A stretch of DNA of 64,000 nt. It comes from a virus. The stretch is from positions 49,468 through 113,467 of the IMG/VR virus record IMGVR_UViG_3300012685_000001; one strand, 5' to 3'. The position numbers were made by a program, and so were the translations under genes. Each line of letters starts with the position of its first letter. Within the stretch, counting starts at the first letter, position 1. Shown here piece by piece: positions 1-64,000 of this stretch. The notes beneath the pieces are model-generated. The model made no database searches, was not told where the DNA came from, and worked only from the letters and a program-made list of their open reading frames with translations.

Positions 1-69
1 CACGCTGTCTGGTAGGCAATTTACGGTACAAAGCCGTAGGGATTGTTCCTAGCTACACTATCTTAAAGT

Positions 70-519
70 TTACTTACCAGTTCCAGCCTTGGCAGTAATG
101 GTAGGAACACCAGCTTCACCAGAAGGAACATAGATAACAGTGTTATTCTTACCAGACTTAGCAATACTTTCCATTGCCTGAATCATCTCGAACTGAACAT
201 AAAGAGGAGTCAGAGTCTTGGCAATCTCATCCTGAGCCTTACGAACACCTACAGACTGCTCATAGCGAATCTGAGCCTGCTGCTTTGTAACTTGAATACG
301 CTGCTTCTGATTACGAATCTCAATATCCGTTACCTTAACAGTATTATTCGCGTGAATCAATGCGATATTAGCGTTATTCTTAGCATCCGCAGTATTTTGA
401 CTACGACTGAATGCCTTGAAGCCTGCTGTAGCACCCATGATAATACCTAGCAGAAGAAACAATCCAAGCGCGCCTGCCAGAACAATCCTGACACCATTCT
501 TAAAATCTTCCTTGTCCAC
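70..519 (-). CDS. membrane protein, band-7/SPFH-like C-terminal coiled coil
   Basis: N-terminal TM helix, coiled coil, C-terminal 'LTPLYVQFEMIQAM..NTVIYVPSG..GVP' resembling SPFH tails. Confidence 0.55.
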   Translation of the reverse strand: MDKEDFKNGVRIVLAGALGLFLLLGIIMGATAGFKAFSRSQNTADAKNNANIALIHANNTVKVTDIEIRNQKQRIQVTKQQAQIRYEQSVGVRKAQDEIAKTLTPLYVQFEMIQAMESIAKSGKNNTVIYVPSGEAGVPTITAKAGTGK

Positions 520-553
520 TGTGCTCCCAATTAGTATTCCATTTAAACTAACG

Positions 554-636
554 TGATTCGGGTGGGATTCGAACCCACGTAGGATTTCTCCGGCAGATTA
601 AGAGTCTGCTCCAATTGGCCGCTCTGGCACCGAATC
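554..636 (-). tRNA. tRNA-Lys(CUU) with long variable arm (Tyr-like body)
   Basis: Acceptor GAUUCGG/CCGAAUC, anticodon arm GCAGA-CUCUUAA-UCUGC, V-arm GGA-GAAA-UCC, T-arm GUGGG-UUCGAAU-CCCAC. Confidence 0.85.
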
Positions 637-683
637 ATGTCCCGGTTCTTTCTTATAGGGGAACCGCGCTACTAAGACCCAAG

Positions 684-755
684 TGGAGCTACGGGGACTC
701 GAACCCCGAATTGAAGTATGCAAAACTTCCGTGTTACCGTTCACACTATAGCCCC
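684..755 (-). tRNA. tRNA-Ala(UGC)
   Basis: GGGGCUA acceptor with G3:U70; anticodon arm GAAGU-UUUGCAU-ACUUC. Confidence 0.92.
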
Positions 756-810
756 ATTGTGAGGACTTAACCGGTCCTCAGCGGGTATAACTACTTTAGC
801 AGACTAGATC

Positions 811-2391
811 TTACTTTGCAACCCAAGGCCACGTCTGTGATATTCCAGCTTCTATCAAAGGAATCATCTGGAAACCCTTGTCAGTCAGTCCACCAAAGGT
901 GTGACGCTTCTTGGAACCAGATTCACTCTGGCCAACAGCATACCCTCCGAGGTTCCAGGTGTAGACAGGAACATTAGCAGGTACAGAAGCAACAGGATCT
1001 CCACCGTAACCATTGTACTGCTCATCAGTGATGATCACAATACGGTCATGGTTCTTGAAGTTGCCGTTGACTGCTCCACGGGTATCAGTTCCACCCATGC
1101 TCTTGAACTTACTCAGCATAGGAAGAACAGACTGACCCTTACGGAAAGAAACTGTTTCGAAAGAAGGTCCACGCCATGCGTCACCAAACTGTACCAGATC
1201 TGCATTTTCAGCACGAAGTGCTAGTGCTGAACCAAAGATAGCAGCCGTGTCAGCTCTGTCAAGTCCCTGAGTTCCTCCGTTAGAAGTAAACATGGAACCA
1301 GAACGGTCAACCAGAACCAGTGTACGTCCCTTCAGAGAAGGCACATTGCTCAGAGAAGCCTCAAGGGCAGTCTCAAGCGCCGCAGCGATCTGAAGAGTAT
1401 CCTTGTTGGCCTGGTAAGCAGCAAGGAATCGGAAAGGGAACTGCTTACTCTTGGCAACCTGCGCAGGATCAGCAAGTTTTGCAAGAACATTCTGCATCAC
1501 TGGGACACTAATTCGGGCATCCTGGAAGTTCCGCAAGTTTCGAAGAAGTGCCATATATCCCATGGAAGGAATAACAGCTTCCCAGGCAACAGCATCCATA
1601 GGACCCTGAAGCCATCCGGAAAGAGCTTCCCAAGTCATTCCAGCATTCTTCATACGAGTAGCGTCCAGAAGGCCAGTAACTATTGCGCCCTTACGGTTTT
1701 CTACTGGAATACGCATTATATACTTTCGCGTATTAATCATCTCTAGTACGCCTGGAACAATCTCTACATTTCCATAACGACTAGCAAGAGCGTACTTGAA
1801 CAACTGCTCCTGAATCTCGTTATCAGGCTTAGGGTGAGTCAACTGAAGAACATCCGCGAAACGGTATCCCACAGAAGTATCGTACTTAAGAAGACTGTAC
1901 TCGTTATACAACTTCTTGGCACCATCCGCAACACCCTTCTTAAGGAAGGATGGGAAGTTCTTCCCGTACTTGGACTCGTAATAAGCCAGCACCTCACCAG
2001 GCTCATCAGCACGAGCCATAGAAGCGGCTACAAGGCCCCTAGGAGTCCCATTCAGCTGTCCTGAGTCCCAAAGGGCCTTGGCACCTTCTACACCCGCTAC
2101 AATCGCCGCTGAACGCATGAAGGCAGAGTTACGAAGCCAATAGACGAAACCGGCAAACCAGAATGAATTAGTTACCGCTACTTCGGCACACAACTTGGAG
2201 AAACGGTCATCACGGCTCTTGGCGTTCTCATAGAACGTATCCTGACCGACAAAGTTGGAAACTGCTAGCAAGAACAACTCAGATTGCTTAGTGCGCACAA
2301 AACCTGCCTTGAAGTCAGCATTCAGTGCTGCCTGAGTAGTCTTGACAGGAGAAGTAGTTCCTGTCTTCTTTACCTGATTGAACTTGCCCAT
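811..2391 (-). CDS. rsr: Ro60-like RNA-binding protein (TROVE + vWA)
   Basis: TROVE motifs (TFYE, RADEPGE, TWE, MALLRNLRN, QFPFRF) and vWA MIDAS 'VLVDRSGSM', 'GGTD', 'IITDEQ'. Confidence 0.95.
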   Translation of the reverse strand: MGKFNQVKKTGTTSPVKTTQAALNADFKAGFVRTKQSELFLLAVSNFVGQDTFYENAKSRDDRFSKLCAEVAVTNSFWFAGFVYWLRNSAFMRSAAIVAGVEGAKALWDSGQLNGTPRGLVAASMARADEPGEVLAYYESKYGKNFPSFLKKGVADGAKKLYNEYSLLKYDTSVGYRFADVLQLTHPKPDNEIQEQLFKYALASRYGNVEIVPGVLEMINTRKYIMRIPVENRKGAIVTGLLDATRMKNAGMTWEALSGWLQGPMDAVAWEAVIPSMGYMALLRNLRNFQDARISVPVMQNVLAKLADPAQVAKSKQFPFRFLAAYQANKDTLQIAAALETALEASLSNVPSLKGRTLVLVDRSGSMFTSNGGTQGLDRADTAAIFGSALALRAENADLVQFGDAWRGPSFETVSFRKGQSVLPMLSKFKSMGGTDTRGAVNGNFKNHDRIVIITDEQYNGYGGDPVASVPANVPVYTWNLGGYAVGQSESGSKKRHTFGGLTDKGFQMIPLIEAGISQTWPWVAK

Positions 2392-2393
2392 TC

Positions 2394-2597
2394 CTATTCT
2401 CCTATTTTCTCGAAGCGCTGCATACGCTTGCCATCACGTTCTACATACTCAACAAACTCATCCAAGGGACGCACTGAAATAATACCTTCTCCGTATTGCG
2501 CTGCATAAACTACCACATCTCTCCAGGAGCCACTTTCCTTTGCAAGGAACAGGACTCTATAAAGATTTCCCTTAAAATGTCTGTACAGCCCATGCAT
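2394..2597 (-). CDS. DUF1653-domain protein
   Basis: 'GLYRHFKGNLYRV..A..S....VVY..YG....VRP..EF......RF' signature. Confidence 0.85.
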   Translation of the reverse strand: MHGLYRHFKGNLYRVLFLAKESGSWRDVVVYAAQYGEGIISVRPLDEFVEYVERDGKRMQRFEKIGE

Positions 2598-2682
2598 TGT
2601 ACCTCCTATTTGTAGTACGTTATAAAGACAAAAATAATCCCCTAAAGTGCACTTTCGTGGACCTAGGGGAGGATTAAAAATA

Positions 2683-2791
2683 AGTTCCTAGAAAAAACGG
2701 TGTGAGGTATATAGGCGCCGTGCCTTAAGGGGACTCGAACCCCATGGGTTTCATATCAATTGAAGTAACCCCGTACCTTCGCATCGGAACT
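2683..2791 (-). ncRNA. Y RNA-like gene 1 (T-arm-only module)
   Basis: Terminal stem AGUUCC/GGAACU, shared GAUGCGAAG..GUUACUUC..UUUCUAG motif, internal GGGG-UUCGAGU-CCCC T-arm; upstream of rsr. Confidence 0.75.
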
Positions 2792-2799
2792 AAAAAATA

Positions 2800-2874
2800 T
2801 ACCCTAGAAAAAACGCCTACAGTGCTTTTTGATTACCAATTAATTTGAAGTAACTGTTGGCTACGCATCGGGTA
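2800..2874 (-). ncRNA. Y RNA-like gene 2 (minimal, no tRNA-like module)
   Basis: Terminal stem UACCC/GGGUA, GAUGCGUAG..GUUACUUC..UUUCUAG motif, upper stem GCC-A-ACAGU/ACUGU-A-GGC. Confidence 0.7.
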
Positions 2875-2892
2875 AAGCTTATTAAATTTTAA

Positions 2893-3033
2893 GACAACTA
2901 GAAAGAATCGATAAAAGTGCTTTATATACCGCTGCTCTGCCTCTGAGCTATCAACCATAGAATTGGCTGAGAAGGATTCGAACCTTCGTCACGCGGTTCC
3001 CTGTGAAGTAACTCTTATCTTCGCATCGCTGTC
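2893..3033 (-). ncRNA. yrlA: YrlA-type Y RNA (permuted tRNA-like domain)
   Basis: Same stem motif, then T-arm GAAGG-UUCGAAU-CCUUC, closed acceptor-like hairpin UCAGCCA/UGGUUGA and D-arm GCUC-AGAGGCA-GAGC, in T-acceptor-D order. Confidence 0.88.
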
Positions 3034-3101
3034 AAACTTAATAGATCTAGGCTCGGTTTCGACGTATCGCAAGATACCCTTGACAGCGTTCAAGATCTAA
3101 G

Positions 3102-3173
3102 CTCCCCGAGCTGGATTCGAACCAACAACCGGTCGATTAACAGTCGACTGCTCTGCCGTTGAGCTATCGGGGA
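3102..3173 (-). tRNA. tRNA-Asn(GUU)
   Basis: Cloverleaf; GUCGA-CUGUUAA-UCGAC. Confidence 0.95.
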
Positions 3174-3209
3174 ATAAACTCTATCCACAAGGAATAGAGT
3201 GGGTTAAAG

Positions 3210-3280
3210 CATGAGCTAGAGGATTTGAACCCCTGATGGCGGTTTTGGAGACCGACGTGTTACCACTACACTAAGCTCAT
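3210..3280 (-). tRNA. tRNA-Trp(CCA)
   Basis: Cloverleaf; anticodon loop CUCCAAA. Confidence 0.9.
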
Positions 3281-3296
3281 ATAGCCCGAAGGCTTT

Positions 3297-3503
3297 TTAC
3301 TTAATGGAATTAACTACACCCGTTAATCCATCATTTACAGCACTAGGCAACTTAGGGAAATTCGATACTAGCAGAATTCCCAACATAGCACCAGCTACAA
3401 TCTGTGCCAGCTTCCAACCCTGCTTAAGAATCATAACCCAAATGAAAAGGCCCATAAGTCCAACAGTTCCCAGAAAAGCTAGCAATGCATGTACGATATC
3501 CAT
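3297..3503 (-). CDS. small membrane protein (2 TM)
   Basis: Two hydrophobic segments; own promoter upstream. Confidence 0.65.
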   Translation of the reverse strand: MDIVHALLAFLGTVGLMGLFIWVMILKQGWKLAQIVAGAMLGILLVSNFPKLPSAVNDGLTGVVNSIK

Positions 3504-3545
3504 TTTTAACCCCTAGAAAGTTCTTGTCGTTCTCTCTTGTAGAGA

Positions 3546-3575
3546 AGCTTACTAAGAGTCTGTGGTACTTGTCAA
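3546..3575 (-). promoter_or_regulatory. sigma70/HrdB-type promoter
   Basis: TTGACA-N18-TAAGCT. Confidence 0.6.
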
Positions 3576-3578
3576 GCG

Positions 3579-3652
3579 TACCCACGGGGAGACTCGAACT
3601 CCCAAGCTCCTGAGCCTAAATCAGACGGCTGTGCCAATTCGCCTACGCGGGC
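3579..3652 (-). tRNA. tRNA-Leu(UAG), short variable loop
   Basis: Cloverleaf; anticodon loop UUUAGGC. Confidence 0.88.
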
Positions 3653-3730
3653 ATAACGACAGTTTTTCTGAAGCCCAACTTAATGGATGCTGTGCTCTTA
3701 CTCTTCAGAGGGCAAACTGTCAACCTCACG

Positions 3731-3803
3731 TAGTCCTAGTCGGATTCGAACCGACGCTGTCTCGATTTTAAGTCGAGTGTCTCTTCCGCTGGACTATAGG
3801 ACC
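3731..3803 (-). tRNA. tRNA-Leu(UAA), short variable loop (same anticodon as bldA)
   Basis: CUCGA-CUUAAAA-UCGAG. Confidence 0.9.
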
Positions 3804-3809
3804 AAGATG

Positions 3810-3883
3810 TACTCCTGGTCGGACTTGAACCGACACTAACATAGTTTTTGAAACTATGGCCTCTGCCTTTGGGCTACAGGAGC
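3810..3883 (-). tRNA. tRNA-Leu(CAA), short variable loop
   Basis: AUAGU-UUCAAAA-ACUAU. Confidence 0.9.
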
Positions 3884-4027
3884 ATAAGTGACTGTCTGGA
3901 TTCTCAATCCAGCGCCACTACACAGGTCTTTAGCGTTTAGTCGGATCATATCTTGGCTTTTATTGTACCCCGGAAGTACCTTCCAAGTCAAGACGACCGT
4001 GCCAGGAGTTACTGTGCAGAACCTAAG

Positions 4028-4099
4028 AGCCCCTTCCCGGATTCGAACCGAGCACTTGGCTTTACAAGAGCCGCGCTTTTCCTACTAAGCTAAAGGGGC
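4028..4099 (-). tRNA. tRNA-Thr(UGU)
   Basis: Anticodon loop CUUGUAA. Confidence 0.9.
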
Positions 4100-4106
4100 A
4101 AGAGCC

Positions 4107-4135
4107 ATTGTACTAGCCCAATGGCAGGCTGTCAA
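4107..4135 (-). promoter_or_regulatory. strong sigma70-type promoter in front of tRNA-Thr
   Basis: TTGACA-N17-TACAAT, 7 nt before the tRNA 5' end. Confidence 0.75.
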
Positions 4136-4136
4136 A

Positions 4137-4451
4137 TTATGCTGTTCCAGTAGCCTTTACCACAAAGTCAACAGTATCGTTGATTGTGGCCTGGTTTGGA
4201 AGAGCGAAAATAGAAGCGTTGTTCACATAAATTGTCCATAGGACAGAAGTATTGGTAACAGGATTACCCGCACTATCAGTTCCAGGTGGAACATCAGCGG
4301 CTACGATCTTCTTAACTGTAGAAGGAAAAGAAGCACCACCAGTTGTAGGAACTGGGAACACATAAGCATGTCCATCAGCACATACAATAGCACGAACCTG
4401 ATCATTCACAGCAAGAGCATCAGCCTTGACAATCGTATAAGTAAAAGCCAT
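4137..4451 (-). CDS. hypothetical protein
   Basis: 104-aa ORF with AAAGG RBS between tRNAs. Confidence 0.7.
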   Translation of the reverse strand: MAFTYTIVKADALAVNDQVRAIVCADGHAYVFPVPTTGGASFPSTVKKIVAADVPPGTDSAGNPVTNTSVLWTIYVNNASIFALPNQATINDTVDFVVKATGTA

Positions 4452-4527
4452 TTGTTAAACCTTTCTAGAAAGAATCACTAAGTGATCGCTATAGCTCTTT
4501 TAGTATATAGCATTTCTTTCTGAAACG

Positions 4528-4599
4528 TACTCCCAGAGGGAATTGAACCCTCTCCTAGGGCTTGAAAGACCCTGATACTAACCAATATACGATGGGAGC
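4528..4599 (-). tRNA. tRNA-Glu(UUC)
   Basis: AGGGU-CUUUCAA-GCCCU. Confidence 0.92.
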
Positions 4600-4796
4600 A
4601 TAACTATTGGTACTGGTAGGGCTTGCCAGTTTCGAACCTGAGCCTTTATTTCAGAATATCCAATAGTATCCGAGTCTAGTCCCACACATACTTCCTCGGT
4701 TTGCAGCATCTGACAGGCAGCCTATCTCTATTTTGGCTAGCAGTCTGTAGGAACCGATAGTCCCCCAGCGTCTTTGAGACCTGTCAGGTGTGATGC

Positions 4797-4870
4797 TGGT
4801 ATCCCTACAGGGACTTGAACCCTGTCTAGAAGCTTGAGAAGCTTCCGTACTACCTATATACGATAGGGAC
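4797..4870 (-). tRNA. tRNA-Glu(CUC), CCA encoded
   Basis: GAAGC-UUCUCAA-GCUUC; ends ACCA. Confidence 0.92.
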
Positions 4871-5052
4871 ATTAAATGGCTGGTGGTCTCATCCCTTGTG
4901 ACTACTTAGTTCCGCCACAAACTAAGGTTACTCCCACCTGGCGGCACCTGCCCTGTCTCTCGCCGCTTCTCAACACGGACAACCATCGGATGGATGATAA
5001 TTGCCAGCACTCCTCGTCTTCCTTGTGGGAAGAACTGTCCATCACGTGCACG

Positions 5053-5124
5053 CGCCCCATACGGGAATTGAACCCGCCGATTCAAGCGTGACAAGCTTGT
5101 GACCACCCAGCAGTCTCATGGGGC
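5053..5124 (-). tRNA. tRNA-Asp(GUC)
   Basis: CAAGC-UUGUCAC-GCUUG; G73. Confidence 0.88.
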
Positions 5125-5157
5125 AACAAAGTGCCCTTTAAGGTAGGACACAAACCT

Positions 5158-5460
5158 TTACTTCTTTAAATCTGTCTCAGGCCACGATAATATCGCCCTT
5201 TGCTCAACAACCGTACCATGGTTAACTACAGCTCGGGAAATATCTGAATAATCTTCGCCATACCGCAGAATTATCAAGTAGTTGTTGGGATAAAGCTTAG
5301 CAACCTCTTCCAGATCTGTCAACCAGGCATACCATTTGGAAGCTGACAGAGTTATATTTTCCTGCCACTCATCCCACTTGTAGCCAGAAGCACCATTGAG
5401 AACATCAGCTACAAAAGGTATATCTGTTCCATCTACTTCAAAATTTGAGTAATAACCCAT
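5158..5460 (-). CDS. hypothetical protein
   Basis: AGGAG RBS; 100-aa ORF. Confidence 0.75.
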   Translation of the reverse strand: MGYYSNFEVDGTDIPFVADVLNGASGYKWDEWQENITLSASKWYAWLTDLEEVAKLYPNNYLIILRYGEDYSDISRAVVNHGTVVEQRAILSWPETDLKK

Positions 5461-5477
5461 ATTTATCTCCTAACGCG

Positions 5478-5549
5478 CTGGAGTACTAGGATTCGAACCT
5501 AGACTGTCCTGATCCAAAGTCAGGTGGGCTGCCGTTACCCCATACTCCA
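5478..5549 (-). tRNA. tRNA-Gln(UUG)
   Basis: CCUGA-CUUUGGA-UCAGG; U1:A72. Confidence 0.93.
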
Positions 5550-5552
5550 AAG

Positions 5553-5689
5553 TGGTCCCTCGTGAGTGCCTTACCAAGATAATAGTCTTGACGCACTGCT
5601 TTTCAGTATCTTCCCGGCACTTTCCCACACCTTTACCATGGTTATTACATGTGTTCCAGATTCGTTCTTTTCCCAATTCTGTACGAGCG
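5553..5689 (-). ncRNA. candidate ACCA-terminated non-tRNA RNA
   Basis: CGCUCGU/ACGAGGG closing stem + ACCA; internal hairpin AGUGC..GCACU. Confidence 0.4.
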
Positions 5690-5723
5690 TTTAACAACTC
5701 TACCTGCCAAAAGATAGAGTAAA

Positions 5724-5845
5724 TGGTTGGACGTAGCTTGGCTTATCCCCAAGTTTCGACCTTGTCTTCATTTGCAACTTATCTAGAAAACGGCAAACTA
5801 TCATCCGGCTTATCCTTGCTCTTGTGCACTGAGCTTTGGCGTCCA
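5724..5845 (-). ncRNA. candidate ACCA-terminated tRNA-mimic RNA
   Basis: UGGACG/CGUCCA stem + ACCA; D-arm-like GCUC-AGUGCACAA-GAGC; no anticodon arm or T-arm. Confidence 0.5.
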
Positions 5846-5846
5846 G

Positions 5847-5917
5847 CTCCCCGACCTAGATTCGAACTAAGTCTAACGGTGTCAGAGACCGTTGTGCTGC
5901 CGTTACACCATCGGGGA
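5847..5917 (-). tRNA. tRNA-Gln(CUG)
   Basis: ACGGU-CUCUGAC-ACCGU. Confidence 0.92.
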
Positions 5918-6022
5918 ATAAACTAGGTGCGGATTATAAATACCTTTATCGCTCCAGAAGAGCAGTTGGTCCCTAGCAACCAAAAATAGTGCCCTGCTAT
6001 TACTAGCTGTTTATGGGCTAAG

Positions 6023-6095
6023 AGCGGTATGCCAGATTCGAACTGGCTCTTATAGTTTGGAAGACTATCGTGCTGCCGTTGAACACTAATACCGC
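6023..6095 (-). tRNA. tRNA-Gly(UCC)
   Basis: AUAGU-CUUCCAA-ACUAU; U73. Confidence 0.92.
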
Positions 6096-6202
6096 ATTGT
6101 ATGGATTTTTATTGACCGTGCTTCCCCGCAGGGGCTAGACTTCCATGTCGTATGACCTACCATACTTCAGACACACTAGGTCGTCAAACTGATCGAATTG
6201 GG

Positions 6203-6275
6203 AGCGCAGGTGGGAGTCAAACCCTACTACTTTCCAGGTTATGAGCCTGGTGAGACATCGTTTCTCTATCCGCGC
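6203..6275 (-). tRNA. atypical tRNA-Met(CAU)
   Basis: CCAGG-CUCAUAA-CCUGG; degenerate D-loop and T-arm. Confidence 0.7.
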
Positions 6276-6277
6276 AG

Positions 6278-6349
6278 TGGTTATGAAGGGACTCGAACCC
6301 TCGCGTACCGGGATATGAATCCGGCGCTCTGCCTCTGAGCTACATAACC
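6278..6349 (-). tRNA. tRNA-Met/Ile2(CAU)
   Basis: Anticodon loop UUCAUAU; canonical D and T arms. Confidence 0.85.
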
Positions 6350-6403
6350 ATAATCATGGTTTTTTATTGTGTTCCGCTACGGGATAACCATAAACCCGTA
6401 AAG

Positions 6404-6474
6404 TGGCCCCCACCGGACTTGAACCGATATTCAGCGGGCTTCAACCGCTTGTATTTCCTTTATACGAAAGAGCC
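6404..6474 (-). tRNA. tRNA-Phe(GAA)
   Basis: AGCGG-UUGAAGC-CCGCU. Confidence 0.88.
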
Positions 6475-6553
6475 ATAATGAGTTATTACCTGGTATTGAA
6501 CATCATATCTATTATTTATTATGAGGATGTATATACGTGCTGATAACTCAAAG

Positions 6554-6625
6554 TCGGATGCCTCAGAGTCGAACTGAGTTTATCTTGGTCCCAAACCAAG
6601 CGGATTACCGTCTTCCTCGCACCCG
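6554..6625 (-). tRNA. tRNA-Pro(UGG)
   Basis: CGGGUGC acceptor (C1:G72), CUUGG-UUUGGGA-CCAAG. Confidence 0.92.
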
Positions 6626-6808
6626 AGAACTCCTAAAGATTGGATCCATTAACGAAAGAGATCTCTAGGAGCTTTTTAAGGAGGCTATGCCATTATAACA
6701 TGTGGTCCAACAGCTCACAAGTCCCGAAGCTTGATGCCATTCTTGACATGATCTCTGCAAACCTTGATCTCTTTACCGTTATGGTACAAGATTACCGCAA
6801 CTGGAGTC

Positions 6809-7048
6809 TTATTGCAACGGGTCATCCAACAGCGGTTCTGTATTCCCGTCATCTGTTTTCTCCACGACTAGTTCTATCACATCATTACTCATTACCGCAA
6901 CTGTGATATATCCAGGTTCCGATGTTGTATCCAACACTAATCTAGTGGGAAGCATATTGTCAAGCAGATCTTGAGAAATTGTCCAGGAGCCCCCGAAGTT
7001 ATGGACAGCCAGAGCTAAGAACCTAGCAAGGTCTTGTTCAAGAGTCAA
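6809..7048 (-). CDS. hypothetical protein
   Basis: Overlapping operon ORF. Confidence 0.65.
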   Translation of the reverse strand: MTLEQDLARFLALAVHNFGGSWTISQDLLDNMLPTRLVLDTTSEPGYITVAVMSNDVIELVVEKTDDGNTEPLLDDPLQ

Positions 7049-7277
7049 GATGTTCTCTATTCTTCAGATCATTGAGAAGAGAAATCTTTTCATCAGTAAT
7101 TCTTTTAATAGTATCTTTCAGATAAGTTACTGACTCTTCCAGATCAGAAACATATTCTTGAGCACCAGAAGAAGCCAGAGAAACTAGCTTATCCAGTACT
7201 CTTCTGTCTTGTTCTGTTTCTGAATCAAGAATCTCTGTTAGAGAGAAATAAATAGAATCATATAGTTCTTGATTCAT
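7038..7277 (-). CDS. hypothetical coiled-coil protein
   Basis: GGAGG RBS, overlaps neighbours. Confidence 0.7.
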   Translation of the reverse strand: MNQELYDSIYFSLTEILDSETEQDRRVLDKLVSLASSGAQEYVSDLEESVTYLKDTIKRITDEKISLLNDLKNREHLDS

Positions 7278-7470
7278 AAGAATCAGCCTCCTCTATTCTT
7301 TTTTCCATTTCTCTCTGATTATTAAGATTGTCAACCAAAGATTCAAGAACCTTACGAATATAGACTGTAATCCCTAATTCTTGGTAATCAGCTTGTTCCT
7401 TCAATATTTCTAATGTTTCCTTCTTTAATCTTAAGCTTCTGGAAACCATAGCCTTACTATCTTTGGTCAT
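7258..7470 (-). CDS. ribbon-helix-helix DNA-binding protein
   Basis: 'SRSLRLKKETLEILKEQADYQELGITVYIRKVLE' RHH pattern; start taken at MTKDSK. Confidence 0.65.
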   Translation of the reverse strand: MTKDSKAMVSRSLRLKKETLEILKEQADYQELGITVYIRKVLESLVDNLNNQREMEKRIEEADSYESRTI

Positions 7471-7958
7471 ATATTCTTCTTCCCTATATTCTTGGTATCT
7501 CTTCTTTATAGAGAGTAAGTATACAGGTTGTAGTACATATGTCAATCTCTGGTTGGATCTTCATATTCAAGCTTGGGAGTGAAACGACCAAGCTATATGG
7601 TTGACAACCACTGTTTTTAGAGATAGATATAAAGACTCTTAAGTACTTAACTGCTTTTCGATCGGTAGTGCTTCGATCATACACTACGGTTCCAAAGAAT
7701 TCAACCTGTTGTGGTTCATACCTGAAACTGGTAGAGTATTTCCTATGGGGAAACTGGTGGGGGTACTACTAGTACAGAGGTTTTAATATGAAGTTCAAAG
7801 ATATGGACATTGGTAAAGAAGGTCCCTGCATGGTACCTGGCCACAAGAAAAGTCATGTACTGACTCTGGCTTGCTGGTCAGAAATGCGCAGATTCCTTTT
7901 CGACCATAGTTTTCAGGATTTTCTGGAAAAAGTAGAGAACAAGTAGAAAGAGAAAATT

Positions 7959-8366
7959 ATGGGACATGCTGTACAGAGTTCCTACTACTCTAAACCTATA
8001 ACACGGATTCACGCTGATTTCAACGGTATCTGTGCTTTGTGCGGTGAGTATGTAGAACTTGAAGACGCGTCCCGTGACCATATTATCCCCCGTTCAGCAG
8101 GCGGGGGTAATGGTCCGGACAATATCCAATTGACACATAAGCAATGCAACAACCTGAAGGGAGATCAGCTTTATCCATCTGACTGGCAGGAACAACTTAG
8201 TCGCAATATTCCTATTCCACGCGACTACCATTGCCAATATTGTTCCAATCCGATAGTCAAGTGGCATAAGTCACAAGGCTATACAACAAAGATTTTCCAC
8301 AAGGGAAAGATCATATTCCTCCACACCTGGTGCAATGAAGGGAGATTGAAGTATGGACGCCTTTGA
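7959..8366 (+). CDS. HNH endonuclease
   Basis: CALCG..SRDHIIPRSAGG....NIQLTHKQCNNLKG. Confidence 0.9.
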   Translation: MGHAVQSSYYSKPITRIHADFNGICALCGEYVELEDASRDHIIPRSAGGGNGPDNIQLTHKQCNNLKGDQLYPSDWQEQLSRNIPIPRDYHCQYCSNPIVKWHKSQGYTTKIFHKGKIIFLHTWCNEGRLKYGRL

Positions 8367-8550
8367 AGAATTCGACAGGTTCATGTCGGAAGATCCGGAA
8401 GACAGACGAATCATGGAGAATCACGGTTTCACCTATGAAGATGATTTCAGAGATTTAACGCTGCTTTGTAGGAACGGCTGCGGACTGACTTATCTCGAAG
8501 TGGTTCAGGACAAGATTGAGAAATGCCGAGGAAAGGATGACAATGAATAA
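8353..8550 (+). CDS. hypothetical protein
   Basis: ORF with RBS overlapping the HNH stop. Confidence 0.6.
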   Translation: MDAFEEFDRFMSEDPEDRRIMENHGFTYEDDFRDLTLLCRNGCGLTYLEVVQDKIEKCRGKDDNE

Positions 8551-8781
8551 ACCAGCAATACTGCTGGACGAAGATGTTCCACAATGGAAAACTGATAGCA
8601 CTGCATTCCTGATGCAATAAGGAGAGACTGAAGTATGGAAGACTCTAAAAAAGATAAGGTCCGCAAGGGGGACCATTACTGTTCCCGTTGTGATAAATTT
8701 CTTCGTATCTGGCAGACATGCAAGCATAATCCGACAATACTGAAAAGAGACCGGATATGGTAATTTCGAAAAGTTGTCACA

Positions 8782-9423
8782 ATGTCTAGGCCTACTATTC
8801 TCCTAGACGTTGACGGGCCTCTGAATCCATGGAGTGCCCGTCATGGGCTTCCAGAGGGGTATACAGAGCATTTGATGCGTCCTAGGGGCTGGGAGACGGG
8901 TAAGCCTCTGAAAGTCCGTCTACGGGCTTCTGACGGCTTCAAACTTCAGAAGCTGGATTGTGAACTGATATGGGCTACCGCGTGGGAAGAAGAAGCCAAT
9001 AAATGGATCGGTAAAGAAATAGGTCTTCCGGAACTTCCCCATATCGACTGGACAGACAAGAATCACTGGAATATTGAACGACTCCACTGGAAAACAAAGA
9101 GAATCGTCCAGTGGATGAACGAGAACAGACCAGGAATCCCGTTTATCTGGCTCGATGACGAAGTAACAAAGCGAGATCGTCTCTGGATTGCTGATTCTTG
9201 CGCAAAAGGAAGCACTATTTTGCTGATTAATCCAAAAACAGGGCTGGAAGACGAATATTTCGAAAGAATTAAGGCATGGAAGAACTATATGGTTCTAGAA
9301 AATCTTAGAAAAACTATAGAAACTATTCCGGACGGGCGTAAAGAAGAGATTCGTAAGGATATAAGAACTTTTCACGATAAGCATGGGAGACCTGGCGATG
9401 AAGTTAACAGCAAGAACCCCTGA
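8782..9423 (+). CDS. HAD-family phosphatase (Swiss-army-knife RNA-repair type)
   Basis: ILLDVDGPLNP, 'IWATAW', 'FIWLDD', 'INPKTGL'. Confidence 0.85.
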   Translation: MSRPTILLDVDGPLNPWSARHGLPEGYTEHLMRPRGWETGKPLKVRLRASDGFKLQKLDCELIWATAWEEEANKWIGKEIGLPELPHIDWTDKNHWNIERLHWKTKRIVQWMNENRPGIPFIWLDDEVTKRDRLWIADSCAKGSTILLINPKTGLEDEYFERIKAWKNYMVLENLRKTIETIPDGRKEEIRKDIRTFHDKHGRPGDEVNSKNP

Positions 9424-9741
9424 ACTGCTGGAATATGCGTTCAAACTGTTCAAGATTCCCGCCCAGATCAGAGATCTACCCAAAAATAGTCTCTACAAGG
9501 TTCTTTTGGACTATGGAATTCAAGCAGATCCTGAGGTAATCGACGAATGGAAAGACAGTGCTTGCTAAGCGATTGATCGAAATTCTAAGTAAGTTCCCTG
9601 ATTACAGGGTCCAGATAGAGACAGAGACACTTATTACGGACATTGACAGAGTCGAAGTGGATTGTTTCGACAGAGATGACAGTTTTGTATTTGTTATTGT
9701 CCCCGATTTTGAGGCCTGATGAACAGGAACAGGGAAATAGA

Positions 9742-10002
9742 GTGAATTACGGGGAAGAATACGATCTTACTGTCTATATGGATGGTATAGATGTGAAAGA
9801 TGTAGCTGCTGCGGCCAGAAGACTCGATGCTACATCTTTCTTCAGAAATCAGATGTCTCATGAAAAGTTCCAGAAGAGTATTCAGAGAACTGATGAAGAA
9901 CTCTTCGCCGAAAGAGAGAAATTCCGTATTCAGGAAGAAAAAGAACGTAAAGAACTAGCAGTTCAGAAACTATTGGCAATCAGAGATTCCTGGGGGCAGT
10001 AA
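9742..10002 (+). CDS. hypothetical protein
   Basis: 3' part of the 119-aa ORF; GTG start inferred. Confidence 0.55.
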   Translation: MNYGEEYDLTVYMDGIDVKDVAAAARRLDATSFFRNQMSHEKFQKSIQRTDEELFAEREKFRIQEEKERKELAVQKLLAIRDSWGQ

Positions 10003-10165
10003 GTGGCTAAGCGTGAATGGGAACCAGTAGAAGAACTTCCGGACGGTAAGTGTATTGCTTACAACAACAGAACAAAGCGCTGGTACCTCTACAACAAGCG
10101 AAGCGTACTCATTACATCCAACAGAAAGAAGCAAGTACTACTGGACTGGAAAGAAGGAGAATAAC

Positions 10166-10729
10166 TTGAACATTTACTACGACTGCGAATTCCTGGAAGA
10201 CGGAAATACTATCCGGTTAATCAGTATAGGAATGATCAGGGAAGACGGTACGAAGTTATACAGAATTGTCGAAGACAACCAGTTGATGGTTGATGTATGG
10301 CATCACGACTGGCTGAGAGAAAATGTTGCACCTTCTCTTCCTGTATCCGCAGAATACGAGATGCACGACCTTGACGGTACGTACAAGCCTCTAGTAGTGT
10401 GGGAGACGGCACATCCGGACTACAAATATGTAGCACCAAGAGAGAAGATCAGAGAAGACATAAAGAGATTTGTACTCGATACACCAGATCCACATCTATG
10501 GGCTTACTATTCCGCATACGATCATGTAACTCTCTGCCAGTTGTTCGGCCGCATGATCGATCTTCCCACAGGCTTTCCCATGTACACCAATGATCTGAAG
10601 CAAGAAGTGGTAAGACTGGGTAATCCGCAGCTTCCCCAGCAGAAATCGGGGGAACACAATGCATTGGAGGACGCTTTGTGGAACAAGGAAGTAATGGAAT
10701 ATCTCCTGAGTTATCAGGACAAGTGGTAG
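10166..10729 (+). CDS. DEDD 3'-5' exoribonuclease (Rv2179c/RNase AS-like)
   Basis: IYYDCEF..LISIGM, 'AYYSAYDHV.LCQLFG.M..LP', 'HNALEDA'; AAGGAG RBS before TTG 10166. Confidence 0.88.
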   Translation: MNIYYDCEFLEDGNTIRLISIGMIREDGTKLYRIVEDNQLMVDVWHHDWLRENVAPSLPVSAEYEMHDLDGTYKPLVVWETAHPDYKYVAPREKIREDIKRFVLDTPDPHLWAYYSAYDHVTLCQLFGRMIDLPTGFPMYTNDLKQEVVRLGNPQLPQQKSGEHNALEDALWNKEVMEYLLSYQDKW

Positions 10730-11355
10730 AGACAACAGGAATAAAAATGAAGAATGTAAGACCCATAACCATACCGGACAAGTCAGTGAGAAAATGTCCC
10801 AAGTGTACTCTGAGAACTTCTCTTCTACGATGTCCCACCATTGCCTGCAAAGGCGTACAGACAATAATCGATGATGGTTCCATAGCGAAACGATAAGAGA
10901 AAATGTCCAGACCAGCAACAGATCCAAAGAATCCTGTCTACATATGCAGAAAATGCAAGGCTGAAAGCACCAACCCCAATAGATGTCCCAGACAGGAATG
11001 CCCAGGGGAAATGACCAGAGCAGAAGACTACAAGTAACGGAGGATTACAAGTAATGGGAAAAATGGGGGCAGTAACAGTAGTCTGTACCAACTGTGGATA
11101 TCAGGCAGCAACTTCAAAACCGAAGAATGCTCTGAAGGACAAACCCTGTCCGATGTTCCGCTGTAACGGTACGATGAAAGACATGGAACAGTGACCATAC
11201 AATATGATGACGACAGCCAGGACAAAGCTTCAGTGTATGTGAACGGCTATGCAATTTCCTACCACTATCCGAACTGGAAAGCTGTGAAGAAGGGAATAGT
11301 TCACTTCTATCATAAGAAGAAGGACAAAGTAATCAAGTGGGCCGAGGCCAACTAG

Positions 11356-11400
11356 AAAAAAAGGACCCTAATCTCTTCTTTGAGAAAAGGGTCCTTTTTT
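11356..11400. terminator. bidirectional intrinsic terminator
   Basis: A7-GGACCCT..AGGGTCC-T6 between convergent genes. Confidence 0.8.
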
Positions 11401-11416
11401 AACACCAAACTTTAAA

Positions 11417-11608
11417 TTACTTCTTGACAATAATCACAGGATAAAATTTTGCGCCCTTCTTACGGACACCAGTACTCACATCATGACCAAGTCCTCTCAG
11501 TTTCATAAGCATACCGTTGTCCTTCTTACGAAAAGCCATAATCTCTTTCCATGCATCTTCTTCCCTAATATGACCAGGGCTGTCCAGCCAGGTAATTTCT
11601 TCAGTCAT
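11417..11608 (-). CDS. hypothetical protein
   Basis: ORF ending at the terminator. Confidence 0.55.
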   Translation of the reverse strand: MTEEITWLDSPGHIREEDAWKEIMAFRKKDNGMLMKLRGLGHDVSTGVRKKGAKFYPVIIVKK

Positions 11609-12092
11609 TACTGGATACTAACAGATACCTATTAAAAAGTAAAGTACTTGATTCAATATAAATAGATACTGTACACAGAAAAGAATGCATATTCATAAAT
11701 CAAACTAGGGCTGCCCCTTTCCTACACATATGTCCTTAAAGGTGGGGGTGTCCATATATATAGCCCTGATGTCCCTTGTGTGCTATCCATCCTGTATGTC
11801 CGAATTGGCCTTGATGAGCATGATAAGGTGTATGTCCTATGCCTCCTGGTATGCCTATTATGCAATAGTTACAGAGAGTTTGTATCATATTAACTGCTAT
11901 TGTCCTATATCACAATGTGTAATGGCTGATTACTCTAAATCAACAGTGAATTGGATACATGTATTCAGGAATTGGGAATATGAATGGATTATGAATAGCC
12001 TGGTATAAGAGGGAATTCGATATCAGAGTAGTTGATATTGTATTGAGGGGCTCTATATGCCTGTGTAAGGGTATAAGAGCCCCTCAGTGTGC

Positions 12093-12566
12093 TTAGACCC
12101 CAGTGAGGTAGTCAAAGGCTCTTAGACAGGCATATGGGCTGTCTCTCAGGTAGCCTAAAGCTGTGTTGCACAGTCGGCAGAGCAGTCCTCTTACACACTT
12201 GCCACAGGATTGTTTATCAGCACAGCATGAATGATCGTGGTCTATGTGCGGTGGGCTGTTCTTAGTGAACGGCTCATTACATATAGGGCATGCATAGTTA
12301 CATGTATCCAGCATAAGCAGATAGTCATACCAGGTGAGGTTATACAGTGTGTTTAGTCTATGCGTCTTGGCTATGAATGACTGCTCCCGTTTCTCATTCT
12401 TTCCGCGCACCATTTTTGGGGGAGTAATAGGCATTGGTATTGGAGTTGTTGATATATCCCGTGTACATCTGTATTCAGCATCCCTCTTTATGACGGTGAC
12501 AATGCCATTACACGCTAAGCAATAGCCTTGCATTGTTTTCTTTGAGTAATTACGTAGTATGTGCAT
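12093..12566 (-). CDS. endonuclease VII-like HNH nuclease
   Basis: 'YNLT..DY..ML..C...CPIC..HIDHDH..CGKCVRGLLC..CN..LG'. Confidence 0.88.
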   Translation of the reverse strand: MHILRNYSKKTMQGYCLACNGIVTVIKRDAEYRCTRDISTTPIPMPITPPKMVRGKNEKREQSFIAKTHRLNTLYNLTWYDYLLMLDTCNYACPICNEPFTKNSPPHIDHDHSCCADKQSCGKCVRGLLCRLCNTALGYLRDSPYACLRAFDYLTGV

Positions 12567-12973
12567 GGAGTTAACCTACCATCTGTCAAGAGCTATGACC
12601 AAACCTTTGTAATCTGATCCCCCATCATATGTCACTCTCTGTAAAATCGCTCTCTAAGGGCCTGCCAGGAAGAGAGTGGAGTAAGGAGACCATGACTATG
12701 ATCAAAAGCTGTTAGACGGGCCTCTATGGCTTTCTCTCTTATACTATCCAGTACTCTTGACATCCTTTGGACTATCTGCTTCCCCAAAATTTCCTTGCGA
12801 AATGGATCTTCCCTGGTGAGAGTGATGTGTCCTGGTGTGTCCATTATGGGTATACGTCTTGGTCTTGATTGGGCAAAGACTTGGTCACGATCATGAGTGT
12901 GATGGATGAAAAGGCCTGGTCATGGGGGAGAATCCTCCCAACGCACACATGAGACACGACAGAGGAGCACATC

Positions 12974-14296
12974 ATGAGCACTGTCTACATCCTCAGCACG
13001 AACGGCATCGAGTCACAGCGCTTCACCTCTAAGGCGAAGGCGATCACGGAAGCTGAGATGATCAGCAAGGTTGCTGAGGAGCGCAATGTGGGTGATGTCA
13101 TCACTGTCACTACTCAGAAGACGGGCAAGGTCGTCTACACCTACACGAATGAGATCGACTTCTCTCTTCCCGCGCCGACCATTGAGATCCAGGGTGAGTA
13201 CGTGGAAGCGGAAGACGCTCATGGTCACATCGCGGAGCAGACGGCATGGATGACCCAGGAAGGTGTCTGTGTGGGCCTGTGTGCCGTTGGCACGGGTTGC
13301 ATGCACTGTGATGAGCAGTACGGAGAGATCGAGCCTGAGACAGACGCTGAGAGCCTTTCAGAGGTAATCCAGCGCGTTGAGACTGTCTGTGTCATTCAGA
13401 ACATTCCTGGCACCAATGGGAACATGCACTACCACACTCCAGGATGCCGTGACATTCAGCGCGAGATGAAGCGTCATGGACAGCAGAAGGACGATGCCTT
13501 CGGGGGAAGGTTCAATTCCATTGCCGATATCCTCGCGCACGAATACGGGGACGTCTGCAATGACGATGCCTATGACATGGTGTGCGAGGCGAATTCGGAA
13601 TGGTTCGGTGTTCGTGTCATGCCGTGCCTTTCCATTTCTTTCGGTGAATTGAATTCCCGCCCGCTTTCTTTCGTGAATGGCATGTGGGTATTGGGAGACG
13701 CTCCTGAGACCCTTGTGGAGGATGACCAGACGTCCTATGAGGTTCCCTCCCACACCCGCTACCCGCACGGTCGTAAGGGCCCTGAGGACACCACTGCTGA
13801 GACTGAGGTGTTCGAGCCTGGCACGCGTGTGATCAGCAAGGTCACAGGGGAGCGTGGAACAGTGGTCCAGCCCTACATGACTGGCGTGATCTACGGCATC
13901 GGTGAGCGTATGAGTGCCGTCACCCTGGAAATGGACAATGGCTCTCTCCAGTCGGCATTGATTGGGGATCTGATGCTGAATTTCGCTTGCAAGGGTGAGG
14001 ACGGAAAGGCCGTTCACATTGCGCCCTGCACAGAGGCCACAGGTGAGGATGGTGCGTGCTGTGCCCTTGAGGATGACGGAACAGACCTTGACGTCACCAT
14101 GATCGAGATGGAGTTCCACCTGAGTGTTGAGGTGGAGACGGGTGTCACTGTGGATCTCGGATGGCACACCTTCGATGTTCCTGCCACCTGGAACGGCGAC
14201 TTGATCGCTGATCTCTATGGTGCTCGCCACGGTTCGGGCAATCCCAAGGATGGTTGGTCCTCCATCATCCAAGTCATTGACTTCGCTGCCCTCTAG
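12974..14296 (+). CDS. acidic Cys-rich early protein, unknown function
   Basis: GAGGAG RBS, host-like codon bias, 440 aa. Confidence 0.8.
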   Translation: MSTVYILSTNGIESQRFTSKAKAITEAEMISKVAEERNVGDVITVTTQKTGKVVYTYTNEIDFSLPAPTIEIQGEYVEAEDAHGHIAEQTAWMTQEGVCVGLCAVGTGCMHCDEQYGEIEPETDAESLSEVIQRVETVCVIQNIPGTNGNMHYHTPGCRDIQREMKRHGQQKDDAFGGRFNSIADILAHEYGDVCNDDAYDMVCEANSEWFGVRVMPCLSISFGELNSRPLSFVNGMWVLGDAPETLVEDDQTSYEVPSHTRYPHGRKGPEDTTAETEVFEPGTRVISKVTGERGTVVQPYMTGVIYGIGERMSAVTLEMDNGSLQSALIGDLMLNFACKGEDGKAVHIAPCTEATGEDGACCALEDDGTDLDVTMIEMEFHLSVEVETGVTVDLGWHTFDVPATWNGDLIADLYGARHGSGNPKDGWSSIIQVIDFAAL

Positions 14297-14390
14297 AAAG
14301 CCCTGTAGGGCACCTAGGACGCTCTTACAGACTCTAGGTGCCTCCCTGGTCCACTCCACCCGAACGATCTCGTTAGAACGCCACTGAGAG
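14293..14390 (+). repeat. intergenic repeat (copies at 15784-15870 and, inverted, ~23664-23710)
   Basis: CTAGAAAGC..TAG.GG..CCTAGGA + hairpin + GAACGATCTC.T.AGA shared. Confidence 0.7.
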
Positions 14391-14599
14391 GTTTTCTCAT
14401 GAACATCACAACAGGCGCCCGACTTCATGGCTCAGTGCGTCACGTCATCGTCAACGCTCAGGTCACTGCCTGTGGGCGTGTGGTCATTGTGGGCATGGGT
14501 AAGGGGTTCAGGTTCTGCAAGACATGTGTGCGCGTCAACAGTGAGGCACGCAAACTCAATGACGCTGTCCGTAAAGCAGTACGTGAGGAGCGTATGCAG

Positions 14600-15787
14600 A
14601 TGAGCACGGAACTTCCCGCTGAGGAATTCAGCACCTGGGAATGGAGTCTTTCGGAAGAAGAGTGGACATTGACTCTTGAGAAGATTGACAAGATCAATCA
14701 GCGTTGTGCCAAGCGCGGTGTTCCTGGTGGACTCAACGTTGAATGGACCCGTGAAATCGAAGAGGTCAACAACTTCGGAGTCAAGATCGAAAAGATCAGC
14801 TATTTGACCAGGATCACAGGTGTTGCCCCCAAGCTTCCCGGCTGGTCATTCATTGCCACACTGGACTATGACCAGCATGCGGGCCTGATTGTCCGTGGCT
14901 ATCCCGGAGCAACTCCTGTGGACCGTACAGAGCTTCGTGAAGGCTGGTGCGACCACTGCCAGACCAACCGCATGCGTACGGTCACCTATGTCATGCGCAA
15001 TGACGAGACGGGTGAACAAGTCCAGGTCGGTTCTTCCTGCATAAAGGATTTCACAGGCTGGACTGCGCTCCCTTACATGAGTGCCGACAAGGATGTCTCT
15101 GAGTTTTCAGGTGGCTTTGGCGGCGCTCCCAAGGATGTCACTGTCCTGAGTGCTCTGGCCATCTCATGGGCATGTGTCACTGAATACGGATTCAAGCGGT
15201 CGAATGAGGCAGGCGCAACAAAGGGAATGGTCATGGATGTCATCGACCCTCCCAAGCCTTCAAAGAACAATGCGGATTACCTCGCTGAATTGCAGCGCAT
15301 TTCCAAGCACTCTGAGGAAATGTACATAAAGGCTGAGGAATTGCGGCAATTCATTCTCTCCGACAATTTCTCCGGCTACAGTGACTACGTCGTCAACATG
15401 AAAGCCATTGTGGACACAAAGAAGGTTTCATTCCGTAACCTGGGACTGCTGGCAAGTGCTCCTCAGGCTTGGGCACGATTCCTTGAGAAGACGTTCATTC
15501 AGAAGGTGGAGAAGCAGGAATCCCCCAGTAAGCACGTGGGCAGCATCAAAGAGCGTATGACTCTCACACTCACCATTGAGTCCGTGACATTCATCTCTGG
15601 TGACTATGGAGTTTCCAGCCTTTACCGCATGAGCGACGCGGAAGGGAATGTATTCAAGTGGTTCTCATCAAATGGCATTCTCGATGAGATGATCAGCGAG
15701 ACAGTCACCATCATTGGAACTGTCAAGGCTCACGATGAATGGAAGGGTGTTCCTCAGACCTCCCTGACTCGCTGCAAGCTGGTCTAG
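14600..15787 (+). CDS. phage protein with Zn motif and C-terminal OB-like domain
   Basis: CDHC..R.R, 'QVGSSCIKDF', C-terminal 'GNVFKWFSS..GTVKAH.EW.G..QT.LTRCK'; GAGGAG RBS. Confidence 0.75.
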   Translation: MSTELPAEEFSTWEWSLSEEEWTLTLEKIDKINQRCAKRGVPGGLNVEWTREIEEVNNFGVKIEKISYLTRITGVAPKLPGWSFIATLDYDQHAGLIVRGYPGATPVDRTELREGWCDHCQTNRMRTVTYVMRNDETGEQVQVGSSCIKDFTGWTALPYMSADKDVSEFSGGFGGAPKDVTVLSALAISWACVTEYGFKRSNEAGATKGMVMDVIDPPKPSKNNADYLAELQRISKHSEEMYIKAEELRQFILSDNFSGYSDYVVNMKAIVDTKKVSFRNLGLLASAPQAWARFLEKTFIQKVEKQESPSKHVGSIKERMTLTLTIESVTFISGDYGVSSLYRMSDAEGNVFKWFSSNGILDEMISETVTIIGTVKAHDEWKGVPQTSLTRCKLV

Positions 15788-15871
15788 AAAGCTCTAGAGG
15801 GTGCCTAGGAGTAGTCTTGGGCACCCTTTCCCCACTGACCCTGAACGATCTCTTCAGAGAGGCACACAGCG

Positions 15872-16171
15872 ATGCAGCAAGCACTGTTCGAGCTAGAGCA
15901 CGTCCATCAGTACGAGACATTCCACGGGCCTATCAAGACTCAGAATGTGATCCAACTCATTACAGGCACTAAATGGTGCTGGACATGCATTTCATGGGTT
16001 AGGCCTGATCCTGAAGAAATGGCAGCACATTTGGCACGGAGAATTAAAGCGGGTGATGAATATCGCAGTAATGCAATAGTTATTTACTGTGCGCGATTCA
16101 AGACAACATTCCATGAAGCGCTATTGGCTATTGATATCGCTATCGGAAATCTGAATGAAGGAGTCAAGTAA
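15872..16171 (+). CDS. hypothetical protein
   Basis: GAGG RBS, 99 aa. Confidence 0.65.
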   Translation: MQQALFELEHVHQYETFHGPIKTQNVIQLITGTKWCWTCISWVRPDPEEMAAHLARRIKAGDEYRSNAIVIYCARFKTTFHEALLAIDIAIGNLNEGVK

Positions 16172-16301
16172 TGTGTTTTCCCCATAAATGGTCCAAGTGG
16201 ACCAAGTTGTTTCCCTCACTGGGCAGTGGTTCTATTTTCCAGACCAGGCGCTGTCTGAAGTGTGATCTCCGTGAGGAGAAGATAATTGTTCCCAAGAAGG
16301 G

Positions 16302-16330
16302 TTGACATAACCTCACGCATTTGATAGTGT
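16302..16330 (+). promoter_or_regulatory. sigma70/HrdB-type early promoter
   Basis: TTGACA-N17-TAGTGT. Confidence 0.7.
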
Positions 16331-16685
16331 CCTGTACGTCGAAGCGCTACCGTAAATTCTTATACGGCTCTTGACCAGACATAGGTATATATGAAATTAC
16401 CCTGTCTGGTCAAGAGCTTCGCTCTCTCCCTGAGACAGATAAGTAAACAGGTTTCTCCCATAAATACAAGAATATATCTGAATAGCTAAACCAGGTATAT
16501 TCCTCCTTATGAATAAGAACAAATATCAATTGAGAAATAAAGGTAATTATGGATAAACCTAAAAGATGTAGATCTGTTCGCTTTGTCAGATGGATTCCTA
16601 AAAGATGTATGTATACCTCTGGCCATAAACATTTACATTATGGTTCTGGTGGTTTCTTCTGGAAAGTAATAATTAAGGAGATGTA

Positions 16686-17003
16686 ATGCTAGGTTTCATA
16701 GTCTTTCTCTTCCTTATTGGCACAGGATGCTGTATATATGGACTTATTCGGGGGACAATTAGATTGAGGGTTGGAGAGAACAAAGCAAGGATAACTAATT
16801 TCTGGTCAATGCTTGGTTGGTCTTCTAACCTCATAGGTTCTATACTTCAACATTCCTCATTCGCTTATGTAGCTGCCTTTTTCTTGGCAGGCAGTATCTA
16901 CTTCTGGTGGAATTCAGGTGGTGGAGATGGTATGAAGACCAAGATCAAGAACTTCGTACAAAAGATAACTCCTCAACCCCTTGTGCTGGCTAGAATCAGT
17001 TGA
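16686..17003 (+). CDS. membrane protein
   Basis: AAGGAG RBS; 2-3 TM segments. Confidence 0.75.
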   Translation: MLGFIVFLFLIGTGCCIYGLIRGTIRLRVGENKARITNFWSMLGWSSNLIGSILQHSSFAYVAAFFLAGSIYFWWNSGGGDGMKTKIKNFVQKITPQPLVLARIS

Positions 17004-17221
17004 TAGATTCCTTCTAGGAGGTAAGACAATGTCATCTATCAACTCTCTTGGTGAGACACCTGTACCTGTGATCCTGACAAGAGATCAGGTTCGTCTGATT
17101 CGTGGCATGATTGCCACAACTGCCATTCAGGGTGAATTGATTCCCTGTTTCCGGGAATTGAAGGACATTCTTGACCTGGCAGAAACTCAAGCCACCATTT
17201 CTCAGGTAAAAAGGTAGGACG

Positions 17222-17449
17222 ATGAAGATTGAGGTAGAAGACCTGGACAAGATCATCAGTGTCACAGGTGCTGAGGATTCTTCTGGACTCCGTATGGTTC
17301 TGGCAAGATATCTGATTAACATTTATGATCGTGGAATGGACGAAGGTCTTATGAATCGAGTTGATGATTCAAAGATTTCTGGAGAGTGCCCTTATGCTCA
17401 GTCTCATACTCGGGACTGGTGCGACTATTCAGGATGCAGGGAGAGCTGA
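17222..17449 (+). CDS. hypothetical protein
   Basis: ORF in early operon; C-terminal C-H-C-C. Confidence 0.65.
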   Translation: MKIEVEDLDKIISVTGAEDSSGLRMVLARYLINIYDRGMDEGLMNRVDDSKISGECPYAQSHTRDWCDYSGCRES

Positions 17450-17646
17450 GATGGCTGGCAGACCTAAGGACATCTGGCTTGCTCTGGTAGGACGTACAGG
17501 GCTTACAATGCTCCGTGAGGGCATGAGGATTCAGGTACGTCTCTCCCTTCCCAAATTTCCTGGCAGAGATGTACACATGAATCTGACTGTTGCAGAAGCC
17601 CGTAAATGGGCAGACGCACTGAATCATTACGCAGACAAGGTGGAGA

Positions 17647-17973
17647 ATGAGTATCGCGAATCCTGACCGTACTCAGGCAGAGATCTGTGTTGACTGCGGG
17701 GGAAATACAGCAATTGAATACGAGCGCCATATTTCCAGGTGTTTGGAATGTCCGGACGATCACGGTGAATGCGTCCATGAGGTCACAGAAGCCGTTCTAA
17801 CGCCCTCTGAGCCATCGGAGGCACAGGAACCTACCTACGACCTTACGGGGCTGTCAGAGAGGGATCTCCGTGCCCTCTTGAACATGCTGAACAATGTCTC
17901 TCCCTACGTAGGGCTGGACTACAAAGTACTTGGCAGGATTCAGGGACATGTGTACAACCTGATTCCTGACTAA
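17647..17973 (+). CDS. hypothetical Zn-binding protein
   Basis: CVDC..H..RCLEC. Confidence 0.6.
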   Translation: MSIANPDRTQAEICVDCGGNTAIEYERHISRCLECPDDHGECVHEVTEAVLTPSEPSEAQEPTYDLTGLSERDLRALLNMLNNVSPYVGLDYKVLGRIQGHVYNLIPD

Positions 17974-18098
17974 ATGATCAAGGGAGTCCCATGTCAGAGA
18001 TGATGTGGGACTTTTCTTGTGTCTGGGGTTGCGCTCAGGGTTCAGGGTGTGTAGTGTTCTGGTTGTCAGCAAGGAACACCGCAGACAAAGAGGCAGAG

Positions 18099-18401
18099 AT
18101 GAACATCGTTTACCAGAACAAGGTGGACCACGCGTCCACTGAGTGGGTAGCATATGATGTGGATGACTTTCACATGGATGGAACTGTCATCTCGGATGCA
18201 AGTGCTCAGGCCATTGCAGCATGGTGGCACTCACCTGGCTCCCCGCTTTCAACCGTTCTCAGTACCATGGGCGCAGTCACGGAGGATATGCACATTCACG
18301 ATTTTGCTTCTCCACGTGAGTATGCAGATTCAGACTTCAACGATAAGCTTGTGTTGAATGCTCTAGAGGCCTATATTGAGACGAAGCAGGGAAAGAGGTA
18401 G
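18099..18401 (+). CDS. hypothetical early protein
   Basis: GAGG RBS before ATG 18099; promoter-like TTGCGC..TAGTGT upstream. Confidence 0.65.
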   Translation: MNIVYQNKVDHASTEWVAYDVDDFHMDGTVISDASAQAIAAWWHSPGSPLSTVLSTMGAVTEDMHIHDFASPREYADSDFNDKLVLNALEAYIETKQGKR

Positions 18402-19189
18402 ACATGTCCAGGAAGTACAGTGACAAAGAGGTTGCGGAAGTTCTCTTGCAACTTCTTGAGAATGCTGGTAACAGTGCCGAATATCCGTACTCTGGTGTAG
18501 ACCAGGTGGAATATGTCGGCCAAGGTCAGTACACTGTGCAGTTGTTCAAGGACGATCTTCATGCAGCGGCAGAATAACTGCTAGTGGGATTGCATCTGGC
18601 CAAGACATGTGCTTGACTAGGTGTTGTCTTCCTAACCAGGAAGCAAAACAGGAGGTAATACCATGACTGTTCAGCTGCACAATCGCTGGGGAATCGTTGT
18701 TGGCGCGCGTAAGGACGAGTCTCGCTGTGTGCTCTGGAGTGACGACACTTTCGAGTGGTTTGACTCTGGCCAGTTCGCTTGCCTCTTCTCCAACTGAGGG
18801 ATCATAATGATTGTTCGTCTGCTTCTTCTGCCCTTCTTCCTGGCATTTCTGCTCAGTTATGCTGTAATTGCCCTGGTAGTAGGAGGGTTCACCTGGATGT
18901 TTACAGGTGAACCGTATCACGTAGTTCTTTCCTACAAAGGCTGAGCCGTAGTTGACTGAGCTTTCTGCATAAGAATACGTAAACCTTGTGGGTTTATAGC
19001 TTATGCAGATTACTCCACCAACTAAGGGAGAAAATCAAGTGAACTGGTGGCAAGCGCTTATAGCGACATTCGGGTCATTCGGTTTTGCTGCGGCATTTGT
19101 AATATGGGCAGTATGGGTGACGCGAGACAGGTTCTAGATGCATTGCATCCTATGCACGATGTGTGTAGGGTGTTGTCCACCTAGAGACA

Positions 19190-19603
19190 ATGGGAGAAAC
19201 AGTGATTGAGCTTACTACGGAAAACGTTCTCGATGCCCTTGAAAAGGCTGTTGAGGAAAAGGGTGAGAGTTTCGTTTACTCCAATCAGGATGGCGTCTCT
19301 TCTCGCAATAAATTCGGTAGTTCTTCCGGAATCATGTGTCACTACGTGCACTGGAATGACCGTACGCCCGTCTCGGGATGCATTGCGGGAAATGTTCTGC
19401 ATCGTCTTGGTGTGTCTCTTGACACTCTGTCAGAGCATGAGAAGCGGCCGATTCGCTCCGTGCTTGAGGATTTTGAAGACGAGGGCATTGTGACGTTTGA
19501 GGATGGCTATAAGGTCACAATGATGCTGTCCCACGCTCAGGGTGCACAGGATGGCGGCAAGACTTGGGGTGACGCGCTCAAGGCCGCAAAGAACATGATC
19601 TGA
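19190..19603 (+). CDS. hypothetical, paralog family A
   Basis: 'AVEEKGESFVY..C.Y..P..GC..G.VL.RLGV..Q..QD...TWG' shared with 22025 and 41018. Confidence 0.8.
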   Translation: MGETVIELTTENVLDALEKAVEEKGESFVYSNQDGVSSRNKFGSSSGIMCHYVHWNDRTPVSGCIAGNVLHRLGVSLDTLSEHEKRPIRSVLEDFEDEGIVTFEDGYKVTMMLSHAQGAQDGGKTWGDALKAAKNMI

Positions 19604-19689
19604 GTGGTTGACTTGCATGGAGCTTAGACAAGTACTAAGCTCTGTGTTGTTCACCTAGTCAGTGGTGACCAGACCAACAGGAGTAGAAA

Positions 19690-20061
19690 ATGTATCTGAG
19701 TGCTTTCGTCAAGGATGAGAACCTCACTGTTCACTCTTCCCAGTGCTCTCATGTGCTCCGCGAATGGCGTAAGTACGGTCTGCCAGTCGTGACGATGGCT
19801 GAGTCTGAGATGGGACTCACACGTCAGCTCAAGGCCTTGAACATCAGGGTTCACAGTATCCGTGTAATGCCGTGTGCTGGACTGCCTGAGGGATTCTGGA
19901 GTCGTACCCCCGCTGGTACTCCCCTGAAGCTTCTCAGTACCCGTGAAGGTGCTCAGCGAGCCACTCAGCGGGTTAAGCGTGAGATCGCTCTGGAATGGGC
20001 TGCAAGGATCAATGACATGTCTCCGATGCTTCGTGAACTCATGGGCATGCCTCAGCAGTAA
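19690..20061 (+). CDS. hypothetical protein
   Basis: AGGAG RBS. Confidence 0.7.
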   Translation: MYLSAFVKDENLTVHSSQCSHVLREWRKYGLPVVTMAESEMGLTRQLKALNIRVHSIRVMPCAGLPEGFWSRTPAGTPLKLLSTREGAQRATQRVKREIALEWAARINDMSPMLRELMGMPQQ

Positions 20062-20324
20062 AGGAGCAATACAATGACGCACAAGAATAGCCGGAAGAAG
20101 ACTGGTCAGAAGAATGGTTTCAAGATTCTTCGCAATAAAACCACCTCGCGAGTGAGTAAGCGTGGTAATGGCTACGAGGATATCGATGAACGCTTTGTCG
20201 ACTTCTCTCGGATAAGGAATGTTTCTCCCGATTACTTCTAGACGGCTTTACTCATTCTTGGGTTGAATCCCGAGAGTGGGTATGGCAGGCTAGAGCTTGT
20301 CAGACAGAAACGAAGGGGCACAAA

Positions 20325-20600
20325 ATGACTGAGCTTGAGCTGATGGTAGCTATTGCCAACGATCCTCGTGTAGTCCAGTATCGCAAGGCTGTACAGATCA
20401 TGGACCGGAAGATGGTGTCTGTCTACGGTCCTGACTATGCGTGTGCGCCGCTCAAGGAGTCTTCTAAGGACAGTCGGCGTCGTGAGTCTCCTGTTGGTCA
20501 TACTCTGATGACTGACGCTGATTGGGCACGGTTCGAAAGCCTTCTTCGTGGTGCTGCTCTCATCCGTCAGAGTGTGCGTGAAAGCCTTATGGAGGCATAA
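20325..20600 (+). CDS. hypothetical protein
   Basis: RBS, operon context. Confidence 0.7.
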   Translation: MTELELMVAIANDPRVVQYRKAVQIMDRKMVSVYGPDYACAPLKESSKDSRRRESPVGHTLMTDADWARFESLLRGAALIRQSVRESLMEA

Positions 20601-20798
20601 ATGTTTGAGCTGAAAGTTCAGTACGAGAACGGCGGAAAGTCCTACCTTCCCGGACTCACCAGCGATTCCGTTCAATCAGTCACAAAAGCTTTCCACAGCC
20701 GAAAGCCAGTAGTTATTACTGATGACTATGGAGACTCTGTGGGAGTGGACATGTCCAAGGTAATTTACTTTACTATCTTCGCAAAGAAGGAGATTTAA
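20601..20798 (+). CDS. hypothetical protein
   Basis: GGAGG RBS. Confidence 0.7.
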   Translation: MFELKVQYENGGKSYLPGLTSDSVQSVTKAFHSRKPVVITDDYGDSVGVDMSKVIYFTIFAKKEI

Positions 20799-20802
20799 TT
20801 CA

Positions 20803-21387
20803 ATGCTGGTTCTTAAGAAGGAAGACGACGCGGCTGATCTCGATGGAGTCACTCACTTCTCTGTGGGTGTTTCCTGGGACACTACTGCTGGAAGCTCTGG
20901 TGGCCTACTGGGCAAGCTGCGACAGAAGGTTGGGACTGATCTCGACCTGATTGCCGTTGCCTGTCAGGATGGCGATCCTGTTCGTCTTGCTGGTCTGGAT
21001 TCTCTCGACCCGTTCGGTAATGGTTCTCTGATCCATTCTGGTGATAATCAATCGGGTAAGGGTGAGGGGGACGATGAGCTTGTCACTATCGACTTTGCCC
21101 GAGTTCCTTCGAATGTGGATTCCATCGTCTTTGTCGGTGCTGCCTATAAGAAGTACAGTTCTTTTGAGAATGCGAAGAACATTTCTCTCAAGGTTTATGA
21201 CGCTTCGGGTGGTTCTTCTACTCAGGTTGCCGATATTTGGCCGAGCCTACTTGCTATGGGTAATGCTATTCGGATTGCTAAGGCTTTCCGAGTTGGCAAT
21301 TCATGGCAGTTCAAGGTTCTTGACCAGCGCGGACCAGTTGAGCAGGGCAACGAGAAGTCCCTCTTGCGCTTCGCCGTTGGCACCTGA
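20803..21387 (+). CDS. terD: TerD/TerZ-family stress protein
   Basis: 'VGVSWD..DLDL', 'HSGDNQSGKGEGDDE.VTID..RVP..V..IVF', 'R.G.SW.F'. Confidence 0.88.
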   Translation: MLVLKKEDDAADLDGVTHFSVGVSWDTTAGSSGGLLGKLRQKVGTDLDLIAVACQDGDPVRLAGLDSLDPFGNGSLIHSGDNQSGKGEGDDELVTIDFARVPSNVDSIVFVGAAYKKYSSFENAKNISLKVYDASGGSSTQVADIWPSLLAMGNAIRIAKAFRVGNSWQFKVLDQRGPVEQGNEKSLLRFAVGT

Positions 21388-22024
21388 TAGTCTTCCTACA
21401 TCGCACCACAGACACAGAGAAAAGGGTTAGAACATGATCACTCTTCCCAGCATTCAGGCTCCGATCAATAACATCGTTTCTCCTCTACGTCCTCTTGTCC
21501 GTCCGGATCATCACGTGGCTGTTCGCAGGTCTCCCAAGGGAGATAAGGTGGTTTTCGGATTCATCCTGCCACTGTCAAAGAAGGCTGCAATGCAGTACGT
21601 CAAGTCAACAGGTCACATTGGGGATTACCGAGTGATTCAGCGCAAGACTGCAACGCGTGAAGGACTTTTCAGCTAGTAGCTTTTACTCGTAACTCTCTTG
21701 TATAAGACCCAAGAGAGTTGCGGGTATGAATTACTAGAAGGGAATAGAAATGCTGAAAAGAATAGGCAAGGGAATAGCCCTTCTTATAGGAATTCCTTTC
21801 TTCTTTATTCTCGCGCTTACTACTGTCGTCGGATTGTTCTGGATAGGAAGTAATCTCTGATGATTGTCGGATTCTGTGTAGGGTTCACTATCTATGTCCT
21901 GTTTCACATGTTCATTCCATGGGTGAAAAAGTTCTTGAAGTAGTGAGTTTTAATCGATATCTGGAAATAGATATCGGTTATGATTCCCTAACTGCGGAAT
22001 TATTTCTAAGAGAAAGTAATAACC

Positions 22025-22381
22025 GTGATTACTATTACTCTTGATGACGCTGTCAAGCACCTTAAGGCCGTTGTTGAGGAAAAGGGTGAGAGTTTCGTCT
22101 ATCATCCAGTAGGCAGTATTCACTGTACATATGTACAGAACGGTAAGCCTGATTGCGGTGTTGGTCATGTCCTTGACCGTATGGGCGTTGATCTGGTAAA
22201 GAACTTTGAGGACAAGAGCGCCAACAGCACCGCTATTCGTTATCTGCCTGTCTCTTCCCTGGTAGAGCCTTTCGAACTCCATGAGGACGCCAGTAAGTTT
22301 CTTCAGAATTTCCAGTCATGTCAGGATCAGCATATGACTTGGGGCGACTCTCTGAATGATGCCCTGTCCCAGTTGAACTAG
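22025..22381 (+). CDS. hypothetical, paralog family A
   Basis: See 19190. Confidence 0.8.
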   Translation: MITITLDDAVKHLKAVVEEKGESFVYHPVGSIHCTYVQNGKPDCGVGHVLDRMGVDLVKNFEDKSANSTAIRYLPVSSLVEPFELHEDASKFLQNFQSCQDQHMTWGDSLNDALSQLN

Positions 22382-22385
22382 TGGC

Positions 22386-22415
22386 TTGACAGGATGGTGG
22401 ACATCGCGCTACTGT
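22386..22415 (+). promoter_or_regulatory. sigma70-type promoter
   Basis: TTGACA-N18-TACTGT. Confidence 0.55.
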
Positions 22416-22462
22416 CCTCTCAGGTTCCTAACCAAGAGGGAACCGCACAAGGAGGAAACACA

Positions 22463-23326
22463 ATGGCTTCACGTAAGACCAGCACCGAGACTGTCAGCCC
22501 TGTTGAGGCTTTCGTAGCTCTCCAGACGTTCGAAGCTACTGAGGCCGATCCGGTTTCGAACGGTGACCTTGCCGATGATCAGAAGTGGGATCACACCGCC
22601 ACATTCAAGGCCATGGAGATCCTTGCGGATGCCGAATTGGTCGACTCGCATGGTCGCGGTCTGACTACTGAATGGTTCATCATTGCTCCTGATGTCACGG
22701 CTGAGAATGCCGAGAACGTCGCTCAGGAGGCTCTTAAGGACTTCACTCCGCCCAAGCCTGTCAAGGCTACCAAGGCCCAGCAGAACAAGGCTGAGAAGGA
22801 TGCCGAAGCTCGTGAGCGTCTGGAATACGCTACGCGTGCTGCTGAGTCTCAGGATGGTGTAATGAGCCAGGCACAGCATGAGTGGAGTACTGAGGCTCTC
22901 AAGGATCTTGACACCATGGCAAAGGGTGAGCCTCCCGTCATCATTCAGGATGTTCCGCCACTGACTGACAAGGTGGACACAACGTCTTTCAGTCTCTCTG
23001 TGGATGCCCCTAAGACTGATATTGCGATTCGGGCTTTGGCTGACAAGTTGAAGAGCCTGACTCTGCCTGACAAGGGGCTTGACCAGTTCGTTGACTCTGA
23101 GACTGGCGACATGGTGTATGAGAGTGCCATTGAGAAGAATGGCCTTAAGCTCGATGAGCCTGACAGTGTTCCTGAGGTTCCGGCTGGTGTGAATGCGAAT
23201 GTTTGGGACTTGGCTCATACGGCCATTACTCAGACTGCGCGGGATTACTGGTTGCGTGCGGCTGCGGCCGATGCTCTGTTGTATGAGGAGAACAAGGGTG
23301 TTGTCGTTCTGGGTGCTCCGCTTTAA
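22463..23326 (+). CDS. acidic early protein
   Basis: AAGGAGG RBS before ATG 22463; D/E-rich. Confidence 0.8.
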   Translation: MASRKTSTETVSPVEAFVALQTFEATEADPVSNGDLADDQKWDHTATFKAMEILADAELVDSHGRGLTTEWFIIAPDVTAENAENVAQEALKDFTPPKPVKATKAQQNKAEKDAEARERLEYATRAAESQDGVMSQAQHEWSTEALKDLDTMAKGEPPVIIQDVPPLTDKVDTTSFSLSVDAPKTDIAIRALADKLKSLTLPDKGLDQFVDSETGDMVYESAIEKNGLKLDEPDSVPEVPAGVNANVWDLAHTAITQTARDYWLRAAAADALLYEENKGVVVLGAPL

Positions 23327-23398
23327 TTAGCAGGCTTTAGGGATTCCTCAAGAAATTGGGGAGTCTCTATGGCTTTCTAATAGGAAAGGAAAAGCCAA

Positions 23399-23602
23399 AT
23401 GAAGTGTGCTCGATGCTTTCAGCCGATTCTAGCGGGCGAAGATGCTGTAAGTGATCCGTGTTGCGATGCTCCTGACTGTGAGAACTCGTTGGACTGGAGT
23501 CATTACGCCTGTCTTCCTCTCAGTCTTCAGATCATTGAGGATGATTTTCAGAATTACGATCCTTATGGTCTTGAAGATTACGACGATTACCCAGAAGACT
23601 AG
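23399..23602 (+). CDS. small Cys-rich acidic protein
   Basis: CARC..CC...C..H..C; acidic tail. Confidence 0.65.
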   Translation: MKCARCFQPILAGEDAVSDPCCDAPDCENSLDWSHYACLPLSLQIIEDDFQNYDPYGLEDYDDYPED

Positions 23603-23618
23603 CAGGTAAGCAAATACG

Positions 23619-23652
23619 AGAACCCCGTAACCAATTGGTTACGGGGTTCTTT
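23619..23652. terminator. intrinsic terminator ending the + strand early operon
   Basis: AGAACCCCGTAACCAA/TTGGTTACGGGGTTCT perfect inverted repeat, followed by TT. Confidence 0.8.
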
Positions 23653-24255
23653 GCTGTACTCCTAAAAGCTTTGAGGGGCTCTCTAACAAGATCGGTTGGA
23701 CAGGGTGGTCTCTGTGTCCACTGAGGAACTGGAAGGCTCTTAGAAGAGCGTATAGGGGCCTTACTTGGCCGCTCCGTGCTGGAACTCGTGAGTGTGGATG
23801 GCTATCGCCTGAATCTGCTTTCGTGCTGTCTCCTTGGACTGAGGATGCTTGCTGAATGTCTTGGAGGTTCCTTTATGAGCGGCCTTGTATCCACCCTTTA
23901 CTTTACGAACTTCGTACGGCACTGGCCTACTCCTTACTGGCTAGGCACGTAGAGGACTCTGAGGGGGCCGTAGAAACGTTGACAGACGGCTTAGGTGTGG
24001 AAGTGCCACTGTCACTCTTGAAGGCTGTCACAGAGACAGCTACGCCTGTTGTCAGCAGAGCTGAAAGAGCGACGTGTGTGCATGTTTTCTTGGTCCATAA
24101 TTTGATATGGGATTGGTCAATCATGAATTCTCCTGAAATAGAAATAGCTATGCCCTCCAATTCTATAAGAATCAGAGGGCATAGCTGTAATTCAGTCACA
24201 ACGAACGCAGTAACCTTGCTCGTCTAGTTTCTTGATATGGAATTTTCGATAGAAC

Positions 24256-24507
24256 TTAAGAAGAATACGAAGAGCCATCTCGCTCCTCTTCAACAGGTTG
24301 CCAGTCCCACTCATTGTAGGTAATGGACACCTTGGAATCGTAATCCAGAGTAAGCCACTTCTTGTCCCCAACGAACATAGCCTGAACAGAATAATCCCCA
24401 GCAACAAAGACAGCGTCACTCAGCGCGGTAAAATTACGCCCCAACGCATCCGTAACATCGTCACCGACACGGATCTCAGAAGGAGACTGGTCATTGTATG
24501 TAACCAT
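24256..24507 (-). CDS. hypothetical protein
   Basis: AAAGG RBS before MVTYND. Confidence 0.55.
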   Translation of the reverse strand: MVTYNDQSPSEIRVGDDVTDALGRNFTALSDAVFVAGDYSVQAMFVGDKKWLTLDYDSKVSITYNEWDWQPVEEERDGSSYSS

Positions 24508-24594
24508 GAAGGTTGTGCCTTTCTCAGTAAAGCAGACTGACCGTTTAGCCAATCATAACCGCTCCCCAATTTCTTGGGAAACGATTAAAACTGT

Positions 24595-25149
24595 CTATCC
24601 GAAGAAATAAAGATTTCCCGCGAAGGCTACAACAGAAGAACTTTCCTGCTCAGCAATTTCCTTGAGCGTCTCTTCCCAGTCAATTACCATCCAACTGGGG
24701 AATGTTTCAGTCTCCACGTAATCCGACTCATAGTAACTCTTGGAGTTTTCCCGATAAATCTTGTGGAAAACCTCAACCCACTCACGAACAATCTGCTCAT
24801 GAGTCATACCCTCAATATAGATATGCTCGTGCCAGCTGTCCACATCAGCACAGTCATTCTCCTGAATGAAAGCGCAGATGACACCAGCTTGCTGAATATC
24901 GTTGCAGAGCGTTTCGAACAGAAGAACCAGATTGGAAATATGTCCAATCTTGTGCCACATTTCCTCAATGAAATCATATCCGTCAATGAAGACAGAGACA
25001 ATCTCATAACCTCGGTCATCGCAGGCATTCAGCACATTGAGGAGAGTATCACTGTTGTGTCCGTCCTCCACAGTAATCTCATGGAAGTACCCGCCATTTT
25101 CCGTGACATCCTTCGCAACGGTAATAGTCATGCTGCGGAACTCAGACAT
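24595..25149 (-). CDS. ArdA-like antirestriction (DNA-mimic) protein
   Basis: Very acidic; C-terminal 'P.W..IDWEET..EI...V.F.G..YF' resembles ArdA domain 3. Confidence 0.5.
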   Translation of the reverse strand: MSEFRSMTITVAKDVTENGGYFHEITVEDGHNSDTLLNVLNACDDRGYEIVSVFIDGYDFIEEMWHKIGHISNLVLLFETLCNDIQQAGVICAFIQENDCADVDSWHEHIYIEGMTHEQIVREWVEVFHKIYRENSKSYYESDYVETETFPSWMVIDWEETLKEIAEQESSSVVAFAGNLYFFG

Positions 25150-25225
25150 AATATGCCTTTCATCGCTTCCCAGATTTAGGAAGACACAGAGACTCTCCCA
25201 TCTCTGGGATAATCCCTGAATCCTA

Positions 25226-25642
25226 CTAATTCTCTTCTTGCCACACCATGTGATTGAGCCACGCCATTATAACGTACATGGTTGTTGCGTCGATCGTCCA
25301 GTCAGGGTTACCACCCGAAAGCTCAAGGTCATAACCCTTCTGACGTTCCATCAGAGTCTCACGGTTGCAGTCAGAGACAAACTGCCCATACTGGGTGTGA
25401 CCTTCGAACCTGCGGTCATAGAACGCTACCACAGGAGTCTCTGAGTAGTCACCGTACAGGTACTCTCGGTACCCGTATACTACAGTGAACTTGACGCCAC
25501 GTGTCGTAGGGATGGTAAAGAACTCATCCATTTGGACAGTGCTGCAAGTATCGCGGTCACAACCAACAAGCCTACAGGGCTTTGATGCGACCAGTCTACA
25601 ACGTTCAACACTCATGATCCTTGCCTCTCTAGCGGACATCAC
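25226..25642 (-). CDS. hypothetical phage protein
   Basis: 'P.V.FYDRRF....GQFVS...ETL..L.L.GG.PDWTID' pattern. Confidence 0.65.
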   Translation of the reverse strand: MMSAREARIMSVERCRLVASKPCRLVGCDRDTCSTVQMDEFFTIPTTRGVKFTVVYGYREYLYGDYSETPVVAFYDRRFEGHTQYGQFVSDCNRETLMERQKGYDLELSGGNPDWTIDATTMYVIMAWLNHMVWQEEN

Positions 25643-25949
25643 CGACTAGGTACAAGACCTAGACGATAAAGAGCACTAGGGAAGATAGGAAAAACGGACT
25701 AGGCAACTATTACCGTTGTCCATGCTGAATTGGAATCCCTGAGAATGAAATTCATGTGCCCAGTTGTGCAACGCGCATTCCATGAACTCCTGAGAAGCGG
25801 TACAAGCCAAATTCTCTTCCAGGGCTCGAAACACGCTTTCCGGGGTATCTCCTGACAAGTATGTATCAGGGTATTCGACACCATCAGCGTCAATGTCCAT
25901 GATCAGAATCTGTGGCACTCTCTGTCCCTTCACTGTTCCGATGAGTAGA

Positions 25950-25978
25950 ACTCTAGGCGGACTGAGCCAGGCTGTCAA
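25950..25978 (-). promoter_or_regulatory. sigma70-type promoter for the leftward early genes
   Basis: TTGACA-N17-TAGAGT. Confidence 0.7.
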
Positions 25979-26268
25979 CACAGCACGTCAGAATCCTCTG
26001 AGAGGCTCAGGGAGACACAGCGGCACTCGGATGCTAGTCTCCTCCCACAATGCGTCAGACAGGCGCACAGACGTTCCTAGTGGCTATGACAGAGCTTCAC
26101 AGAAGGGGTTGCACGACATAGCCGAGTGTGGTTTGATAGAGATATCGAACGGAGCGCTTGCGCTCTAAGGCCCATGGCTGGGGCATCTCATCAGCCACCT
26201 ATGGATTCAAACCAGAGCTGCCAAAAAATAATTGCCCTGAAATGTCGGAAATAGGAGATATCAGCCAT

Positions 26269-26511
26269 ATGAGAGATATTGTGAAGGATGCCGCTATCAT
26301 CGCGGTTGTGAAGCACCTCCAGAACGACAATAGCGCATGGATGAGTGTGGGAACTTTCGTTGAGACTTATTCAGGTAGTAAGGAAGCTGCTCAGGAGGAA
26401 ATGAGATCGACATTGGCCTTCTACAATCTGACAAAGTACGAGTTTGTCAAGCGGGCCTGGAGCAATGAAGGTGACTACGAATTGATTTGGAATGATGATT
26501 ACGAGCAGTAA
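26269..26511 (+). CDS. hypothetical protein
   Basis: AGGAG RBS before ATG 26269. Confidence 0.6.
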   Translation: MRDIVKDAAIIAVVKHLQNDNSAWMSVGTFVETYSGSKEAAQEEMRSTLAFYNLTKYEFVKRAWSNEGDYELIWNDDYEQ

Positions 26512-26519
26512 AAGCATAT

Positions 26520-26562
26520 AGAAATGCCCCCGAATTCCACTTAGGTTTTCGGGGGCATTTCT
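26520..26562. terminator. bidirectional terminator
   Basis: AGAAATGCCCCCGAA..TTCGGGGGCATTTCT between convergent genes. Confidence 0.8.
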
Positions 26563-26595
26563 GTTTAGATTATATTAAGAATTCCGATTGGGTTT

Positions 26596-26868
26596 TCAGG
26601 GTAATAACTGATCCCAGTCCATGTCTTTTACTGAATGACGAGCAGCATGCAAAGCTTCAAGGAACAGATGGAGATATTCAAGTTCTTCTCCAGCAATAAC
26701 AATATCAGTCATATGATTCGGTTCGTCAATAGTAATACCGATTCTGTCCAGATCATAGGCAGAAAGAACAAGTCCTGAATCAAATTCTGCTACAAGTCCT
26801 TCCCCATGCAATAAGTCATCAACCATTGAATCGAATACATCTAATCCCTCAGACAACGCCATCACCAT
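26596..26868 (-). CDS. hypothetical acidic protein
   Basis: Operon ORF. Confidence 0.65.
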   Translation of the reverse strand: MVMALSEGLDVFDSMVDDLLHGEGLVAEFDSGLVLSAYDLDRIGITIDEPNHMTDIVIAGEELEYLHLFLEALHAARHSVKDMDWDQLLP

Positions 26869-27031
26869 AACAATTCATACAATCCACATCCTCATATCGA
26901 TCAAGACCTGTTCCAAAACATGCAGAACATTTTGTTGCCTCTTCACCCAATTCTCCTAAATATTGGAGTTCAAAGGTTTCAGCAACAAAATCAAGTTCAG
27001 TGTCATAGTCTAATTCTTCAGTTTCAGTCAT
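26849..27031 (-). CDS. small DnaJ-type Zn-finger protein
   Basis: CSACFGTG...CMNCYGDG. Confidence 0.7.
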   Translation of the reverse strand: MTETEELDYDTELDFVAETFELQYLGELGEEATKCSACFGTGLDRYEDVDCMNCYGDGVV

Positions 27032-27050
27032 TTGGTAGTTACTACTGTCC

Positions 27051-27269
27051 TTAAGGTATATAGGTAAGAAGTATAGTTTCTTTACTCCTCTGAATCTTCA
27101 GAGGAGTTCTCATTGAAGATGAAAGCCACATATTCAGAGTTGTTTCAATTGACTTGTCACTGAACATCTTCTTGAACTGCTGGGCAACTGTACGTATAGC
27201 TTCAGACTTGTCTTCTACAGGTATCTGAATAACTTGACCCTTATTGGGGGTAACAACCACAGTTGGCAT
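27051..27269 (-). CDS. hypothetical protein
   Basis: AAGGA RBS. Confidence 0.65.
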   Translation of the reverse strand: MPTVVVTPNKGQVIQIPVEDKSEAIRTVAQQFKKMFSDKSIETTLNMWLSSSMRTPLKIQRSKETILLTYIP

Positions 27270-27279
27270 AATTAATCCT

Positions 27280-28770
27280 TTACATATCAGGATCGAATAC
27301 TTCTATGAAATCTTCTGTCTGTACTGGTTCAATGGCTCTTAGTACTGATGTATCCCCCATATTACCGAATATTTTATCCATAATTCCAGGCTGACCATGC
27401 TGCTTGGCATTGATAGTAAGAGAAAAACCCTCTTGTGCCATATCATGACTTGTTTTTGCCAGCTTATTGAATCTGTCTATTTCACTGGAAAGAATAGGAT
27501 CGGCGTGACCACCTTCCATGTCTTCTGCCATCTTCATGAACAGAATACGCTGTAATTGCATCTCAAGAATACTGTCCATCGCTGATTGCATCTGGTCCTT
27601 GGTACGCAAGGTAATGGGAATATCATACGCGCAGTTGGAATTTTCTTCAACCATAGGACACTTGGAAGCAAGGAAACAAGTGTCACAGATACGCATGCTC
27701 TCACTACGGATCTTCAGAGTAGGAACATCTGTCTCCTCTATCTGACCTGTATCTTTGTTACGTCTCTTGTCCTTGATGAAGTCAAAATCAATAAGTGGAA
27801 TTACTTGCTTTTCACTAGGATCTCTACGATTCAGAGTTGATAGTGTCTTCCTTACCGGCTCAATGACACCATCAACTGAAGCATCATAGTTTTCCTCAAT
27901 AGCCTCTTCAGGCGAATTCATGGATGTAGTTACTCCTGTACCTTTTTTAGTGTTAATTGACTCAACAAACTGTGACCAGGACCACAAAGAGAGACGTAAT
28001 AGCTCCTTAGGATCATCCTTCAGAATCTTCTCCATATCAAAACCAGCAGCTTCGATAACGAATCTTTCCTTACGTCTTGCCTGTTCCTTCTGATCCTTCG
28101 AATAACTCTTTAAATGATTATGTGACCATACGAAAGTAGAACCGAATTTCTGTGGAGAAACCCAGGAAGTAGAAGAAACAGAAGTCCAGTTGACCACCTG
28201 CATGATGTCCTGCTTGGTCATGGCTAATCCGTGAAGTTCAATCCCCCGTGACACCATTCTATTGAGCACAAGGACGAGGTCTCTTCCGTTAAGAGAAGTC
28301 TGAGCAATTCCGATCTTTCCGAATCGTTCTCCCAGTTCAAGTAGAGATTCCATTCCGTCACTCTGGGAGTTTCCGGTTGGATGCCAAACTGGTACGAACT
28401 TGTCAAACATGACATCGCGTAGGGAATCTCGTATTTCCTCAAGGTATCCCATACCGAGTTGTAGAGCATCGAATTCTGTATAGATTTCGATTTCGTTGAT
28501 ATTCTCAGCCACCCACCCATAATAATGCTCCGCTATCTCCTTGAGTTCTTCGTTTGAATACTTCTGTTCTTTTGCCGAATTGAGAACTTGACAACCTGAA
28601 TCCACAAATAATGAATGTTCTGAAGGAAAATACTTACTGACATTCCATGGATTATTGAAGTTGGTTCTCTTGCGTAATCCTAAATAAGACAGGGAACTCC
28701 AAGGAGTTCCCGTCTCTTTTATTAAATTCCTATATGTTGGAAGGTGTGAACCACCGAAAAATAGCTTAAT
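27280..28770 (-). CDS. TGT/transglycosylase-like TIM-barrel protein with C-terminal Cys cluster; probable AUU start
   Basis: Frame open 55 codons upstream of GTG 28605 (IKLFFGG..LFVDSG); 'VPVWH', 'LHGLAMT', 'SVSSTSW' motifs; CDTC..CP..C. Confidence 0.55.
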   Translation of the reverse strand: MKLFFGGSHLPTYRNLIKETGTPWSSLSYLGLRKRTNFNNPWNVSKYFPSEHSLFVDSGCQVLNSAKEQKYSNEELKEIAEHYYGWVAENINEIEIYTEFDALQLGMGYLEEIRDSLRDVMFDKFVPVWHPTGNSQSDGMESLLELGERFGKIGIAQTSLNGRDLVLVLNRMVSRGIELHGLAMTKQDIMQVVNWTSVSSTSWVSPQKFGSTFVWSHNHLKSYSKDQKEQARRKERFVIEAAGFDMEKILKDDPKELLRLSLWSWSQFVESINTKKGTGVTTSMNSPEEAIEENYDASVDGVIEPVRKTLSTLNRRDPSEKQVIPLIDFDFIKDKRRNKDTGQIEETDVPTLKIRSESMRICDTCFLASKCPMVEENSNCAYDIPITLRTKDQMQSAMDSILEMQLQRILFMKMAEDMEGGHADPILSSEIDRFNKLAKTSHDMAQEGFSLTINAKQHGQPGIMDKIFGNMGDTSVLRAIEPVQTEDFIEVFDPDM

Positions 28771-29722
28771 TGCCCGTTCCTCTCTTAGCTCTTACTTGTG
28801 CCTGCTTTCCCATAGCCCACGATTCCAGCTGAGATCCTCTCGCAGCAATTCCTCCTGGCTTGGCATTACGTGAACCAGTCGTAAACGTATTGGGCTTTGG
28901 CTGATTTGCTGTCAGAGTAGGAAGAGGAGTAGTGGAGGAACCAGCAGGATGCTCATGATCAGAGAACTGAGAGCTTGTCAGAGAGCCTGCGACAGGACTA
29001 GGGGCACTTGGAGTACTTCCATGACTAAAAGTGGCTCCAGGAATCCCTGAAGGCCCTTGCTGAGGCTTCTGTGGTGACAACTGATGGGAAAAAGTAGACG
29101 CTGTAAGAGACAAAGCCTTGATAGGTGTATGTGTAGGAGTAGGACTTGAGAATCCAGGAGTAAGTTTAGGTGCTGCTGGTGTAGTCACTGATCCCTTTCC
29201 TTTCTGCTTGTCCATCTGCTTCTGCTGTTGAATAGCTTGTCCATGAGCATAGTTTGTCTGGCTCTGCTTGGTCTTGAACTGTGCAGCCTGAAACGTAAGA
29301 GCCTGTCCATGAGCAAAATTCATCTGCTGCTGCATAGTCTTTGTGTTTGCGGCTGTAGCCTTTGCCTGTGTCTTCTGTTGTGGAGTTGTTCCCATGGCAA
29401 AAGTACGTGGTGCTTCTCCAGAAGCTGGTGCTACTCTACCAGACTTGACACCAGCGGCATGAGTCTTTGCTGCTGTAGCTGCTTGCTTGGCTTGTGTCTG
29501 CTGATTCTTCACAAAAGCAGCACGGCCTTTGTTGACTGCTTGAGCAGCACTGTTGGCATAGGCATTTCTGTTTGCCTCAGCAGTCTTTACACCAGACTGA
29601 TGCTGAGCAGATAATTGTCTGCTCTTCATATTGAGATTCTTTTGAGCACCAGCAAAGATATTATGAGTGAACTGTCCACCCAGATTATTAATGGCTCCCG
29701 TATCCGGAATATTTGCGGGCAT
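28766..29722 (-). CDS. low-complexity Q/A/P/S/T-rich basic protein
   Basis: 318 aa, disordered composition, internal repeat 'N(F/Y)AHGQA'. Confidence 0.75.
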   Translation of the reverse strand: MPANIPDTGAINNLGGQFTHNIFAGAQKNLNMKSRQLSAQHQSGVKTAEANRNAYANSAAQAVNKGRAAFVKNQQTQAKQAATAAKTHAAGVKSGRVAPASGEAPRTFAMGTTPQQKTQAKATAANTKTMQQQMNFAHGQALTFQAAQFKTKQSQTNYAHGQAIQQQKQMDKQKGKGSVTTPAAPKLTPGFSSPTPTHTPIKALSLTASTFSHQLSPQKPQQGPSGIPGATFSHGSTPSAPSPVAGSLTSSQFSDHEHPAGSSTTPLPTLTANQPKPNTFTTGSRNAKPGGIAARGSQLESWAMGKQAQVRAKRGTGN

Positions 29723-29731
29723 CTTGTTTCC

Positions 29732-30229
29732 TTAGAAGTCTAGAAGGCGGGTATCTGTAGCTCTGGCCTCTTGTTGTCTTATCTTCTCTGCCAGCAGGTT
29801 GTTCCAGGGTGTTGGTTCGTCCTTTCTTCCTGGACGAAAATCAGGATGTGTGTATTGCGGATGTAGAAAGAGCATGGTAGGAATCTGCGCCTGAAGAAGT
29901 CTTGTAGCTGCTTCAGTATCCGATTCATACACAAGGGCCAACGCACCTTGCTTTCTCAAACGTGTTATCTGGGCTAGTCTTCTTGTAGCTGTATCCTCTG
30001 AATCAGTATTCTCCCAATAAATCTCATTGACATGATCAGTAAGAGAATTCATGAGAAGCCAGTACTGCACTTTTTCTTTTGCTCCACTGTCAATAATAAG
30101 AGAAACTCGATGATCTTTCACCAATGATTTATAGATAAGAAGTCCAGGAATGATGACAGAAGAATCGTTTGGCTGTCGTAGTATTCCATTGACTACTATT
30201 GCTACGTGGTTTCCCCATGCATCACCCAT
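29732..30229 (-). CDS. degenerate HAD-fold protein
   Basis: 'VAIVVNGIL', 'LVYESD..A..LL...IPTMLF' resemble HAD core without catalytic Asp. Confidence 0.5.
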   Translation of the reverse strand: MGDAWGNHVAIVVNGILRQPNDSSVIIPGLLIYKSLVKDHRVSLIIDSGAKEKVQYWLLMNSLTDHVNEIYWENTDSEDTATRRLAQITRLRKQGALALVYESDTEAATRLLQAQIPTMLFLHPQYTHPDFRPGRKDEPTPWNNLLAEKIRQQEARATDTRLLDF

Positions 30230-31102
30230 TTAATTCTCCTGATTAATTATCTCATTCAATGCGTTGACTACTCCGTTGGCCTTTGCTGCCTGCCATTGAA
30301 AGTTATAGAAATCCCCATAACCTTCTCCTTGAGAAGAGAACGCAGTCTTTCTCCCCAGATGAAGACTGTCGAAAAGATTTCTAGCCTCTCCTCGTACCAA
30401 AGTCTTATGGCGACTGTTATTAACATCTTGTGCACTTCCCGGTATGTTCATAGAGCCCTCTGCACTGAGACTGTTGTATCGTGCAACCAAAGCAGACGCA
30501 ACTTCCTTACTGGCCTCTGCTTGTTCATAATACTCTGAGGGGTACAGTTGTCCAGGATTGTCAGGAAGCTTGGGAGGCTTTGTTGTCCATTCATCCTTTG
30601 TCAGGTTATACGCAGCATAGGGACGGATGTTGGTAATGGAATCTGGAGTAGCTTCCACATGGTCATTAAGGAAGAATGTCAGTTCATACCACTGAGCAAC
30701 CCAGTCGGGTGCACCAGCCAGAGGATAGTTTCCTGTCATAGGCCATAGATTGGTACGCAGATCCTCAGTAATATGCTGAGCTATCTCAGATCTGTCCATC
30801 CACTGAAATTCAGGATTCTGGGTTACGAACTCTGAGTAATCGAGCCCGAATAGTACATCGAGATCACCGTTTCCGCGATTTGCAGACCACTGGAAAGAGA
30901 TTCCGCTACCTGCCAGCCAAACCATAGTCCATAACTCAGGCTTAGAATACCTGCTGCCAAGATAGTCCATAAGAATATGAAGGATAGTCTCTCGTACATA
31001 GGGATAAATATGCTCATTGTCTTCGAAGAGATGGGGGTCAAGTATATTGGAGGGCTTGCTGAAATAACTGCTCGCTCCTGTATTAATTCTTATATCATTC
31101 AT
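30230..31102 (-). CDS. Pol-beta-family nucleotidyltransferase
   Basis: 'WLAGSG.S..W....GDLDVL' hG[GS]..DxD motif; 'YELTFF'. Confidence 0.75.
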   Translation of the reverse strand: MNDIRINTGASSYFSKPSNILDPHLFEDNEHIYPYVRETILHILMDYLGSRYSKPELWTMVWLAGSGISFQWSANRGNGDLDVLFGLDYSEFVTQNPEFQWMDRSEIAQHITEDLRTNLWPMTGNYPLAGAPDWVAQWYELTFFLNDHVEATPDSITNIRPYAAYNLTKDEWTTKPPKLPDNPGQLYPSEYYEQAEASKEVASALVARYNSLSAEGSMNIPGSAQDVNNSRHKTLVRGEARNLFDSLHLGRKTAFSSQGEGYGDFYNFQWQAAKANGVVNALNEIINQEN

Positions 31103-31127
31103 AAATTCTATCCTACCTTATAAAGAT

Positions 31128-31162
31128 AAAAGAGGGAACCCTTAGGGTTCCCTCTCTATTTT
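31128..31162. terminator. terminator after lysin
   Basis: AGAGGGAACCCT/AGGGTTCCCTCT with A/T flanks. Confidence 0.7.
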
Positions 31163-31169
31163 ACTAGTA

Positions 31170-32033
31170 TTAAGCAATCTTAGCTGCAATAGCCTTTACA
31201 ACTGCATCTGCCAAAGCATTTACATCTACAGTAGGTGTAGAAACCGCTGCTACTGCTGTCTGTAACTTACGAACCTTGTCGTTGGTGTCCTTGATGTAGG
31301 ACTGTAGTGCCCAGTACTTATTGGTAGCGAAATCAGGAGCTGAAGAAGGAGCCCCAATAACTCCGTCAAGTTCAAGAACCTTCTTTGCGATTGCGGTAAT
31401 TTCTGCATCTGTTAGTGCCACGTCTGCTCCTGTTGTCTTATCAAATGATAGTGCCCATGTCTTCAATGCCGCTCTGCTGGTAAATGTACTGTAATCACGG
31501 TCAGTACTCCCAGCAGTAGAATATTGATGGAATGTCCATTGAGCTGTAATTCCTGGATCTCCCGCTGATTTTGCAGCAGTGGCAATCCAAAGGAAATCAC
31601 CAAAGTAACCTGTGGTATCCACACTCTTCCAGTAATCAGTATTACAGTACATTCCTACTGGACTATTAGGAAGTTTATTCTTTAAATATCTGAGAGAAGC
31701 TTCTTTGTAAGCCTTCTGTACAGACTTTGAAACCCCACTGTTGTTCGAGTCATATCCCTCCCAGTCAAGTACTACCATTTCCCCAGACTTGGGAGTCACT
31801 TTGGAAAGAAAGTAGTCAGCTTCTTCCTTAGGACTGTTGGCCATATGAGGATATAGATAGAAACCAGTAACCAGACCTGCATTCTTAGCTGTAGTGTACT
31901 GAGACTTCCAGCGGGGACTTTCATAACTCAGTCCCTCCGTTACCTTGAGAAATACAAAATCAATTCCCGAAGTAGAAGGAGATGCTGACTGATATCCTGA
32001 CCAGTCCTGTCCTAAAATTCCTGTCATTGTCAC
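31170..32033 (-). CDS. endolysin, GH25 muramidase
   Basis: 'GQDWSGYQ', 'FLKVTEG', 'VLDWE', 'WTFHQY..DRD'. Confidence 0.92.
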   Translation of the reverse strand: MTMTGILGQDWSGYQSASPSTSGIDFVFLKVTEGLSYESPRWKSQYTTAKNAGLVTGFYLYPHMANSPKEEADYFLSKVTPKSGEMVVLDWEGYDSNNSGVSKSVQKAYKEASLRYLKNKLPNSPVGMYCNTDYWKSVDTTGYFGDFLWIATAAKSAGDPGITAQWTFHQYSTAGSTDRDYSTFTSRAALKTWALSFDKTTGADVALTDAEITAIAKKVLELDGVIGAPSSAPDFATNKYWALQSYIKDTNDKVRKLQTAVAAVSTPTVDVNALADAVVKAIAAKIA

Positions 32034-32383
32034 ACTCTCAGTTTATGAGGATCAATAAGGGAAGAAACTCTCTTCGCCTCTTGTTGCTGCATCATCTGTT
32101 GCTGCATCATAGCTGCTCTCTGCTCCCACATAATAACTGTGGAAATAGCTACTTGCTGTGTCTGACAGCCAACCTTGACGTTCTCACAACCACCAATAAT
32201 GTCATCCACTGTTGCTGCTCTCACCATGGACAGATCCTTGTCAGCAAAATCTGCGTAGGCAATCCATTGTCCATCAGTGTTCAGAGTGATAAGGAAAGCT
32301 GTTGTTACTTCTTCTGGTCCCTTGTCATCTGCCAATAGTTCAGCAGCCTTCTGCTTCTGTAGTTCTTCTAAATCAATTGTCAT
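32030..32383 (-). CDS. hypothetical protein
   Basis: Q/M-rich C-terminus; overlapping operon. Confidence 0.7.
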   Translation of the reverse strand: MTIDLEELQKQKAAELLADDKGPEEVTTAFLITLNTDGQWIAYADFADKDLSMVRAATVDDIIGGCENVKVGCQTQQVAISTVIMWEQRAAMMQQQMMQQQEAKRVSSLIDPHKLRV

Positions 32384-32609
32384 TCTTAGTATTCCTTAGT
32401 GCAGATCCTATTGACTGAATGTCATTAACTAACTGATATAAATCAGACATAAGTGAACTGTCCATTCCTACTTTGGCCATAATTTTTTCAGTACCGTTTC
32501 TTGCTTCTTCTATGTACCACTCTACTGTGCGAGGAGTAAAAGGATTATCACGAATATAAAAGTCCATTACTTTCTCAACTCCATTTTGACGGATTGGTGG
32601 TATGGACAA
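32373..32609 (-). CDS. hypothetical protein
   Basis: Operon ORF. Confidence 0.55.
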   Translation of the reverse strand: MSIPPIRQNGVEKVMDFYIRDNPFTPRTVEWYIEEARNGTEKIMAKVGMDSSLMSDLYQLVNDIQSIGSALRNTKNDN

Positions 32610-33130
32610 TATTCACAGATGAAACTCTTCTTGATCTTCGACTCATCATAGGTAGGAAGTCCAGCAATTTTTCTTTCGCGAGAAGTATTGGGTTTGATCT
32701 CCATATGAGAATCCAGATAGTCAGTACACTTTGGCTGGGTATTCGATTTGAAGGCTGGTCTGTTGTGTCTCTGCCAGCATTCCATGGCGTCAGCCCTGAA
32801 AGTATTCTGCACATCATAGAATTCCTGATCGAAACCAGTTCTTCCGTTACTCTCAAGAATCTTCTTAGTAATATCCTTACGGTACTCGGGATCTTTCCAG
32901 TGTCTTGTAGGAACAAATCCCAGCATGCTCCACTCCAGTACACTGCGATCCTCAAAAGACGGATGTCTGCGTAGATGGGCCTCAATTATATGACCTATTC
33001 TGGGGTCATTATCCGCTTCATCAGGATTATAATCCGGAAGCTCCTCAATAACTTTACAAGGATGACAGACAATCAGACCAGTCAAATGTACATCTCCACG
33101 GTTATTGGGATCAAAACCGTCATTCGCCAT
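32567..33130 (-). CDS. hypothetical Zn-binding protein
   Basis: CHPC..H...H; CW..H..C..CEYCP. Confidence 0.75.
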   Translation of the reverse strand: MANDGFDPNNRGDVHLTGLIVCHPCKVIEELPDYNPDEADNDPRIGHIIEAHLRRHPSFEDRSVLEWSMLGFVPTRHWKDPEYRKDITKKILESNGRTGFDQEFYDVQNTFRADAMECWQRHNRPAFKSNTQPKCTDYLDSHMEIKPNTSRERKIAGLPTYDESKIKKSFICEYCPYHQSVKMELRK

Positions 33131-33178
33131 TTATTGTTCCTTTTGTATTGCGTTTATTAGACCACTTCATGGTAACAG

Positions 33179-33228
33179 AAAAGGGCCTTTCCTTCAAGCT
33201 ACCTAAAGTAACTGAAGGAAAGGCCCTT
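33179..33228 (-). terminator. terminator after rpf
   Basis: AAGGGCCTTTCCTTCA..TGAAGGAAAGGCCCTT. Confidence 0.7.
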
Positions 33229-33232
33229 ACTA

Positions 33233-34322
<1,090 letters not shown>

Positions 34323-34398
34323 GTTGGACCAATCTATAGACAATAAGGACTGTTGTGAAACCGTTTCTAATGTCCCGATCCCGTAACAACAAGATGAA

Positions 34399-34427
34399 AT
34401 ACTACAGCCCCTGACTGACGCTGTCAA
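34399..34427 (-). promoter_or_regulatory. sigma70-type promoter for the nlpC-rpf pair
   Basis: TTGACA-N17-TAGTAT, overlapping a terminator-like hairpin at 34404-34439. Confidence 0.7.
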
Positions 34428-34460
34428 CTCAGGGGCTGTGTTACATGCTATAAAAAAGTA

Positions 34461-34736
34461 CTACCAGGACTCTCCAAGTACAGAAGAATCTTCGAGTGTT
34501 TCAAACTTATTAGGTATGAATGACGGATTGGGAACATATGTATTACGTCCCGGAACTTCATTCATTCTAGCCTCTCCATAGCCGTAGTACAACAGGCTGA
34601 GAGACTTGCGTGTGTCGTAAGTAGCTTCTGTGTTCATGCTACTTGCTGATGAATTGGGACGCAACTTCTTGTATTTGCCGTCTGTCGCACCCTCAACCAG
34701 ATCATCATTCATGGAACGTAGTGGTGGATATGCCAT
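34461..34736 (-). CDS. hypothetical protein
   Basis: Coupled stop/start. Confidence 0.65.
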   Translation of the reverse strand: MAYPPLRSMNDDLVEGATDGKYKKLRPNSSASSMNTEATYDTRKSLSLLYYGYGEARMNEVPGRNTYVPNPSFIPNKFETLEDSSVLGESW

Positions 34737-34924
34737 TATTGAGCCTTTCTTGGTCTTCCAGCCTTGCCCTTGACCACAGGAGTGACCTTGGGAGCCTTAT
34801 ACGCAGCAGCTGAAGGTGCTGTTACTTTAGTAGGATTCTTTGCTGTGCCAGTAACTCTCTTGTCCGTAGCACGTCTAGGGGCAGCCTTCTTTCTGGCCGC
34901 CGCTTTCTTTATAGGTTCTGCCAT
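34736..34924 (-). CDS. small histone-H1-like basic protein with AT-hook
   Basis: K/A/P/R-rich, 'KKAAARKKAAPRR', C-terminal GRPRK. Confidence 0.7.
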   Translation of the reverse strand: MAEPIKKAAARKKAAPRRATDKRVTGTAKNPTKVTAPSAAAYKAPKVTPVVKGKAGRPRKAQ

Positions 34925-34933
34925 ATTAATTCC

Positions 34934-35293
34934 TTATAGTTGAGGAACAGAAGGGAAGGACGTCCCACTGAATCCGCCCTCAGTACCTGAGAAGTCACCG
35001 AATTGGGCAGAGAAACTATCATCTATTGTCAATATATCCAGAATTCCAGGAGTTTCCGTTCTATAACCAAAACGATTAGGAATCTTACCAATATTAGGAA
35101 TAGGCGGACGTAAGTTAGCGGCATCCGAAAAAGCATTAGCTACTAACTTAGCTGATACAAGTTGTTCTGCAAAAGACTGGGAAGGACGCTGAAAGTTATA
35201 TACCGAATCATCCTGGTATTCACGCTTTGAAGCGTCGTAGTTCTGATTCTGCTTCTCCACTATACGCTTCTCCCACTTCCAGATGCTGACCAA
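34934..35293 (-). CDS. hypothetical protein
   Basis: Operon ORF. Confidence 0.65.
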   Translation of the reverse strand: MVSIWKWEKRIVEKQNQNYDASKREYQDDSVYNFQRPSQSFAEQLVSAKLVANAFSDAANLRPPIPNIGKIPNRFGYRTETPGILDILTIDDSFSAQFGDFSGTEGGFSGTSFPSVPQL

Positions 35294-35826
35294 CCAGGTA
35301 AGTTCACTGAACTATGGAACTTTCTTATGTTCGGATCAATATTTCCGGCTACCTGCGGATCATAGGCAATATTCAATTCCTGAGCCAGCTTCTTAGCAGC
35401 TTCATTTGTCATGAACTTACCACCGTGAGCCAGTCTTTCAATAGGATTACCTTCAGCAGAATATCTTTTCTTATCCCCAGTCATTCTTCTTTCCAATGAA
35501 GAATAAGGAGTTAAGTCATCTGGCCAGAAATAAGATTCAGCGCCGATTACTGATCCTTTGTGTACTCCTCGGGTATAGCTTCTTGCGTTATTACGAACAG
35601 TCTGAAGAAGCTTGTCCTGACGTCTGTCAATGACGGAACCGAGATAACCATCAGGATATTGTGCTTCTGGAGTTTTACCTGTAGCCGCCGCAATACGTGC
35701 GTCAAGAATGGAACGGAATCCTGATATAGGAGTTCCGCCACCTCCACCGTACTGAGTTACAGAGCCTTGCTGGCCTATTTGAGGGTTATAGGAAACATTG
35801 TTCATTCCGGCTACTGAACTAGGCAT
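35260..35826 (-). CDS. hypothetical protein
   Basis: 'TP.A.YPDGYLGS..DRR.DKLL..RSY.RGVHKG..Y.WP'. Confidence 0.75.
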   Translation of the reverse strand: MPSSVAGMNNVSYNPQIGQQGSVTQYGGGGGTPISGFRSILDARIAAATGKTPEAQYPDGYLGSVIDRRQDKLLQTVRNNARSYTRGVHKGSVIGAESYFWPDDLTPYSSLERRMTGDKKRYSAEGNPIERLAHGGKFMTNEAAKKLAQELNIAYDPQVAGNIDPNIRKFHSSVNLPGWSASGSGRSV

Positions 35827-36160
35827 CGTCTTCCTCCAATGGTATATCCAGCTTTGCTGAAATTTTTTCCAACATTCTTTCTGATTTCAGATCTGATGCC
35901 AGATCCATTTCAAATTTCAGTCTGTCCTTGTCCGACTGTCTATTCTGTGAGAACAGAATAATTGGAGCAGCATAAGATGCCTGCAATGACAGAAGCAGCG
36001 TCATGAAGATAAATGGGTAGTTATCGAATCTGAGATTATGCGGAGCGAAGATATTCCAGAGGAACCAGGCGACTACAAATACTGTCATTCCAGCTATGAA
36101 TTTAATTGATCCGAAGAATGCCGCAAATCTGTCGAAATAATCAGTTATTTTGTCGCTCAT
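35819..36160 (-). CDS. DUF1003 membrane protein
   Basis: 'FD.YPFI...L.LSLQASYAAPIIL.SQNRQ..KDR'. Confidence 0.9.
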   Translation of the reverse strand: MSDKITDYFDRFAAFFGSIKFIAGMTVFVVAWFLWNIFAPHNLRFDNYPFIFMTLLLSLQASYAAPIILFSQNRQSDKDRLKFEMDLASDLKSERMLEKISAKLDIPLEEDDA

Positions 36161-36169
36161 GGTTTCTCC

Positions 36170-36493
36170 TTAAAATGCGCTGCGGCCGTACTTCGCCTTT
36201 GAACGGAACTGATCTGTCCATGAACTACGAGAAGGCATCATCAGTACATGACGTTCACTCATAGAAGCCTCAGCAGCGTTCTGAGCGTACAGAGTAGCTG
36301 TCGGGTGGCATGTTGCCCCCATCTTCTCGAAAGAGGCTCTACGATGCCCTGTAGCCCCATCAAGAGCATTGCCCTGCTTCCCACCTCCACCTCTTGGACG
36401 CATGTTACCACGCTCAGCCTTGCCTACACGGGTAAGTTGCGCAGCGGAAGTTCCCATTGTAGAACGGCTTCCTGTTCCAATTTCTTCTGACAT
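36170..36493 (-). CDS. hypothetical G/S/R-rich protein
   Basis: AAGGAG RBS. Confidence 0.7.
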   Translation of the reverse strand: MSEEIGTGSRSTMGTSAAQLTRVGKAERGNMRPRGGGGKQGNALDGATGHRRASFEKMGATCHPTATLYAQNAAEASMSERHVLMMPSRSSWTDQFRSKAKYGRSAF

Positions 36494-36505
36494 AATTTCT
36501 CCTTG

Positions 36506-36730
36506 TTAAGAACGGTAATAGCTCAAGGCTCTGTTTTGCTGATAAGTCGTAGCACTCATACCATTGGGATTTCCCTCAAGAGGTGAAAGTACCGAAGAAG
36601 GTGAATAACTCTTGGGAGCCATCTGCTGAACTGAATGCGTAGATCCCTGACCTGTCAGTCCTGTAGCTCCTGAGGAGAATTCAGCAGTTCTTGATTGCGG
36701 AAAACTATTGTCCGCTGGTTGTGCTGGCAT
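36506..36730 (-). CDS. hypothetical low-complexity protein
   Basis: AAGGAG RBS. Confidence 0.65.
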   Translation of the reverse strand: MPAQPADNSFPQSRTAEFSSGATGLTGQGSTHSVQQMAPKSYSPSSVLSPLEGNPNGMSATTYQQNRALSYYRS

Positions 36731-36743
36731 CCTGACTCCTTTA

Positions 36744-37028
36744 TTACGAAACTATAATCTTGAAAATAAGTGCGCTTATCTTTTCGCCATCGTCCATAGT
36801 TACTGTAGCAAAACCAGGGCGGCAGGAAAGTACCTGTCCTCTGGGACCTACATACGATTGAGCGATGGCTACAGCCTTCATGGACTGATTAACAGCAGCA
36901 GCACCAATAGCTCTCAGAGTTATATCATTGTGGGCATACACATTATTTGCAATAGCTGCTGCAAGAGATGCTGCGGAAGAGGCAGACTTCACTTTGAGAA
37001 GTACCTCGTTATTCGTATTTTCTACCAT
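36744..37028 (-). CDS. spoVS: stage V sporulation protein S homolog
   Basis: 'LKV.S.S...SLA.AIA....LRAIGA.AVNQ..KAVAIA..Y..P.G..L.C.P.F....D.....SA..F'. Confidence 0.88.
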   Translation of the reverse strand: MVENTNNEVLLKVKSASSAASLAAAIANNVYAHNDITLRAIGAAAVNQSMKAVAIAQSYVGPRGQVLSCRPGFATVTMDDGEKISALIFKIIVS

Positions 37029-37073
37029 ATTTTTCTCCAGATTTAATTCATGTCTTTATTCGATTATACAGAC

Positions 37074-37109
37074 AAAAAGACCCCGACACCTGATAGATGC
37101 CGGGGTCTT
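37074..37109 (-). terminator. intrinsic terminator
   Basis: AAGACCCCG..CGGGGTCTT, T-tract on - strand. Confidence 0.7.
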
Positions 37110-37157
37110 ACAGAAAGGAGATATTGAAAGGAAGGAGGAATCTCTAAGAAGAGTATA

Positions 37158-37652
37158 TCACACTGGTTTATTCATTAAAAATAGTGCAATTCCCATAGCA
37201 TCTGCTAAATTATGATCTGTGATTTCAGGGTCCAGCTTTTGTATTGCTTCGACCATAGCTTGCTTGCTTGCTTTGCCGGTCCCGGCAATGAAGCTCTTGA
37301 GAGTTGTCGGAGCAATACTGGTGGGGGTACTTCTAAATACAAGGTATGATGCAAGTTTGACAATTCCTCCGAGTTCTCCGAGTTTTTCTCTGTTGAGTTT
37401 TGCTCCGTAGGCATAGCCTTCCATTCCAATGTAAATAGCCGATGTGTCGTGTCCGTAAATAGAGAAGAACATAAGTAAATCATCATAGATCTTTACCAGA
37501 CGTTCTCCTTCATCCTTGAATTTGTTCAAAGGGTATTTCAACAAGCTTTTCTGGCGGCAATGACCAGTCTCATCTAATACCACAAGCCCAAAGCCTGTAT
37601 AGGATTGATCGATCCCTATATACAAAGCTTCGGGCCTAGGTAGTTCACTCAC
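37158..37652 (-). CDS. ruvC: RuvC-like Holliday junction resolvase
   Basis: 'IGIDQS.TG.G', 'MEGY', 'LGELGG', 'P.TLK.F..G.GKASK', 'NLADA'. Confidence 0.85.
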   Translation of the reverse strand: MSELPRPEALYIGIDQSYTGFGLVVLDETGHCRQKSLLKYPLNKFKDEGERLVKIYDDLLMFFSIYGHDTSAIYIGMEGYAYGAKLNREKLGELGGIVKLASYLVFRSTPTSIAPTTLKSFIAGTGKASKQAMVEAIQKLDPEITDHNLADAMGIALFLMNKPV

Positions 37653-37917
37653 CTAGTACTCTTTCCCATGTTCGTAGTCCATTGTCGGTTTCCCGGATCT
37701 TTTGAATAAGTTCCTCATCGAATTCTACATCATAGAGATAAGGCTCACCATCAGGCCTAGAATAGACGGAGGGTGCTGGACCATCAGGCATTGAATCCCA
37801 ATAGTTCTTGACGAACTGATCCCTGTCAGCAGAAGTGAGATGAAGAGAATATCCATCCCAACTGGTTCCCCAGCCTCGCTCTGACTCAAGCCAATCCTGT
37901 ATTACAATTGTAGTCAT
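37645..37917 (-). CDS. hypothetical protein
   Basis: 'Q.W.ESERGWG...DGYSLH' pattern. Confidence 0.65.
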   Translation of the reverse strand: MTTIVIQDWLESERGWGTSWDGYSLHLTSADRDQFVKNYWDSMPDGPAPSVYSRPDGEPYLYDVEFDEELIQKIRETDNGLRTWERVLGE

Positions 37918-38017
37918 TTCTTTTTCTGTCCTTTGTTCCAGAAGTTCCAGCAGATCCTTGAACAGTACGGTCTCCACTCAAGGACTGCTGGCTTACCGCA
38001 TGCGCAAAGCAGTTGCA

Positions 38018-38266
38018 TTACTCGACATAATTCGTAAGAGTACTAGTCAAGAATTCAATCGGATCGTCATCTACAGAATAATATCTCCAGTTCGTATCCC
38101 CAGCACACTTGTAATTAATGTAAAAATGAATTGAACTTCCACTACAAGAACATCCGCCATGTTGCTCAACATACGCTTCATCAAGTTGTGCTGCTACAGC
38201 ATTAAGCTTACGTACGTCATTGGTGTACTTAAGTAGCGCCTTATTTATAATCTCCAGGTAGGTCAT
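38018..38266 (-). CDS. hypothetical protein
   Basis: Operon ORF. Confidence 0.6.
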   Translation of the reverse strand: MTYLEIINKALLKYTNDVRKLNAVAAQLDEAYVEQHGGCSCSGSSIHFYINYKCAGDTNWRYYSVDDDPIEFLTSTLTNYVE

Positions 38267-38442
38267 TTAGTATCCCAGGGCCTTTCGCATCTGAATAATC
38301 ATGTAAGTAAGTCCACCAATAACAGCAACCGGCAAAAGAATCCAGGTGAATACAAACTTGATCACTGTATAAGTGATCCACAGAATCATCATGATTCCGA
38401 AAATTGCCAGAAGAGTAAGAATAAGCTGCTTGAGTTCCTTGT

Positions 38443-38832
38443 TCATGCTAGTACACTCCAAATCCTGTCCGAAAGGCCAGCGGCCTTGGCCATATTGACT
38501 GTGTTCGTGGTGCCTTGGTTCTTGGCGCCCCGTAGGAAACAAGCTAGCACATAGTCAGGATTCAGGTCAACCATCTGCTGATTACGCAGGTTGTAGTAGT
38601 AACCAGTACGCTCCTTCGGTGGGTGAGGAACCACCTCCCAGTCTGCTCCAGAGGCCCATGAAGCGCCTATCAGATCTGCACCCCCAAAGGGGCAATCCCC
38701 ATGATGCAGCTCCCAAGGAGACCAGTGCCAGTCATTTTCATGTTCCTTCTCCATCTTTCGTAGTGCTTCCCAGATAATAGGTGCCTTCTGAATAGGAAAA
38801 TCCCTGGAACCAGTAATTACTACAATTGTCAT
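38443..38832 (-). CDS. SLOG-family (DUF2493/YspA-like) protein
   Basis: 'VITGSRD', 'HHGDCP.GGAD', 'RNQ.MV', 'GT..TV..A..AG'. Confidence 0.85.
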   Translation of the reverse strand: MTIVVITGSRDFPIQKAPIIWEALRKMEKEHENDWHWSPWELHHGDCPFGGADLIGASWASGADWEVVPHPPKERTGYYYNLRNQQMVDLNPDYVLACFLRGAKNQGTTNTVNMAKAAGLSDRIWSVLA

Positions 38833-38946
38833 TTTATCTCCTTGCAGATATCGCAGTACCATCTTCCGACACGATGAACAATAACACGCCTCAGTAACTT
38901 GTTGCAAGTACCACATCTAGGTGGTGCCATAATATCTCCTTAATAG

Positions 38947-38975
38947 AAAAGGCCCCAAATTACTTGGGGCCTTTT
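38947..38975. terminator. intrinsic terminator
   Basis: AAAAGGCCCCAA..TTGGGGCCTTTT. Confidence 0.75.
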
Positions 38976-39615
38976 CTTACTTCCTACCGTGCTTGTTCTT
39001 AGTAGTTTTGGGCTTCTCCAAATGAGAGAAGTTCTCTATAGCGTACCTACTTGGATTACCTATAGAAGAATCAAACTCTGTTCCCTTTTCCTCAGGAGTC
39101 AGCTTGTTCCAGGGCTTTCCAGTATAAGTACGTGAAGGCGTCTTTTCCATTCTCTTCTTTCTGTGCAAAGCCATTGTGTCCCCCTTGTTGTCGATAGGAA
39201 CTACTTTACGCTGTCTTCTGAGCCCATGCAATCTTGCCGTTGCCCTGAAGAATCATTACACGATTACCAGAACCGACCTTAGGACCATTCTTCTTACGCT
39301 TCTTCGGAGGACCGTTATGAGTACCACCAGAATAACGGCCACGGGTCTTGGGGCAGGCATACTTCCACTTGATCCAGGTAACAGCCATCAGATTGCCTCC
39401 AGAGTAATTGATGCCTTAGTAGCGAACAGTTCACGAGTAAGAATCTCAGTGACTATATAGGTATTTCCACTAGAATTTTCAGCATCAGTAACTGCATCCT
39501 CTTGTGCACCCTCTAGATTGTCATACCATTCATGCTGATCAGGAACACGGGAATTCTCTTCATGAACAGCATAGTAAGTCTCCTGCAAAGCCATTATCTC
39601 TCCTACCGTCGTAGA

Positions 39616-39972
39616 TTACCACCACATGTGAATTACGTACTTGCCTTCATCAACCACTCCCATGTTGCAGAGCCACTGTAGCATATGCTCCGCAGAAGGA
39701 ACACCTCCTGCACCTCCATAAGCAGTTTCGTCATAAAAATCTCCACCCAGAAGCCAGCGATCGAAATCCTGGTCAGTCTGGTCTTCTACTTCCATGCCGT
39801 AAACAAGGTCGGCTTCCTCATAACTGCCATTATGGTAACTGTCATAAGGATTGGATTCCAGGGCACGCCATTTTACATCATAGCCCTCTTCCAGCGCAAG
39901 AGCCACGAACTTATCAAGATTATGACAATCCACTACACGAGCATTCTCATATTTCAATTGCGGTTCACTCAT
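39616..39972 (-). CDS. hypothetical protein
   Basis: Operon ORF. Confidence 0.7.
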   Translation of the reverse strand: MSEPQLKYENARVVDCHNLDKFVALALEEGYDVKWRALESNPYDSYHNGSYEEADLVYGMEVEDQTDQDFDRWLLGGDFYDETAYGGAGGVPSAEHMLQWLCNMGVVDEGKYVIHMWW

Positions 39973-40312
39973 TGATTTTCAAATCTCCAACTTCATCGAT
40001 ATTAAGTCGCTTGTCAAGTCTTTCTGACAGCAAATTACCGAATTCAGCTAGTGCAACTTCAATAACATCATCAAGAATATATTCTGGGGGCTGACAGTCA
40101 ATCTTGTGAGTAGCGTATATCTCACGTCCGAAGAAGGCAACCACTATGTGACCACCACCTAGAATATAATCGTCTACCCATTGAGCCTGAAAAGGCTCAA
40201 TAGTCATTATCGCCTTCATCGAACAGCCCCACCAGCAGCATGGTTGTTGTCATCCGCGTCATCCTTACGCTTCTGCTCAGCAGTCTTCTTGTCGTCAGCC
40301 ATTGTGTATCTC

Positions 40313-41017
40313 CTATTCAAAAGGTTGGAAGGGAAAATCCTGGTATGTAGCAGGAGCTATCTTACGCAGTTCTTCTAGTAGAAGCTCAGCAAGTTCACAA
40401 ATCTCAGCATCAGCATGCACAGAGTACCGCTTCTTCAGCATATCCCTGAAGGCACGATGATTTCCACTCAGAACGATACGCGTTTCCATACCGCTTGGCA
40501 AGTAGCTACGAGCAGCCTCACGAGCCTGCTTACGTGTCTTACCAAAATCTAGTAGGCGCTGTACTGCTGACTTATAACGATTGAGGGATGTCGAGTCATT
40601 CTTGATGCTGAAGGATTCTATGCCTTCTTCGCGCATCGCAGGAGGAACGATAAAGTTTGCTTCCTCCATGTTGACGAAACGCTGTGACAGCTCACTGTAA
40701 CTCAGGTGCCTGTGACGGATCAACTCATGCGTCAGATTACGGCTCACACCTTCAATGTAGAAGGTAACGCTAGCGTGCTCAAGAACTGAAAAATGCCCCT
40801 GATTGATAATGTTATTTATGTAGCCCTGATTGGTCCTGGTAGCCTCATTTGGCATATTCCAGGCCTGGTAACAGGAACGCCCTGCAAAATGTGCCAACGT
40901 ATCAGCATCATTGAGCAGGGCCTCTCTGTCACCATAGAAGAACTCTTCAAACGCTGTCCCCATTACCGATTCGGAAATAGTAGACATATTTGTCTGAGCA
41001 ATTACGGTGATTTTCAA
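40313..41017 (-). CDS. thyX: flavin-dependent thymidylate synthase
   Basis: 'HFSVLEH', 'SR..THELIRHRHLSYSELSQRF', 'AREAARS.LP', 'HADAEI'. Confidence 0.96.
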   Translation of the reverse strand: MKITVIAQTNMSTISESVMGTAFEEFFYGDREALLNDADTLAHFAGRSCYQAWNMPNEATRTNQGYINNIINQGHFSVLEHASVTFYIEGVSRNLTHELIRHRHLSYSELSQRFVNMEEANFIVPPAMREEGIESFSIKNDSTSLNRYKSAVQRLLDFGKTRKQAREAARSYLPSGMETRIVLSGNHRAFRDMLKKRYSVHADAEICELAELLLEELRKIAPATYQDFPFQPFE

Positions 41018-41392
41018 TTAAAACTCATCTTCCTTAATATTCTCAATAGCCTTGGTGTATGCTTCACCCCAGGTCATATAGTCATCCTGGTTCATCTGAA
41101 TATCGGACAGTAGTTTAAGAGCTTCAGAAGTAACAGTCACCAACTTATTAAACTCGGGATGTGCAAGTAGATCGTCCACACCATTGCCCTCATATGGCGC
41201 GAAAACATCAATAGGAACACCCTTACTTACCAGATAACAGCCGATAAGACAATCAGGCTCACCGTTATAGATATACGTACATGTAAAGGGCATTTCACTA
41301 TCAGAATGAATTGAGTAAACAAAGTCTTCACCGCGAGTTGCGATAATAGCGGGAAGTTCGGCTACAACATCCTCATACGTAATATGAGTCAT
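41018..41392 (-). CDS. hypothetical, paralog family A
   Basis: 'RGEDFVY..CTY..GEPDCLIG..QD..MTWGEA'. Confidence 0.75.
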   Translation of the reverse strand: MTHITYEDVVAELPAIIATRGEDFVYSIHSDSEMPFTCTYIYNGEPDCLIGCYLVSKGVPIDVFAPYEGNGVDDLLAHPEFNKLVTVTSEALKLLSDIQMNQDDYMTWGEAYTKAIENIKEDEF

Positions 41393-41567
41393 TTAACTCT
41401 CCTATAACTTTTTGACAACTGATTATAAGTTACCGGAATAGTACCCGATGCGGCTATATCCTGCAAGAACACTTTCTTCTTGACAATATCCACAGCCATC
41501 ACTTCATAAATAACATCTTTGATCTGCTTGTGCTTATATCTGTCTCCTGGTGAAACCATTTCCCCTC

Positions 41568-42035
41568 TTATGCTGAATATTTATCGGCCCGATTCTCCGT
41601 ATCTCTTCTGGAAATACGGCGGGAAAGTTCTCTGGATACTACCTTCCCAGCAGCCTCCAGGTGGTTATATTCACTTTTTGAAAGCTTCGTCACCGCATAA
41701 GCATATTCAACAGTATCTTCTGCGTCAAGGTAGTCTTTTTCCTGTTGAACCATGGCTTTTGTGGCGGCCACAGTCTTTTCCTTCTTGTGAATGATGCTAT
41801 AACGGTCCGAAACTCTTTGCAAACTTCTTTCGGCCCTACGTTCATTAATCTCATTCAGTGCTACCTGATAGCCAGCGTAACCAGTCCAGTTGGTAAAGTC
41901 AACCAGAAGATCCATCAACTGGTCATCATGAAGGTCTGACAATCCTGGTGGTAACAGTGGCTGCTCTTCTGACGGTTTTTCTTTCAGAGTCGTTGTCGTT
42001 AACCAACCGCTCTGAATCGGACTTCTCTTCGCCAT
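41568..42035 (-). CDS. helical protein, possibly UvsY-like recombination mediator
   Basis: Coiled coil ending 'VSRELSRR'; recombination-gene context. Confidence 0.45.
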   Translation of the reverse strand: MAKRSPIQSGWLTTTTLKEKPSEEQPLLPPGLSDLHDDQLMDLLVDFTNWTGYAGYQVALNEINERRAERSLQRVSDRYSIIHKKEKTVAATKAMVQQEKDYLDAEDTVEYAYAVTKLSKSEYNHLEAAGKVVSRELSRRISRRDTENRADKYSA

Positions 42036-42936
42036 ACTTCTCGCAATCCTTACACGTAGTGCCAGCAACACATTCGGGGAGAGACATTGTATTCTTTAGG
42101 GCTCCTGCAATGAAATAGCATTTAGTTATTACGTCATCACAATAGTTAGGATCGTATTTGACTACGAATTCCTTTACACCCTGATTGAATTTAGCCTCGT
42201 AAATAAAGATGATTTTGTCGAATGGAAGACCCATACTTTCACAGAGTCTCAAATACAACTGACCTTGTCTCATATGAGAAGGAAACGGTCCCTTAATATC
42301 CTTCCACAAATTCTGGAAATCAATGAAAGTACCATTCGAGTTCTTCGCATAAATCTCGGGTGCTTCTATTCTAACCGTACCCGCACCGACGGACTTTATC
42401 TCAATAAGGGCATTAAGGTGAGGTACTGCTCCATCAGCGTGACCAGCAATAAGATACTCTCTTGCTCTCAAAGGTACTTCGCGGTATATAAGGAACTTAG
42501 GATTACACCCATTCCTGGAACCACATACTGTAGGAGGCAGAGAATCCCTGACAATATTTCTGCACTGCTGACATTCCCAATTACCCCATAGTTTCCCCAT
42601 GGCTGTCAAGCGCTTCTGCCACTTGTCGTGAATATAGTGACCTTCATCAAAGATGTTGAGAAGCTGCACACCTACGCTCTCAGGAGGCTTGAGAAAGGGG
42701 TCACCTGCCTCTCTACAGGCCTTAATCCGATGGTAGGTGGCTCGGGGACACCAGCTCTCTTTGGCAGTCTCAGACGGATGAATAATGTCCTGCCTACGAG
42801 TAGAAGGCTTGGAATGTTCCTTTATCATATGTGCCTGAATGTCTCCCAGAAGAATAGTTCCTTTGGAAGCATTCATATAATTGGCCATGGAACCAGTTAA
42901 CTTAGGTCCCCAGCCTTTTCCTGTGATTGTTGCCAA
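41926..42936 (-). CDS. Cas4-like PD-(D/E)XK exonuclease
   Basis: 'IHPSE..WCPR', 'G..IH', 'GHADG', 'IEIKS', 'Q.QLY', C-terminal C..C..C. Confidence 0.85.
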   Translation of the reverse strand: MATITGKGWGPKLTGSMANYMNASKGTILLGDIQAHMIKEHSKPSTRRQDIIHPSETAKESWCPRATYHRIKACREAGDPFLKPPESVGVQLLNIFDEGHYIHDKWQKRLTAMGKLWGNWECQQCRNIVRDSLPPTVCGSRNGCNPKFLIYREVPLRAREYLIAGHADGAVPHLNALIEIKSVGAGTVRIEAPEIYAKNSNGTFIDFQNLWKDIKGPFPSHMRQGQLYLRLCESMGLPFDKIIFIYEAKFNQGVKEFVVKYDPNYCDDVITKCYFIAGALKNTMSLPECVAGTTCKDCEKYGEEKSDSERLVNDNDSERKTVRRAATVTTRIVRPS

Positions 42937-43238
42937 GTTCTTCTTTCCTTCCGTAGTTTTGTACGCTCATCTGGTGTAGTACCTCCCCAGACTCCCCAGC
43001 GTTCGTTATTGACGAGGGCAAATTCCAGACAGCTACTCAATAACGGGCAGGGTCTTCCATCATATGTACCATTGCAGACGGCTTTGGCTTCCTCCGTATG
43101 ATCTGACAATTCTTCTTCCTCGGAATCTTCAAACCATGGATCATAATCAGAAGTAGCCGGAAACATTGCACATTTAGCTGTTCTGTCTCTGTCTTCATGA
43201 AACCATTGCGGAGCTATGCTACGTAGTTTCATTACCAA
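42897..43238 (-). CDS. whiB: WhiB-family Fe-S transcription factor
   Basis: C..AKAVC..CP....CLEFAL..NERWGVWGGTTPDER. Confidence 0.93.
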   Translation of the reverse strand: MVMKLRSIAPQWFHEDRDRTAKCAMFPATSDYDPWFEDSEEEELSDHTEEAKAVCNGTYDGRPCPLLSSCLEFALVNNERWGVWGGTTPDERTKLRKERRTWQQSQEKAGDLS

Positions 43239-43548
43239 TAGACGCTTCTTCCCTTAAAGTGAGATAATCCTCTTTCGAAAGAATTACCCACGAATTGCCA
43301 GTAGATTTGAACTCTACCATAAAGACCGGAATTCGTCCATCTATAAGAGCTTGGTCAGAAAGCTTCTCAAGTTCCGTATCCTTGAGAGCATAAGATTTCT
43401 TATCAGTGATCTTGAGTTCAAACAATTCCTTCTCCGTTCTTACATCTGCTTTACGCAGCCAGCCGTTACCTGAACCAGAATTAAGAGAGCCTCCAACCAT
43501 ATGGCTGAAGGCTCTCTCCTGTTTCTGGCTGTCTTTAAGATCAGCCAT
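43219..43548 (-). CDS. Hjc-like PD-(D/E)XK resolvase
   Basis: 'QE......GG...GSG.....DV.....FELK.T..KSY.L'. Confidence 0.75.
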   Translation of the reverse strand: MADLKDSQKQERAFSHMVGGSLNSGSGNGWLRKADVRTEKELFELKITDKKSYALKDTELEKLSDQALIDGRIPVFMVEFKSTGNSWVILSKEDYLTLREEASIGNETT

Positions 43549-43550
43549 TT

Positions 43551-43658
43551 TTATTTTCTTTCTTTGTTCTTCTTTGGATATGAACAATTAGGCATATGCT
43601 GAGCCAGTTCAGTATCAGTCTTGAACGGCTTGTCACACATAGGACAGGTTGCTGCCAT
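43551..43658 (-). CDS. 35-aa zinc-finger microprotein
   Basis: MAATCPMCDKPFKTDTELAQHMPNCSYPKKNKERK; start overlaps upstream stop. Confidence 0.65.
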   Translation of the reverse strand: MAATCPMCDKPFKTDTELAQHMPNCSYPKKNKERK

Positions 43659-43933
43659 TACTTCTCCATAACTGGCTTTCCCATGACCAGACGAACAGTG
43701 TCACGAACAAGACCAACCAGGAAAGCAAGGAAGCCAGTGCACGGCCAGAAAGTAGGCCAGAGGGCACGATAGAAGGTACAGAGAGCCATTCCTAGATCCT
43801 TACCGTACTTCTCACGGTACTGCTCAAGGCTCTTGCCGTTGTCCAGTACATCGTGAAGGACAGTGAAGAATCCAATCACATATGCAATACCACCCAGAAT
43901 ATACATGAGGGTCCTGAAATTATCCCAGTTCAC
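43658..43933 (-). CDS. membrane protein
   Basis: Two TM segments. Confidence 0.7.
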   Translation of the reverse strand: MNWDNFRTLMYILGGIAYVIGFFTVLHDVLDNGKSLEQYREKYGKDLGMALCTFYRALWPTFWPCTGFLAFLVGLVRDTVRLVMGKPVMEK

Positions 43934-44064
43934 TTAGTGTCTACCCACTTCTTTATTGAAGGATTGAACGTCTGTACCCTACCACATTGCGAATTGCTGC
44001 ACTTACGTACATGTCCATTAGCCTGAAAGTTATGGCCAGCGGGATTAGTACATGTCTGACTCAC
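43930..44064 (-). CDS. 44-aa Cys/His microprotein
   Basis: MSQTCTNPAGHNF..RKCSNSQCGRVQTFNPSIKKWVDTK; GTGA overlaps at both ends. Confidence 0.6.
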   Translation of the reverse strand: MSQTCTNPAGHNFQANGHVRKCSNSQCGRVQTFNPSIKKWVDTK

Positions 44065-44217
44065 TTCTGAATCACATCCCAACTGCGAGTAATTGAGTTG
44101 TACTTAGTAATCCTAGAACAACGTATACAAGACATCTTATCCTTCACTGCCTCATATACATGCCCTCTCAGGCTTCCAGGACAATCCAAGAGCATTGCCC
44201 TGCTTCCCACCTTTTTG

Positions 44218-44496
44218 TCAGCCATTTGCAGCCCTAATAATACCTTCAACAATGTCTCTGTCAAGCTCCTGAATAACTTCAGTCAATTCATTAAAAGGAA
44301 CGATGTTCCTATGCGCAGGAGCATTACGGTTTCTCCAGATTGCCCAGGCATTGTGAACATCTTCGAGAGTAGTATCTGAACCTTTGACAAAGTAGAGAAG
44401 AGTATAAAGATCAATTAGTTCAGGCGGCAGCCATGAAAGTTCCCTTTCCATATTCCTGATTGCTGCTTGAATATACGTCAAGATTTTATCTCCCAC
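44218..44496 (-). CDS. hypothetical phage protein
   Basis: 'LY.LL...KG..TTLEDVHNAW..W.....H..IVPF.EL..LD'. Confidence 0.7.
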   Translation of the reverse strand: MGDKILTYIQAAIRNMERELSWLPPELIDLYTLLYFVKGSDTTLEDVHNAWAIWRNRNAPAHRNIVPFNELTEVIQELDRDIVEGIIRAANG

Positions 44497-45104
44497 TTAT
44501 GAATATCATCGTTTTCCAGAAGGACCTTGGAACTCGTGCGTTGCTCTCGTAGGTACACTATCATTCCTTCAGCAGCACGTCCACCAGGAACAGCCTTCGA
44601 ACCCTGAGTGTACAGCTCCTCCCGTAGCTCCTGGACATTGAAGTTGTAGTAGTCACCCATGTAAAGGATGGGAACAGTGTACAGGTTCGAGATTTCAGAA
44701 CGAGCTTCAGTAGGATGCAGAGTCTCAATCCAGCGAGGCGCATTGAAGAGACTGAAACGCTTCTCCGTCAAACCATAACCTCGCTGAATACCTGAACCCC
44801 ACCACTCGCCGTAGTGGTCACCCACACCCAGAATCTTAACGAGCTGAGTAGCATTGTCATACACCCAGCGAGCGAATCCGAAGTTGTCCTTTTCCTTTAC
44901 AGGCTGAAGGAATCGCTTACGTGACTGCGCCCAGATCGTGTACTGTACTCCGTCGATTGAGACCGTGTCAACCTGATCGGAACGGTCATCGTCAATATTG
45001 AACAGACGAATACGAACCGCAGAATTGGTGCCGTCAATCTTCTCAGTTACAACTACCCTCTCCTTGGAAAGGCGAGGAATAGAAGGCCAGGCTTGAAATT
45101 CCAT
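44478..45104 (-). CDS. RNA ligase (Rnl2-family adenylation domain)
   Basis: Motif I 'TEKIDGTNS', 'QSR', 'DNFGFA.WV', 'GEWWG.GIQ', 'EGMIV', C-terminal K. Confidence 0.88.
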   Translation of the reverse strand: MEFQAWPSIPRLSKERVVVTEKIDGTNSAVRIRLFNIDDDRSDQVDTVSIDGVQYTIWAQSRKRFLQPVKEKDNFGFARWVYDNATQLVKILGVGDHYGEWWGSGIQRGYGLTEKRFSLFNAPRWIETLHPTEARSEISNLYTVPILYMGDYYNFNVQELREELYTQGSKAVPGGRAAEGMIVYLREQRTSSKVLLENDDIHKWEIKS

Positions 45105-45319
45105 TAAAGGTTGATCTCCTCGTCAGTAAACGTAGTAATATCGGAACCCCAGCGCAGCTCATGACCCATGCCGTACATGTTCAGGTCGTGCAGAACTCCT
45201 GCAAAAGTCTGAAGACTCAGATTTCCCTCTGCTGACAGATGAGCTGCTGCATCTCGGATGTACTTGAGGTCATCGTCGTCAAGAGCCAGTCCGTCAAGGT
45301 TCAGTGCCATGATTTCTCC

Positions 45320-45703
45320 TTAGATATAAGGGGCGAGAACTTCTGTAAGGTCCACCGTAGCACCGTAGGTAGAGGGGATCAAGACCCCCTTGGTAATACG
45401 GTTCGCCATGTTCGTAACCTTTTCGATGATGGTATAACTGAACCCGCCAGGATGCAACTCATCGTTGTCAGTACATGGCAGGGTCAGACTGAAGGTACCT
45501 GGACCACTGCTGTTCGGGGTACCTCCTTGTGTCCCTGGTAGTACAGCAGTGAAGGGAGGCACTGTCAAGAATTGGTGATCTGTCTCATCAGACAGGGAGG
45601 GAAGATTGGCAATGAATTGCACAGATCCATTCTCCCCTGCTCCGCTGATGAAATTGATGTACTTACCTGTGACAATTATTGTCTTGGCACCTGTAATAGC
45701 CAT
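45320..45703 (-). CDS. hypothetical protein resembling actinophage tail-protein N-terminal domain
   Basis: 'VTG.Y....G....G.V.F..FS.TLP.TD...L.P.G..Y.I.E'. Confidence 0.5.
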   Translation of the reverse strand: MAITGAKTIIVTGKYINFISGAGENGSVQFIANLPSLSDETDHQFLTVPPFTAVLPGTQGGTPNSSGPGTFSLTLPCTDNDELHPGGFSYTIIEKVTNMANRITKGVLIPSTYGATVDLTEVLAPYI

Positions 45704-45706
45704 AGA

Positions 45707-46759
45707 TTATTCCTTATTCGTAGCAATTTCTAGAGTCTTTGCAGAGATCTCGTCTCTAAGGTCTAGATTACTACGAATAGCTTCAACCATCGGATCACGT
45801 CCGAGCCACTGCATAGCATCAGCACTGTCAGACTCGTACTTGAAGTAAGGACCAGCGCGCTTGATGACCTTGAACAATACAGCCATCGTCACAAGATCCT
45901 TGATGAGATCGAACTGTCCTGCCTTGAATCCCTTTTCGGAATCAGTGAAGTAGAAATCTCCCATGGCTACAGACTTAGGCATAGCAGCCTTGTTCTTCTC
46001 CATCAAATACTTATTGGTCTGACCGACCTTTATCTTTCCCTGACCATCTACCTTCTCTTCGATCCATTCATCTCTGGATACAAGAATTCTCTGATAGAAA
46101 GCATAATTCTTTGCCTTTCCACCAGGAGTAGTAGTAGGTGTTCCATAAGGAGAGAAAGAACCAACAGCATCACGTAACTGATTGACAAAGATTCCTAAGT
46201 AAGGGCGCTCGTCAGTGAATGTTCCGCCGATCTTACGGAAGAACTGTCCTGTACGTCTGGCACCAAGAGTCATTGTATTCTGATCCATGTTCTTCTCATC
46301 CTCCTCAGAGGCAGTAAGAGCAGGATAACTGTCAATGACAATGTAATCGAATTCATGAGATTTAGCGGCATCAAGAGCCATCTGATAAGCCAGTTCCATA
46401 TTATTGGTAGGCATGACAACTACACGAGAATTATCCACACCATTCTTTTCAGCCCACTCGGCATCGTAATACTCAGAGGCAACCCAGAACACCATGAAAT
46501 CAGGATCAAGTAACTGATTTGCTGCAATAGATCTCAGGATAATAGAAGTCTTTCCATTACTCTCCTTACCATAAACCTCGATCCATTGATTACCTGGGAA
46601 TCCTCCACCTGTTATTACATTCAGAGATGACAGACCAGTAGTGAATTTCTTTGTCACCCCTACACTGGCTGCGGTAAAGAGAAGAGGCTTTCCGTCCTTT
46701 GCTAATTGCTTGTTCATTCGTGCAATAAATACATCAACGTCTGACAAAATATCTCCCAT
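45707..46759 (-). CDS. recA: RecA-like recombinase
   Basis: 'TG...L....GGG.P....EVYGKESNGKT', 'IVIDS', 'FVNQLR', 'TPGG.A..Y'. Confidence 0.93.
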   Translation of the reverse strand: MGDILSDVDVFIARMNKQLAKDGKPLLFTAASVGVTKKFTTGLSSLNVITGGGFPGNQWIEVYGKESNGKTSIILRSIAANQLLDPDFMVFWVASEYYDAEWAEKNGVDNSRVVVMPTNNMELAYQMALDAAKSHEFDYIVIDSYPALTASEEDEKNMDQNTMTLGARRTGQFFRKIGGTFTDERPYLGIFVNQLRDAVGSFSPYGTPTTTPGGKAKNYAFYQRILVSRDEWIEEKVDGQGKIKVGQTNKYLMEKNKAAMPKSVAMGDFYFTDSEKGFKAGQFDLIKDLVTMAVLFKVIKRAGPYFKYESDSADAMQWLGRDPMVEAIRSNLDLRDEISAKTLEIATNKE

Positions 46760-46817
46760 ATAAATAGCGTAAGGGCTGGTAGAAACTTACTCTACCAGCC
46801 CTATACGACATTGTCTA

Positions 46818-47135
46818 CTAGAACGTGCGCTTGAAAGATTTTATATTGTGCTTATGCACAGTACCTTTAGCGTGCCCAAAATCTGAAGACAAATCTCCCT
46901 CAGGATGTCTACGCTGCTTACGATTCCAGGCATCGAACGGATTATTTTCATTCAGCCATTCGTGAGCAGCGAAAAGAAATATAGCATTACCCATATGTGT
47001 AAACATATATCTCCTAATAATCCATGTGCAGTACAAGCCAATTAAAAAATATCTCGGTGTCGCCAGTAGCCATAAGGTATTGAAACATATGCAGCACCAG
47101 AATAAGTTCCTGATAACTGGCATAGAAATTATCAT
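46818..47135 (-). CDS. hypothetical protein
   Basis: ORF between nrdJ and recA; start uncertain. Confidence 0.4.
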   Translation of the reverse strand: MIISMPVIRNLFWCCICFNTLWLLATPRYFLIGLYCTWIIRRYMFTHMGNAIFLFAAHEWLNENNPFDAWNRKQRRHPEGDLSSDFGHAKGTVHKHNIKSFKRTF

Positions 47136-47185
47136 TCAAGTCCGAAAGATGAAGTTTTAGAGCTTCTAGCCTTACATCTCCTTAA

Positions 47186-48799
47186 TTAAACCCCACAAGC
47201 ACCACTTACACATGCCATTCCGTTACCAAGTTCTTCATACTCAATACCCTCTTGTGCAATAGCTTCAGCGTAACTTACCACAGTCAAAGGCTGACCACCT
47301 CTCGCACCATCAGGATATACAGTAATCCCACGGATGTCCTTGATGTGTTCCTTGAGAATGTTCCCAAAGTCCTCAACAGAGTACATCTGTGAGTCCCAGC
47401 TTGGCAAGTTCAAGGTAGAACTGATTCCATGGTCTACATACTGCTGCACCCAAGCCTGGAAAGCAAGACGTTTCCCAGGATCAAGAGACAGAGTATACGC
47501 AGTCTCAAGAGTATCAGGATCGATACCCTCATCAGCAAACTTCTTCGCCAGAGGTTCCACAACATACTGAAAATGCCAAGTAGTTCCCTTCAGGTATCTG
47601 CGCTTGTAAGCTACCGCAAAAAGAGGTTCGATGCCAGTAGTGGTCTCAGCAAGGATGCCGATGGTTCCAGTAGGGGCTATCGCTCTTGTCTTTACCGGCT
47701 CAGACACCCCTAGTTGCCTTGCTGCGGCCCTGGCGTACTCAGTGGAGTAGGAATACTCCTCCAGCCATCTGGCAAGCTCTGTATCGGGCGCGTACGGCTT
47801 TTCTCTCTGCACCAGCCACTCATAGATTCCCATCAGTCCAAGACCTAGACGTCTGTTTTTGGTACGGGTGTCTGCAACACCTTGATAAGGAACCTTGGAG
47901 TACAGAGTTCCACATAGAAGGAATCGGGTAGCCAATTCTGTAAGCTCAGCAAATTCCCCAATGGAATCAATGCGAGCCATATTCAGAGATCCCAGATTAC
48001 AGATGTCATTGTCATCTCGGGATGTTACTTCAGTACAGGCATTGCGCAGGTTCTCTCCAGTATTCTCACCGATATCTACAGAGAAGCCAGGCTCTCCTGT
48101 CTTCAGCATTCCTTCTACTGCTGTCCAGTAAACCTTCTGTGCCCATTCATGCCAGAACGTAAGGGTTCCATTCCTGTTTTCGAATGCCTCAAAGAAATCA
48201 TCGTCAAGAATGACAGAGATATTAGTCATATCAAGAGGAGCATAAGCATTGAAGTCCTTAAGTTTAGCAGCTTCAATATCCTCTCCCCAATTCTTCACCT
48301 TCATAAAATCGAATACATCAGGATGATTCCAGTGAAGTCCTGCCCAGATGGCAGAGCGACGTGAACCACCTTGCATAATGTTACGGCCGATCTCGTTGAT
48401 AGCCTGCATAAAAGCAAGAGGACCAGTAGATGTTCCTCCCATTCCCTTTACAGGTGCGCCATTCTCACGAAGCTTGGACCAGACAATACCGATACCTGCT
48501 CCAGTCATAAGCCCTGAAGCTACTCGTTGCATAAGATCAGCAATGGATTCTCTGCTGTCTTCAACTGTCAGCAGCAGACAGTTCTGTGTCTGGTGGAAAG
48601 ATTTACCTGTAGCATACAAATATCTACCGCCGGGCATGAACTTACGATCAATAACAGCTTGTGTCAGTTTCTCAATGTCCTCAGGGAAATACGGAGCCAT
48701 CACAGTAGAGATAACTCTACGAGCTGTATCACCCCAATCCTCTCCTTCTTGTGCGTACTTATTTCTATAAATAGTTTCGGCAAAGGGGCTCATACTCAA
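47186..48799 (-). CDS. nrdJ: class II (B12-dependent) ribonucleotide reductase, compact
   Basis: 'PGGR', 'NC', 'GGSRRSA', 'NISV', 'GEPG', 'NACTE', 'CNLGSLN', 'RRLGLG.MG', 'IAPTGT', C-terminal CxxGxC; no beta subunit nearby. Confidence 0.88.
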   Translation of the reverse strand: MSMSPFAETIYRNKYAQEGEDWGDTARRVISTVMAPYFPEDIEKLTQAVIDRKFMPGGRYLYATGKSFHQTQNCLLLTVEDSRESIADLMQRVASGLMTGAGIGIVWSKLRENGAPVKGMGGTSTGPLAFMQAINEIGRNIMQGGSRRSAIWAGLHWNHPDVFDFMKVKNWGEDIEAAKLKDFNAYAPLDMTNISVILDDDFFEAFENRNGTLTFWHEWAQKVYWTAVEGMLKTGEPGFSVDIGENTGENLRNACTEVTSRDDNDICNLGSLNMARIDSIGEFAELTELATRFLLCGTLYSKVPYQGVADTRTKNRRLGLGLMGIYEWLVQREKPYAPDTELARWLEEYSYSTEYARAAARQLGVSEPVKTRAIAPTGTIGILAETTTGIEPLFAVAYKRRYLKGTTWHFQYVVEPLAKKFADEGIDPDTLETAYTLSLDPGKRLAFQAWVQQYVDHGISSTLNLPSWDSQMYSVEDFGNILKEHIKDIRGITVYPDGARGGQPLTVVSYAEAIAQEGIEYEELGNGMACVSGACGV

Positions 48800-48816
48800 T
48801 GTAATGACTCCGTAAT

Positions 48817-49197
48817 TTATAAGTGATCTCCGCCACCTGCATTGAGGACGGCGATTTGTCCCTGCATAGTCTGATTGTCACCAGGCTGTCTTGATGGTGT
48901 TGCTTCTCCTGGCTTGGTATTGAGACTTCTTTCACCATGACCAGACTGTTCAAATCGTGGATGATATCCACATTCCCCACAGGCAATAGCATATGAACCA
49001 TAACTCATATACTTGTCACTTCCACAGTCAGGACATTGTCCTCCCTGCTTCAGTCTTACTGTAGGAACATAGTCACTTGGGATACTGCTTTGTAATTGAG
49101 GCTGCTGGGGTATAGGTACACCCACATTAAAAATATCTCTCGATGGAATAACCGCCTGTACAGGTTCCCCATTTAATTTACTGGCCCAAAAACTCAT
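48817..49197 (-). CDS. Zn-ribbon protein
   Basis: CPDCGS..C.ECGY. Confidence 0.7.
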   Translation of the reverse strand: MSFWASKLNGEPVQAVIPSRDIFNVGVPIPQQPQLQSSIPSDYVPTVRLKQGGQCPDCGSDKYMSYGSYAIACGECGYHPRFEQSGHGERSLNTKPGEATPSRQPGDNQTMQGQIAVLNAGGGDHL

Positions 49198-49615
49198 TGT
49201 TGTCTCCGTATTTTACTAATCCTTTTTGTAACATATGAGATACAACTGATTCAGTTATAGCTGTTCCCAATTTCACATTGTGCACCCTAAATTTAAGTCT
49301 TTCCTCTTCAGGAAGAGTTTTTAAATCCTCTTCCGAATGTATCAACGCCAGAGAAGCAGATTCTGCCGCCATATAACACAACAGATGAAGATCTCTTCCA
49401 AATGGGAGCAAAGAATTCTTTCTGTCCCACATTTCACGGGCTTCAGCTTCAAGTACATCAATACTTGCGGGCTGTTGTCCATATCTACTGGGCTCATTCT
49501 GCATTCTTCCTGGACCAAGCATGTCCCACAACATAGAGCGGGACAATTCAGTAGTAAGTGCCTGTAACGGGTCAATAGGTGCTACAGGACTTACCTCTTC
49601 GAATGGATCTACCAT
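49178..49615 (-). CDS. hypothetical protein
   Basis: AAGGAG RBS before MVDPF. Confidence 0.65.
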   Translation of the reverse strand: MVDPFEEVSPVAPIDPLQALTTELSRSMLWDMLGPGRMQNEPSRYGQQPASIDVLEAEAREMWDRKNSLLPFGRDLHLLCYMAAESASLALIHSEEDLKTLPEEERLKFRVHNVKLGTAITESVVSHMLQKGLVKYGDNNEFLGQ

Positions 49616-49616
49616 A

Positions 49617-51656
49617 TTACTCCTTGGCTTGCGACCATCTTTGAACCACAGAAACCTTACCCACATCAAGTGGAACCTTGATCAAGTCCTGTACTTCCTT
49701 ACCAATCATTGCTTCCAAAAGCATTGCACTACCTTCTTCCACCCTGTCATCAGGACACAGAATAACAAGTTCATCATGAACAGAAAGAATCATATGAATT
49801 TCATTACCAGGATTCTGAGCATTGTCCTGCTTCAAAAGATCATGCATTCTGATCATAGCAAGTTTGATGATATCACCAAGAGATCCCTGCACAAGACTAT
49901 TGATCACCTGACGCTCACCACGTGCCAGAATAGAACGCTCTGCCCTCCAAGGCTGCATGGGATCATACCATTCCAGTTTAGGAGCTTCCTTCCGTGCAAT
50001 CTCAGGAAGAACTTCCCACACCCTTCGCTTACGCCCTAGAATGGTACGGATATGAGGATCAGTCTTACGCTTACGGATAACACTGAGAATGTAATCCTTG
50101 AACTTATAGATCTCAGGGAATGCAATCCTGTGATTATCCAAAAGCTTCTGCGCAGCATCGACAGTGATCTTCAGAGTCTTGGCAACCTTAGCAGCCTGCG
50201 CACCATAGACAATAGCGAAGTTCAGAGTTTTAGCAGAATCTCTCTGCCATTTCTCCACATGATCGACAGGAACATTGAAAACCAGTGCCGCTGTCTGTGT
50301 ATGAGCATCAATTCCTGCTTGGAAACCATCATACAGACCACCGTAACCAATCATGGACGCCAGAATACGCAGCTCCATCTGACCATAGTCAGCTACTAGA
50401 AGCTTATATCCCGTTGGAGCCATGAACAAGCCACGGATCTTTTTACCCAGATCTGTACGGGGAGCAGGAATATTCTGAAGATTCGGTTCTCTTGAAGAAA
50501 AACGTCCCGTCACTGTTCCATATTGAACCAGATCTGTATGAATTCTTCCATTGAAAATACGACAAGGTTTACCCGCAGATGCATCTCCTATATAACCAAC
50601 GACGTAAGTGGTAAGAATCTTTGATACCTCCTGATATTCCAGAAGGGCATCTACTACAGGATTACCTACGTACTTCTCCAGAGTTTCACTGTCAGTAGAA
50701 GGGTCACCTGTCTTACGAGAGAACTTGATGGGCTTTAGTGCCTGCCCACCATCCTTCTTGTAATTGAAAAGGATTTCACGTTTCTGCTGATTGGAGTTGA
50801 TGTTGAATACTTTACCAGCAGCACGGTAGATCTTTGCTTCGATACCTTCCAGGACTACAGCCAACTCGTCACGAAGCTTCTCAAGCGCCTGTACGTCCAC
50901 TGGAGCGCCTATCAGACCCATCTGGCAACAGACCTCCGTCACCAGGTTTTCAAGCGCTGTAATGGGCCCTAGAGTCTCTTCCTGAACCCTCTCAGAGTAC
51001 ATCTTCCAGAGCAACCAGTCATAACGTGTGTCCAGCATGATATAACGAGCTACTTTGGAGAAAGGATGCAGTTCAATACACTTACCTACATTCTCCTTGT
51101 CATAGTCCACCTCGTAATACCAGCGAACAAGTTCCTTGAGTCCCTTCTTCATAGGACGCTTGGGACCAGCAGAGAACTGCCCGATATTCTCATCAAGAAC
51201 CCATTGCTGAACAATCGTATCTTCAAACGGCCCTGGGATTATCTCGCCATAATATTTGGCAATAGAAATTACATCGAAGGTTTGGTTGTGCGCAATCTTC
51301 TTTATATTATTGTCAAAGAAAAGAGGACGAAGAATCTCGAATACAGTACTGGCTTTAAGCTGTTGTACAGGTTCATCATAGATGACAGGATAATTGACAA
51401 ACTTCTTTGTGTGAGGATCTTTCTTCTTATGAGCACGTTGCAGAAGTACATCCCCATTGGGATGGCCCATAGGAATAGCAATAGTTCTGCCATAGGTAGC
51501 AAGAGCAATCCATACAACACGGTTCTGGGTAGGAACTCCTCTTGTATCTGGAGAGACACCATCCATGGACTCGACGTCGAAAGAAAAGGCTTCCTGCTTG
51601 AGAAAGTATTCGACTTCCTTTCTCAGCTGATCCGCTGTAAGGATAAGACCATCCAT
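49617..51656 (-). CDS. polA: family A DNA polymerase with 3'-5' exonuclease
   Basis: ExoI 'FDVES', 'TGRFSS..PNLQNIP', motif A 'ADYGQMELRILA', B 'R..AKTLNFAIVYG', C 'VHDE'. Confidence 0.97.
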   Translation of the reverse strand: MDGLILTADQLRKEVEYFLKQEAFSFDVESMDGVSPDTRGVPTQNRVVWIALATYGRTIAIPMGHPNGDVLLQRAHKKKDPHTKKFVNYPVIYDEPVQQLKASTVFEILRPLFFDNNIKKIAHNQTFDVISIAKYYGEIIPGPFEDTIVQQWVLDENIGQFSAGPKRPMKKGLKELVRWYYEVDYDKENVGKCIELHPFSKVARYIMLDTRYDWLLWKMYSERVQEETLGPITALENLVTEVCCQMGLIGAPVDVQALEKLRDELAVVLEGIEAKIYRAAGKVFNINSNQQKREILFNYKKDGGQALKPIKFSRKTGDPSTDSETLEKYVGNPVVDALLEYQEVSKILTTYVVGYIGDASAGKPCRIFNGRIHTDLVQYGTVTGRFSSREPNLQNIPAPRTDLGKKIRGLFMAPTGYKLLVADYGQMELRILASMIGYGGLYDGFQAGIDAHTQTAALVFNVPVDHVEKWQRDSAKTLNFAIVYGAQAAKVAKTLKITVDAAQKLLDNHRIAFPEIYKFKDYILSVIRKRKTDPHIRTILGRKRRVWEVLPEIARKEAPKLEWYDPMQPWRAERSILARGERQVINSLVQGSLGDIIKLAMIRMHDLLKQDNAQNPGNEIHMILSVHDELVILCPDDRVEEGSAMLLEAMIGKEVQDLIKVPLDVGKVSVVQRWSQAKE

Positions 51657-51901
51657 TAATCCTCCAACTCTCGTGCCTGGATAAAGTACTTCATGTAACC
51701 AAACTGACTGTTCCTGATAAACAATTCGGGCCAGCCAGTGTCGCTATCATGATGGACTTCAAATGAATCCTCTGTATGAAGTTCCGACAGCTTCTTCTTG
51801 GCACCTTCATATGTCATGTGCAAAGACACCGAATCGTTGTAACTGTGAACACCATCCCACTCATACAAAGAAATTTCAAAAACCGTGGCGTACCTATCCA
51901 T
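51656..51901 (-). CDS. hypothetical protein
   Basis: GGAGG RBS. Confidence 0.65.
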   Translation of the reverse strand: MDRYATVFEISLYEWDGVHSYNDSVSLHMTYEGAKKKLSELHTEDSFEVHHDSDTGWPELFIRNSQFGYMKYFIQARELED

Positions 51902-51918
51902 TGTTCCTCCTAAGTAAA

Positions 51919-51962
51919 GAGACCCTGACCAGTAGATTTTTAGTCTACTTGATCAGGGTCTC
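51919..51962 (-). terminator. terminator after ssb
   Basis: GAGACCCTGA..TCAGGGTCTC hairpin. Confidence 0.65.
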
Positions 51963-51974
51963 AGTGGTCAAGCC

Positions 51975-52694
51975 TTAGTCCTTCTTGCGCTTCTGAATAC
52001 GGTCAGAGTCCTGAACATCGGCAGCAATGTCCTGAAGGTACTCGTTGTCATTGATCCAGACAACCTCTGCACCATAACGATCTGCACTCAGCTCATTAAT
52101 CTCATCCTCAGTAAGAGGCTCAAGAGAATGCTCTTCCTGAATGTAACGAGAACGAATGAAAGAGACATTGGTTCCAGGTGCGGTACGACCAGCAACCTTA
52201 ACATGCTTTACTTCGAAGTAGGAACCTTCACCATCAAGAGCAACTTCCTTGTCCTCAGCAATGTTCTGAAGCTGAGAAGAGACTTCGGTCCCAAACGTCC
52301 AGGTCTTCACTTCGGAAGGATCTTCAGCCATGTCAACAACATTCATGATGAATGTCCAGGAAGAACGAACCTTCTCAGCACACAGAGGACAGTCGTTCTG
52401 CGTACAAGTAAAATAGCGTCCCTTTGAATTCAGATAGTGACGCTTGTACTTGACAGCAGGTTCACCATCAAGAAGCTTAAGGACACGAGTACCGTTGTCC
52501 TTAAGCTTCAGAACTGGTGCCTTGACAGTCTCAGTGCGCTCTTCCTGCTTCGCACCCCAGCCAGAACTGACAGCGGAACGAGTCACCTTCGAACGTACAG
52601 GTCCATCATTTCCTTCAAAAGTCTCAGGGTGCTCGTCGGACAAACCCTCAGACTTATCAGTATCAGTAACGGACTTACGGGTAATCTTAGCCAT
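51975..52694 (-). CDS. single-stranded DNA-binding protein (gp32-like)
   Basis: 'Y.RHY..FTC...CPLC..F.MNV.D'; position next to polA. Confidence 0.7.
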   Translation of the reverse strand: MAKITRKSVTDTDKSEGLSDEHPETFEGNDGPVRSKVTRSAVSSGWGAKQEERTETVKAPVLKLKDNGTRVLKLLDGEPAVKYKRHYLNSKGRYFTCTQNDCPLCAEKVRSSWTFIMNVVDMAEDPSEVKTWTFGTEVSSQLQNIAEDKEVALDGEGSYFEVKHVKVAGRTAPGTNVSFIRSRYIQEEHSLEPLTEDEINELSADRYGAEVVWINDNEYLQDIAADVQDSDRIQKRKKD

Positions 52695-52743
52695 ATATAT
52701 TTATCTCCTTATTAGAATGCACTCAGGCATATTAGAAAGGTTA

Positions 52744-53091
52744 TCAAGGGAGAATTCGGGTTACCAATGAACCCTTGTTATTTGTTATTGAGCGAGCCCA
52801 TGTAAGATCTGCGCCCTGAAGCTCATTCAGCTGATCAGAAATCTCTTCACCAATAACTGCAAGATCAGCATCTGCTGAAACTGTTCTCTTGATATTAGTG
52901 AAGATGGACATTTTCTCGTACTGTACGACAGCGAGATCCCAGCTTCTTGAATAAGTGATCTCTATCGTATCACCCAGTGGTGACATCGTTACTCTGTCCA
53001 GCGGAATTACATCTGCAAGAGGCTCTTGAACAATCTCACTGCCTTCACTTGGAACATCGTCTCCGACAGCCGTTTGCCTTTGTCTGGCCAC
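52744..53091 (-). CDS. hypothetical protein
   Basis: Operon ORF. Confidence 0.6.
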   Translation of the reverse strand: MARQRQTAVGDDVPSEGSEIVQEPLADVIPLDRVTMSPLGDTIEITYSRSWDLAVVQYEKMSIFTNIKRTVSADADLAVIGEEISDQLNELQGADLTWARSITNNKGSLVTRILP

Positions 53092-53438
53092 AATACTCCT
53101 TCATCTCGTGCGATCTTGACTAGTCCCTCAACCATACCACGGGTATACATTCTACGTCTACCCCGTGGATCGTTGGAAGGCTTGGTGTAAGGGGATTTAG
53201 GCAGGATACCTTCCCGCTCCCACTTACGCAAGGTCACTGGTGATCTATTACCAAGTGCCTTGCCCAATTGGCCGATGGAAAAGAATTCTGTTTCTTTTCC
53301 ACCGACCATAAAGATAAACGGCTTGGCATCCCAATTGCTAATGCTCTCCTCTTGTACCTCTCGTACCTTTTCAAATACAAGAGGAGTAGTAGAACCAGGA
53401 AAGACCTTAGCCAGTTGTTCTTGCCAAGTACTAACCAT
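53007..53438 (-). CDS. MerR-like HTH DNA-binding protein
   Basis: 'FSIGQL.KALG.RS.VTLRKWEREG.LP....RR.YT'. Confidence 0.8.
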   Translation of the reverse strand: MVSTWQEQLAKVFPGSTTPLVFEKVREVQEESISNWDAKPFIFMVGGKETEFFSIGQLGKALGNRSPVTLRKWEREGILPKSPYTKPSNDPRGRRRMYTRGMVEGLVKIARDEGVLWPDKGKRLSETMFQVKAVRLFKSLLQM

Positions 53439-53617
53439 CTATATCCCTAATATCATCAATAGGAGTCTCAGCAAACAGGTGATCCATCAGCTCATCCTGC
53501 ATCAGCTCAATGAAGTCTTCCCAGGAATACATGTCTTGAGACGCTACATACTGTTCGTCAGTCAGTTCAAGATAAAGATTAGGCGCGCGGTCAAAACTTA
53601 CTGATACCTTATGCATA

Positions 53618-54115
53618 TCAGTAACCTACCTCATACTCGAAAGTTACTACACGCTCAGGAGTAACCACAATCTCTATGTCATTACCGAACTTGGATCGTA
53701 CAGCGTCCTCGAAGCGTCCGGCATCAGCAGGAACATCAGGCCACGTATCCTTAGTCAACCCATCAGGATGATCAAAGGTACTCTCATAATCCCATTCATC
53801 GTAGTAGGTAGACTTCTTACCTGGATAAGCCTCTTCCATATCAGGCTCTTCATTGTTCAGCCAAGCCTGTGCAACTAAGGCATTAGTAGTAATACGAGGA
53901 TCTCCCACAGTGAACTCACAAGGATCACCATCATTGAAACCTGGAGTGTACTGAGCCCACTTAACCGCAGTGATACCTGATTCAAAAGCAGCCTTGAAAT
54001 ACGGAAGCAAATTCTGAATAGGTTCCTGAGGAACGCGATTCCACGATCCGTACTTACCCTCGACCTTCATACCCATAAAGGTATCGTCAGTATCTTCCTT
54101 AACTAAATACGTCAT
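53618..54115 (-). CDS. hypothetical phage protein
   Basis: 'V.W.QYTP.FNDGDPCEF.V'. Confidence 0.75.
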   Translation of the reverse strand: MTYLVKEDTDDTFMGMKVEGKYGSWNRVPQEPIQNLLPYFKAAFESGITAVKWAQYTPGFNDGDPCEFTVGDPRITTNALVAQAWLNNEEPDMEEAYPGKKSTYYDEWDYESTFDHPDGLTKDTWPDVPADAGRFEDAVRSKFGNDIEIVVTPERVVTFEYEVGY

Positions 54116-54476
54116 TCATATTCCCAATCTCTTTACGAATTGAACCAGACATCCAACGAGTGGAGTCATCGTCATACGAAATGTGCTTCAGATAATCGGC
54201 AGGAGAGGGAAGGAATCCCAGATCCTCGACAATATGTCTCTCGGCAATCAGACGAACAGGAACCTCAATGGACTTCTTGTTCTTCTGAATAGTAATAGTC
54301 TTGCCGAACATGTCCTCACACAGGTAGACACCTAGAGTGTGATGATACATGGCACGATGACGATAGTCACCATGTGTCTTCTTGCTGCTATCTATAAAAG
54401 ATTCGATCTCTATGTAATCCTCCCAAGTGCCTCCCCATTTATGGGCCGCTGATTGGGCATGATAAAAACTATTCAA
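54099..54476 (-). CDS. DUF6915-like protein
   Basis: 'HA.S.A.KWGG..EDY..I..F.DSSK...D.RHRA..HH..G...AERH..EDLG..P..D'. Confidence 0.75.
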   Translation of the reverse strand: MNSFYHAQSAAHKWGGTWEDYIEIESFIDSSKKTHGDYRHRAMYHHTLGVYLCEDMFGKTITIQKNKKSIEVPVRLIAERHIVEDLGFLPSPADYLKHISYDDDSTRWMSGSIRKEIGNMNDVFS

Positions 54477-54876
54477 GATATTTCTCCATATATTTAGCAG
54501 CTAGCATAAGAAGATTAGGATCGTGATTAAACATCCCTATTCCCCTATTACATTTTCCGCATATAAATTCTCTAATTTTACCTGTTTCTTCATCGTGATC
54601 AAGGTGTAGTTCTGTTTTAGTACTACAGATAGGGCAACAAGGTGACTGGTTCTTTAGAGCGTCATACTCTTCTAATGTAAGACCATAAACTTTCTTAGCT
54701 CTATGGCGCATTGCAGCCCTATTTGTACTGTGCTGCTCTGACATGCATTCTTTACATTGACCACAGAGACCGTTGTTTCCCTTTTTATGCTTCCAAAAAC
54801 TATCAACTGGTTTGAAATTTTCACAACTACTACACCAATGCATCCCTTCTGGCGCGGTAGGTCTTCTATAAGGCAT
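54469..54876 (-). CDS. endonuclease VII-like HNH nuclease
   Basis: 'YGLTLEEY..CPIC..LHLDHD..TGKIR..C..CNRG.G'. Confidence 0.88.
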   Translation of the reverse strand: MPYRRPTAPEGMHWCSSCENFKPVDSFWKHKKGNNGLCGQCKECMSEQHSTNRAAMRHRAKKVYGLTLEEYDALKNQSPCCPICSTKTELHLDHDEETGKIREFICGKCNRGIGMFNHDPNLLMLAAKYMEKYLE

Positions 54877-55834
54877 TAACTGGACTCAGCCTCCCACTCA
54901 GATCTTGGGATAAGAGTAATAACAGTGTCATCTTCATTGAACTTGAAAATCTCCAAACACTTCTTCAAGTGCTTCGATTCAGGCCAGCGTTCCGCTGTAG
55001 TCTTCTCGTTCTTAATAGCTCCCTTGGGCCACTTCTCATGGTAAGTCCAAGCAGTATTCCGGTTGGAATTGTAGGCCAGATAACTCATTCAGATTCCTTA
55101 ACTAGTTGCCAGTACTTATCCAAATGTGCTTCGCTTCTAAGATCAAGCTCATCCTTCACGTACCAACCCCAGCCACCATTGGCTTTCCGGCATTTGATAA
55201 CATAATTGATCTCGTCATCCTCAGTATCATAGAAGACATCCATAATTTCAACAGTTACTTCATGACCATCACGGACTTCCCAGGCGTTAGAAAGTCTTTG
55301 TCCTATCCGAAACAACAACTGGCACCCACTTAGTTGTAATGACCATTTACAAATCTCCCTCTTGTAGTTCTCCATCACGAAGTCTTACTGCTACTTCATA
55401 GCCTTCCCAATTGTCAACACCAGCAGCCTCAAGACACATGAGCCAGTCGATCTCAGCACTCATGTCATCGAATTGCTTCTTCTCAACAGCTACGAATTCA
55501 ACACCATTGACTGTAAATGATTCACTCAATTGTTTTCCTTCCATTCGGGGCATCCAGTGTCACAACCTCTTTTACAACCGTGCTTGCATGAGGGTGCCAT
55601 TAAAGTTCTGTCTCTTCAATTTTGTTGTCGACAATCTTGAACAATTTCACAAGCTTTCCACAGTGATAGCTTGCCTTGGTAGCAGAAACACTGCGCTTAT
55701 TCGCATGCAAACGCCATGTTCCGTACTCATCAATGCTCATGAACTCTGGAAACTCTAAACCATGTGCGACCATACTTTTCTCCTCTGATAACCCATAGCT
55801 TTCCCCACCATTAAGTGGGAAAAACTAAAGACAA

Positions 55835-56161
55835 TCAGCGACGACGCGTACGAGTAGTACTACGGTGAACAGTCTTGGTGTGCTTCGTAACACGCTTGCC
55901 ATTGCTGTGAACAGTAGTCGTAGTCTTGTGAACTACAGTCACATGATGCTTAGTGACATAGCTGCTGCTGTACTTCCTGACAGGGTGACCCGTGTGATCG
56001 TAGTAGTCACGGTGATTGTGGTAATAGCTGTACGGAACGTAGGTATAAACACCGTGATCCCATACATACTCATAACCCTGATCAACAGGCTGACTCCCAC
56101 AAGCAGTAGCACCAGTCAGAATAACCGCAGCTGTACCGATAGCAGCAAGAACCTTCTTCAC
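55835..56161 (-). CDS. lipoprotein with His/Thr/Arg-rich tail
   Basis: Signal peptide with lipobox 'ATAC'. Confidence 0.7.
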   Translation of the reverse strand: MKKVLAAIGTAAVILTGATACGSQPVDQGYEYVWDHGVYTYVPYSYYHNHRDYYDHTGHPVRKYSSSYVTKHHVTVVHKTTTTVHSNGKRVTKHTKTVHRSTTRTRRR

Positions 56162-56198
56162 TGTCTCTCCTTGATAAAAAATTTATAGGTGAATGTTA

Positions 56199-56390
56199 TT
56201 AGTTCTTAACGCACTTATAGAATGCCATACCATTTACGAATGTCCAGACCTTGTGGTAACCAGCGGGACACCCAGGAACTATGAGCTTAGTACTTACTGG
56301 TGGCTTGGGCAAAGTAATAGCGGAGGCACTCTCACTCAGCATGGCAACCATCATTACAGCAAGTGCAAGAGCTGTCAACATCTTCTTCAT
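56199..56390 (-). CDS. small secreted protein
   Basis: AAGGAG RBS; signal peptide; one Cys pair. Confidence 0.6.
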   Translation of the reverse strand: MKKMLTALALAVMMVAMLSESASAITLPKPPVSTKLIVPGCPAGYHKVWTFVNGMAFYKCVKN

Positions 56391-56392
56391 TG

Positions 56393-56836
56393 TTACTCCT
56401 TTGTAGGGGCGAAGGCCCATGTGACCGTTACATCAAACAGACTATCCCACTCGGCCTCAGTAATCAAATCTCTGGAGAACAGATCCCACAAAGCATCATG
56501 ATCAACATGTTGTACCAAGATGACTGGTTCCAGGTATCTCTCATCCTCCAACTGACCTTCGTCAGCCTTGGCATTGAGAAACTGAAGTACGCGTTCTTCA
56601 TTGAGAACCTTACTCGTCTTGCGCTGCTTCTGCAAGCTGGCATAACGCTTACCATTGACTTCCAGAGGCTCGCTGAAGGCTATCACATGAGATCCCCGGC
56701 TGTTGGTCTCAGCCTCAAGGAGATAAGGATCTAACTCCTTCTTGAGGTTCTCCTGCATCTCCTTACGCTCAGCAATTTCTCTGTTCAATAAGAGATAGGC
56801 GGCAACCTTGGCCTTAATAGCTGGATTATCCTGCAT
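56393..56836 (-). CDS. hypothetical protein
   Basis: Operon ORF, N-terminal coiled coil. Confidence 0.7.
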   Translation of the reverse strand: MQDNPAIKAKVAAYLLLNREIAERKEMQENLKKELDPYLLEAETNSRGSHVIAFSEPLEVNGKRYASLQKQRKTSKVLNEERVLQFLNAKADEGQLEDERYLEPVILVQHVDHDALWDLFSRDLITEAEWDSLFDVTVTWAFAPTKE

Positions 56837-57407
56837 ATCGTACCTTCTTGATAGTCAGATCAAAGTCAGAAGTACGCATCTGACGATTTACATATGTGTG
56901 AGCAGCCTCAACATCATCAAAGGCCAGAGTGCTGGCACTAGTAGCACCAGTAGTAGTTACCTCCCAGTACAGGTCTGGACGCACACGGAATTCAATACGA
57001 TTAACAGTACCAATTGACCCAGTAATCAAGTACTGAGCATGAGTCCACTTATCCTGACCAGCAACCTTGAACTGTACATTTCTGCCAGCAAGAAGGCTTC
57101 CCGCAGTTTCTGTCGGTGCTTCATGCTTCTCTACCTTGACAGCCTTACCTTCTTCGACGAGACGCGCAACAGTCTTCATCGAAGAATCCTTTGAAGTACT
57201 GTTCAATTCAACCCTTGCAGCAAAACGTTCATCGTCACTACGACTCTCCACTACATAATTGAATACAGGTGGCACACGGAACTGTGTACCAGAAGGAAAT
57301 ATAGTCAGTTCTTTTGCCTCCAGCCAATCGGTATAGATGTCCTTGTTCCATGAAGGAAGGGCAGGATTCAGAGTACGGTACTGAATTCCGTCTAGGATAT
57401 TAGTCAT
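56826..57407 (-). CDS. hypothetical protein (internal duplication)
   Basis: Two similar halves ('QYR..W..QFRV.P' / 'QFK..W..EFRVRP'). Confidence 0.7.
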   Translation of the reverse strand: MTNILDGIQYRTLNPALPSWNKDIYTDWLEAKELTIFPSGTQFRVPPVFNYVVESRSDDERFAARVELNSTSKDSSMKTVARLVEEGKAVKVEKHEAPTETAGSLLAGRNVQFKVAGQDKWTHAQYLITGSIGTVNRIEFRVRPDLYWEVTTTGATSASTLAFDDVEAAHTYVNRQMRTSDFDLTIKKVRYAG

Positions 57408-57944
57408 TTAATTCTCCAAATAATTTTTATATAGTTCTAGTATTTCTTTAGCCCAGGCTACTTTATCAGTTATTCGTTGTCCAGGAGGTTGGGACTTGGA
57501 CCACAGTTCTAGATTCTCAATTCGATTATCGTCTTTAATACCATTAAGATGATGAACATTTTCATGCTGTATTAATGGTCTGCCAAGATGCTCAGACATT
57601 ATTAAAACATGCTCAAAAATAATTCCTGCTTTTGTAGCGTTGGGATGTCCAGGGGCATAAAGCTTTCGGTAACCCTTAGGATCTAATGTTCCTTCACCAT
57701 AGTGTCCTCTAAAAGTATCGCCGTACTTCTTATACCTTAATGCATGGGTATGACATCGGTCATCTATATATCCCAAGGCTGTACACCAAGTAACTACACA
57801 AGATTCCTGTGGTGCCAAGCGTCTTACTTTTACATAGTCATTTAAGCACTGCTTACAAGCATAGGTAAGACCATCTTTAGCCTTCTTCAACCTGCCAAAG
57901 TCCTCAAATGGCTTTTTATTTTTACATCTACTACATCTTTTCAA
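57408..57944 (-). CDS. HNH homing endonuclease
   Basis: '[33 protein letters not shown]'; AT-rich. Confidence 0.9.
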
Positions 57945-59499
57945 GGTACTTCTCCAGAAAACGTGTCAGACTATCAGCACTGTTTTCTATTCTACCATCA
58001 GGGTCTGACACTCCAGTCAGGATTCCCTTACTTACTCTTGCTTTGTAATTGAGTCTTGTGAGCTGGTATTCTTCAATACTTTTACTGAGAATGAGATTGT
58101 CGATGAAGACGGTTCTGAAAGTAGAGCTAGCTCTAACATGCCGTCCATTTCGCTGTTTAAATGCTCCAGAAGACTGCGGAAGGTCGTAATTAATGAGGTG
58201 GCTTGCTGCATAGAGATCCACTCCATAACCTCCGGCGTCGGAGGAGAGAAACAGTCTAACGTCAGGATCATTTGTAAATCGGTCAATGGCATTTCCACGC
58301 TGGGTTCCATTCAAACCTCCATGAAATAGTACTGATTGATACTTGTCAAGTCCTTCTTGCAACAGAGGAAGAACACCTCTGAAACGGGCAAAGATGATCA
58401 CCTTGTGGAGAGGGTTCTTTTCCAGGTACTCCGTTGCTAGCTCCAGACATGCCTCCAGCTTAGCCCCATGAGAGCCCTCAGGAAGCAATCTGCCAGCCTT
58501 CCAGAGCTGGTTGGCATACTTGCTGCCTCTGGGATCTTCTGGGTCCTCATACGCCCTTGCAGAGCTTTCTAAGAGGGATGGATCATCAAGCAATAAGTGA
58601 AGGGCAAGAAGTCGTGAGGTGATAGCTCCCAATCCATCTCCGCTGTTATCAGTCTGGGATCCATTGTAGAAATTATTGAGATCCTTTCCGGAACTTGGTG
58701 GGGCATTGTAAAGTTCTCGAAGAAGTTCTCTGGAAATCTGATTGTATAAACTTTTAGTTTCACTATCCATCTCCACATAGCAATTGAATTCTTCTACGGT
58801 CGGCATGAACTCAGCAACATCAGGATCTTCTCTCCTCTTGGAGATACAAGCAGTCATAAGTCGAGCATTCAATTCAGGCATATTCTTATAGCCTGTAATA
58901 AAGTTATACGAATTACGAACTATAAAATCATTCTCGAATTCTCTCCAGTTACCTAATATAGAGGCATCAATCCACTGCATAATAGAGAACAGTTCTTCTG
59001 CCTTGCCATTCTCTACTGGCTCAGCAGTCAAACCAATACGGTAAGGAGCCTTAAGCTTCTTGACTGCCTTGGTCTGCTGAGTACCGAAGTTCTTTATGGA
59101 GGTCACTTCGTCCACAAGGACAAGACTCGGATTGATCTTTTGTATGAACGGCAAATCCGAAACTACTTGGCGTAAACCCATAATCAAATAGTCGGGAGGG
59201 TCTGACAAAATTTGTTCGCAAATAGCTGAGCGTTTCTTCGGAGAGATAGAGCCGTCTATTACTATCGCAGAGGAATCCGTAAACTGTTTGATCCTCTGAT
59301 CCCATTGCTTCGTTAAACTGCTGCTCATTATCAGTAAGGCGCACTGTACATCCCCTCTTTCCCTCAGCTCTTCAATAGCTGCAATAGAAACAATAGTCTT
59401 ACCTGTTCCCAGGTCCAACGCCAATAGAGCCTGACCCCTTTCGGTAATCAGGCTCTTGGCTTGTTCTTGGTACTCTCTTAACTCACCTAAAAATGTCAT
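57931..59499 (-). CDS. SNF2-family helicase
   Basis: 'LREYQ', 'LGTGKT', 'VDE', 'GLTA.P.EN', '[11 protein letters not shown]', 'QRNGR..R'. Confidence 0.92.
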
Positions 59500-59521
59500 A
59501 GGCGCATTCTAACAGATATCG

Positions 59522-59752
59522 TTAGTCACTACCAGCCTCAAAGATAATTCCCTTCGTAAGGGGACCCCAGTTAGTAATCTCCATACCGTCAGCCTCGTCA
59601 GTAAAACCCTCATACATTTCAGAGAGATCCGAATCAGCTGCCTGAGCCAACAGAATTTCCTTGGCCTCCTCAGGAGTCTCAGCAGCCACAAGAATTTCGT
59701 TGTAGCAGCCATAGCCCCAGTGCTTAGGGTGAATCATGTAGACGTTCAGCAT
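59522..59752 (-). CDS. hypothetical acidic protein
   Basis: Coupled to primase stop. Confidence 0.6.
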   Translation of the reverse strand: MLNVYMIHPKHWGYGCYNEILVAAETPEEAKEILLAQAADSDLSEMYEGFTDEADGMEITNWGPLTKGIIFEAGSD

Positions 59753-60759
59753 TAGTTTCCCCTATAGGTAAGAATACTTTTGGCTCGGAGTACAGACTTC
59801 TGAATATCCTGGTTCGTTACACCCTCAGTACCCAAGTCTTTAGCCCAAGGTATATGAGAATAGTCAACGAACTTAATTCTCTTTCCACTGCGAAGATATC
59901 GTTCCCGCAAGGAACGCATTTTACTGAGTCCCGCAGCATCATTGTCCAGAGCAAAGATAATGATTTCCGCCCTGTCAAAGAGAAGTTCTAGTTGTCTGTC
60001 AGAAATCTGTACACCATAGGAAGATACAGCACCAGAGATCCCAGCAGTATACAGCCGTAGACAATCCAGCGGACTCTCCAAGATGACTGCCGTTGAGCCT
60101 GTGAGTGTTTCCAGTCCAAATAGAGTTTCAGATTTTTCGACCCTTGCCGGTTTATTACAGAACCATCCTTCACCCTTTTCCTGGTATCCCCATAGTTTTC
60201 CTGTATCAGGATCACGTATGGGAAGTATCCAGTTTTCTTTATTCGAATCCCATAGTACGCCGTAACGAGTTACAGCTCCCGAAGAAATTCTTCGTTGTTC
60301 CAGCGCCGAGTACGGTGGAGAAGTGAAGAGCGCCAATCGTGCTTCGTTCCACGCTGGTATCCCCTCGTTTCGTTCGAAATCAGCAGACCTCCCTTGGGAA
60401 TTATCCAGTACTCGTCGAAGTCGGGAGATTCCACCACGATTACGGACCCACTGTTCTGCGTCAGCTCGATCATATCCTTTAACCTCCTGGACTAGATAAA
60501 CGAATGAACCACTGAAACCACACGAGAAACAGGAATGCTGACCTGTCTCAGTATTTACACTCCATTTATTAGGGCGAGTATTTTTCTTGCCCACCCTTTC
60601 AAAATGTCCTGGACATAAAGCCCAAGCTTCTTCATGAACAATTCGGGAAACTGCTATACCAAGTTCTTCAAGAGAAGACAGCACATCACCAGGAATAGGT
60701 ACTCCAGTACTGTTCCAGCCGCTAGAAACCCCCCGCAAATTGCGTGCTGTATTCCTCAT
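59752..60759 (-). CDS. DNA primase (CHC2 Zn finger + TOPRIM)
   Basis: CP.H..CFSCG; 'ESPLD', 'ALDNDAAG', 'KD.G'. Confidence 0.92.
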   Translation of the reverse strand: MRNTARNLRGVSSGWNSTGVPIPGDVLSSLEELGIAVSRIVHEEAWALCPGHFERVGKKNTRPNKWSVNTETGQHSCFSCGFSGSFVYLVQEVKGYDRADAEQWVRNRGGISRLRRVLDNSQGRSADFERNEGIPAWNEARLALFTSPPYSALEQRRISSGAVTRYGVLWDSNKENWILPIRDPDTGKLWGYQEKGEGWFCNKPARVEKSETLFGLETLTGSTAVILESPLDCLRLYTAGISGAVSSYGVQISDRQLELLFDRAEIIIFALDNDAAGLSKMRSLRERYLRSGKRIKFVDYSHIPWAKDLGTEGVTNQDIQKSVLRAKSILTYRGN

Positions 60760-62014
60760 TGTCTAGCTCCTGATCATTAGCATCTTCCATGTCAAAGTCT
60801 GGAAGTTCCAGGAACGTTCCAGTGTCGTAGTCAAACTCTAGCATGATGCTACACGGTACACAAGATCGGGAAAGCATAATCTTCATACGTCGCATATCAG
60901 AAGATTCCGGTACTCTCTCAATACCGATAACAGTATTGGAATACTGAATGAAAGAACGAGAACCCATGATGGAATCGAAGTTCAGTTCCTCTCCCTTGGT
61001 ACGTGCCGGAGTTGATTGAGTAACAGCAATAATACACTTCTCCTTATTCATCGCAAGTTTCTTGAGACCGGATACGATATTGGTCAAAGCAGCAGGCGAT
61101 CCCTTGGCTTCACCTCTCTCATCCTCCATCATGTATACACCATCGATAATAACAACATCGGCCTCAAAGGCTTCTGTCTTTGCTCTCACCGCAGACAAGG
61201 TTTCACAATCCTGAGAAATCATCATTGCAGGCAATTCTTCAGTCTTCTTAATAGCTTCCTGAAGTTTCAGCCAATTATCGTGATCAATGTTTCCACTGTT
61301 CAGAAGATTGTCATTGAATCCTGCACGATATGCGTCAAGTCTACGCTCCTGTTCCTCTACTGTCTGCTCATATGTCAGATACAGTACACGATACCCGGCT
61401 TCCTGAATAGTCATGGCCATTACCATAGCCAAGGTTGATTTACTTGCCTTCGCCAGACCTGTCAAAGTAATGAGCTGACCAGGCTGAAGGCCCTGTGTGG
61501 CTCTGTCGATCGTTGGAAAACCTGTAGGGACACCAACTAGTGTTCCAGGGTTGTTCTTGCGTTCAAGGTACCTCTCAAGCCTCTCAGCACCGTTCTGTGA
61601 AACATCCACATCCCGGCTGTTGGGAATGGCTGTATGCACCTTGGACAACGTCATTCCCAGGAAATTGACAGCAGTATCAATGTCACCTGCGTCAAATGCC
61701 TCAGTGAACTTATCAAGATTCTCATTAAGAACAGCAGTAATATATTGCTTTTCAATACGCTGCTTGATATCTTCCCAAGGCTCATCCACATCGACAATAC
61801 GAACAGGCCGACCACTCTTGTCCTGAAAATCGGACAGGAATACCCGCTCTGTAGGAACAGAACCTATCTCGTAATAGTAATCGCGGATAAATTCATATGC
61901 TGGTCCATAAATTTCATCAGTCAAGAAGTAAGGAGGAATATCGACAACTTCCGATATGTCCTGTTCCTTGATGATCTTAGAAACAAATAGCTTTTCGACA
62001 TTCAATGTCGCCAA
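60722..62014 (-). CDS. dnaB: DnaB-like replicative helicase
   Basis: 'GVPTGF..ID..T.GLQPGQL', Walker A variant 'GLAKASKS', 'IIDG', 'SRSF.Q'. Confidence 0.9.
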   Translation of the reverse strand: MATLNVEKLFVSKIIKEQDISEVVDIPPYFLTDEIYGPAYEFIRDYYYEIGSVPTERVFLSDFQDKSGRPVRIVDVDEPWEDIKQRIEKQYITAVLNENLDKFTEAFDAGDIDTAVNFLGMTLSKVHTAIPNSRDVDVSQNGAERLERYLERKNNPGTLVGVPTGFPTIDRATQGLQPGQLITLTGLAKASKSTLAMVMAMTIQEAGYRVLYLTYEQTVEEQERRLDAYRAGFNDNLLNSGNIDHDNWLKLQEAIKKTEELPAMMISQDCETLSAVRAKTEAFEADVVIIDGVYMMEDERGEAKGSPAALTNIVSGLKKLAMNKEKCIIAVTQSTPARTKGEELNFDSIMGSRSFIQYSNTVIGIERVPESSDMRRMKIMLSRSCVPCSIMLEFDYDTGTFLELPDFDMEDANDQELDNEEYSTQFAGGF

Positions 62015-62022
62015 AACCCCTC

Positions 62023-62478
62023 CTAAGTAATAAGGTTCAGTAGATTTATCTGATCACTGTTACAGTACTTCCCCTTACTGCCCCATGTCAAAACTCTTTG
62101 AGGATCAGGATCTAATACCCCAATGATTGCAGGATCTGTTTTGAGGTCTCCCAGGAGACCTATCTTGTCATAGTAATGTACATCACCGAACAACAGATTA
62201 CGGCTGTCCATCTTATCTCGTATTGCCGAAACAAAACCGGGATCTATAAAGGTAATGACGTCTACTCTGAAACGTCTTACCCAATATAGATCCCGTATTC
62301 CCTGTGCACTATTGATGTTCAATTGATAATAGTCAGCTACCTGTTGCCACTTTTTCCTTTTCCGCGCCAAAAGCTCTGCGGTTCGGTCCTTGGCTGAACT
62401 AGGAGAAAGACCAATCAAATTCTCGAATACAACATATACACGTGGAAGAGTTTCGTTCGATAATTCACCTCTCTGCAT
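62023..62478 (-). CDS. degenerate HAD-fold protein
   Basis: 'VYVVFENLI..V.DPD'; weak similarity in style to 29732. Confidence 0.5.
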   Translation of the reverse strand: MQRGELSNETLPRVYVVFENLIGLSPSSAKDRTAELLARKRKKWQQVADYYQLNINSAQGIRDLYWVRRFRVDVITFIDPGFVSAIRDKMDSRNLLFGDVHYYDKIGLLGDLKTDPAIIGVLDPDPQRVLTWGSKGKYCNSDQINLLNLIT

Positions 62479-62722
62479 TCAGCATCATTTCAATCTGTCT
62501 CTGAACTCGATCAGCATAGAACTGAATTTGCTTATCATCCATTTCCTCAAAAGTAAGAGGATCAATGGCTACACTATTTTCTTCGGGAGTCCAGTCCTCT
62601 GGGTCCTCATCGAAAGTAGTACTAGACATTCCTATTCCACTCCTTGCAGTCGCAGTCTTTCTTGGGTCTATTGTGCTTATGACACCACATTCTGTGTCTC
62701 CAAATAGGTTCCAGAACAACAT
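62465..62722 (-). CDS. hypothetical protein
   Basis: Operon ORF. Confidence 0.55.
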   Translation of the reverse strand: MLFWNLFGDTECGVISTIDPRKTATARSGIGMSSTTFDEDPEDWTPEENSVAIDPLTFEEMDDKQIQFYADRVQRQIEMMLNAER

Positions 62723-63027
62723 CCGTCACAACCATGAACACCTAGCCCATGATTGCCTTGCTTAGCATGAAAGACTACAGCATCAGGATCACTGTGTCCA
62801 ATACCATGATCACAGAAGCGCTCAGCAAAGCCATACTTGAAGCCGTCAGTACGAAGAGCAATCTTCGCGTTCTTAAGAGGATGGTCAGAAGGATTGTGAA
62901 TACAGCAGAACTCTCCTGCACAAACTTCTCGCTTGTGCACCTTCCACACTATATCAGCATCATCAGTAAAACGATCATAAGACCAGCGGCTGTTTTCTAA
63001 CAGCTTCATCAACACTCCTGCTGACAC
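62677..63027 (-). CDS. Cys/His-rich hypothetical phage protein
   Basis: 'VH...C.G..CCIHNPSDH..ER.C.HG.GH.DPD..HGCDGCC'. Confidence 0.75.
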   Translation of the reverse strand: MSAGVLMKLLENSRWSYDRFTDDADIVWKVHKREVCAGEFCCIHNPSDHPLKNAKIALRTDGFKYGFAERFCDHGIGHSDPDAVVFHAKQGNHGLGVHGCDGCCSGTYLETQNVVS

Positions 63028-63407
63028 TTGGAACAGATCCGAACCGGGACACCATTCCTGACAGTATCAATTGGATAGTGCTCATTACCTGGTGGAACGG
63101 GACAGCTCATATGAAATTCCTTAGTTGTAGTCGTCGTAATCTAATTCTTCTTCGTCACAGTCATGGTCAAGCATTGTCATTTCCGTACCGTTTTCCTGTG
63201 GAGCGAAAGACCATGCTTGGTCACAAATACCACAATACCAGTGACCGTAGAAACTAATCTCGTCACTCTGTATCTTCATAGAATTCAATAGCCTGAGCTA
63301 CCCAGGCTTCACCCTTCTGTCTGATCATCATATCGATATAGGCCTGATCAAGAGCGGCAGTCTTAGTTTCAGAGTGCCATTTGATATACGCTTCTGTACT
63401 TTCGAAA

Positions 63408-64000
63408 TCAGAAATTTCCATATGCTACTTGCGCCACCTTTACATTCAGTTTACGGATACGGCGGACAACACGGTCACGGTCATCGAAATGCATAAGGAC
63501 ATTGTACTTGCCACGAATGTGCTCGTCATACATTTCCTGCTTCACTACCGTGTCATTACGCTTGTCTTCCGTCTTACGCATATAAAACTCGTCATACATA
63601 ATATGTGCATCGCGATACCACTGAACAGTCATGTCACGCCACGTATCTGGGCGGCCGGACATACCGATGAGTGTGATGGTATCAAAGGCGCCCTGCTCAT
63701 AAATAATCTGAAGCAGCATCTTCATATTCGGATCAACTGAATCAGTATAGCAACGTGGGTAATCATAAGGAGAACGATTGTGATGAGCAGTCGTACCATC
63801 AGTATCAAAGACTACACACCAAGGGAGCTTGGGATCATATTCCAATGGGGCAGACAGACCAGGAACATCATTCATGAACTCTTCAGTCAATCGCCACGGC
63901 TTGTCAAGGAGCTTGGCCATATTCTCAATGACCTTAACACCAACAGATCGTTCTCCACGTCCGGCACGGAGAATGTCACGAGCTGCACATGTCTGCATGG
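63408..64000 (-). CDS. pnk: polynucleotide kinase/3'-phosphatase (5' end outside window)
   Basis: End of kinase domain 'C..RD..R..VG..VI..M' then HAD 'VFDTDGT', 'SGR', 'R.D.VVK', 'FDDR..VV'. Confidence 0.9.
   Translation of the reverse strand, partial: MQTCAARDILRAGRGERSVGVKVIENMAKLLDKPWRLTEEFMNDVPGLSAPLEYDPKLPWCVVFDTDGTTAHHNRSPYDYPRCYTDSVDPNMKMLLQIIYEQGAFDTITLIGMSGRPDTWRDMTVQWYRDAHIMYDEFYMRKTEDKRNDTVVKQEMYDEHIRGKYNVLMHFDDRDRVVRRIRKLNVKVAQVAYGNF

What the first reader, a model, noticed from the sequence alone, without database searches (positions are those of the whole stretch)
811..3033. Phage Ro60 with three modular Y RNAs: one shared handle, three different payloads
Seen: upstream of rsr and the DUF1653 gene, on the same strand, are three tandem RNAs (2893-3033, 2800-2874, 2683-2791). 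Each has a different closing helix but the same internal motif, 5' GAUGCG(A/U)AG / 3' UUUCUAG, plus GUUACUUC at the top of a second helix with compensatory changes. The distal parts differ: a full permuted T-acceptor-D tRNA mimic, a short AU-rich loop, and a lone T-arm. Established: bacterial Rsr binds Y RNAs, YrlA mimics tRNA, and Y RNA tethers Rsr to PNPase in Deinococcus. Inference: the phage builds three RNPs from one Ro60, using interchangeable adaptor RNAs to recruit different partners (nucleases, RNA ligase) or to decoy tRNA-targeting defences. The two non-YrlA copies would be missed by tRNA or YrlA scans.
Basis: partly seen in the sequence, partly recalled or inferred. Interest (0 to 1): 0.85.

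Follow-up and report, generated by a model that had tools for sequence, protein, structure and literature searches.

The report
Three Y RNA genes beside phage Ro60
A Streptomyces-type phage carries three small RNA genes in a row next to its Ro60 (rsr) gene, all sharing one Ro-binding-type handle but carrying different outer parts; the feature is real, but it is a new example of the known bacterial Y RNA arrangement (YrlA plus YrlB-like partners), not a new kind of system.

Summary
On the minus strand, 2893-3033, 2800-2874 and 2683-2791 are three tandem units. Each has its own closing helix, the motifs GAUGCG(A/U)AG and UUUCUAG, a second helix that covaries, then GUUACUUC and a different distal module. 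The modules are a permuted T/acceptor/D tRNA mimic, a short hairpin, and a lone T-arm.

A covariance model built only from the short unit type recovers the other two and nothing else in the 113-kb phage genome. Relatives (BRock-like Streptomyces phages and viral contigs) carry 3-6 such units, with many compensatory changes. Between the window and its closest relative, the two short units are 98-99% identical, against 74% at fourfold sites of rsr, so they are not decaying copies.

The same architecture sits upstream of rsr in 74 of 80 viral loci and 79 of 80 Streptomyces/Kitasatospora loci, usually as 2-3 units. This matches published YrlA plus YrlB (Chen et al. 2014), which already proposed modular Y RNAs giving Ro60 several partners.

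These are new members of a known kind that Rfam does not capture. Rsr binding, discrete expression and distinct partners remain untested. The scan's own first-stage notes describe this same stretch of this genome again; nothing on other DNA was seen.

The parts
2893..3033 (-). Y RNA unit 1 (type B), YrlA-type. Closing stem GACAGC/GUUGUC, GAUGCGAAG...UUUCUAG handle, helix 2, GUUACUUC, then a permuted tRNA-like core: T-arm, 7-bp acceptor-like stem-loop, D-arm.
   Evidence: (39 predicted pairs, 14 with compensatory changes in 7 orthologues).
2800..2874 (-). Y RNA unit 2 (type D), short form. Closing stem UACCC/GGGUA, the same handle, helix 2, GUUACUUC forming a small hairpin, an A-rich strand, no tRNA-like arms.
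   Evidence: 95.8 bits with model R1; 98.7% identical to L123.
2683..2791 (-). Y RNA unit 3 (type E), T-arm form. Closing stem AGUUCC/GGAACU, the same handle, helix 2, GUUACUUC hairpin, T-arm GGGGUUCGAGUCCCC, and a mini hairpin GGC-ACGGC-GCC. The acceptor and D arms present in relatives are absent.
   Evidence: 98.2% identical to L123; same truncated form with T-stem covariation in L138, L141, L142.
2638..2670 (-). Hairpin followed by a U-rich tract (about 2625-2637), between the last unit and DUF1653/rsr. Terminator-like or a processing site. An equivalent hairpin lies before rsr in relatives.
   Evidence: folds of the window, L001 and L123. The simple terminator scan did not call it.
2394..2597 (-). 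DUF1653 gene (67 aa), inserted between the array and rsr only in this phage.
   Evidence: PF07866, E 1e-21; no homologue in any other rsr locus fetched.
811..2391 (-). rsr, the Ro60 orthologue (526 aa, TROVE + vWA).
   Evidence: PDB TROVE proteins 9l5y/9kop at E 7.5e-22 and D. radiodurans Rsr 2nvo at E 2.7e-5; 62-64% identity to the Ro-like proteins of BRock-like Streptomyces phages.
3034..3100 (-). Conserved 67-nt hairpin element between tRNA-Asn and unit 1. It occupies the place of unit A of relatives and has no handle motifs. Function unknown.
   Evidence: 65/67 identical to L123, and the two differences form one compensatory U-A to C-G change in the closing stem; found only in the window genome and the L123/L136/L110 contig.
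3101..3173 (-). tRNA-Asn(GUU), the last tRNA before the Y RNA array. The order tRNA-Trp, tRNA-Asn, array, rsr, tRNA-Ala, tRNA-Lys is conserved in relatives.
3962..4135 (-). Two sigma-70-like promoter matches (4135-4107 and 3991-3962) upstream in the same tRNA operon. They are candidate start points for a polycistronic tRNA/Y RNA precursor.
   Evidence: 11/12 and 10/12 consensus matches. These are consensus matches only; 2 were found against 3.3 expected in shuffles.

Best explanation
The 351-nt stretch 2683-3033 (minus strand) encodes three paralogous Y RNAs of the actinobacterial YrlA/YrlB lineage.

**Structure (shown).** Each RNA pairs its 5' and 3' ends into a unit-specific closing stem. 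This stem presents a conserved handle, 5' C-GAUGCG(N)AG with 3' UUUCUA-G. A variable but always paired second helix and the motif (G)UUACUUC follow.

**Binding (inferred).** The handle is the docking site for the phage Rsr ring. It resembles the GNCGAAN0-1G / GGUCCGA motif at the equivalent position of known Y RNAs.

**Distal modules (shown).** They differ as follows.
- Unit 1 is a YrlA-type permuted tRNA mimic.
- Unit 2 is a minimal hairpin form.
- Unit 3 keeps only a T-arm plus a small GG-containing hairpin.

**Expression (inferred, by analogy with M. smegmatis YrlA/YrlB).** The RNAs are made as part of the phage's tRNA operon transcript and cut out of the precursor. They are stabilised by Rsr binding. 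They then give one Rsr several RNP forms: gating its cavity, or tethering it to host partners such as PNPase or tRNA-binding enzymes. This would act in RNA quality control or decay during infection.
For: **Structure**
- Per-type consensus folds of 7-8 orthologues show 14, 3 and 10 pairs with double compensatory changes.
- In the pooled 26-unit alignment, 92.7% of cells are paired and the covariation score is 0.448, against 0.116 or less for slid partners and 0/500 shuffles.
- An anchor-based test without model fitting used 66 units from 16 genomes with 18 different closing-stem sequences. The mean uninterrupted stem is 5.6 bp, against 1.8 bp with mismatched partners.

**One family**
- Model R1, built from the short type only, finds units 1 and 3 full-length (37.1 and 26.3 bits). 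It finds nothing else in the window or the whole genome.
- Model R2 finds untrained type-A units and divergent units in other clades.

**Selection**
- Against the closest relative L123, unit 2 is 98.7% and unit 3 is 98.2% identical. Fourfold sites of rsr are 73.8% identical, tRNA-Asn 82%, and the unit 1-unit 2 spacer carries a 14-nt indel.
- The T-arm-only form recurs in three further relatives (L138, L141, L142) with T-stem covariation.

**Link to Rsr**
- Units lie on the rsr strand just upstream of rsr in 74/80 viral loci (204 units, against 4 on the opposite strand).
- The same holds in 79/80 Streptomyces/Kitasatospora-type loci (181 against 6).

**Link to known Y RNAs**
- Unit 1 matches the Rfam YrlA core, and orthologues align to the whole model.
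- Published probe sequences for the Rsr-bound M. smegmatis YrlA and YrlB contain CACUUC/GACUUC next to a T-arm, as here (PMC4201824).
Against: - No expression, end-mapping or Rsr-binding data exist for any of these phage RNAs.
- The handle is not an exact GNCGAAN0-1G: it reads UGCG(A/U)AG.
- Rfam's YrlA model aligns its 5' GNCGAANG region to helix 2 plus UACUU, not to the outer GAUGCG motif. It is therefore unresolved which conserved element contacts Rsr.
- Unit 1 scores far below Rfam's gathering threshold.
- Single-sequence folding energies are not better than shuffles (z -1.7, -1.1, -0.3).
- High identity to L123 extends into the downstream hairpin (about 96%). A recent recombination block could explain part of the conservation of units 2-3.
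- A terminator-like hairpin separates the array from rsr, so co-expression with rsr is not assured.
Confidence: 0.8

Rival explanations
1. Only the YrlA-type unit 1 is a functional Y RNA. Units 2 and 3 are truncated, decaying duplicates with no role of their own.
For: Unit 3 has visibly lost the acceptor and D arms that its orthologues in BRock, Alone3, pSt2308 and GiJojo retain. The window has 3 units where relatives have 4-6, so units are gained and lost.
Against: Units 2 and 3 are the best conserved parts of the locus against L123, at 98-99% versus 74% at neutral sites. Unit 2 orthologues are present in every BRock-like relative examined, with compensatory changes. The truncated T-arm form is kept in at least five genomes with T-stem covariation. 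Short handle-only units of about 70 nt are the commonest unit type at 80 viral rsr loci.
Confidence: 0.06
2. The units act in cis rather than as free RNAs. They could be leader, autoregulatory or processing elements of the tRNA-rsr transcript, for example Rsr binding its own upstream handles to control rsr expression or 3' processing of the tRNA operon.
For: The units are always immediately upstream of rsr on the same strand. They are separated by only 8-18 nt and followed by a conserved hairpin with a U tract before the coding genes.
Against: In M. smegmatis the equivalent upstream RNAs are processed from one precursor into discrete Rsr-bound RNAs (PMC4201824). The hairpin with U tract would end most transcripts before rsr. 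The diversity of payload modules has no obvious role in a leader.
Confidence: 0.08
3. The repeats work at the DNA level, as reiterated promoters or protein-binding sites. In unit 1 of relatives, TTGACA lies 17 nt before GATACT, which resembles a -35/-10 pair.
For: The TTGACAGC closing-stem strand of unit 1 is invariant in all relatives. Its spacing to (G/A)TACT is promoter-like.
Against: Only unit 1 has a TTGACA. Every unit's 5' flank is complementary to its own 3' flank 60-140 nt away, with 18 different sequences. Helix 2 covaries. The promoter scan calls nothing in 2683-3033 of the window.
Confidence: 0.02
4. They are tRNA genes or tRNA pseudogenes of the phage tRNA array.
For: They are embedded in an 18-tRNA array. 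T- and D-arm sequences are tRNA-like. ARAGORN calls the 5' half of the orthologous unit E as tRNA-Ser(gct) in Alone3 and tRNA-Arg(cct) in GiJojo, and these calls are in the GenBank records.
Against: ARAGORN and the Rfam tRNA model give no call in the window's units. The arm order is permuted (T, acceptor, D). The fortuitous acceptor pairing in Alone3 and GiJojo is absent in pSt2308 and BRock. The handle motifs are found only at rsr loci.
Confidence: 0.03

Closest known systems
YrlA (Rfam RF02553; Chen et al. 2014, PMC4201824; structure in Wang et al. 2018, bioRxiv 10.1101/312249)
   Same: Unit 1 lies within 4 kb of rsr on the same strand, as YrlA does. It has a T-arm, an acceptor-like stem-loop and a D-arm in permuted order, closed by a long stem formed from the 5' and 3' ends. 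It has a 7-bp acceptor-like stem, as in M. smegmatis YrlA. YrlA was already reported in 22 phages.
   Different: Unit 1 scores 31 bits against a gathering score of 69. The phage RNA has an extra outer module (closing stem plus GAUGCGNAG/UUUCUAG) that the Rfam model does not cover. Its motif is UGCG(A/U)AG rather than GNCGAAN0-1G.
M. smegmatis YrlB and the other 'second' Y RNAs (S. Typhimurium YrlB, D. radiodurans Yrn2)
   Same: These are additional Rsr-bound RNAs encoded next to YrlA/Yrn1 and, in M. smegmatis, processed from the same precursor. M. smegmatis YrlB has a possible T-arm (compare unit 3). Yrn2 and the YrlBs are hairpins with small loops (compare unit 2). The published YrlB probe sequence contains GACUUCAAGGUUCGA, the same ACUUC-then-T-arm layout.
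   Different: No family model exists, and homology of units 2 and 3 to those RNAs was not tested directly. The M. smegmatis locus could not be fetched. Here three units, and up to 9 in other viral contigs, share an explicit common handle.
Metazoan Y RNAs bound by Ro60 (Stein et al. 2005, as cited in PMC4201824)
   Same: The architecture is modular: a terminal stem carrying a conserved Ro-binding motif (GGUCCGA, against GAUGCGA here), plus variable effector loops. Several paralogous Y RNAs serve one Ro60.
   Different: There was no significant match to Rfam Y_RNA in the evalue-mode scan. The 3' strand motif and bulge geometry are not demonstrably the same.
Chromosomal rsr loci of Streptomyces/Kitasatospora
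   Same: They have 2-3 tandem units with the same layout and the same three payload types: about 138-nt tRNA-like, about 73-nt short, and about 100-115-nt T-arm-only.
   Different: The host handle reads GGUGCG(N)AG...GAUCUCG, against GAUGCG(N)AG...UUUCUAG in the phage. The Rsr proteins are only 50-54% identical.

Membership tests
Bacterial Y RNA (Rsr-associated ncRNA) | Encoded close to rsr (within about 4 kb) on the same strand | tested here: met
   The units end 86 nt upstream of DUF1653 and 292 nt upstream of rsr, on the same strand. The same placement is seen in 74/80 viral and 79/80 bacterial rsr loci.
Bacterial Y RNA (Rsr-associated ncRNA) | Long stem formed by pairing of the RNA's 5' and 3' ends | tested here: met
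   Closing stems of 5-6 bp plus helix 2 are present in all three units. Covariation is shown.
Bacterial Y RNA (Rsr-associated ncRNA) | Conserved Ro-binding motif near the 5' end (GNCGAAN0-1G in YrlA/YrlB; GGUCCGA in vertebrates) | tested here: inconclusive
   GAUGCG(A/U)AG is invariant at the right place, but it is UGCGAAG/UGCGUAG, not GNCGAAG. The Rfam alignment places its GNCGAANG region on helix 2/UACUU instead.
Bacterial Y RNA (Rsr-associated ncRNA) | Physically bound by Rsr, with accumulation dependent on Rsr | not testable with these tools
   This needs RIP, EMSA or Northern analysis in an rsr mutant.
YrlA (RF02553) | Reaches the Rfam gathering score (69 bits) | tested here: not met
   Unit 1 scores 31.4 bits in a local match to model positions 23-85. 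Orthologues score 30.7-38.1 bits, and L125 scores 54.8 bits.
YrlA (RF02553) | tRNA-like domain with T stem-loop, acceptor-like stem-loop and D stem-loop in that order, with conserved T- and D-loop nucleotides | tested here: met
   The cmscan alignment shows GGUUCGAAUCC, a 7-bp stem-loop and UAGCUCAGAGGCAGAGC. All three arms covary in 7 orthologues.
YrlB-like second Y RNA | Additional Rsr-bound RNA adjacent to YrlA that lacks the full tRNA-like domain (hairpin or T-arm only) | tested here: inconclusive
   The architecture of units 2 and 3 fits the descriptions in PMC4201824. No family model exists, no direct comparison with the M. smegmatis locus was possible, and Rsr binding is untested.
tRNA | Canonical cloverleaf recognised by ARAGORN or Rfam RF00005 | tested here: not met
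   There are no calls inside 2683-3033.

The most novel reading that the evidence does not exclude
The phage handle (GAUGCG...UUUCUAG) has diverged from the Streptomyces host handle (GGUGCG...GAUCUCG) together with its Rsr (about 52% identity). The phage would then run a private, orthogonal Rsr/Y RNA system. Its three payloads would have separate jobs during infection. For example, the tRNA mimic and the minimal T-arm 'elbow' could tether Rsr to, or act as decoys for, host tRNA-directed nucleases or processing enzymes, while the short form gates Rsr. The number and mix of units (3 to 9 across phages) would be tuned to the host.
Probability: 0.15. Interest if true: 0.7.

Novelty: new member of a known kind. 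Interest (0 to 1): 0.45.

Why it matters
**Annotation.** Two of the three RNAs, and the outer handle of the third, are not captured by Rfam. They are unannotated or wrongly annotated in public phage records, as tRNA-Ser or tRNA-Arg, or as tiny hypothetical ORFs.

**A usable definition.** The session yields a simple diagnostic architecture: closing stem, G(A/G/U)UGCG-N-AG, helix, xUACUUC, payload, clade-specific 3' motif. It finds about 200 candidate Y RNAs at 80 viral rsr loci and about 180 at 80 actinobacterial loci. That is enough material for a proper family model of 'short' Y RNAs.

**Biology.** The finding offers a small, genetically tractable phage system, with cultured BRock-like Streptomyces phages. 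It could test the long-standing idea that different Y RNAs give Ro60 different partners, and what Ro60 does for a phage. It does not reveal a new kind of system.

Tried and rejected
- The Rfam gathering scan of the window gave only tRNAs. The evalue-mode scan gave only a sub-threshold YrlA core hit for unit 1 and noise for the rest.
- Single-sequence folding z-scores were uninformative.
- A pattern scan of viral contigs returned mostly single chance hits. Only the multi-hit loci were useful.
- An exact search for the published M. smegmatis YrlB probe complement in genome contigs found nothing. The direct comparison with the experimentally validated locus therefore failed.
- I tried to derive a consistent base-pairing scheme between the 5' motif and the clade-specific 3' motifs (UUUCUAG, GAUCUCG, GACCACG). 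No register works in all clades, so I make no claim about the fine structure of the handle.
- I first equated GUUACUUC with the published conserved YUAY. The Rfam alignment instead aligns UACUU to the consensus AUGCU and leaves the consensus CUAc unmatched, so I dropped that equation.
- The promoter reading of TTGACA-17-GATACT was rejected as a general explanation; see the rivals.
- DUF1653 was checked as a possible conserved partner. It is absent from all other rsr loci fetched.
- RtcB, RNase PH (PNPase) and CCA-adding enzyme families are absent from the phage genome.
- Literature searches found no paper describing arrays of 3 or more Y RNAs in phages. The library lacks most subscription-journal reviews, so this absence is weak.
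Full report
**Setting**

The window is the right-hand 64 kb of a complete 113,467-bp virus record with direct terminal repeats. Its left end carries a minus-strand array of 18 tRNA genes. Inside that array lie rsr (811-2391, 526 aa) and a 67-aa DUF1653 gene (2394-2597) directly upstream of it.
- rsr matches Pfam TROVE at E 4.9e-17 and has a VWA_2 match.
- Its PDB relatives are TROVE proteins 9l5y/9kop and D. radiodurans Rsr 2nvo.
- The nearest cultured relatives are the BRock-like Streptomyces phages BRock, Alone3, LuckySocke, GiJojo and pSt2308, with Rsr 62-64% identical.
- These share the gene order tRNA-Trp, tRNA-Asn, a non-coding gap of about 580-710 bp, rsr, tRNA-Ala, tRNA-Lys.

I anchored on GATGCG and on the G of CTAG, then extended the flanking complementarity. 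Each unit has these parts in order:
- a unit-specific closing stem (GACAGC/GUUGUC, UACCC/GGGUA, AGUUCC/GGAACU);
- C-GAUGCG(A/U)AG on the 5' side;
- a second helix of different sequence;
- GUUACUUC;
- a payload;
- the 3' strand of helix 2;
- UUUCUA-G on the 3' side.

The composite 5' pattern occurs three times in the window and never in 100 shuffles.

The payloads differ.
- Unit 1 has a T-arm, a 7-bp acceptor-like stem-loop and a D-arm. This is the only part that Rfam recognises (YrlA, 31.4 bits, E 6.5e-5, gathering score 69).
- Unit 2 has a small hairpin started by UACU, followed by an A-rich strand.
- Unit 3 has a T-arm plus a short GGC-ACGGC-GCC hairpin.

**Evidence that these are structured RNAs of one family**

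Relatives carry the same units in the same order, but more of them. I labelled five types A to E, and the window has B, D and E.

Covariation is consistent across the analyses.
- Consensus folding of orthologues gives 14 of 39 (type B), 3 of 17 (type D) and 10 of 21 (type E) pairs with changes on both sides that keep the pair. These include helix 2 and all tRNA-like arms.
- A covariance model built from type D alone (R1) finds the window's units 1 and 3 end to end, at 37.1 bits (E 1e-5) and 26.3 bits (E 3e-3). It finds nothing else in the window or the whole genome.
- On the pooled 26-unit alignment, 92.7% of cells pair and the covariation score is 0.448. Slid partners give 0.116 or less, and 0 of 500 shuffles reach it. 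That alignment is fitted to the model, which favours the structure.
- I therefore repeated the closing-stem test using anchors only. It used 66 units from 16 BRock-like genomes with 18 different 5-nt stem sequences. The mean uninterrupted pairing is 5.6 bp, against 1.8 bp when 5' and 3' flanks of different units are combined.

**The short units are not decaying copies**

I compared the window with viral contig L123 (Rsr 82% identical in protein). Nucleotide identity by element:

| Element | Identity to L123 |
|---|---|
| Fourfold-degenerate sites of rsr | 73.8% |
| tRNA-Asn | 82% |
| Spacer between units 1 and 2 | carries a 14-nt indel |
| Unit 1 | 90% |
| Unit 2 | 98.7% |
| Unit 3 | 98.2% |

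- The truncated T-arm-only form of unit 3 also occurs in L138, L141 and L142. There the T stems differ but stay complementary, and the GGC-AYGGN-GCC hairpin is conserved.
- BRock, Alone3, pSt2308 and GiJojo keep full T, acceptor and D arms in that unit.
- One caveat: the hairpin downstream of unit 3 is also about 96% identical. A recombination block may therefore add to the similarity.

**Generality**

A looser definition of the unit was G-N-UGC(G/C), then xUAC(U/C)UC within about 25 nt, and a closing stem of at least 5 bp. I applied it to 80 viral rsr loci fetched with an Rsr alignment.
- It finds 204 units on the rsr strand and 4 on the opposite strand, nearly all within 1 kb upstream of rsr.
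- 74 loci have at least one unit, 66 have at least two, and 34 have at least three. The maximum is nine.
- The commonest layout is a short unit of about 70 nt followed by a YrlA-type unit of about 136 nt.

Cultured Gordonia phages (VanLee, Neville) and Streptomyces phage Kradal show the same arrays.

The 80 best bacterial matches are almost all Streptomyces or Kitasatospora, with a few other actinomycete genera (Rsr 50-54% identical).
- They carry 181 units on the rsr strand against 6 on the other.
- The usual number is 2-3 per locus, of the same three payload types.
- The 5' motif and xUACUUC are conserved across all of these. The 3' motif is clade-specific: UUUCUAG here, GAUCUCG in hosts and some contigs, GACCACG in others.

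**Relation to what is known**

Chen et al. 2014 (PMC4201824) reported the following.
- YrlA lies near rsr in 254 bacteria and 22 phages.
- S. Typhimurium, M. smegmatis and D. radiodurans each have at least two Y RNAs.
- M. smegmatis YrlA and YrlB lie upstream of rsr and come from one precursor.
- YrlB has a possible T-arm, and each species has a hairpin-type Y RNA.
- The authors proposed that extra Y RNAs let Ro60 form RNPs with more components.

Wang et al. 2018 (bioRxiv 312249) describe Y RNAs as modular, with a Ro60-binding stem plus an effector module.

- an explicit shared handle;
- the finding that Rfam's YrlA model covers only helix 2 plus the tRNA-like core (L123 positions 2564-2673 of unit 2549-2688);
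- the finding that all BRock-like YrlA-type units score 30-38 bits, below the threshold;
- the size of the arrays in actinophages.

I found no paper describing such arrays. The searchable library omits most subscription reviews, so this is weak evidence of absence.

**Mechanism: shown and inferred**

Shown:
- three paralogous, selected, structured elements with a common terminal module and different distal modules, tied to rsr;
- one of them is a YrlA-type tRNA mimic.

Inferred from the characterised homologues:
- transcription with the tRNA operon (promoter-like sites at 4135-4107 and 3991-3962; unit spacers of only 18 and 8 nt);
- excision from the precursor;
- docking of Rsr on the handle;
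- stabilisation by Rsr;
- payload-specific tethering or gating.

Other points:
[quoted passage not shown] This is the fate reported for M. smegmatis YrlA.
- The T-arm plus GG-loop hairpin of unit 3 could preserve a tRNA-elbow-like T-loop/D-loop contact. That is speculation.
- Which conserved motif contacts Rsr is unresolved.
- The phage encodes no RtcB, PNPase-type domain or CCA-adding enzyme, so partners would be host proteins.
- It does encode a PF09414 RNA ligase (window 44538-45059, minus strand) and an AAA_33 kinase outside the window. Neither is linked to rsr.
- A hairpin with a U tract at 2638-2670 separates the array from DUF1653/rsr.

**Verdict**

The finding is real, well supported by comparative evidence, and correctly described. 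I file it as new members of a known kind, with practical value for annotation and as an experimental system.

Noticed in passing
window 3034-3100 (-): A 67-nt element lies between tRNA-Asn and unit 1. It is 97% identical to L123, and its only two differences form one compensatory U-A to C-G change in its closing stem. It has no Y RNA handle motifs and occupies the slot of unit A of relatives. Function unknown.
   Followed up: partly
L001 2862-2935 (Alone3), L004 2859-2933 (GiJojo), L132 1204-1275 (VanLee): GenBank 'tRNA-Ser(gct)', 'tRNA-Arg(cct)' and probably 'tRNA-Arg(tct)' are the 5' halves of YrlA-type Y RNA units. The handle strand, the hairpin after UACUUC and the T-arm are read as a cloverleaf. 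ARAGORN reproduces the first two calls, and the equivalent units in pSt2308 and BRock are not called. The VanLee case was judged by eye only.
   Followed up: partly
L134 963-1373 (Gordonia phage Neville gp88-gp90): Three annotated hypothetical ORFs of 132-153 nt directly upstream of rsr overlap tandem units with GAUGCG...GUUACUUC...T-arm. They are probably Y RNA genes, not proteins.
   Followed up: partly
L126 1563-1726; L003 5162-5325; L001 5055-5287: The Rfam manA RNA motif (RF01745) sits inside the tRNA arrays of relatives, at 57.1 bits (above the gathering score of 55.2), 49.7 bits and 47.8 bits. None reached threshold in the window.
   Followed up: no
window 3031-3036 and orthologous positions in L001-L004: The 5' strand of unit 1's closing stem is an invariant TTGACA(GC). 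In relatives it lies 17 nt before GATACT, a promoter-like -35/-10 pair embedded in the RNA gene. It might be an internal promoter or a coincidence.
   Followed up: partly
window 44538-45059 (-); G000:23-427 (-), outside the window: The phage encodes an RNA_ligase family (PF09414) protein of 214 aa and an AAA_33 kinase-like protein. These are possible RNA repair enzymes, not adjacent to rsr. In Streptomyces phage Kela an annotated RNA ligase gene lies directly upstream of rsr (L133 729-1481).
   Followed up: no
L214 1282-2550: This viral contig has nine tandem handle-bearing units upstream of rsr, the largest array seen.
   Followed up: no
L138 about 1870-1960 and L142 about 1900-1990: A conserved element of roughly 90-130 nt (CUUGAUAGAAGG...CCCUUCUAUCA) lies between units A and B in two relatives. 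It is absent from the window and has an unknown function.
   Followed up: no
window 2394-2597 (-): The DUF1653 gene between the Y RNA array and rsr is unique to this phage among all rsr loci fetched. Even its closest relative L123 lacks it, so it is a recent insertion and not part of the conserved module.
   Followed up: yes
L123 7398-7477: A fragmentary tmRNA (RF00023) match of 37.2 bits, below the gathering score of 47, lies in the relative's tRNA array. An earlier first-stage note reports an 82-nt mini-tmRNA-like element just outside this window in the same genome.
   Followed up: no

Follow-up and report, generated by a model that had tools for sequence, protein, structure and literature searches.

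In annotations of phage tRNA arrays, the spacers between the tRNAs are usually left empty. The array on the minus strand of the 64,000-nt stretch analyzed here (the window), which comes from a soil phage of 113 kb with Streptomyces phage BRock as a relative, raises the question of whether such spacers carry RNA elements of their own. The initial annotation had noted the word CAAUAAAA in three of the spacers and had proposed a single family of pseudoknot-like RNAs. The phage of the window is referred to below as W and the three spacers, all read on the minus strand, as A (3884-4026), B (6101-6149) and C (6354-6401). They were compared with a set of 13 related tRNA arrays containing 212 tRNA leaders; the relatives are labelled L002, L003, L012, L258 and so on.

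The quoted motif letters were all found on the minus strand. CAAUAAAA lies at 3958-3965, 6107-6114 and 6362-6369, and 0-2 nt after each copy comes a 5-7-mer that contains CCA and can pair with a UGG segment further upstream, as annotated; A and B also have GAC(A/U)UGGAAG and GGU(A)CAAUAAAA in common. The number of copies of the 8-mer in the window (4, with 2.3 expected) did not amount to over-representation, and 3 of its 5 genome-wide copies lie within 2.4 kb of array. Around the word, B and C were alike at 13 of 14 letters, which none of 1000 shuffles matched, while the A-B and A-C similarities were marginal, with 160 and 25 of 1000 shuffles being as good. These likenesses could indicate that the three spacers are copies of one CAAUAAAA pseudoknot family, in which the word would be the functional core and the UGG/CCA helix would be kept by compensation between paralogues; indeed, the CCA/UGG pairing is present at all three sites, and the flanking letters differ in step. 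However, the UGG/CCA helix of A is broken in four of its five orthologues (L012, L010, L005 and L256) and also, by a variant at 3985, in three other metagenomes. Moreover, of the five A orthologues, three are without CAAUAAAA; in C orthologues, the word is variable and becomes CAACAAAA; and no further copies of the A/B/C element were found in the 13 arrays. We therefore regard a single family as unlikely and the word as unsuitable for defining one; the observation stands in its letters and in the knot at C, but not in its grouping of A, B and C.

The H-type pseudoknot of C occupies the whole spacer between tRNA-Phe and tRNA-Met. Stem S1 (6400-6395 with 6383-6378) has 6-7 bp of variable sequence, stem S2 (6392-6386 with 6361-6355) has 7 bp, and loop L3 (6377-6362) is a 16-nt, A-rich spacer that contains CAAUAAAA and ends in CAAYAAAA. 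The loop contact is a 7-bp Watson-Crick helix, and the hairpin loop of 11 nt (8 nt in L258) has a conserved UGG core. C is carried by five phages, namely W, L012, L016, L003 and the divergent L258. The clean H-type knot that had been read at 6356-6400 was borne out, as 11 of 11 counted pairs hold in all five sequences. Four pairs were changed on both sides, a covariation that comes from one divergent sequence, L258, and 1 of 500 shuffles equalled the score of C. In L258, both stems are altered with compensation and the A-rich L3 is kept; between W and L258, 13 of 15 positions are identical in L3 versus 17 of 26 in the stems. G-U pairs are possible on the tRNA strand only, and the RNA was thus assigned to that strand. 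The 3' end of C lies 5 nt upstream of tRNA-Met in W and 3-5 nt from the acceptor stem across the five copies. Taken together, these comparisons identify C, as judged from its sequence, as a genuine, enlarged member of a compact class of tRNA-leader pseudoknots.

Several other readings of C were considered and rejected. Pistol-like and preQ1-I-like folds have parts that are missing in C, with no Rfam match. C and the preQ1-I aptamer are both H-type pseudoknots in which a segment after an A run pairs with the hairpin loop, but the L2 of C lacks the ligand-pairing C, its tail exceeds that of the aptamer by 10 nt, and downstream there is no queuosine gene. The reading of C as containing a tiny ORF was also rejected, as was pairing of the C tail with the 5' end of tRNA-Met, which is possible in W alone and unconserved in relatives.

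The structure of B is that of a candidate pseudoknot with the same layout as C, placed in the leader of tRNA-Gly. S1 (6149-6147 with 6116-6114) has 3 bp, and S2 pairs 6146-6142 with 6105-6101; the minimum free energy (MFE) fold of the leader closes with the S2 helix. L2 holds a 25-nt insert with a GC hairpin, and the 8-nt, A-rich L3 contains CAAUAAAA. B ends 5 nt upstream of tRNA-Gly in W and 61 nt upstream in L012, and its position is that of covarying tRNA-Gly leader knots in L004, L005, L015 and L016. B was seen in W, L012 (98% identical) and one run only, and these near-identical copies are uninformative for covariation. The outer helix that had been proposed for B can form but is rivalled by a perfect local 6-bp hairpin. 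This hairpin is overlapped by a sigma-70-like promoter match (6159-6187; TTGACG, 17 nt, TATGGT; 9/12) in the 5' half of the spacer. B is probably a member of the leader-knot class in which one loop holds an additional hairpin.

A is of a different kind. It is a conserved 143-nt leader with five orthologues, directly upstream of tRNA-Leu(CAA), in which a long-range 8-bp helix links both halves and a covarying 3' hairpin stops 3 nt before the tRNA (alifold and pair tables). The helix flagged in the initial annotation ends 68 nt upstream of the tRNA, outside the 2-8 nt range of the leader-knot class. A also contains a predicted sigma-70-type promoter (3962-3991; TTGACT at 3991-3986, 18 nt, TACAAT at 3967-3962; 10/12), and its CAAUAAAA (3965-3958) begins within the -10 box, CAAU being the end of TACAAT. 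In the four orthologous versions of this promoter, T1, T2 and A4 of box 1 and T1, A2 and T6 of box 2 are kept at a spacing of 18 nt; the TTGAC-like and TAnnnT boxes are kept while the flanks and the AAUAAAA part vary. A is thus not a member of the knot class but appears to be a larger conserved tRNA-Leu(CAA) leader bearing a predicted sigma-70-type promoter.

We found that the class to which C belongs extends well beyond the flagged spacers. A leader was counted when it held a compact knot with S1 and S2 together of at least 10 bp that ended 2-8 nt before the tRNA. Such knots were present in 30 of the 212 leaders in the 13 arrays, compared with 5.8 (maximum 11) in 30 shuffles, where the orthologues counted are not independent of one another. 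In W, the MFE fold had a helix ending 2-8 nt before the tRNA in 14 of 23 leaders versus 7.7 +/- 2.3 in shuffles. The orthologue sets of the Thr, Gly, Ala, Asp and Met leaders keep both stems with differing letters, as parsed from their versions. Compensation keeps both stems in C and, with S2 judged by count and S1 by parse, in the Thr leader; in the other leaders, both were judged by parse. The S2 3' strand lies 3-5 nt from the tRNA 5' end in C and 3-4 nt in the Thr leader. The modules are dispensable: of about 13 relatives, 5 carry C and 2 carry B. Genome-wide, the compact-knot descriptor showed no enrichment (48 found, about 43 in shuffles).

The pseudoknot in the tRNA-Thr leader (4104-4130, 27 nt), which had not been flagged, covaries strongly. 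S1 pairs 4130-4127 with 4118-4115, and S2 pairs 4125-4119 with 4110-4104. The knot lies between ORF 4137-4451 and tRNA-Thr, starting 7 nt past the stop codon of the former and ending 4 nt short of the latter. Both stems are kept in seven aligned sequences, which represent six distinct knot versions; S2 is 100% paired, both partners differ in 6 of its 7 pairs, and none of 500 shuffles matched it. Further candidates were present in the leaders of tRNA-Asp (5131-5157), tRNA-Ala (760-784) and tRNA-Lys(CUU) (643-672), the last being the weakest of the set. The Asp candidate extends from 1 nt past the ORF 5158-5460 stop codon to 6 nt short of tRNA-Asp, and other knot versions occur at this leader in L256, L258 and L002/L260. 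The Ala candidate (S1 of 3 bp, S2 of 7 bp, L3 of UUAA) ends 4 nt before tRNA-Ala and is kept with changed stems in L253, L004 and L260. ORF 5158-5460 has 20 homologues.

Rfam searches gave no catalogued counterpart of the flagged spacers. In a scan of 1-9000 with E up to 1, they gave chance-level matches only, as did C and its L258 orthologue with E up to 10. The nested-fold energies of A, B and C were ordinary on both strands (z = -1.3, +0.2 and -0.3, respectively). Scanning IMG/VR with the exact cores of C and A yielded matches confined to the same phage clade, including a new relative, L010. A scan with the L3 core followed by CCA yielded 65 matches, of which those in known relatives had the knot and the remainder were at chance level. 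A tRNA-Pro D-arm pattern retrieved about 200 unrelated phage loci, none of which contained A, B or C, and a descriptor search keyed on a UAAAC core did no better than chance in the arrays. In contigs from four DNA runs, few positions varied, and one relative was without B. The proposal of an undescribed RNA motif therefore holds in that an uncatalogued pseudoknot class without an Rfam match is supported by the sequence comparisons, with C as a clean member; its limitation to three sites does not hold, the class being far wider. We consider it likely that BRock-like phages place compact H-type pseudoknots 2-8 nt upstream of many tRNA 5' ends.

The promoters raise the alternative that the elements are DNA signals only, with incidental RNA helices. 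A and the Thr leader have high-scoring sigma-70-type promoters whose critical positions are conserved, and a 9/12 match lies upstream at B. In particular, an 11/12 match overlies the Thr knot (4135-4107, minus strand) with a start site at about tRNA +1, so that the knot would be missing from transcripts begun there. In contrast, C was rejected as a promoter, having no acceptable -35/-10 pair and no usable -10 box. Furthermore, the interleaved helices covary in C and the Thr leader, which is not required of a promoter spacer; the Thr knot of BRock is retained without a -35 box; and the G-U pairs are strand-specific. A purely DNA-level role is accordingly improbable in our estimation, and the elements are discussed below as RNA pseudoknots.

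A boundary function of the leader pseudoknots would proceed as follows. The array would be transcribed as long tRNA-mRNA precursors, with the knot folding in read-through RNA. RNase P cleavage at the tRNA 5' end would then give the upstream fragment a new 3' end 2-8 nt beyond the knot, which could act there as a compact boundary, either as a cap against exonucleases, as an insulator against mispairing of the spacer with the adjacent tRNA, or as both. We infer this role because the distance to the RNase P site is constant at 2-8 nt, because the Thr and Asp knots directly follow ORF stop codons and because the tRNA-Gly knots of relatives have coremin-like cores (PMC10520033, PMC10321173). At C, the gene that precedes the knot is a tRNA and not an ORF, and a cap at this place would stand in the way of 3' trimming of tRNA-Phe if RNase Z had not cut beforehand. 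The boundary or roadblock mechanism taken by itself is a tentative proposal; for the leader-knot class and this mechanism considered together, the balance is slightly favorable. A more specific version, which we find rather doubtful, is that the knots are protein-free roadblocks that, with RNase P, define and protect RNA ends in tRNA-mRNA operons, some of them overprinted on promoters. Such roadblocks would range from coremin-like 25-nt knots to the 48-nt C and might act against, for example, RNase J or PNPase of actinobacterial hosts, and the overprinted promoters would start transcription at tRNA +1.

To place these knots among known systems, we compared them with coremin, a motif that occurs, as xrRNA-C or a Watson-Crick variant, in beny-, cucumo- and other RNA viruses of eukaryotes (PMC6546385, PMC10520033, PMC10321173). 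The two were similar in overall layout, each being a tiny H-type knot that joins the terminal part of an A-rich spacer to the loop of a short hairpin by base pairing, with a structured element, here a tRNA, coming next. The tRNA-Gly leader knots of relatives share the coremin hairpin stem and spacer core. The leaders of L005, L004, L015 and L016 have the core UUAAACUAC or a near-core, and that of L005 contains 13 consecutive coremin letters, ending in GUUAAACUAC. C differed in several respects. The 4-bp GUC...GAC stem of coremin is present in the L004 and L005 tRNA-Gly leaders and B has GAC...GUC (3 bp), whereas the S1 of C (6-7 bp) is unrelated. The 11-nt loop of C does not match the coremin loop consensus, YGAD or YGNNAD (PMC10520033), and its stems have 7+7 bp versus 4+3 bp. 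Coremin has an 8-10-nt spacer with a UUAAACUAC core; B has AAUAAAAA, and the spacer of C has 16 nt. The counterpart of the downstream element hp2 would be the tRNA acceptor stem that follows all five C copies after 3-5 nt, by analogy only. Coremin is hosted by eukaryotic RNA viruses, whereas C belongs to a DNA phage of bacteria, and nuclease resistance of C, such as the stalling of a 5'-3' exoribonuclease that characterizes coremin, is hypothetical. To our knowledge, bacteria have no Xrn1. Among the mechanisms suggested in the initial annotation, the exonuclease roadblock is the sole one that may have gained from these comparisons, indirectly, through the resemblance to coremin xrRNAs.

Two further systems offer looser parallels. 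At the 3' end of the eukaryotic nuclear RNAs MALAT1 and MEN-beta, a U-A-U triple helix precedes a tRNA-like RNA at which RNase P cleaves. There, as proposed here, a compact A-rich fold lies just upstream of the RNase P site and the cut yields a protected 3' end, but the present folds are H-type pseudoknots before genuine tRNAs, and their protection is inferred. The tRNA cluster of phage T4 contains the stable RNAs C and D (species 1 and 2), of 120-140 nt. These are likewise structured non-tRNA RNAs in a phage tRNA operon, released by tRNA processing; however, they are not small pseudoknots.

It had also been suggested that the elements are tRNA-processing ribozymes. A theta ribozyme is built as a nested double pseudoknot, with the helices P1, P1.1, P2, P3 and P4 and a catalytic C in J4/2, and such ribozymes are found at tRNA 3' ends, with the cleavage site within 5 nt, mostly in gut phages (PMC10879173). 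If C (and B) were self-cleaving ribozymes of this HDV-like kind that process tRNA ends, the start of C 1-3 nt past tRNA-Phe in W, L016 and L258 would be the theta position, and both are pseudoknotted RNAs a few nucleotides from phage tRNA genes without encoded CCA (PMC10879173). However, C consists of two helices and is tied to the 5' end of the downstream tRNA; the 2 nt between S2a and S1b leave no room for P3/L3, P1.1 or P4; no Rfam ribozyme family, HDV-type included, matched even with E up to 10; and about 85 nt separate tRNA-Phe from C in L012 and L003. A ribozyme is therefore highly improbable. Equally remote is the suggested type III antitoxin mimic, a pseudo-ToxI decoy against host abortive-infection toxins: the knots are small, with A-rich single strands, and are accessory and patchy among relatives, but they are single copies separated by tRNAs and nothing like a tandem array, they are tied to tRNA 5' ends, they match no Rfam antitoxin family, and the variety of their sequences from one tRNA to the next points to a generic structural role.

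The spacers of these arrays hold small, selection-kept RNA folds, placed at a constant distance from the site of RNase P cleavage. If the knots are barriers to nucleases or to folding, they would explain how long tRNA-mRNA precursors become stable pieces without terminators, and such very small insulators could serve as portable parts. The range of exonuclease-resistant pseudoknots would then reach from eukaryotic RNA viruses into DNA phages, and the knots, if this is true, would be a bacterial-virus counterpart of eukaryotic-virus xrRNAs. BRock is cultivable and carries the Thr-leader knot, which makes the idea directly testable.

The phage genome comprises 113,467 bp with terminal repeats and 44.6% G+C (the window being bases 49468-113467), and among named relatives the closest is Streptomyces phage BRock, a myovirus whose 112.5-kb genome encodes 29 tRNAs (PMC7453282). 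In the window, 18 tRNA genes lie on the minus strand at 553-6625, and the array extends upstream beyond the window to a genome total of 28 tRNAs. The tRNA order is common to this phage, BRock and a dozen soil IMG/VR contigs, whereas the array spacers vary greatly among relatives in length and content. The second "tRNA-Met" (6199-6276, minus strand; 78 nt) adjoins the first with a spacer of 0, and its Rfam tRNA score of 29.8 barely passes the threshold of 29 bits. After the array, we observed a Ro60 orthologue (TROVE and VWA; ORF 811-2391, minus strand) and a DUF1653 gene (2394-2597, minus strand); a non-coding stretch of roughly 700 nt (2392-3100, minus strand) is kept in all relatives, and a sub-threshold match to YrlA (Y RNA-like) lies at 2930-2995 (minus strand). 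Additionally, three ORF-free minus-strand spacers at 5550-5845 (296 nt), 4871-5051 (181 nt) and 4600-4796 (197 nt) are kept at 77-93% identity across several relatives and have no Rfam family.

The initial annotation had proposed a single pseudoknot family with a UGG/CCA helix in three array spacers, here termed elements A (3884-4026), B (6101-6149) and C (6354-6401). All of the quoted strings were found in the sequence, and CAAUAAAA was present in three array spacers, each time followed by a CCA-containing segment able to pair with an upstream UGG segment. This motif occurs four times in the window (2.3 expected) and five times in the whole genome, three of these in array spacers. Upon local alignment, B and C were the sole significantly similar pair (13 of 14 letters; 0/1000 shuffles as good), whereas 25/1000 shuffles were as good for A and C and 160/1000 for A and B. 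The nested folding energies of A, B and C were ordinary. The RNA had been regarded as uncatalogued, and indeed none of the three flagged spacers had a family in Rfam 15.

Element C, in the tRNA-Phe to tRNA-Met spacer, had been described as a clean H-type knot, and this description was borne out. Orthologues were found in four other phages, filling or ending the same spacer. Three were close copies, with a G-U replacement in S1 (S1 and S2 are the interleaved stems; L1, L2 and L3 are the loops), CAAC for CAAU and an A-run shorter by one base. The fourth, on the 112-kb contig L258, was divergent: double-sided changes were present at two S1 pairs and two counted S2 pairs, one more S2 pair covaried by hand alignment, no pair was lost, and the 16-nt L3 was identical at 13/15. 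On the MAFFT alignment, pairing was 100% with four doubly changed pairs, and 1/500 shuffles was as good; all slid controls fell below 50% pairing, and G-U pairs occurred on the tRNA strand only. S1 is 6-7 bp and S2 7 bp long, loops L1, L2 and L3 have 1-2, 0-3 and 15-16 nt, respectively, and the end of C is always 3-5 nt from tRNA-Met. Because the stems are kept with double changes, together with the shuffle and slid controls and the strand-specific G-U pairs, C is a real H-type pseudoknot; as the covariation comes from one divergent lineage, the evidence is solid, though short of overwhelming.

C belongs, as an enlarged member, to a wider class of knots in tRNA leaders, the stretches before the tRNAs. 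In this phage, the MFE structures of 14 of 23 leaders contained a helix that ended 2-8 nt ahead of the tRNA, compared with 7.7 ± 2.3 in shuffles, of which 1/200 was equally high. A knot descriptor (S1 of at least 4 bp, S2 of at least 5 bp, sum of at least 10 bp, end 2-8 nt before the tRNA) matched 30 of 212 leaders from 13 arrays; in 30 shuffles, the count averaged 5.8 and peaked at 11. Genome-wide, the compact descriptor reached chance level only, and the knots are therefore a property of tRNA leaders in this phage. Strong covariation was found in orthologous leader sets. In particular, both stems of the tRNA-Thr leader knot (4104-4130) were kept in six distinct versions, and 6/7 pairs of its S2 were doubly changed with 100% pairing (0/500 shuffles as good). 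Similar knots precede tRNA-Ala (760-784), tRNA-Asp (5131-5157), perhaps tRNA-Lys (643-672) and, in relatives, tRNA-Gly. Knots of the class typically span 25-30 nt and have a 4-9-nt L3 (for example, UUAA or UAAAC), and no Rfam family matches these leader knots.

Element B, in the tRNA-Gly leader, was found only in this phage, contig L012 (98% identical, then 56 extra bases) and one sequencing run; in other relatives, its position is taken by an ORF or only a very short spacer. B can be drawn in the layout of C, with a 3-bp S1, a UGG/CCA S2, an 8-nt A-rich L3 and a hairpin inserted in L2, and the MFE fold of the leader contains its closing helix. The outer helix first suggested for B and a perfect local hairpin compete with each other. 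Small covarying knots before tRNA-Gly in contigs L004, L005, L015 and L016 occupy the position of B, which is a plausible member of the leader-knot class. In place of B, L003, L004, L007 and L258 have in the Met-Gly spacer (e.g., L004:2426-2900) a conserved ORF of ~130 aa, equipped with a promoter-like site and a ribosome-binding site of its own; one metagenomic relative has only ~7 nt there.

The tRNA-Gly knot at L005:2865-2896 (the same as L259:5206-5238) shares 13 consecutive letters, among them the hairpin 3' strand and spacer, with coremin, a plant-virus pseudoknot motif (PMC10520033); the literature searched contained no paper tying coremin-like knots to phages. A separate conserved module of coremin layout, in which two covarying hairpins flank a GAUUAAA(A/C)AG spacer, was found at L003:2565-2648, L015:4967-5049 and L256:5251-5374. 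Some relatives have this module between tRNA-Phe and tRNA-Met, and another has it between tRNA-Met and tRNA-Gly; spacer RNA modules therefore change position.

Five phages retain the entire 143-nt spacer of element A immediately before tRNA-Leu(CAA). The UGG/CCA helix of A did not withstand comparison, being broken in four of the five and by the 3985 variant of three further metagenomes, and three of the five had other, unrelated letters in place of the AAUAAAA part. In the motif sub-region, the sequences keep two boxes, one TTGAC-like and one TAnnnT, at a spacing of exactly 18 nt; the pair exists in four different versions, and its flanks vary. Since these boxes are kept at 18 nt while the proposed helix and AAUAAAA vary, the "CAAU" of A is the end of a predicted -10 box. 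The site ranks in the top four sigma-70-type matches on the array strand, and its -10 hexamer, TACAAT, is also found in the promoter before tRNA-Thr. Some A-bearing phages have ORFs, including an HNH-type gene, inserted before A; in two relatives (L005:5415-5850; L255:7624-8330), the stretch between tRNA-Thr and A contains inserted ORFs, one of them with a C-terminal motif of HNH type, consistent with a need for an A-internal promoter. At the RNA level, A retains an 8-bp long-range helix with one compensated change, one wobble change and zero breaks, and a covarying 3' hairpin that stops 3 nt before the tRNA.

The Thr-leader knot overlaps the boxes, and the interval between them, of a near-consensus sigma-70 promoter (4107-4135, minus strand, and orthologues), with TTGAC(A/G), 17 nt and TAnnnT in six lineages and a predicted start at about tRNA-Thr +1; in BRock, the knot is kept and the -35 box is absent. 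The same DNA would be both promoter and RNA fold. Given the predicted start, the knot would be possible only in read-through RNA from upstream, and RNase P would have little or nothing to trim from the primary transcript.

Leader knots lie at a constant distance from the RNase P site, ORF stop codons lie 1-7 nt before the start of the Thr and Asp knots, the array strand has no intrinsic terminator-like site except the Asp-leader S2 hairpin itself, and some knot copies contain a coremin-like core. Together, these anatomical features tentatively suggest that the knots may be boundary elements. Taken together, the alternatives of simple folding insulation, a protein-binding role or another function are more probable. 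Of the initial proposals, those of a ribozyme and of a type III antitoxin failed structural tests. Once RNase P has cut, a knot acting as a boundary element would cap the upstream RNA at its 3' end or, alternatively, halt 5'-3' exonucleases (RNase J, for example), and it may additionally insulate tRNA folding.
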